Below are positions 1 through 20,000 of a stretch of 20,000 bases of DNA, in pieces; position 1 is the first letter of the stretch, and each line of letters starts with the position of its first letter. The translations under genes were made by a program, and so were the position numbers. This DNA is from Wickerhamiella versatilis. Taxonomy: Eukaryota. Below the pieces are notes generated by a model. It was given only the letters and a program-made list of their open reading frames with translations. It was not told the DNA's origin and did no database searches. Location of the stretch: the NCBI GenBank assembly GCA_030867685.1, contig JAQOWU010000008.1, positions 4,575,438 through 4,595,437 of the forward strand. The letters are read 5' to 3'.

Positions 1-126
1 ATGGTCTGAACAGATCTTGTAGATATATTTACCGTACCAGCTGCACTTTGCTCCTTTTGTGTGATATGAAACAATAGTAATATCTATAGCTACCATGAGC
101 TAGTTATAGCGTTCCCTTTATTCCAA

Positions 127-1206
127 TCACTTGTTTTTCATCCATTCTAAAATAGTAGCTTTGATGGTAGCTCCGCTTTCTCCGTACTTATAGTTGTAGT
201 GGTTACCATCCAGGTAAGACAAGTTCAGGTTTGGGGTTCGCTCTCCGAGACCGTCTATCAAGATCTTAGTTTCAATGTTATCCCCATTCATCATCCAAAC
301 CTTCAATTTATCCACTGGCAGATACTGTCGATACATTTTACCGCTGATAATTCCAGGAATAAGTCGGTTGAAAACATACCATTGATATTTAAGCATTCCA
401 TGACTTGTGTCGGAATTTCTGCCCTTTGTGAGAGCCGTCAAAGCACTAGCAATGTTTGAGCCAAGTTGGTTGTTTAATGCTCCTGCATCTGCGGCGTGTA
501 GAGCTTTAAGAATATCAAGTAGCTTATCTGCGATCCATTGAGGGATACCAATCTGCACCAGCACTTCTGGGATGACGGGTATAGAGACTACTCCCATATA
601 GGAGATGGAAGCCCACTGCGCTAAAACTTGCGTAAGATTCTGCTGATTATGTACGAGATTTTTGGTCTGGTCTATCAGCGATTGGGTGGCCAGATCAAAG
701 GATGGAACTCCTACAGAAAAAATGGTCCCAATGGAGCCATTTTCCGGATGCATATCACAGTATTCTGAAGCAATAAATGGTGACCAAGCCTCTCCAAAAA
801 CAGCTACTTCCTTGTTTGGTGCCGCAGCTTCAATGACAGCACCCATATCTTCCGCCAGGTTAGGGAGACTGTAGTCCCATATGCCCCATGGATGCGCACT
901 TTTCCCGGAGCCACGCTGATCATATAATATCACGTGTAAGCCTCTATCGGCCATGTCTGCGGCAAAATCATCAAAAGTTTCAGCTGACACGGGCCATCCA
1001 CCTGTGATTATGAGTGTAGGATTTGTAGGGTCGCCATATTCGTAGTACGACACAGCTAGGCCTTGAGAATAAGTAAACTGAAGAGAGCTAGCATTCGGAA
1101 AATTGCTAGGTACATCAGTAGTAGACGAATCGTAAGGCGCTACTGTAGAGACTGTAACGCCGCCAAGCACGCCATGAACTAAGGTACACAACAAAGGCAG
1201 TATCAT
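127..1206 (-). CDS. Secreted alpha/beta-hydrolase fold protein, epoxide hydrolase/EphD-like, with a non-canonical catalytic elbow
   Basis: 359-aa ORF with a hydrophobic N-terminal signal peptide. Motifs GGWP (HGWP equivalent), YDQRGSGKS, YSLPNLAEDMGAVI, elbow GEAWS (canonical GHDWG) and a C-terminal His in LDGNHY. TATATAAA lies about 33 nt upstream. Confidence 0.85.
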   Translation of the reverse strand: MILPLLCTLVHGVLGGVTVSTVAPYDSSTTDVPSNFPNASSLQFTYSQGLAVSYYEYGDPTNPTLIITGGWPVSAETFDDFAADMADRGLHVILYDQRGSGKSAHPWGIWDYSLPNLAEDMGAVIEAAAPNKEVAVFGEAWSPFIASEYCDMHPENGSIGTIFSVGVPSFDLATQSLIDQTKNLVHNQQNLTQVLAQWASISYMGVVSIPVIPEVLVQIGIPQWIADKLLDILKALHAADAGALNNQLGSNIASALTALTKGRNSDTSHGMLKYQWYVFNRLIPGIISGKMYRQYLPVDKLKVWMMNGDNIETKILIDGLGERTPNLNLSYLDGNHYNYKYGESGATIKATILEWMKNK

Positions 1207-1238
1207 TTCCGTTGCTGTTACAACGCCCTGGTCGGCGG

Positions 1239-1246
1239 TTTATATA
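1239..1246 (-). promoter_or_regulatory. TATA box of the alpha/beta hydrolase gene
   Basis: TATATAAA on the minus strand, about 33 nt upstream of the ATG at 1206. Confidence 0.55.
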
Positions 1247-2823
1247 TTAGTAAAAAATAACAACTCGCGTAGCATATTTACCGTAAATTTGTGACACATG
1301 GGTTCAAAACATGGAGTTTGTCTTGTCAGATACGGAAATTAAAGGCTATAAATCTATTAGTGCATACAGTTCAAACGAAATAGAATAAAATGTCTCCGCT
1401 TCCCTAACTGAGACTACCTGAACACAATAAGGGGTAGATCTCTAAGGCCAGGGCTGGGTGTACCCTTGCTTGCTCAGTGTACCCTTACCTTGCCTTATAC
1501 GCAAAGCACTCGGGCAATATTAAATGTCCTAAATATTAAAGGACTAATTGAGGGACAAATATTATCTGGTAACATATTGAACTTTTCTAGAACTGAAATA
1601 TATCATTTGCGTGGCGGAAATAGCAAGATCATATTGATAGGTATGTATTCCATCTGTCGAGCCATGCATGCTTGGGCTGGGAATTGATCTGGTGTTGAGA
1701 CATCGGATAGTATACGAGCCGTACAGCGCTTATCCCTAAAGTAGGAAGTGCTCCAAATAGACTCATCCTGGCAATTAGTACCCACGTTATGAAGGTTCTC
1801 TTCAAAATACCTCCCCTGGTCACAATACAAGTTCTTTTTCCATTGCAACTTCATTAAATAGACCACAATTCGGAGTCTTGGTGAAACATAGCCCCACATC
1901 TCTCGATTATTTGCATTGAACACAGGGTCATCCGAATTTGTCCAGCTTGTCCGCCTTCTGGTATGAGAGGCGACCATTGGTGGGAACCAATAGGAGATGG
2001 CAGTACAGGTGGGCTTGAAACTCAACGGAGTACCCGCTGAGAACGCGGGCAAAATGTGCCGCAATTATGGGTGTTCTATAACATATATTTATATATTTTG
2101 TGACACAGCTAGAATCAACAAAAATAGCTAGATTCTCTATCTATTAAACAATGAAATGAGTTAATGCTCGTTTATACCCTCATGAGAGATGCTACAAGTA
2201 TGCTCAAAAAAGAAACGCAGAATTATTGTTCCTTGCAAACCCCAGTGCTTCTAAATATGAACACACAGAAAGAAAAGGTGCTTAGCTAGAAGTAGCCATG
2301 GACCAAGTAGTCATAAAAAAAATGTAGTTTGCGTGTACGTAATGGGCAACCTTATACTTTTGACGAATTCATCTTTATGCCAACAGAATCAGAGTGCGTA
2401 TCAATTGTACAGTAAATTAAATAGAATCAAGAAAACAAAATGACAGTATTTGCCTAGAGACACATCCTCATAGCCTTATTCGGCAGAAGCGAGCCATCAT
2501 GCATAGTAGTTATCTAGAAGTAGTGCTTACTGCACCACCGGATGTACGCTTATTAACACGGGTTGTGTTCATTGTGCTCGGCGAATGCTCAGTTTGTTAG
2601 AAGATTCAAGGGTGACTGGTTGAGCAATACAAGATATCCCACTTCACTACCTGAGATACGTCAACACAATAAATGATCAGTCAAAACCAAATGGAAATTT
2701 ATGTTAGAAGTTTTATGTTGGTGCATTTTAATTTCACCAGACTCCCTAAAGTATTAGCGTTTCTTGACTCTATATTCTAGCTCTTAGCAGGACCTCATGA
2801 AGCTCGACTATTATTTACTATGC

Positions 2824-2903
2824 ATCCCCGCAAATCACAATGTGAGACCAGTTGATTAGGGTTGCCCACTTTGTTTGTTTCGCGTAGGTATTAATGCGGG
2901 GAT
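2824..2903. promoter_or_regulatory. Pair of inverted Mig1/CreA-type GC boxes upstream of the lipase
   Basis: ATCCCCGCA (2824-2832) and TGCGGGGAT (2895-2903) form a perfect 9-bp inverted pair. Each is an SYGGRG box with an AT-rich 5' flank (ATTTGCGGGG, TTAATGCGGGG). Confidence 0.5.
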
Positions 2904-3163
2904 CATAATTCCTGCCCTGCCATGTACTTGTCTGATAGAGAGCATTCAAGATTCTGAGATTTCCTAAATTTTCGCTAATAGAGTGGAAATGCAATTAGTG
3001 CTTAAATGTACAGTAATGATTAATAAGTCGGTATTTGTCACGAGGGGGTCCGTACGCCCTGAAAAGGGCCAGGTTATAAATTTCGAGTGGGGTATGATAC
3101 ATTCCGAGAATCCTGGCATGTAGATCAGAGCACGAAAGCCATAAATAAGGATCTCAAAGACCC

Positions 3164-4504
3164 ATGTTGTTAACAATGATGCTCTTTCATGCCTTATTCA
3201 CTCTAGGCACTGTTCTCGGTGCTGCTATACAGAAGCGTGCTGCTCCAAGTGATGATGCGTTTTATACAGCTCCAGAAAACTTGACCAGCTATCGTCCGGG
3301 GGAGATTATCGACAGCCGCTCCGTTTTTTCATCGGTTATTCTAAGGGAGGTGACTCAAATAAAATATGCTACGACCAATACTCAGAATTCTTCTTCATAT
3401 ACGATAGCCACCGTGGCATCCCCAGATAATATTCAGTATCCGCAAAAACTTTTATCAATTCAAAATTGGCAGGACAGTGCCGGCAAAAATTGCGTGCCCA
3501 GTTATGGTTTGGTCACCGGTCTCCTTGGACCGGGCGGATTTACTACCTCGATTATCGATATGCCCATAGTTCTTGAATGGGCCTTATCAAAAGGCTACTA
3601 TGTTGTTGTTCCTGACCATGAAGGGCCCAATGGCGAGTTCATAGTGGGGCACACAGAGGGTCAAGCGGGACTAGATGGGATAAGAGCAGCTATCTCTTAC
3701 CTTAATCTCTCTGAAGACACGGACACGGCACTTTATGGTTATAATGGCGGCTCTCATGCCACAGCTTGGATGGCTAATTTACATGAGTTTTATGCTCCTG
3801 AGATCAACATTGTCGGATCAGTGACTGGAGGAACAGTTATTGACATGTATGCGATGTACAACAAGATTGCTGGTACCGTTTTCTCGGGGTTCATATTTCC
3901 TGTTGTTAATGCTTTTGCTGACGCTTATCCTGAACAGGGAGCACAGGTGCTGTCGCACTTCAATGGTATAGCCAACGCTACACTTTCCTATGCAGCCCAA
4001 GATAATGTATGCATCATCGGAGACCTACTTGGAGGCGCTTTCCGTAATATTGGCGATGAAAGTGATCTTGATGATTTTTTGTCCTTCCCTCCTTTAGTTG
4101 ATATATTCAATCGAGAAAGCTTACTCAACAACGTGTCAAGTCTTGCAGTATCGGCTCCAAAATTCCCTCGGTTTAACTATCATGCGCTTTTAGACGAGAT
4201 TGTGCCTTATCCAGCAGATGAGATGTACACCGAGCAGCAGTGTGCTCTTGGAGCAGATATCCAGTTCCAAACATTTGACCTGGGTGGGCATGCTACCACA
4301 ATGTTATTTGGTCTTCCTGGTGCTCTACAATTCTTGGAACAAGCATTTCTTGGGGAAGTTCCTAAAGTACAATGTGGTTCTCAAAATCCTCAGTCGGTCA
4401 ATATGAATTCATCAAATGTAGATGAAGTGATTGGTAAGGACACTGCCGATCGCATCCGTGCATTTAACGGCAAGAACACTACGTTGGGAATGATTTCCTG
4501 GTAA
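3164..4504 (+). CDS. Secretory lipase family (LIP; CalA / lactone esterase-like) protein with catalytic Ser replaced by Asn
   Basis: Signal peptide plus KR (Kex2-type) site. Motifs DDAFYTAP, QDSA..NCVPSY, VVPDHEGP, AGLDGIRAA, GYNGG (canonical GYSGG), YAPEINIVG, HALLDEIVPY (Asp) and GGHATT (His). The C-terminus is CalA-like (PKVQCG...DEVIG). The true start may be Met5 or Met6. Confidence 0.93.
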   Translation: MLLTMMLFHALFTLGTVLGAAIQKRAAPSDDAFYTAPENLTSYRPGEIIDSRSVFSSVILREVTQIKYATTNTQNSSSYTIATVASPDNIQYPQKLLSIQNWQDSAGKNCVPSYGLVTGLLGPGGFTTSIIDMPIVLEWALSKGYYVVVPDHEGPNGEFIVGHTEGQAGLDGIRAAISYLNLSEDTDTALYGYNGGSHATAWMANLHEFYAPEINIVGSVTGGTVIDMYAMYNKIAGTVFSGFIFPVVNAFADAYPEQGAQVLSHFNGIANATLSYAAQDNVCIIGDLLGGAFRNIGDESDLDDFLSFPPLVDIFNRESLLNNVSSLAVSAPKFPRFNYHALLDEIVPYPADEMYTEQQCALGADIQFQTFDLGGHATTMLFGLPGALQFLEQAFLGEVPKVQCGSQNPQSVNMNSSNVDEVIGKDTADRIRAFNGKNTTLGMISW

Positions 4505-4647
4505 AGATGACTAGGTGAACTTGTGCAGGTGAATAAATTGTCGTAGATGAGTTCTCGTTTTCCATAATATACTCCAGTTTACTACTCGAGACTGGTTGGA
4601 GAATGTAAGATAGCCCACTAATGCCATGATAAGGGCAACGAGATGAC

Positions 4648-6450
4648 TTAGTGAGCTGCAATTAGTTTTAGTCGTTCTTGGTTCCAAGAACTCAGGAGAT
4701 TATAGATAATCAAAGAGGAGACATAAAACATGATAGAAGGCGTGGCAAGATACCAAAATTGCAAAACGTCATCGCTCAGGACTTCTGTAGATTCAGCATG
4801 CCTATACATGCACATTAAATTATCAATTGAAAGCGAAATAATACACCATAATAGTATATATCCAGAGAAAAACATGGATTTGCTATCATTTGATTTTTGA
4901 TACTTTGATCTTTTCTTCATTATGTAGAGCACGAAAAATGCACCACCATATTCTATTGATACCAATGGAATAAAAAATAGAAAGTTTGTAAGACTATCCA
5001 TGCCATAAATGCTTTGAAAACCTAGCTGTCCACATATTTGAGATAATAAGAAGAGCCTGTTCCTCCAGTATGAAAGTTCATTTTTTCTATGCACTGAGAG
5101 CATGTTGAGTACTGAGCAAATTATACCCGTATGTGCCAAAACGTTGCAAGATAGTAGGAACCCATCGAACATCACTGATGATGATGCTGCAGTATATGAT
5201 AGTACTATCATAAGCAATACAGGAATTATAATCACGTTTTCCGGACATAGAACATGAGATCCAATCAAAGCATATGCGAAGTAAAAGAAAAATAGGTCGC
5301 AGACTAAAATTGGAAAATCAAAATACCCTCTAATGTACGAAAGACGGTCGAATATGTCATTAAAATCATTGATTATTTCATCTATTTCGAATTTGTCTCC
5401 CACTTTTCCTGCTGAAGCTTCATTAAGAAACCTGTACTTCCTGTCAACATGAATGCGTATGTACAGGTGGACAATAAAGTAACCAGTTAGAATGATTATT
5501 ATCAACCCATGGAGAAAAAGAAGCAACCTATCTTTTTCCACGACTGACTGGCGTGTGTATGGAATTTTGCACCTCACCGACGGCATATCAGTAGTTCTTC
5601 GTTCACTTGCTTCCCATGTGGCTAAAATATTGAACATAACCATCGCAGTAATACAGGTCATCACACAGATAATTGAAACTGTACCCTCTCCCCACCAAAG
5701 AGTGAAAGAAAGAGGATCCTCACGATATGCGGATGATGGATCTTCCCATGTCTCCATTTTCTGATGGACATTTGCAGCAGCGATTCCAAAAACTGAGAAA
5801 AATATTGTAGAAACATTTAGAGTTCTAACAATAACGATGTCCCTTGTGTCTCGGAAATAAACTTTTTTTGACCCAATTAATACAGCCATAGTTATCGAGA
5901 GGCCGCCCAGGGGTAATAATTGGAATAATTGGGTATATTCTAAGGATTTGGGAATATCAACCATAAAAGCTATCAAGCTTGGGAATAATATCAAAGCTAA
6001 GGAAAAATATTTCCACTTTGGTATCACGATCTTTGCCTCTGGAGACAAGGAATCCATTATTACGCATAGAAAACCCCAAAGGTTGATTAACTCACATATC
6101 CCTGACCCAATATCAAAGAAATGGGTACTCATTTTGAGCACTGTTAGTATAATACTTAGAAGTGACATTAAAGAATATAATGATGCAGTTATAATGGAAG
6201 GTAGTCGAGACCCAAATGGAATCAAGATTGCAGACAAACTGAATATAGAATATATAATAGGTCGTGACTGAGGGCAAAATCTCCAATAGAATGCGGTAGG
6301 ATCGTCATATATAGTGACTATAGATTCCAATGTAAATGCCAAAAAAACGAGTAGAGGAATGCGCTTCGTTCCGATATTACGCATTATACCATTTTTGTAT
6401 TCCTTATAATTGTCTGAGCAGGCAGCAGAGGGGCTATCCTGCATCCTCAT
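4648..6450 (-). CDS. Uncharacterised polytopic membrane protein (about 16 predicted TM segments)
   Basis: About 600 uninterrupted codons with many hydrophobic stretches. The ORF-track start at 6465 is TTG; the first ATG is at 6450. No family recognised. Confidence 0.75.
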   Translation of the reverse strand: MRMQDSPSAACSDNYKEYKNGIMRNIGTKRIPLLVFLAFTLESIVTIYDDPTAFYWRFCPQSRPIIYSIFSLSAILIPFGSRLPSIITASLYSLMSLLSIILTVLKMSTHFFDIGSGICELINLWGFLCVIMDSLSPEAKIVIPKWKYFSLALILFPSLIAFMVDIPKSLEYTQLFQLLPLGGLSITMAVLIGSKKVYFRDTRDIVIVRTLNVSTIFFSVFGIAAANVHQKMETWEDPSSAYREDPLSFTLWWGEGTVSIICVMTCITAMVMFNILATWEASERRTTDMPSVRCKIPYTRQSVVEKDRLLLFLHGLIIIILTGYFIVHLYIRIHVDRKYRFLNEASAGKVGDKFEIDEIINDFNDIFDRLSYIRGYFDFPILVCDLFFFYFAYALIGSHVLCPENVIIIPVLLMIVLSYTAASSSVMFDGFLLSCNVLAHTGIICSVLNMLSVHRKNELSYWRNRLFLLSQICGQLGFQSIYGMDSLTNFLFFIPLVSIEYGGAFFVLYIMKKRSKYQKSNDSKSMFFSGYILLWCIISLSIDNLMCMYRHAESTEVLSDDVLQFWYLATPSIMFYVSSLIIYNLLSSWNQERLKLIAAH

Positions 6451-6705
6451 CGACAACAAGCTCAATATGAGACAGCAGCGAGATAGAAGAAACCGTGATT
6501 AGTAACAAAATTCGTGCACCAGCACAGCAATGTATTTCTATGCATGAATATGTTAATAAGTCGGCTATAGTTGCAACTATTTAACGTTTGACAGATTGCC
6601 ATAAGCAACCATAATGTAGTAAGATAAATATGTTATGTGGTTGGACAATGAAAGAAAAAATATGTGCTCAAACCTGAATTCCGATGGTGATTATAGGACA
6701 AGAAG

Positions 6706-8588
6706 TCAGCATATACAACACTCATCGTGAGAGTCAGCAACCTCCACAGATTGAATTGGTTCTGAGGAACTCGCAGCAGACACTGGTGAAATATAACTGG
6801 GTTTATTTATGACTTCAGAAACCGCATTTACCATCTCACAAAGGGGGTTTTTGTCATAATCGAAAGGCCAGGTGTCTTGTGACACTATTTTTGAAATTTT
6901 GTCCATGGATTTGTTATCAAAACCAGTTATTTCGCTATCCATACAATTCGATTGCGTTTTCAAAAGAATTGCCAGATAAACTGCAATTGCACTGCGAACT
7001 GAAAGGCTTAAACTGCCAATTTCCTGGGTACAAGTGTCAAATAACAGCTGTGCAGCATTAGTGAGCTTTTGCAGTGAAGCCCGTCTTAATTCCAACGAAC
7101 AGAACACATTAAACGCTGCAAACGAATGAACAGCTATAACTGTATGGTAATATTCTGCCCTCAACTCGACCCAAGGAAAGGAGCACAGGATGCTTTGAAT
7201 ATCTCCTTTGCCAGAAGGGTTTATATTCCACAAATCTTCTTCTATGTGAAACCGCCAGGTCTCAAGCCGCTGATCGAGTCTAGTCATATCCTCAACGATT
7301 TGTTGCAATGACACCCTTCTTGTGCCTACTGAGCCGAGAAGTTTACACACATCATCATAAATAAGATGGATTCCAGTAAAATAATCGAAATTTTGAACCA
7401 CAATCACTGAAAGCGTCTTCTTTGATAGACTACTCACTCCTTTATCGGACAAAATAGGTTTAATCGATAAATGAATACCAAATGAGTAGTTGATAGCGGT
7501 TAATAATAACCATACATACTCACGGCGTCCAGATTCAGCTTTAGAATACTTTGAGTTTTCCTCCTCGCTGTCTAACCCAAGGCTTCTAGCCATAGCCACC
7601 ACTGTCTCTAGGAAATGCGGTACTGAATGAACAGAGCTAAAAACAGTCATCGTAAAAAGTAGTGACAAACACAACCTCACCTCTAGAAACCCGGGGTCGC
7701 TAAGGGTCAGAACCCGGAGTGTTTCCAGTGCTTTAAGATACGCACAGGCCTCTTGCGACCTCACTACGTATGGAACATCACTCTTTGATTCAGCTCTTAT
7801 TCCGTTTATGCCAATTATAAATATTGTAGAGAAAATTCCATTTCTGATATGTTCAGGATAAGAATTAATGCCAAGTGCAAGGTCCTCTGGTGAAATTAGG
7901 ACATGGAAAAAATTATCTTTCATTTTCATATAGATGTCAAGACACCTTTCAAAAATTATACTGTCATAAGTGACTATACTTGGAATATTGAGTAACTGTG
8001 AAAAGGATAACTGATAAGCTCTCCACATTGCTCGAGAATAATCATTAAGACGCTGCCACAACAATAGATCTCCTGTGGCTTGCAAGAGATGTGCTACATC
8101 CCCCGGTGTCAAAATTGAGCAGAATATATTTGGCGCATAAGATATATTGCTTAACGACATGTCGACAGTCTGTTGCTTAAAGCAGAAAAGTCCTTCATTG
8201 AATTCTCTTTTTTGAACGTATTTTCAGTGTCTGTACTAGGAGGTAACTCCGTATCTGGACGACTTCGACTTATCGCGTTTGGACTATGTTCATGTTCATG
8301 TTCATGCCCATGCTGAGTTGAGACTGAGACTAGTCTGGGAGGGCATATCGGTTCGTCATGATGGTCTCTTTCATATTTATTTTCCAAGTTCTCAATTCTC
8401 AACATGAGGGCAGTCCATAATTCTCTGGCAGGTGTCCGCGAGTGACTTCGATAAACGCATCGCAGTCCAGAACTGGAACAGTTTTCACATGCCGGAGAAG
8501 CTGCATCACAGCGTGCTTTACGTTGACGGCAACTCTCACACGCTATCGATGCACGTACTCGGCTTCTTTTTTCAACTCCCCCAGACAT
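6706..8588 (-). CDS. Zn(II)2Cys6 fungal transcription factor split into two frames (frameshift at about 8151-8223)
   Basis: 8588-8151 encodes CESCRQRKARCDAASPACENCSSSGLRC plus a coiled coil (RIENLE). 8160-6706 encodes a fungal TF middle-homology-like region (VAMARSLGLD...GRREYVWLL...SIKPIL). The two frames overlap and no convincing intron is present. Confidence 0.85.
8286..8312. repeat. (ATGTTC)3 hexanucleotide microsatellite encoding HGHEHEHEH in the transcription factor linker
   Basis: Directly visible as atgttc atgttc atgttc atgccc atg. Confidence 0.7.
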
Positions 8589-9095
8589 ACCAACAGGGCG
8601 AATCGATGATAAGTAATTATGTAGTCATACGTCACAGACTAGACTCTCCGTGAGAGATACATGATAGCGTAGATTGTTGTGGATCGTTGGAAAATACACG
8701 AGTATTTGACAGTTTGACAAAACCAAGCAAACCAGCTTACTAGCAATGTACCTTTCAAGTGAACTTCGTCGTTAGAGTTAGAGATAATGGCTTTAATTGT
8801 AGTAGTATGGGTTTGCAAATTGTTTAGAGAGCATAAGCAGGGGTGTTGGAGTGATCTATAAGGATCACTTGCTATTTTATAGGAGGAAGAGACGAGAAAG
8901 TGCTATTATGGGGTCTTTTCTTTTGAAGGTATTCGCGAATATACTGAACCATGACGGCATGTTCTAACTCTATAGTGACTGGTTGCCTCGTTATCATTAA
9001 TAACCTAACCCCTTGGATATAGTTTTCCGTTCGGCGCTTACCCAGTGTAAGTGGCTTAGGAGCCAGACCCAGATCTACAACCCTAGTAGTGATTG

Positions 9096-9116
9096 GCGGC
9101 TAACCTTTTCCGAAAC
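9096..9116. promoter_or_regulatory. Putative Zn2Cys6 binding site CGG-N10-CCG (GCGGCtaacCTTTTCCGAAAC)
   Basis: Inverted CGG triplets in the divergent TF/transporter promoter. A near-identical element lies at 13122-13141. Confidence 0.6.
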
Positions 9117-9225
9117 TATGACCTATAGTTACTTTTGGGTATATGTGAAGCTTAACAGCATATTATAATATATCACAATCATAATAATATAGTTATCTAT
9201 ATGTTAAGACTGCTTTCTCAATATC

Positions 9226-9231
9226 TATAAA
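9226..9231 (+). promoter_or_regulatory. Candidate TATA box of the MFS gene
   Basis: TATAAA 130 nt upstream of the ATG at 9356. Confidence 0.4.
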
Positions 9232-9280
9232 GTACGTGCGTGTCATTGACTGGTACTCCATCTGATCATATGACTAATAT

Positions 9281-9298
9281 ATGCCTCTCATACCCTAG
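9281..9298 (+). promoter_or_regulatory. Candidate uORF (MPLIP*) in the HOL1-like 5' leader
   Basis: ATG CCT CTC ATA CCC TAG lies between the TATA box and the main ATG. It resembles the short regulatory uORF of yeast HOL1 (MLLLPS*). Confidence 0.45.
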
Positions 9299-9355
9299 CT
9301 TTATCAGGTCAGTAGACTAGACTAAGCTGCACTGTCTAACAAGTATCAGGTTGCT

Positions 9356-11023
9356 ATGGAAGATATCAAGGAAGAAAAGAAGATTCCAGGTACATACCTT
9401 TTGTTTAAAAAATGTGATGATAAGGACGATGGCAGCGAACTCGAGCGTGATGGTGATATTATTCTATATCCCCAGCCATCAGCTTCACCAAATGACCCTC
9501 TAAGAATGCCGCGCTGGAAGAAGTATATTCAGCTTTCAATTATATTGTGGTATAAGGGGTTCATTGGAGCAATGTCAAATGTTCTCAGCGTCCAGAGCAA
9601 TGGATTTCTTGTTGAACACCCAACTTGGAATTACAACGACGTGAATATAGCAACAGCCATTACCTTTGTGGGTATCGGATGGGCTGGAGCTGCTCTAAAT
9701 GGGCCTATTCCCCATATTTGGGGGGTTAGACTGGAATACCTCTTGTGTACTTGCTACGGAATAGTGGGTTCGGCTTGGATGGCCAACATTAATTCTCGGG
9801 GCGATATAATAGGGTCACAGCTTTTTATTGGAATGTCTACAAGCGCGGCTGAGGGCCTTAGTCAATTGTCGATTTCCCAGATATTTTATCAGCATGAACT
9901 AGCGGACTTCATTGCATTTTATATTGTCAGTTTGGCGGCAGGTACCTATCTTGGACCTCTCGTCGGAGGGTACATAGTACAGTACCCTGGCTGGAAATGG
10001 ATAGGCTGGCACGGATTGATTTTTTCTTGTGTGACGCTTTTGCTTATATTCTTTTTGCTTGAAGAAACATCTTTCGACCGGGTCGTGTACAACCAGCAGC
10101 ATCGCAAACTGAGTGCATCTGAAGAAGAATGTATCAATGATTCAGAAGAGAATACATCCGAGAAACAAGAAGGAACTACCAAGGTGGAACCAAGGAAAGC
10201 ATCATTTTATGATATGGAGTTGAGAAAATCCTACTGGAAGCGAATCGCTATATTAACCCCAGCGGCAACAATAAAGGGATACGGGTTCAGACAGTATTTT
10301 GAACGACTGGTTTTGCAATGTAGAGTCTTTCTGTTTCCCGCGACCTGGTTTGCCGGTCTTCACTGGGGTTGGGGAATAGGGTGGCTAAGTTTCTATTTGA
10401 CCACTGAGGAAGAAGTGTGGATTCTTCCACCATGGAATTATGGCAGTACTGCCTTAGGAATAATGATGGTTCCAGTATTCATTGGTGCAGTTTTAGGGTG
10501 CCTATATTCGCTTTATGCCACAGACTGGTTTGTAAAGTATGTTGCCAAGCGTAACCACGGTATTTTGGAGTCGGAATCACGGCTTTGGTGTATGATGCCA
10601 TCGATTATATTTGGACCTCTAGGATTACTTTTATTTGGAGCAGGAACAGAGTACCGATGGTCCTGGCCAGTACCTTACGTGGGTCTCGCGTTTATTGGAG
10701 CAAACTTTGGGATCACAAGTGATATATCAATGACTTATCTTGTCGACTGCTACCCAGCTATGTCACTTGAGTCTGTTAATGGGATTTCAATGATATATAC
10801 TGTGATTGCATTGATTTTGTGCTTCGTAGTTGAACCATGGTTTAATATTGGCCAGATGAATACCTACATATCGTGCGCAGTTGTCCAATTCTTTTTATGT
10901 TGTCTTATAGTTCCAATGATATACACAGGTAATTTTTGGAGACGTAAGACAATGGGCTTATATTATCGCTTCATAGAACTTAGAGATACGATGCATGGTA
11001 AATGCACAAAGATTACTGAATAA
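9356..11023 (+). CDS. HOL1: MFS transporter of the HOL1 family (histidinol/polyamine/amine importer-like)
   Basis: 555 aa with about 12 TM segments. Hol1-like motifs GDIILYPQPSASPNDPL..PRWKK, SQLFIGMS..AAEG..QLSISQIFYQH, GTYLGPLVGGYI, EETSFDR and ESESRLW. This is a homolog call; orthology is not established. Confidence 0.88.
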   Translation: MEDIKEEKKIPGTYLLFKKCDDKDDGSELERDGDIILYPQPSASPNDPLRMPRWKKYIQLSIILWYKGFIGAMSNVLSVQSNGFLVEHPTWNYNDVNIATAITFVGIGWAGAALNGPIPHIWGVRLEYLLCTCYGIVGSAWMANINSRGDIIGSQLFIGMSTSAAEGLSQLSISQIFYQHELADFIAFYIVSLAAGTYLGPLVGGYIVQYPGWKWIGWHGLIFSCVTLLLIFFLLEETSFDRVVYNQQHRKLSASEEECINDSEENTSEKQEGTTKVEPRKASFYDMELRKSYWKRIAILTPAATIKGYGFRQYFERLVLQCRVFLFPATWFAGLHWGWGIGWLSFYLTTEEEVWILPPWNYGSTALGIMMVPVFIGAVLGCLYSLYATDWFVKYVAKRNHGILESESRLWCMMPSIIFGPLGLLLFGAGTEYRWSWPVPYVGLAFIGANFGITSDISMTYLVDCYPAMSLESVNGISMIYTVIALILCFVVEPWFNIGQMNTYISCAVVQFFLCCLIVPMIYTGNFWRRKTMGLYYRFIELRDTMHGKCTKITE

Positions 11024-11333
11024 TTACATAGATACTGTTTAAATATGCTAACGCGGAATAATGGCTTCAATCAACTAACTAGGATTATTACTATTGTATG
11101 ATACAAAGTGTCTCATTTATGGTTGAATTTCTGTGACAATTGATTGTCTGTCATGCAAAATCTGAGGCAACTCTCCAGCTTGTGCCAGTTGGTAGATCTT
11201 GAGCAGATGTTCAAGTTCTTGCTATAATAAATAGAAACATCAAACGTATGCATTTATTGGATTTTTGTTTTGCTTTTAGAGAAGTTACTAGATAAAAAAA
11301 TCCTAGTGTCTTTCATATATGATTTTCATTTCC

Positions 11334-12989
11334 TCATATAAGCTCAAACTCCTCACTAGGGGCGGAATACACACACTTTCCCGCAAGCCAAGTTTGTTGA
11401 ACCTGCCAGTTTTGAAAGTTTTGAGACTTAATATCTACTATTTTCTCAGGGAATATCACAAAATCTGCCGATTTTTTTACTGTAATACTTCCAAGCTCTG
11501 AGCCCCAGCCGCAAATATCAGCCGGAGCTTGGGTATAGGCATAAATTGCCTCATCAAAGCTCAGTGCATTCTCGATATACCATGCCTCCCCTTGCTTCTC
11601 CCTTAAAACCGCAGAGCTCAACTGAGATACTGGGTTCTCATAAGCTGTTGGCCAATCACTACCCAGTACAACTTTTGCACCACTTGAGAGCAATGTTTGC
11701 CATGCGTAACTGAGAGGAAGTCTTTGCTGTCCAAGACGCTGGGATTGGTAGCACCCTGCAGTGGCATGATTAGGTTGCACCGAAGCAACAATATTTCCTT
11801 CGCTGAAACGAGTAATCTGGTCCCGTTTAATCACTTCAATGTGTTCTATCCTGTTTGGAAGTGGGCTCATGGTTTTTGAGGAGCTATTTTCGAAAGCATT
11901 CAGTGCCATTCTCACACCCCTGTCACCAATAGCATGAATAGATACAGGGAATCCAGAATAGTTTGCTGCGGCGACAAGGTGCTCAAGTTCTTCCTGTCCT
12001 GTAATGGGCTCGCCTCTGAAGTGATCCACACATCTATCACTATATTCTTCGTCAAGCGCTGCGGTATAGTTTGAAAGTGTACCATCAACAACTAGCTTGA
12101 TGTATCCAAACTCAAATTTGTGATTGTTTTCTTTTGACACACCATCAAGATATTTTTTGTCACTCCCTCTTAGTTCTTGAAAATTTACTCTGTGACGCTG
12201 GTCGGGTGAAATTAGCATTAGACCAAACCATATGCGCATGTAAATAGGTTCCTTTTCACGAATTAGTTCATTATACAGATCGAAGTTGGGATTCATATCG
12301 TGCACGCCAGTCACACCGATACTGTTAAAATGAGTAATGATGTCTCTTATTTCACTTGTGGTCATTTTATATGCCTTTTTGAAGACTTCGTTATCTTCTA
12401 CGAGACTTATAGCTGTTTCCTTCAACTCACCTGTTAAACACCCTTTAGAGTCGTGAACCACCTCACCTCCTTCTGGCGCCTCTGTTTCGTCATTTATATC
12501 GAGAAGATTTAGTGCCGCAGTATTCAGCCATAACGAATGAAAGTCTATATCGCGTAATGCCATAGGCACATTGACTGTAGCAGCATCGACATCTTCACGA
12601 GAAGGAAGAACTTGTTCCTCCTTGTCATCTAAAATAGACAGATCCCACCTTCCACCGAATAGCCATTCCCCCTCCTTTTTAGTTTTTGCAACATTCCTGA
12701 TGAGTCCCAGCCATTCAGATTTCTTTGTAGAACCAAATAGATCAACGCCTTTGGCTAATTCTATTCCACCGATGAGATGGGTATGTGAGTCAATTATTCC
12801 TGGAAGGATTGATGCCCCCTGAACGTCCAAAACTTGGGTGTGGCTCGTGCCCTTGAGAGATTCTATATAAGCATTGGTGCCAACAGCCAGGAAACGCCCG
12901 TCCTTTACAGCGAAGGCTTCTGCTCGAGGTTTTGAAGGATCACTAGTTCGTACATCCCCGTTAATCACCACGAGATCTGGAACAAACAT
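11334..12989 (-). CDS. Metal-dependent amidohydrolase, YtcJ-like / Amidohydro_3 family (related to N-substituted formamide deformylase)
   Basis: 551 aa, intronless. N-terminus NGDVRT.DPSKPRAEAFAVKDGRF, then PGIIDSHTH (HxH), HSLWLNTAAL, TGELKE, KLVVDG, IHAIGD, RIEHIE, GSDWP, YT...A and GSITVKKSADFVI. Metal-ligand motifs appear intact. Confidence 0.93.
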   Translation of the reverse strand: MFVPDLVVINGDVRTSDPSKPRAEAFAVKDGRFLAVGTNAYIESLKGTSHTQVLDVQGASILPGIIDSHTHLIGGIELAKGVDLFGSTKKSEWLGLIRNVAKTKKEGEWLFGGRWDLSILDDKEEQVLPSREDVDAATVNVPMALRDIDFHSLWLNTAALNLLDINDETEAPEGGEVVHDSKGCLTGELKETAISLVEDNEVFKKAYKMTTSEIRDIITHFNSIGVTGVHDMNPNFDLYNELIREKEPIYMRIWFGLMLISPDQRHRVNFQELRGSDKKYLDGVSKENNHKFEFGYIKLVVDGTLSNYTAALDEEYSDRCVDHFRGEPITGQEELEHLVAAANYSGFPVSIHAIGDRGVRMALNAFENSSSKTMSPLPNRIEHIEVIKRDQITRFSEGNIVASVQPNHATAGCYQSQRLGQQRLPLSYAWQTLLSSGAKVVLGSDWPTAYENPVSQLSSAVLREKQGEAWYIENALSFDEAIYAYTQAPADICGWGSELGSITVKKSADFVIFPEKIVDIKSQNFQNWQVQQTWLAGKCVYSAPSEEFELI

Positions 12990-13099
12990 TTACGTGCAAG
13001 CGCAAGTTCAAGTACAATTTTAAACGGACCAAAGACTTGACAGTTATGCTTACGAACTACACTTTATTTCTCCAAGGACACCGGATCTTAATTCCTAGG

Positions 13100-13106
13100 T
13101 GAGTCA
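13100..13106. promoter_or_regulatory. Gcn4/AP-1 consensus site TGAGTCA upstream of the amidohydrolase
   Basis: Perfect TGA(G/C)TCA heptamer about 110 nt upstream of the ATG at 12989. Confidence 0.45.
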
Positions 13107-13121
13107 GCATACTGGGTACAA

Positions 13122-13141
13122 GCGGCATACTTTTCCGAAAC
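13122..13141. promoter_or_regulatory. Putative Zn2Cys6 binding site CGG-N9-CCG (GCGGCataCTTTTCCGAAAC)
   Basis: Shares GCGGC and the 12-mer CTTTTCCGAAAC with the element at 9096-9116. Confidence 0.6.
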
Positions 13142-13739
13142 CAAAGCCGGATTATGTAAGATAATGTGCCTTGTATGGGAATGAGCTTGTCAGTCAGTGC
13201 ACAATGTAAATCACTTCTCTAGCGGCTGGGGTCATGCTATCTGAGACTAGTTGGACGGTGAAAGATAGTTTATCTGGTTCCCAGGAATTATGAGGGCAAG
13301 CAAGCCTCATTCAAGCATAGTATGATAGAGGAGGTCAAGACTGTTTTCTCAGTGAATACTATATACTCTGTAGCACCGCCCCAGCTCAGATACATATAGA
13401 TTATTAGTACATTGGTACTGGTAGTTATAGTCTACAGAAATACAGTATCGTATTGCATATGTTATCGACCTCGTGATAATCTTGACCGAGGCCCTTTCTC
13501 GGGCAAGGGTGGTTAGGCTATGTTTTGGGAACTACCATCGTCGCTTGGGTTGGCTGGTTTATCAAACCCGATTGATGTGAAGTATCCCTGGAGCTTAGTG
13601 AATAAGAATCATGGCTTGAGAACATTAATTTTTAGCGGCTGAAGGGATTTAATTACCTGAGACTAGTAATATTAGCATTTTGTAACTAGGTGTTGAAGAA
13701 ACAAAGTCCACGCAAGTTCTTCAACTATATTATATTTTT

Positions 13740-14587
13740 TTAAATGGAACACGCAAATATTTAAACGTTATTACATTCCACTGTGATAAAATCATCGTCT
13801 TCAAGCCCTGTCTTGTGCTTTATTTCTTTATAAGCTAAATCCAGAATATCTCTGCTCTGAGGATTTGTTTTTTCCAGTTATGATACGGTCCCGAATTCTG
13901 TAATGAACTTGTTAGGTCAATAAGCTCGGCATTTGTTCAAACAAGTTCAAACGTCTCCTGCGGACGTAGACAGTCATTATCATTTATAAACCGGAATTCT
14001 TGCGTAAACTGACTAGGTAGGAGCTTAAAAGAAGGATACAATCATGTATAATCTCCAATCCCTTATCCCAATATGGAGCTAACTCGCCATAAGCAAGGTT
14101 GTAAATAACTTTTCGTGCTTCTGTCAGTTCCGTTCCAGTTTCTTTCTGGAACACTGACGGTAAGTAACAGGACCAAATAGCTAGGACTCTATTGGGTTTC
14201 AAAATCTTGTGTGCTATATTAAGGAAGTTTGGGTGAGTCAAGTAGTGAAATGCCTTGGCCACTATCAGTAAATCAACGCTATGTGGTGTAAACATGCGAT
14301 TCAGTTTAGTGTTTTCTCCAACGAGGAATTCAATGCTCCTAGGTAAGTCTCTCTGGTCACATGCTTGTTTAATCATTACCTCAGATCTGCCAATACCGCA
14401 TACCTTGTCTGCCATCGGCGCAAGGACTCTGGTAGCCTGGCCTGTTTCACATGCCACATCAACCACCACACTTGGCTTGACGTCACCAATATAACTGGCT
14501 AAGTGTTCATAAAGCGAGTGTAGGTAATCTGGTCGAGATTCTTGGTATCCACTTGCATCATTAATTCGGGTCCGAGAATGATGACAT
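13740..14587 (-). pseudogene. Crg1/Tmt1-like SAM-dependent methyltransferase pseudogene
   Basis: The ATG at 14587 gives MSSFSDPN*; a 1-nt shift continues DASGYQESRPDY...VVDVACETGQAT...SVDLLIVAKAFHY...LKPNRVLAIWS...LAPYWDKG. Further shifts and stops lead to GPYHNWKK / NPQSRDILD...ITVECNNV*IFA. At least 3 frameshifts and 2 internal stops; motif I is degenerate. Confidence 0.85.
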
Positions 14588-14812
14588 CCTTCGTGGAATT
14601 CGACGACAAATTAGTACCAGATAATAGAGTCTAATGTTAAGATCAGATTGTGCGGAGGCCACGAATGTCTCGCAAAAAGTGGCTAAAATGCTGTAAAGGG
14701 GATATATTTATTACTTACATACACATACGCTGTGAGGATGCCGTACATATGAGCCTAGCAGAAGTGCCGATGTCTGTCAGCTGGCTAGGACAACCCTAGC
14801 ATCATAATTAGC

Positions 14813-15169
14813 TTATCTCACCTGGACACTAATTGACTTGTATTCCCAGGTTGAATTTTGGAAGCTTTGTCCGTAGATAAGTTTTAATTCACCGGTACCT
14901 GGAGTTTGGCCGATGAATGTATATATTGTGTGTCCACCGCTGCCTATTTGGCCAGCGTTGTTATCCTCCGGTTGATACCATTCATTGACCAGTATAAGAT
15001 TGCTGGGTAGCTGCTCGATCATCCACGAATACCCGGTGGTAGGGTTGGCTTCGAGCTCCAGATCATTTGTCTTACCTAGTGTGGCGTTAAACACCTCTGG
15101 TGTCGATATTCCCATGGAAGTTTGTAGTAGAAGAGTAAGAGTTATCACGGACGCAAATTTAGAAAGCAT
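14813..15169 (-). CDS. Secreted chagasin-family cysteine protease inhibitor (MEROPS I42)
   Basis: 118 aa with a signal peptide. Hallmark loops LEANPTTGYSW and GSGG, followed by F.....G.GELKLIY. Confidence 0.9.
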   Translation of the reverse strand: MLSKFASVITLTLLLQTSMGISTPEVFNATLGKTNDLELEANPTTGYSWMIEQLPSNLILVNEWYQPEDNNAGQIGSGGHTIYTFIGQTPGTGELKLIYGQSFQNSTWEYKSISVQVR

Positions 15170-15202
15170 GGATAGAATGAAACAGGTTACAATGCTTCAG
15201 GA

Positions 15203-15210
15203 TTTATATA
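15203..15210 (-). promoter_or_regulatory. TATA box of the chagasin gene
   Basis: TATATAAA on the minus strand, about 34 nt upstream of the ATG at 15169. Confidence 0.55.
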
Positions 15211-16476
15211 CGGGGTCAGACAAAAATAGCATAGCTAAAAAAGGTTGACTTTTGTTTGGCTTAGGGTTTTCCTCGTACAATGCTTGACACAGGCAGGTAA
15301 GTTCCTCTTAGGGAAATATTGTATATAGTCGGTATAGCTTGAATTGTAACGTCTGCATACATAAATATAGAGGAGAATATTTGCTTTCTTCTGGCGTATC
15401 CTGACCGATAATAAGATGCCCACTTTAGGCGGCCATACTGCCCAATATCTCTCTTACCCAGGTCGGACATTGCATAATAGCCCACTATTCTGATATTATG
15501 ATGATGAGATTTAGTAATGCTTAAGTAAGGAGGTGTGGGTCCATATCTCGGTATAACGGGAACAATTCGGAAACCAGACAATGCTAGCAATACAGTTTCA
15601 ATACATCCTAGACATAATTATGCTCATAAGCAAGACTAAAGCATTTGAACCCAAGTAGCCTCATCTTATTTGTCACTAGGAACTATCGAGTAAACTTTTC
15701 GTCATATTTTTCGAGACAATGCAAAATAGTCCACTCCTGGTTATCTTGAGTGTTTATTATTTTGTGAGCACTCTATAATGATGCGAACATTCCTGCCACG
15801 CTCTAAGTTAACCGCAGCTGTGGTACAAGCACACAAAATAGATCATCTGGGCAAACAATGCCTACGAATAACCTAAGTTACGTTCTTCTTGACGCAATCA
15901 TTTAGTGCTTGTTTAAACATTGTTTGCCACTGATAGGTGGAGCTGTGAGTTACACTTACTATCATACTAGCTCTGTATTCTCTGCAAGGAGGGTTAAGTG
16001 CTGTATTTAAACATCACCAAAAGCTTGTCATACCTTTAAATTCGCTAAAATTAACAGTCTCTTCTATAGGAACCTAGCTGATTCCGAGCACTAGTAGAGC
16101 TCTTTACTCAATAATATTTCGCACTCGACATGAGTTGGTACCACTAAGAACGATCATTCCACAAGTGCGAATCATTTAGCTCGTTAGCTTGAATATTAGA
16201 ATCACGGTAATATTTATTAGGATAAAAAAAGTAACTATATATCTGGAATGTTATTCATCAATCCACCCCCGATCTTAACATTTTGCTGTAGCTGAAACAC
16301 GGCCATGGAGTAGTAATAAGATTCAGGGTCCGACGATCCCTTCTATAATAAAAAATGAGCACAGTATAAGAGAATGAAGAAACTTGAACCGTACCAAGCT
16401 AAGTTTCAAGGACAAAGTTTACAAGCTCTACGACGTATATTTGGGTACGGTGACCAAGAGAAACAAGAATACCCGC

Positions 16477-16754
16477 GAATGCGAGGCAATTGGATTCATA
16501 CTACCATTACAATCCCTCAAGACCGTAATATTCCTCTTTCCGAACATTAAATTACATCGTATAGTCGTAAACGAAATGATCGGCACGCCCCACACGTTTT
16601 GTTGATTAGTGATGTGAATACGAGGCAGTTGCGTTCATACTACCATTAACATCACTCAAGACCGTAATATTCCTCTTTCCGAACATTAAATTACATCGTG
16701 TAGTCGTAAACGAAATGATGGGCACACCCCAGACGTTGTGTTGATTAGTGATGC
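16477..16754. repeat. Tandem direct repeat, 2 x 139 bp, about 91% identical
   Basis: 16477-16615 versus 16616-16754; 13 substitutions counted by eye, no indels. Confidence 0.92.
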
Positions 16755-17025
16755 GAGGGAATGTGGGCCGAATAGAACCTACTTTAAACTATTCAGAATT
16801 ATAGCAAACCCCTTTTTGAAAACCTATGTCTAGCAACATGAACTCTTTTTGACCAAAAGAACCAATAATCTTAGTCTTAGGGAGTTTTCATAACGGTAAT
16901 GCATATGGGTTAGGTTCCCTTCGCATGAATTATGCAATGTCGGATGGCCCTCGCGGATGGGAATGATATAAAGCGTCAACCATCTCCCATTATTCTTCAG
17001 AGCACTTTATACTATGATAGGCACC

Positions 17026-17727
17026 ATGAAAATAGCTGCCACACTTTCAACGATTCTTCAGCTTGTGTCTGCAGGGATCACAACAAGTTCTATCGAACCG
17101 ATTACTAGCCCGTCTCCGACTGCTGTGATTAGCGTGACAACGGCCGACCTGGGTAAGCCTTTTCACACCTTTCCAGGACAGGCTGCGAACCCAAAATGTC
17201 AGTGTAATCAGGAAAATGGCGTTGCTGAAATTGCTGATGGTCTCGAAAAGGTTTTAGATAACCTTAAAAGATCAGTGGAGGCTCCCTTCGAGATATTCAA
17301 CTTGCCTCTATTGATCAGTAATGTCCAAGGAATATTTGAAAATTTAAATGATCAAGGTAAAGATATCCGATGTTTTGATTTCAAAGCACAGTCTTATATC
17401 TTCGGCGCTCTTGATCAAGTACTCGATATTCTACACCAACTTTTGGAAGGCGTTAACTCTTCTGGTTTAGTTCAGCTCGCGAATCAAACTGTTCCTGGAT
17501 TACAAGTTATCAATGATGGGATTTCTGGCCTGGTTGTTAGCCTTAATGGTGGCCTGACTTTACAACCCTGCTGCATTTTTGAGGCCAAGTTCCAGGAAAG
17601 CAAGAAATCTTTGGATGAGTGGAATACTATTATCGACTCTTTCAACGCTTTTTCTGGTGAACATGTCCCACATGTCTCAAACTTTTCTATAAATGATAAC
17701 ATCATTCACAACTGTAGCAACAATTAG
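17026..17727 (+). CDS. Uncharacterised secreted protein (Ser/Thr/Pro-rich N-terminus, helical domain with 6 Cys)
   Basis: Signal peptide MKIAATLSTILQLVSAG, with the ATG at 17026 in ACC-ATG context (alternative ATG at 17014). TATAAA at 16967-16972. Cys pattern CxC, C, CC, C. Confidence 0.8.
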   Translation: MKIAATLSTILQLVSAGITTSSIEPITSPSPTAVISVTTADLGKPFHTFPGQAANPKCQCNQENGVAEIADGLEKVLDNLKRSVEAPFEIFNLPLLISNVQGIFENLNDQGKDIRCFDFKAQSYIFGALDQVLDILHQLLEGVNSSGLVQLANQTVPGLQVINDGISGLVVSLNGGLTLQPCCIFEAKFQESKKSLDEWNTIIDSFNAFSGEHVPHVSNFSINDNIIHNCSNN

Positions 17728-18251
17728 CTAGCATTCACTCGCTATTAGTCAAATATGCTGCGTTAAGAATATTTTTCAGATATGTGCTAACCTCTGTATA
17801 TGACATAAATTGGAACACACTCTTCTGACATGATGTGTGGAACCTTCGACCCCTGTATGCTACACCAGATAATATCAAATGTTCTCTGACAGCTCAGAAG
17901 TGCATCATTTTAGGACCAAGATTTTGTTATGTTTTTTAGGTAAATCCGATTTGGAATAATAAGAAACCCCCCCCAATTATTAGTTATTTGTATGCAGCTA
18001 CAGTTGGATTCCTTAGAATCCTTCCAATGCGGTTTTTATAGAAACTATAAAGCCCTTTAAGTTAAGACACAGCTTTCAATGATTATTAGAGCTTCATTAT
18101 ATGAAACCATTACGGGTCAAAAATTCCGTCAAACAATAGCCATTATATCTAAGATTAAGCAAGTCTAAGTAGTGGAGTTGAGGTCGCTATAATGCAAGAT
18201 AGCCCACTGATGATGTCTGAAGTTCGAAGTGTGAGCAATGAGTGTTTTTTG

Positions 18252-18899
18252 CTAGTCATTTGAAGAATCAGAAAAAACCTGATTGACGGTATTGACAACT
18301 TTGCCACTGAATTGAAGAACAAAACTAGCCATAAGGCAGGATAAACCGCATATGGTGACTATAGGAGCGTAGTTCCAGTCACGGATTATGCGGGCCACCA
18401 GAGATCTATGGTTCCGTACCAAAACTCCGACTAGTAAAATACCACCAATCGAAAAAGTATTCAAGAGTAAATCTAAGCCAAAAGGATTGGCAATTTTCAC
18501 CTTAAATCCCATATCTGCGCTAATCATGTGGACCACAAATCTGTCCATTCGGACCAGCTGCAAGAGAGCGAGCCCGTTTCCCAATAATCATAAACTGGTA
18601 TAGACTGAGTTTTCAGAATATCTACCGTTCGAGAGGGTGAATAGAAAGTGATGCCATTGTACCGTATATCTGAAAGCCCCAGATCCTTGAATGTATCTTG
18701 AACATTTTCAATATTTACGTCCACCTCCGTATGAATGGTCTCGAATCCAATTTATGGCTAGAAGACGAAAACCAGAGGTAAGATTGTCGCTGAATTGAGC
18801 ATTGATCAACATAACGAGAGCACAGTCACGATACGTTTCGATAACCTCTTTAATAATACCGTTATCTACATATATAACCCCATCGCTAGAGATAGACTC
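18252..18899 (-). pseudogene. Possible decayed gene relic of unknown family with C-terminal hydrophobic helices
   Basis: Three overlapping protein-like frames can be chained by two frameshifts (about 18720 and 18585): ESISSDGVIYVDNGIIKEVIETY...NWIRDHS / DVNIENVQDTFKDLG...PVYDY / GNGLALLQLV...GGILLVGVLV...SFVLQFS. No family recognised. Confidence 0.3.
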
Positions 18900-19615
18900 C
18901 GACGGATCAGCTAGTGCGATTGGTATTAATTACAGCAAACCAAGCATCATACTGATCACCATAGATACGGGGGGTGGGGGGATAAGAGATAGACCCCGAT
19001 TTGCTATCCGGTTTGTAATCATGTTTATTGTCCAATAGAAGATAATCCACCATAGATGGCCTAGGAAATTAGAAACAGCTATCACCCAGATTTAAACTTG
19101 TTATTTTTTCCTATTTAGTCTCTTGTATTTTGACCTGATTGAAAGCAAGTTTCGCTGGTCATCGAATGTATGTTTCACTAAATACTGCTCCAATATTAAA
19201 ACCTTGCTTTGTTAGAGTAAGAACATGAATAGCCTGAATTCTACCTCCATTCCAGCATTAGGATACTATTTCATATCCTACACCATGGTACCAAGCCCTA
19301 TCATGACAATATCAAAGGTTTTCTGGTCCTATTTATTCATATTGCTGTTTATCATATTAGTCATTACAATACACCTTGCATTTTCCATTTAGTTCCCGAG
19401 TAGCGAAGTGGATAGCGTAGTGTGGAGATAATTGCAAACCCATTTTGTTGGCTATTGGAAACGTTCAACTCCTCTTTTATATACATCTATTGATACCTGA
19501 CCAATTATGGTTGGAGCGTCCTATCATGTGTTGCTCAATCATATTAATAATATATACGCATAACATCGTGCTGCGAGCTGTTATTCACAGTAAAGGATAG
19601 GAGTGTTTAAGATAT

Positions 19616-20000
19616 ATGATCAGTGAAGTGCTTATTGTTGAATTATCAGAGCATGGATCGAGATCTTGGTATACTGATGGCGATATTGTGTCGGGAAAGG
19701 TGTTTATTAATGCGAAAAGAGACATTGGTGTCCGCACCATTACAGCAAGCCTTCAATGCAAAGAACTGGTTAAATTGGATTGGAAGCAGAAAACCCGTGA
19801 AATATTTTTCGTGAAGCAGGTCTCCGTACCTCGTTTTGACACGGCAGAAGTCGAATACGTAAACATGAAGGAAGTTCTTTTCCCGTTCTCTGTCATGGGT
19901 AAATCGGTTAATAGTGGTGGGTTGACGATACGAGCAGATGTGCATGAATTCGACTTCAGTTTCAAAATTCCCAATCTAGAGCGCATACCGCCATCTTGGG
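19616..20000 (+). CDS. Arrestin N-domain (alpha-arrestin / ART-like) protein, 5' part running off the window
   Basis: Not in the ORF track. The ATG at 19616 opens MISEVLIVELSEHGSRSWYTDGDIVSGKVFINAKRDIGVRTITASLQCKE...VLFP...TIRADVHEFDFSFKIPNLERIPPSW with no stop. YTxGDxVSGKV and HEFxFSFxIP...PPS are typical arrestin-N features. Confidence 0.8.
   Translation, partial: MISEVLIVELSEHGSRSWYTDGDIVSGKVFINAKRDIGVRTITASLQCKELVKLDWKQKTREIFFVKQVSVPRFDTAEVEYVNMKEVLFPFSVMGKSVNSGGLTIRADVHEFDFSFKIPNLERIPPSW

Follow-up and report, generated by a model that had tools for sequence, protein, structure and literature searches.

Why does a yeast carry a metallo-amidohydrolase of bacterial type next to a fungal transporter and a regulator, and what could the three genes do together? 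The question arises from the window (the whole stretch of 20,000 nucleotides analysed here), in which a Zn2Cys6 regulator (-), an MFS transporter (+) and an Amidohydro_3/YtcJ-type metallo-amidohydrolase (-) follow one another in this order. Our main new result, absent from the preliminary description of this DNA, is that the amidohydrolase is a horizontal acquisition from bacteria, as we show by sequence comparison.

Arrangement and integrity of the locus

The Pfam domains and coordinates agree with the three genes and the arrangement placed in the preliminary description. The regulator (6706-8588, -; two overlapping frames in the window) starts at 8588 and the fungal-type transporter (9356..11023, +; 555 aa; Pfam MFS_1, E 1e-20) at 9356, which bears out the divergent promoter of about 770 bp described earlier; from the gene coordinates, the intergenic region (8589..9355) measures 767 bp. 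The amidohydrolase (11334..12989, -; 551 aa) indeed converges on the transporter, their stops at 11334 and 11023 lying 310 bp apart. In an assembly check the junction between these two genes was bridged by contigs from all four public runs (4/4), so their juxtaposition is not an assembly chimera. Three of the four runs holding the DNA at at least 99% are labelled as food or food-fermentation metagenomes, and the earlier guess of a flower- or bee-associated host is left without support. None of the runs listed for the stretch is recorded as an RNA run. In the host, an ascomycetous yeast, CUG codons are translated as leucine. Other genes of accessory appearance in the window encode a secretory lipase, an alpha/beta hydrolase and a chagasin-type inhibitor.

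The split frame of the regulator had implied a broken gene. Its N-terminal part, with the DNA-binding zinc cluster, was located in a 145-aa frame (8151..8588, -), where Pfam Zn_clus was matched (E 4.3e-10) and the six-Cys pattern C-X2-C-X6-C-X6-C-X2-C-X6-C can be read in the translation. The C-terminal part occupies a 484-aa frame (6706..8160, -), in which no Pfam domain was found. The frame is split at a T6 homopolymer (8208..8213; A6 on the gene strand) that is one base short in the window: one T is inserted behind 8207, giving T7, in all four of the public runs compared with it. The intact protein P0191 (627 aa) reads through this site as ...TFKKREFNEG...; its residues 1-127 are identical to the 145-aa frame and its C-terminal part is 100% identical to the 484-aa frame. 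A second intact form of 633 aa, P0368, which is 97% identical, was found in a sister lineage. With the frame intact in four of four other assemblies, in P0191 and in the sister lineage, the regulator is not a dead gene, and the break in the window is one missing base in the T-run. Outside its 90%-identity cluster, no orthologue of the regulator was found in the relative search (one match).

Origin of the amidohydrolase

The amidohydrolase matched Pfam Amidohydro_3 (PF07969) over its full length (E 4.4e-79; 267.6 bits, cut-off 29.7). Residues H69, H71, K298, H352, H383, H408 and D445 are invariant, as is every metal ligand in an alignment of 93 sequences. The AlphaFold2 model (pLDDT 94.3) has its closest folds in 3igh and 3icj, with TM-scores of 0.69-0.71 on the query, and 3icj was also matched by sequence with an E-value of 5.5e-30. 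From the retained ligands and the confident model, the enzyme is predicted to be catalytically competent.

Its three top relatives (97, 73 and 64% identity), on contigs that reach 0.65-1.16 Mb, are of yeast type. In the rest of the list of the 120 best relatives, all proteins with a name are bacterial, the nearest coming from Acinetobacter (47-51%), Tokpelaia (47%) and Yokenella (46%). An exhaustive HMMER search gave a top score of 557 bits and scores of 443 to 333 for seven more representatives, followed by a fall to 275 or less; all eight of these best representatives start 23-42 residues before the yeast protein. In a 75-row tree, in which many rows are without a taxon name and none is a labelled fungal family member, the yeast clade (SH-aLRT 100) fell within a clade of 22 rows (support 100) that also includes Acinetobacter, Yokenella and Tokpelaia, and this clade is in turn nested in one of 38/39 rows (96/99) to which Ensifer, Sinorhizobium and gammaproteobacterial MAGs belong. 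All 16 bacterial sequences of alignment A1 carry a basic-then-hydrophobic N-terminal extension of 21-42 residues that resembles a signal peptide; in the window enzyme and its three yeast relatives this extension amounts to 0-3 residues. The GC3 of the gene (0.375) is within the range of its neighbours (0.336-0.454).

These comparisons trace the gene to Proteobacteria, where it encoded a secreted or periplasmic YtcJ-type metallo-amidohydrolase. On the same evidence it entered an ancestor shared by at least three yeast lineages, lost its signal peptide, adopted the base composition of the host and came to lie tail-to-tail with the native fungal MFS transporter.

Gene neighbourhoods of the bacterial orthologues

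In all seven Acinetobacter loci (7/7) the orthologue was found in an agmatine/putrescine/GABA catabolic island. Genes for a TorF-type porin, a carbamoylase-type amidase, an omega-aminotransferase and an aldehyde dehydrogenase lie 3' of it in each of the seven, and an APC permease is the fifth gene after it in the five loci whose sequence reaches there; NCBIfam named these downstream neighbours in L094 only, the other loci being matched by ORF order and length. A further ORF of 361-386 aa is whole in three loci (L094, L096 and L099) and truncated by the sequence end in L095, and corresponds to the agmatine deiminase AguA in L094, the sole locus scanned. Directly upstream, four loci have ORFs for a MocR-type regulator, a GABA transaminase and a succinate-semialdehyde dehydrogenase, identified in L001 alone and matched by ORF order and length in the three others. 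This context comes from one genus, with seven of 201 species sampled, and amounts to about one or two independent observations. In Ensifer, the 40%-identical homologue adjoins a gene for an FAD amine-type oxidoreductase, with a PotI/PotC-like permease 5 kb away. Circumstantially, the Acinetobacter neighbours would independently favour an amide of an amine or polyamine as candidate substrate. Since the bacterial enzyme acts outside the cytoplasm beside a porin, the use made of it in yeast may differ.

Proposed working of the locus and alternatives

All named relatives of the transporter are fungal, at 35-42% identity, the closest being uncharacterised proteins from Pezizomycotina, Schizosaccharomyces, Candida boidinii and Brettanomyces (35-42%). 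In the ESM Atlas, the cluster nearest to the transporter (score 0.99) bears the automatic name 'putative histidinol and sodium permease', which offers a lead, not a test. Its MFS type is presumably the DHA1 group, which includes exporters.

We tentatively propose, judging the chances to be nearly balanced, that an acquired bacterial enzyme, a native transporter and a regulator form a chimeric three-gene locus for handling an amine amide. The transporter would import a cationic N-substituted amine, possibly an acylated or otherwise amide-linked derivative of a diamine, a polyamine or agmatine; the now-cytosolic amidohydrolase would cleave the amide bond to release the free amine and an acid, which could serve as sources of nitrogen and carbon. 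The regulator may induce both genes via a CGG-N9/10-CCG site upstream of each.

It is also quite conceivable, if somewhat doubtful, that the three genes are chance neighbours and form no functional unit, a bacterial gene having landed beside a regulator-transporter pair with its own job and its product acting on an amide or other C-N compound unrelated to the cargo of the transporter. Divergent Zn2Cys6-MFS pairs are common in fungi, which speaks for such a coincidence, and the lipase, alpha/beta hydrolase and chagasin-type inhibitor nearby suggest a region that gathers miscellaneous genes; loss of the signal peptide, however, means that the substrate must enter the cell, so that an importer next door would be useful. 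The upstream sequences bear on both readings. The word CTTTTCCGAAAC occurs at 9105-9116 and 13130-13141 and at no other position in the whole window. Copy 1 (9096..9116; GCGGC-N4-CTTTTCCGAAAC, containing CGG-N10-CCG) lies 240 bp before the MFS start and copy 2 (13122..13141; GCGGC-N3-CTTTTCCGAAAC, containing CGG-N9-CCG) 133 bp before the amidohydrolase start. The 12-mer was chosen post hoc as the longest word common to both upstream regions; a shared word of at least 12 was obtained in 29/300 dinucleotide shuffles and a local alignment score of at least 12 in 68/300. The shared element noted earlier is thus real and present in two copies, but is not distinguishable from chance, in keeping with unrelated neighbours. 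The extended motif is nevertheless a candidate Zn2Cys6-like site before both structural genes, albeit one with weak statistics, and counts against mere coincidence. Linkage in relatives is similarly divided. The amidohydrolase relative at 73% and the transporter relative at 69% are each recorded on one contig 19,033 bases long, probably the same contig, which argues for a unit; chance neighbours are favoured by the search of relatives, where no transporter closer than 42% was found for the lineage of the 64% amidohydrolase relative, and by the lack of a regulator orthologue found in more distant relatives. As synteny at about 70% identity is expected of any neighbour pair, linkage does not prove a functional unit.

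We consider it unlikely that the locus serves detoxification. In that reading the enzyme would hydrolyse a xenobiotic, mycotoxin or antimicrobial that is a toxic amide, urea or carbamate, the MFS protein would export this compound or its product, and the Zn2Cys6 regulator would be drug-responsive. Molinate hydrolase and triazine hydrolases, which fit this explanation, were matched in sequence and fold, but weakly and remotely, at 12-14% identity. The explanation would also accord with the very varied amide substrates, bile-salt hydrolases included, that bioRxiv 10.64898/2026.04.05.716592 gives for the Amidohydro_3 family, and with the drug:H+ antiporters that PMC4021133 places among relatives of this MFS type; the bacterial orthologues, however, adjoin genes of agmatine, putrescine and GABA nutrient catabolism, not resistance genes. 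Vertical inheritance from a fungal ancestor with loss almost everywhere, the likeness to Acinetobacter reflecting slow evolution or fungus-to-bacterium transfer, is already disfavoured and very improbable: the Atlas does contain a cluster of about 90 Amidohydro_3 proteins, mostly from Ascomycota, and the tree has its many unnamed rows, but the yeast clade lies several well-supported nodes deep among named Proteobacteria, no named fungal protein is among the 120 best relatives listed, the score falls sharply outside the secreted proteobacterial subfamily, and transfer from fungus to bacterium would require many proteobacterial lineages to have gained a signal peptide.

Comparison with known systems

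The fold and metal ligands of the yeast enzyme are common to 3icj and 3igh, YtcJ-like Pyrococcus proteins that are solved but uncharacterised. The yeast enzyme is only 23-25% identical to these proteins, neither of which has a known substrate, and unlike them it is a member of a narrow subfamily of secreted proteobacterial proteins, which comprises eight 50%-identity representatives scoring at least 333 bits and for which no NCBIfam equivalog was matched. Among characterised YtcJ-like enzymes is NfdA, an N-substituted formamide deformylase, a name that one Acinetobacter cluster member was assigned automatically. In PMC10699109 the YtcJ-like enzymes include the epsilon-lysine acylases, which remove N-acyl groups from an omega-amine; SmELA and SgELA of Streptomyces share the superfamily and, we propose, the chemistry of the yeast enzyme. 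The reaction in common with SmELA, SgELA and NfdA would be hydrolysis of an N-acyl or N-formyl group off a primary amine, a likeness drawn at family level only. These three enzymes, unlike that of the yeast, are bacterial and stand outside any yeast locus.

The agmatine deiminase route proceeds through AguA, N-carbamoylputrescine hydrolase, putrescine aminotransferase, aminobutyraldehyde dehydrogenase, GabT and GabD. The Acinetobacter orthologues are embedded in such an island, whereas these partner genes are all absent from the yeast window, and the textbook route assigns no step to this amidohydrolase.

Hol1 of S. cerevisiae is described in bioRxiv 10.1101/2024.09.20.614104 as a high-affinity polyamine importer that also takes up cationic drugs. 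The locus transporter belongs, as does Hol1, to the MFS_1 fold family, and its nearest Atlas cluster is named for histidinol permease, histidinol being also imported by Hol1. No Hol1-type upstream ORF was found in a convincing position at the locus transporter.

Acquisition of bacterial genes by budding yeasts is documented as a general phenomenon in PMC11140947; in the literature consulted on such acquisitions we did not find an acquired amidohydrolase gene family. Like the cases in Wickerhamiella and Starmerella, the locus holds a bacterial metabolic gene among native genes, ameliorated in composition and common to a small clade. Unlike those cases, its enzyme has been retargeted from outside the cytoplasm to the cytosol and adjoins a native transporter and a native regulator.

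Organisation of the locus and its host

The window, which has a G+C content of about 40%, carries a regulator gene, a transporter gene and an enzyme gene that are physically adjacent within 6706-13141. More specifically, the regulator (6706-8588, minus strand) contains a Zn2Cys6 cluster domain (Pfam Zn_clus PF00172, E 4.3e-10), the 555-aa major facilitator superfamily (MFS) transporter (9356-11023, plus strand) matches MFS_1 (PF07690, E 1e-20) over residues 74-485, and the 551-aa enzyme (11334-12989, minus strand) matches the full-length profile of Amidohydro_3 (PF07969, E 4.4e-79). Regulator and transporter are divergently oriented, with starts 767 bp apart, and transporter and enzyme are convergent, with ends separated by 310 bp. 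The layout put forward in the preliminary description was therefore recovered as claimed in Pfam domains, spacing and strands. Searches for tRNA and Rfam matches gave none in the window.

CTG codons fall in alignment columns occupied by Leu, Ile or Val, with Leu found in 25/25 cases at residue 318 of the MFS protein, which speaks against the host being a CUG-Ser yeast. The stretch was present at 99% or more in all four public sequencing runs considered here, which come from four studies (X1, X6, X10 and X12); three of these runs are labelled as food or food-fermentation metagenomes and one just as 'metagenome'. Among the runs listed as containing the stretch, none is of RNA.

The left flank, as annotated with Pfam, encodes an alpha/beta hydrolase (127-1206, minus strand), a secretory lipase of the LIP family (3164-4504, plus strand, E 4.6e-50) and a multi-pass membrane protein of 600 aa that matches no Pfam family (4648-6450, minus strand), a neighbourhood that looks accessory in nature. 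Beyond the enzyme gene, a SAM-dependent methyltransferase frame (13984-14610, minus strand, Methyltransf_25, E 9e-10) measures 208 aa from stop to stop and 143 aa from its first ATG; an intron, a frameshift or decay may interrupt it. Lastly, an ORF of 118 aa whose N-terminus is hydrophobic (14813-15169, minus strand) lies 1.8 kb from the amidohydrolase gene and has a Pfam match (E 8.1e-19) to I42, the chagasin family of peptidase inhibitors. Since this family is mostly protist, bacterial and archaeal, the ORF is a second candidate for foreign origin, besides the amidohydrolase. Chagasin homologues occur in 55/201 sampled genomes of the genus of our Acinetobacter reference, at just 23-35% identity, and these matches reveal no donor link.

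Origin of the amidohydrolase

That the amidohydrolase is of bacterial origin is well supported, and we hold this conclusion with high confidence. Three relatives at 97, 73 and 64% identity, whose contigs reach 0.65-1.16 Mb, head the best 120 of 2,495 matches. Below them, the named proteins among these best 120 of 2,495 are bacterial throughout, with identities of 47-51% for Acinetobacter, 47% for 'Candidatus Tokpelaia', 46% for Yokenella and 42-43% for gammaproteobacterial MAGs. A HMMER search over 1.84 billion representatives returned 24,509 members of the family with E-values no worse than 0.001; their scores drop sharply from 557 bits, through seven representatives at 443-333 bits, to at most 275 bits for the rest. 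For the eight best of these representatives, the match starts 23-42 residues into the protein.

A 75-row tree was built by a quick IQ-TREE search, with SH-aLRT as its only measure of support. It included the window protein and three yeast relatives, 13 of 80 named genome loci, 25 more distant representatives, and 11 named and 22 unnamed close relatives taken from the best 120 (relatives) and 150 (HMMER) matches; many rows are unnamed, and the Atlas contains a cluster of amidohydrolases, mostly from Ascomycota, that lies outside the tree. The yeast sequences formed a clade (SH-aLRT 100) that joined with the proteins P0004 and P0031 (97). Together these fell inside a clade of 22 rows shared with Acinetobacter, Yokenella and Tokpelaia (100), next inside one of 24 rows (97), itself inside a 38/39-row clade with Ensifer, Sinorhizobium and the gammaproteobacterial MAGs (96/99). 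The yeast clade is therefore nested in bacterial diversity through five nested branches with SH-aLRT values of 97-100.

In an alignment with 16 bacterial sequences, all 16 carried an N-terminal extension of 21-42 residues, in which basic residues are followed by a hydrophobic stretch, and which we read as a putative signal peptide. The N-terminus of the window protein, like that of its three yeast relatives, is extended by 0-3 residues.

Contamination or a chimeric assembly was excluded because the GC3 of the amidohydrolase gene (0.375) lies inside the range of its neighbours and because contigs in 4/4 runs span 11023-11334, the junction between transporter and enzyme. No account of this transfer or cluster was found in the literature, although it may be listed in the supplements of large surveys of HGT in yeasts.

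Predicted competence of the enzyme

The enzyme looks competent, as judged from its sequence and a predicted model. It scored 267.6 bits against PF07969 (cut-off 29.7) over profile positions 1-472 of 472, and residues H69, H71, K298, H352, H383, H408 and D445 were invariant both in 19 and in 93 aligned sequences. By analogy, these residues would be the metal ligands (HxH, bridging Lys, two His and Asp), the equivalents of which are listed in PMC10699109. The AlphaFold2 model (pLDDT 94.3, pTM 0.93) adopts a TIM-barrel amidohydrolase fold with a composite beta domain, and its best Foldseek matches were 3igh (E 4e-39) and 3icj (E 3e-38). Both are uncharacterised Pyrococcus hydrolases, and the substrate is therefore not given by structure. 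The epsilon-lysine acylases presented in PMC10699109 constitute a precedent within the family for acyl cleavage from omega-amines, although the substrate range of the family is wide (bioRxiv 10.64898/2026.04.05.716592).

Integrity of the regulator gene

In the window, the regulator frame is broken into overlapping parts of 145 and 484 aa, and a broken regulator had been implied in the preliminary description. This did not hold: the gene is intact in 4/4 runs and in two protein records, P0191 (627 aa) and P0368 (633 aa). P0191 is 100% identical to the 484-aa part and runs continuously across the break, and its frame is recovered by adding one A to an A6 run on the gene strand (T6 on the plus strand, 8208-8213). 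Correspondingly, one T is inserted behind 8207 in the contigs of all four runs aligned to 6500-13200, two of which, X1 and X6, could derive from the source of the window itself. P0368 comes from a lineage with neighbours 96-97% identical. We take the frameshift of the window to be either an error at the homopolymer or a private mutation. An intron splitting the gene was ruled out, because the two frames overlap and one extra homopolymer base gives the recorded protein exactly.

A third record, P0369, differs at its N-terminus, being in another frame just upstream of the region around 8409, a sign that another assembly may contain a second homopolymer break. At 8409 itself, inside the N-terminal part of the regulator, the G of the window is A in three of the four runs (X6, X10 and X12).

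Six cysteines at the N-terminus of the regulator, read from the translation, follow the pattern C-X2-C-X6-C-X6-C-X2-C-X6-C. Zn_clus alone was found by Pfam, the fungal-specific middle homology domain being absent by this method from the 484-aa C-terminal part and from the whole of P0191. When relatives were sought with the 484-aa part, only its own cluster of one protein was retrieved.

The transporter and its relatives

The named relatives of the transporter are all fungal, at 35-42% identity (Leotiomycetes, Orbiliomycetes, Sordariomycetes, Schizosaccharomyces, Candida boidinii and Brettanomyces), and two nearer, unnamed proteins share 77% and 69% identity with it; on these matches we regard the transporter as fungal. 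Contigs of 68 kb and 73 kb, from X1 and X6, match the transporter at 9800-9846 and 10457-10488 only. Such short patches, together with the 77% relative P0142, suggest a paralogue of the transporter elsewhere in the genome. A count of seven transmembrane segments, obtained with a crude hydropathy threshold, was unreliable and was dropped.

Do the three genes form one unit?

An upstream element shared by transporter and enzyme genes had been proposed at the outset. The element, CTTTTCCGAAAC, is present before both genes, at 9105-9116 and 13130-13141, but its sharing is weak evidence and not above chance: in shuffled upstream regions, the longest common word reached at least 12 in 29/300 shuffles and the local alignment score at least 12 in 68/300. 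No other copy occurs in the 20 kb, a test of uniqueness that is circular because the pattern was taken from the same data. GCGGC precedes each copy at 3 or 4 bases, forming CGG-N10-CCG and CGG-N9-CCG sites; five CGG/CCG sites with N9 or N10 spacing were counted across the whole window. The symmetry of these sites fits a putative Zn2Cys6 dimer site, a post hoc reading that would account for the differing orientation of the element relative to the two genes.

With regard to linkage in other yeasts, the 73% relative of the enzyme (P0002) and the 69% relative of the transporter (P0143) are each recorded on one 19,033-base contig, most simply the same one. A search of metagenome contigs with the four-yeast alignment returned two loci, neither of them from yeast. 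It is plausible, and unproven, that the trio is one regulated unit importing and hydrolysing an amine amide. For the combined statement, that the enzyme is of bacterial origin and that the genes form one regulated amine-amide unit, we put the likelihood a little short of even.

Gene neighbourhoods of the bacterial relatives

Orthologues of the yeast amidohydrolase (E 1e-60 or better) were found in just 7/201 sampled genomes of the genus of the Acinetobacter reference, and 0/400 further genomes from the sampled class of that reference gave a match at E 1e-90 or better. In all seven loci examined (L001 and L094-L099), the gene is followed on its 3' side by genes for a TorF-type porin, a carbamoylase-type amidase, an omega-aminotransferase and an aldehyde dehydrogenase, in this order, with one inserted ORF in L097. 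NCBIfam names for these downstream neighbours come from L094 only and Pfam domain families from L001, the other loci being assigned by ORF order and length. In L094, the allantoate-amidohydrolase subfamily model gave the amidase 554.6 bits (cut-off 452), and PRK07036 gave the aminotransferase 735.6 bits (cut-off 618). An ORF of the size of an APC-family permease comes next in five loci, namely those whose stretch extends there. Behind it lies an ORF of 361-386 aa, whole in L094, L096 and L099 and truncated in L095, where the stretch ends within it; the L094 copy of this ORF is the agmatine deiminase AguA (549.7 bits, cut-off 381.8).

On the 5' side, four loci carry ORFs that match, in L001, a MocR-type regulator, a 4-aminobutyrate transaminase (735.2 bits, cut-off 725) and a succinate-semialdehyde dehydrogenase (679.1 bits, cut-off 646.35); in the other three loci these genes were assigned via L001 by ORF order and length. 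In L095, two tandem amidohydrolase orthologues of 573 and 567 aa (8690-12274) stand ahead of the porin gene. Agmatine is degraded to succinate via N-carbamoylputrescine, putrescine, 4-aminobutanal and GABA, and overall the Acinetobacter neighbours make up this agmatine-to-succinate route.

The Ensifer/Sinorhizobium homologue (40% identical) has other neighbours, including an FAD oxidoreductase of the aminophosphonate/pipecolate oxidase kind; a PotI/PotC-like permease lies 5 kb off and scored 290.5 bits, under the cut-off of 476. The amine context of the bacterial relatives, consisting of one genus and one weak second case, is circumstantial.

Proposed significance

A bolder reading, which we consider rather unlikely, is that a food-fermentation yeast domesticated a bacterial periplasmic amidohydrolase acting on conjugated agmatine or polyamines. 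Its export signal would have been removed and the gene set beside a Hol1-like importer, maybe a duplicate, and a dedicated Zn2Cys6 regulator, giving a half-bacterial, half-fungal pathway that feeds on acylated biogenic amines. Candidate substrates would be N-acetylputrescine, N-acetylcadaverine and acyl-agmatines, compounds that build up in fermented foods. This bolder reading would also define the substrate of a bacterial enzyme subfamily so far without characterisation. More generally, if the proposed unit does operate, it would clearly exemplify how a eukaryote connects an enzyme of bacterial descent to its own transport and regulation, opening a new nitrogen source. It would also provide a function for an uncharacterised amidohydrolase subfamily of bacterial agmatine/putrescine catabolic islands, and might have consequences for how biogenic amines and their conjugates are cleared from fermented foods. 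Should the adjacency of the three genes be fortuitous, the locus would add one further case to the bacterial genes already documented in yeast genomes.

Comparison with known systems

Hol1 is a high-affinity polyamine importer (bioRxiv 10.1101/2024.09.20.614104). A possible likeness of the window transporter to Hol1 is suggested by the name of its nearest Atlas cluster, a language-model neighbour automatically named 'putative histidinol and sodium permease', and the two proteins have the MFS fold family in common. The polyamine-sensing upstream ORF of HOL1 was reportedly found by Vindu and colleagues in 2021 to end in Pro-Ser-stop. By contrast, this ORF has no counterpart before the window transporter, where none of the 14 ATG-started upstream ORFs in the 767-bp leader has this ending and the nearest ends in Ile-Pro-stop. 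An upstream ORF at 13290-13395 (minus strand), with its start 406 bp ahead of that of the amidohydrolase, does end in Leu-Pro-Ser-stop; its likeness to the HOL1 type was judged to be chance, as more ATGs intervene and such an ending is expected, by our estimate, in about 1/8 of such sets. On the enzyme side, one Acinetobacter cluster member bears the automatic label NfdA, for N-substituted formamide deformylase, and this name occurs nowhere else. Within the agmatine-to-succinate route the amidohydrolase is without an assigned step; as a secreted enzyme encoded next to a porin, it could free agmatine or a diamine from a conjugate.

Follow-up and report, generated by a model that had tools for sequence, protein, structure and literature searches.

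Zinc-cluster (Zn2Cys6) transcription factors are described as typically recognising pairs of CGG triplets as homodimers (PMC6265462). The same source presents Pho7 of fission yeast as a monomeric Zn2Cys6 factor with an asymmetric 12-nt site, one anchoring CGG and extended flank contacts (PMC6265462). Gal4 and most other tested zinc-cluster factors are reported to bind DNA dense in CGG half-sites as well (PMC10250231). Here we compare with these systems a composite sequence found in two promoters of a 20,000-nt stretch of Wickerhamiella versatilis DNA (the window). We regard it as a plausible candidate for a Zn2Cys6 upstream site, a reading that its sequence suggests and that we hold tentatively.

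A three-gene cluster with its own zinc-cluster factor

The gene content of the cluster is established, and the identities assigned by an earlier, sequence-only reading of this DNA were right:

6706 to 8588, reverse strand: Zn2Cys6 transcription factor (TF) gene with a Zn_clus domain, split here into frames of 145 and 484 aa
9356 to 11023, forward strand: MFS_1 transporter, 555 aa, with fungal relatives
11334 to 12989, reverse strand: Amidohydro_3 (YtcJ-like) metal hydrolase, 551 aa, by domain call

The TF frame is split at a T6 run (8208-8213; A6 on the coding strand), where other assemblies carry one extra base and encode a 627-aa protein (P0122); the frameshifted form is also found in one independent low-depth run. 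Conservation of the DNA-reading residues is established: R21, R23, K24 and R26 are invariant in 9 of 9 aligned family members, the Cys6 cluster is conserved, and the DNA-binding domain is far more conserved than the remaining protein (P0122 against P0180). A lysine at the position corresponding to K24 contacts a CGG guanine in solved Zn2Cys6 complexes, as described in PMC6265462. A short stretch after the zinc cluster is a possible coiled coil. At its other end the family closes in a CaaX-type box, with Cys at -4 in 17 of the 19 members examined and mostly an aliphatic residue at -2, and the CaaX-ended family is among the more interesting leads of the locus.

The second such lead is the amidohydrolase, apparently acquired by horizontal transfer and by now part of a fungal regulatory cluster. 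Beyond three close relatives its nearest homologues are bacterial (~50% identity, Acinetobacter relatives included). Scans of metagenome contigs returned bacterial-type loci only, at no more than 42% identity, and scans of genome contigs bacterial loci only, at no more than 33%, the ~50% Acinetobacter relatives having been missed by the latter scan. Relatives in the PDB are uncharacterised metal-dependent hydrolases only (e.g. 3icj), and none of the NCBIfam models comes near its cut-off.

As in fungal catabolic clusters with their own TF, the factor adjoins the transporter and the enzyme, and this arrangement is established as conserved in relatives. A lineage diverged by ~4% keeps the TF with the transporter and the transporter with the amidohydrolase on single contigs (8446 and 5950 nt). 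The homologues of the TF (P0180, 30%), the transporter (P0131, 69%) and the amidohydrolase (P0002, 73% identity) in another, distant relative are each recorded on a single contig, in every case one of 19,033 nt, and at this distance the conserved arrangement is read from three protein records with contigs of identical length.

The candidate composite element and its partial conservation

The element consists of a GCGGC followed, after a short spacer, by an identical 12-mer, and both parts lie where the sequence-only reading had placed them:

9096 to 9100, forward strand: GCGGC of the divergent TF/MFS promoter, with a CGG half-site at 9097-9099 and a 4-nt spacer (TAAC) to the 12-mer
9105 to 9116, forward strand: 12-mer CTTTTCCGAAAC, with CCG at 9110-9112, upstream of the MFS start codon by 240-251 nt and of the TF start codon by 517-528 nt
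13122 to 13126, forward strand: GCGGC of the amidohydrolase promoter, with CGG at 13123-13125 and a 3-nt spacer (ATA) to the 12-mer
13130 to 13141, forward strand: 12-mer CTTTTCCGAAAC, with CCG at 13135-13137, upstream of the amidohydrolase start codon by 141-152 nt

The window holds no further copy of the 12-mer, even when one mismatch is allowed. The two composites read as CGG-N10-CCG (9097/9110) and CGG-N9-CCG (13123/13135), and the orientation of the 12-mer toward the amidohydrolase gene is inverted relative to that toward the MFS gene. A CCAAT box on the opposite strand (GATTGGC, 9090-9096) abuts the GCGGC of the TF/MFS promoter. Positions 141-251 nt upstream of the ATGs of both structural genes would suit a yeast upstream element. 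Open reading frames spanning the motifs are all short (stop-to-stop length 75 aa or less), and where they cross the motif itself they have no usable start.

On our tentative reading, GCGGC-N4/N3-CTTTTCCGAAAC would function as an upstream activating-type element in a conserved catabolic cluster of three genes, with one copy in the divergent TF/MFS promoter and the other in that of the amidohydrolase. We infer that it is bound and that the genes are co-induced; the factor most likely to read it, through the CGG and CCG triplets, would be the adjacent Zn2Cys6 protein of the cluster. Binding would probably be asymmetric, with one zinc cluster anchored on CGG and extended flank contacts, or else loose half-site binding. 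This is favoured over a rigid dimer site of the Gal4/Put3 type because the spacers differ by 1 nt and a relative keeps the left part only. The caveat attached to the original proposal, that the core may be monomeric or asymmetric, is borne out by the unequal spacers (N10 versus N9). Two further observations count against the proposed site, namely the frameshift that the TF gene carries in this window and the presence of TTTCCGAA upstream of two unrelated genes as well.

The relative in question is more distant than the ~4% lineage, and its contig matches the amidohydrolase promoter in one block:

13092 to 13136, unstranded: 45-nt block matching a contig of this relative at an 80% threshold (joint 12879>13092; two X16 contigs at 13107)

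This relative shows ~81% nucleotide identity in the coding part 12693-12879. The 212 nt that follow are unaligned, and the block then takes in TGAGTCA, ACTGGGTA, GCGGC and CTTTTCC. It breaks off at 13136, inside the 12-mer and before the G of CCG, and the relative's sequence beyond that point is TTACCC; the divergence thus falls within the 12-mer and CCG is lost there. When the sequence beyond 13136 is read colinearly by eye, 17 of 30 bases agree, closing in an identical AGATAATG, and these 30 nt of the relative hold neither CGG nor CCG; on that reading the CCG and GAAAC of the 12-mer would not be kept. The comparison, which covers the amidohydrolase promoter on one distant contig, finds 13092-13136 kept and CCG and GAAAC lost. 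In the ~4% divergent lineage none of the substitutions and indels listed (40 of 341 and 12 of 15, respectively) falls in the composites, which is not evidence of conservation.

Chance repetition and other readings of the element

The alternative to be weighed most carefully is that the repeat arose by chance and has no function as a unit, that GCGGC lies nearby by accident and that other sequences mediate whatever co-regulation the cluster has, a possibility that we take seriously while finding it somewhat doubtful. The per-pattern expectation for the 12-mer, 0.08, is not the relevant test. The 20-kb window contains 92 repeated 12-mers, which leave ~34 independent pairs of at least 12 nt outside one tandem duplication, and of the 45 pairs of intergenic regions, 12 have an exact 12-mer in common, where a uniform model predicts 3.66 (~3.5-fold). 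Dinucleotide shuffles gave a 12-mer common to both promoters in 507 of 5000 cases. A generic local alignment of one promoter with the other picks out another stretch as its best and is not significant, with 124 of 1000 shuffles doing as well. For the motif pair the extended score is 26; five of the 12 other intergenic repeats score at least as high, one of them identical at 20 of 22 positions. The unequal spacers and the loss of the right half of the 12-mer in the distant relative also agree with chance. Harder to accommodate is the composite: the 12-mer with its flanking 5-mer was produced in only 40 of 5000 shuffles, and when each promoter was shuffled 3000 times, inverted CGG-N9/10-CCG dyads appeared at rates of 4.1% and 7.2% (product 0.29%), both tests having been defined post hoc, after the motif had been seen. 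The motif moreover occurs in the one promoter pair that was a natural choice a priori, beside the conserved TF of the cluster, and the conserved 45-nt block of the relative overlaps the composite. As a binding site the shared motif of ~21 bases is reasonable but unproven, since chance alone makes repeats of such length frequent in this DNA, and an exact 12-mer common to two promoters in AT-rich yeast intergenic DNA is not regulatory evidence by itself.

Two shorter strings had been proposed alongside the 12-mer:

9039 to 9046, forward strand: 8-mer TACCCAGT, with other copies at 13111-13118 (reverse strand) and 11660-11667 (forward strand, inside the amidohydrolase coding region)
9023 to 9029, forward strand: TTTTCCG half-site copy, which with CGG at 9032 forms an everted CCG-N2-CGG

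The positions and strands given for TACCCAGT in the two promoters are right, but the match is uninformative because one promoter has 30 positions at which an 8-mer of the other recurs, and we reject it as a regulatory element. TTTTCCG was found where it had been reported, near 9023. Its everted arrangement has no counterpart in the amidohydrolase promoter, and three of the six TTTTCCG copies in the window lie in coding sequence. GATAA, which at 6.5-7.0 per kb is denser in both promoters than in the window (3.7 per kb), was also considered and is suggestive only. What survives of the co-regulation claim is the idea of a unit, supported by conserved clustering; the 8-mer and the 12-mer alone are at chance level, and the composite GCGGC-N3/4-12-mer is the only component that is nominally unusual (post hoc p ~0.01).

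The element could also be real and read by a more general factor, through a TTTCCGAA/CGGAAAA core used by several unrelated genes and not specific to the adjacent TF, which we consider unlikely. Copies outside the composites include the following:

15566 to 15573, reverse strand: TTTCCGAA copy ~400 nt upstream of a chagasin-family inhibitor gene (15169..14813)
16477 to 16753, forward strand: two tandem copies of a 139-bp unit (91% matches), with TTTCCGAA in each unit (16537, 16676)

The window contains six copies of TTTCCGAA versus 0.74 expected, a number reached in 0 of 200 shuffles. Five of the six are intergenic and 140-530 nt upstream of an ATG. One each precedes MFS/TF, the amidohydrolase and the I42 inhibitor; the other two, in the duplication, lie 340-480 nt upstream of the gene at 17014. 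Those outside the two composites have no upstream GCGGC. The reverse complement of the TTTCCGAA core reads CGGAAAA, the sequence of an Rgt1-type site. Against a general factor, the motif was itself defined from two of the six copies, and another two stem from one duplication, which leaves ~2 extra promoter copies that are independent. There is no enrichment of TTCCGAA by itself (6 versus 2.13 expected; 9 of 200 shuffles), and the 8-mer TTTCCGAA could be linked to no known factor.

A more elaborate variant, which we judge improbable, would make the TF a member of an undescribed family that is CaaX-prenylated, held at the membrane and released or activated by the MFS substrate, binding the asymmetric GCGGC-N3/4-CTTTTCCGAAAC and switching on a bacterially acquired amidohydrolase. 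Among the literature matches listed, none concerned prenylated zinc-cluster factors by title or abstract, which is not proof of absence in print.

Cep3, a subunit of CBF3, belongs to the Zn2Cys6 proteins. Of the literature matches listed for the 9-mer TTTCCGAAA, those that were not unrelated primers concerned the centromere element of S. cerevisiae. This 9-mer, the core of S. cerevisiae CDEIII, is common to the 12-mer and the CEN3 CDEIII sequence as given in PMC11601294, but a CDEIII-like centromere element has practically no chance of being the right reading and is rejected as contradicted by anatomy: two copies lie 4 kb apart with others in the 20 kb, not one per chromosome, both are in promoters of expressed-type genes, and the DNA on the 5' side is GC-containing promoter with CCAAT and GCGGC, lacking CDEI and an AT-rich CDEII of ~80 bp.

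Comparison with described zinc-cluster sites

Like the sites of Gal4, Put3 and Ppr1, the composites have inverted CGG triplets 9-10 nt apart, upstream of catabolic genes beside a Zn2Cys6 gene, and both hold the two inverted triplets of a canonical homodimer site. The inverted N9/N10 dyad is, by eye, the only close dyad type (less than ~20 nt) similarly spaced in both promoters. Spacing is said to be a fixed determinant of the site, a view attributed to Reece and Ptashne in 1993. Unlike in a canonical homodimer site the spacer is not constant here, being N10 in one composite and N9 in the other; CCG is missing in one relative, and dimerisation of this TF is only putative. The identical part, moreover, is the AT-rich flank of one triplet and not a symmetric pair of half-sites.

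Binding by half-site density would agree with the amidohydrolase promoter, where six triplets in 13081-13148 form the densest intergenic triplet cluster of the window. It agrees less well with the TF/MFS promoter, which is triplet-poor (six CGG/CCG triplets in 767 nt, or 7.8 per kb, versus 13.3 per kb in the window), with four of these clustered at 9027-9112.

The reverse complement of the 12-mer is TCGGAAAAG, followed by GTT or TAT, and resembles Pho7 site 2 of pho1 in that it starts with TCGGAAA after GTT (PMC6265462). In both copies a single CGG has a conserved flank that is extended and asymmetric, with 12 of 12 positions identical around one triplet, a likeness at the level of sequence only. 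The Pho7 consensus as given in that source, 5'-TCG(G/C)(A/T)xxTTxAA (PMC6265462), is departed from at positions 8-9, which are AG where TT is called for. Nothing found here indicates that the TF is a Pho7 orthologue.

The composite, if real, is an ordinary example of a known site class. It would then show what an uncharacterised zinc-cluster factor recognises, in a food-associated yeast that has been poorly sampled, and would join a transporter and a bacterial-type amidohydrolase in one inducible unit, useful for annotation and conceptually ordinary beside the zinc-cluster sites already described.

Gene content of the locus and composition of the candidate shared element

Long ORFs of fungal type, free of introns, are found in the AT-rich window (GC 0.38-0.45); gene assignments are taken from Pfam. 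DNA near-identical to it occurs in at least 20 sequencing runs from 11 studies, labeled mostly as food or food-fermentation metagenomes; no RNA is on record among the listed runs with near-identical DNA.

Genes of the window
1206..127, minus strand, alpha/beta hydrolase
3164-4504, plus strand, LIP secretory lipase
8588..8151, minus strand, Zn2Cys6 domain of the transcription factor (TF)
8160..6706, minus strand, 484-aa ORF, out of frame after the Zn2Cys6 domain
9356-11023, plus strand, MFS_1 transporter
12989..11334, minus strand, Amidohydro_3 enzyme
14469..13984, minus strand, methyltransferase fragment
15169..14813, minus strand, chagasin-family inhibitor, 118 aa (I42, E 8e-19)
19616 (start), plus strand, arrestin_N gene

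The hydrophobic N-terminus of the inhibitor, an I42 peptidase inhibitor, resembles a signal peptide. The chagasin family is mainly found in protozoa and prokaryotes, and the inhibitor gene may for this reason be another acquired gene. An unannotated 237-aa gene lies at 17014-17727, downstream of a tandem duplication (16477-16753).

The sequence-only reading had proposed a cis-element common to the transporter and amidohydrolase promoters, and every string that it named is present where it had placed it, including a TTTTCCG half-site copy at 9023. The composite consists of GCGGC, a short spacer and the 12-mer CTTTTCCGAAAC, and contains inverted CGG triplets as described, CGG-N10-CCG in the MFS promoter and CGG-N9-CCG in the amidohydrolase promoter.

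Components of the composite
9096-9100, plus strand, GCGGC, spacer TAAC to the 12-mer
9105-9116, plus strand, 12-mer CTTTTCCGAAAC, exact match
13122-13126, plus strand, GCGGC, spacer ATA to the 12-mer
13130-13141, plus strand, 12-mer CTTTTCCGAAAC, exact match
9039 (plus strand) and 13111 (minus strand), 8-mer TACCCAGT, with a third copy at 11660 within the amidohydrolase gene

No third copy of CTTTTCCGAAAC was found in the window with one mismatch allowed. Relative to start codons, the 12-mer occupies positions -251 to -240 of the MFS gene and lies 141-152 nt upstream of the amidohydrolase gene and 517-528 nt upstream of the TF gene. The promoter between the TF and MFS genes holds six CGG/CCG triplets in all. 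With positions read by eye, the inverted N9/N10 pair is the only close (up to about 20 nt), similarly spaced dyad type common to both promoters, and is the only candidate if the TF uses a CGG dyad in both.

Other candidate regulatory sequences lie near the composites. In the amidohydrolase promoter, TGAGTCA (13100-13106), a Gcn4/AP-1-type heptamer, precedes GCGGC by 16 nt; in the MFS promoter, GCGGC directly adjoins a CCAAT box (GATTGGC, 9090-9096). GATAA occurs at 6.5-7.0 per kb in the two promoters versus 3.7 per kb in the window. These sequences are a hint of nitrogen control or general amino-acid control. The string TTTCCGAAA is identical to the S. cerevisiae CDEIII centromere core (PMC11601294), a coincidence of sequence because CDEI and CDEII are missing and several copies exist.

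Chance recurrence and a possible wider core

A chance repeat is a serious possibility, one we consider somewhat doubtful, and much of the repeat statistics is compatible with it. The expectation for this particular 12-mer is 0.08, which is the wrong test because any repeat might have been singled out. The window contains 92 repeated 12-mers, reduced to about 34 independent pairs after merging overlapping words and one tandem duplication. Ten intergenic stretches are at least 100 nt long if an unsupported 153-aa ORF (1603-2064) is counted as non-coding. Of the 45 pairs that they form, 12 have an exact 12-mer in common, the summed uniform expectation being 3.66. For the two promoters, taken as 8589-9355 and 12990-13983, a shared 12-mer arose in 507 of 5000 dinucleotide-preserving shuffles. 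Their best Smith-Waterman alignment, whose score of 27 is attained by 124 of 1000 shuffles, is a stretch other than the motif; the motif pair with 20 nt of flank scores 26, a value equaled or exceeded by 5 of 12 other intergenic repeats. The 8-mer TACCCAGT, offered as further evidence of co-regulation, carries no meaning since 30 positions of one promoter bear 8-mers present in the other.

The composite as a whole is nominally rarer. A shared 12-mer accompanied by an exact 5-mer 1-8 nt away, with a shift of at most 1, appeared in 40 of 5000 shuffles. When each promoter was shuffled 3000 times, an inverted CGG-N9/10-CCG appeared at rates of 4.1% and 7.2%, respectively (product 0.29%). Both tests are nominally significant and post hoc, having been set up after the motif was seen, and the product of dyad frequencies rises to 6.3% if any spacer of 2-12 is allowed per promoter. 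The statistics for the composite, with p of order 0.01, are suggestive.

Two further repeats were observed. The strongest short intergenic repeat of the window pairs 4602-4623 with 18191-18212 (20 of 22 identical, core AAGATAGCCCACT) and, at a score of 34, outscores the motif pair. The 13-mer TATAGTTACTTTT at 9124-9136, 8 nt past the 12-mer of the MFS promoter, recurs as its reverse complement at 16227-16239 upstream of the gene at 17014, probably by chance like other repeats.

A general factor, distinct from the cluster TF, that reads the wider core TTTCCGAA is a live but unlikely alternative. This core has 6 copies in the window versus 0.74 expected, and as many as 6 were seen in none of 200 shuffles. 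One copy, at 1094, is in coding sequence. Five precede start codons by 140-530 nt, and two of these are those of the composites.

Further promoter copies of the wider core
15566, minus strand, TTTCCGAA before the chagasin-family inhibitor gene
16537 and 16676, TTTCCGAA, one per unit of the tandem duplication, before the gene at 17014
16477-16753, tandem duplication, 139-bp unit, 2.0 copies with 91% matches

The presence of TTTCCGAA upstream of further genes, where GCGGC is absent from the extra copies, favors such a factor. However, if the defining pair is set aside and the duplication allowed for, the independent further copies in promoters number only about two, and TTCCGAA alone is not enriched in the window.

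The cluster and its candidate promoter element in relatives

Homologues of the TF (P0180, 30% identical), MFS transporter (P0131, 69%) and amidohydrolase (P0002, 73%) are each found on exactly one contig, in all cases 19,033 nt long, and therefore the three genes are almost certainly grouped in that relative too. Contigs of 18,577 nt and 10,855 nt carry the orthologues P0130 and P0179. In a relative about 4% divergent, carried by runs X16, X17 and X19, the stretch from TF to MFS is on one contig of 8446 nt, and that from MFS to the amidohydrolase promoter is on another of 5950 nt. The amidohydrolase matches only uncharacterized YtcJ-like hydrolases. Its closest relatives are three yeast-like proteins (97%, 73% and 64% identical), followed by bacterial proteins of about 50% identity, many from Acinetobacter, whereas relatives of the MFS transporter are fungal (about 40% identity). 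Judged from these matches, the amidohydrolase gene looks like a horizontal acquisition from bacteria, now within a fungal cluster.

Between the 4% lineage and the window, 137 letters differ in 8108-11368 and 159 in 10016-14000. Of 341 substitution places, the 40 listed lie almost all before 8905. Among the 12 indels listed, out of 15, none touches the composites, the nearest being at 9058, 9292 and 13040. A more distant relative is represented in run X16 by a 3771-nt contig that differs from the window at 36 places in 12693-12879 (about 81% identity). This contig skips 212 nt, resumes with a 45-nt match (13092-13136), established at an 80% threshold rather than letter by letter, and then runs into a loose end starting TTACCC; its coverage of this block is confirmed by the two X16 contigs counted at 13107. 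The loose 30 letters, compared by eye, are colinear with 13137-13166, 17 of 30 agreeing, terminal AGATAATG included. On this colinear reading the kept block holds TGAGTCA, ACTGGGTA, GCGGC and CTTTTCC, the G of CCG and GAAAC are replaced by other letters, and no CGG or CCG is found in the next 30 nt. Conservation in the orthologous amidohydrolase promoter, as seen in this one contig and on the same reading, extends to the left part (13092-13136) and not to CCG and GAAAC. This supports a putatively constrained left part of the composite; it counts against reading the 12-mer as one unit and against conservation of the CGG-N9-CCG dyad.

An exhaustive profile-free search with the TF returned 470 proteins at E ≤0.001 but only 13 at ≤1e-30, the best being P0179 (49% identical) and P0180. 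The N-terminal DNA-binding domain is far more conserved than the remaining protein, and all nine aligned family members keep the six cysteines and R21, R23, K24 and R26. A lysine at the K24-type position contacts guanine of CGG in solved Zn2Cys6 complexes (PMC6265462). The TF frame is broken after 145 aa at a T6 run (8208-8213, plus strand; A6 on the coding strand). The 627-aa homologue P0122 from other assemblies reads through with one more A (T7 on the plus strand) and is 100% identical over the 484-aa ORF. The extra base is present in all three runs carrying the 4% lineage and absent (T6) in a single run of low depth that belongs to the window's own lineage. The frameshift may be a real truncating polymorphism, leaving a 145-aa protein with only the DNA-binding domain, rather than an assembly error.

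Two observations concern the remaining TF protein. An 18-nt insertion at 8295 in the 4% lineage (X16 and X17) lengthens its His-Glu repeat and matches the 633-aa P0123. A CaaX-like box (6706-6720, minus strand; Cys at -4, mostly I or V at -2) ends 17 of the 19 family members examined (P0122, P0123 and P0179-P0195), with tails such as CCIC, CIVS, CLIG, CIII and CVIL; P0188 and P0190 are the exceptions. These would be prenylation-type tails on Zn2Cys6 factors, for which no precedent was found among the literature matches listed.

Proposed asymmetric recognition and known zinc-cluster sites

We tentatively favor the composite as a real upstream element that would serve the conserved TF-transporter-amidohydrolase cluster, the cluster TF reading it asymmetrically via its CGG triplets. 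Classical Zn2Cys6 dimer sites have a constant spacer, whereas the composite has N10 in one promoter and N9 in the other. Pho7 provides an analogue for asymmetric reading by its monomeric binding with an extended footprint; the motif lies outside the Pho7 site family because the consensus quoted there requires TT where the motif has AG (PMC6265462). A second analogue is the half-site-density mode that has been described for Gal4 and for most of the other zinc-cluster factors tested (PMC10250231). If real, the composite would be a further example of a well-known kind of element; more unusual are the CaaX-ended TF family and an amidohydrolase with bacterial relatives.
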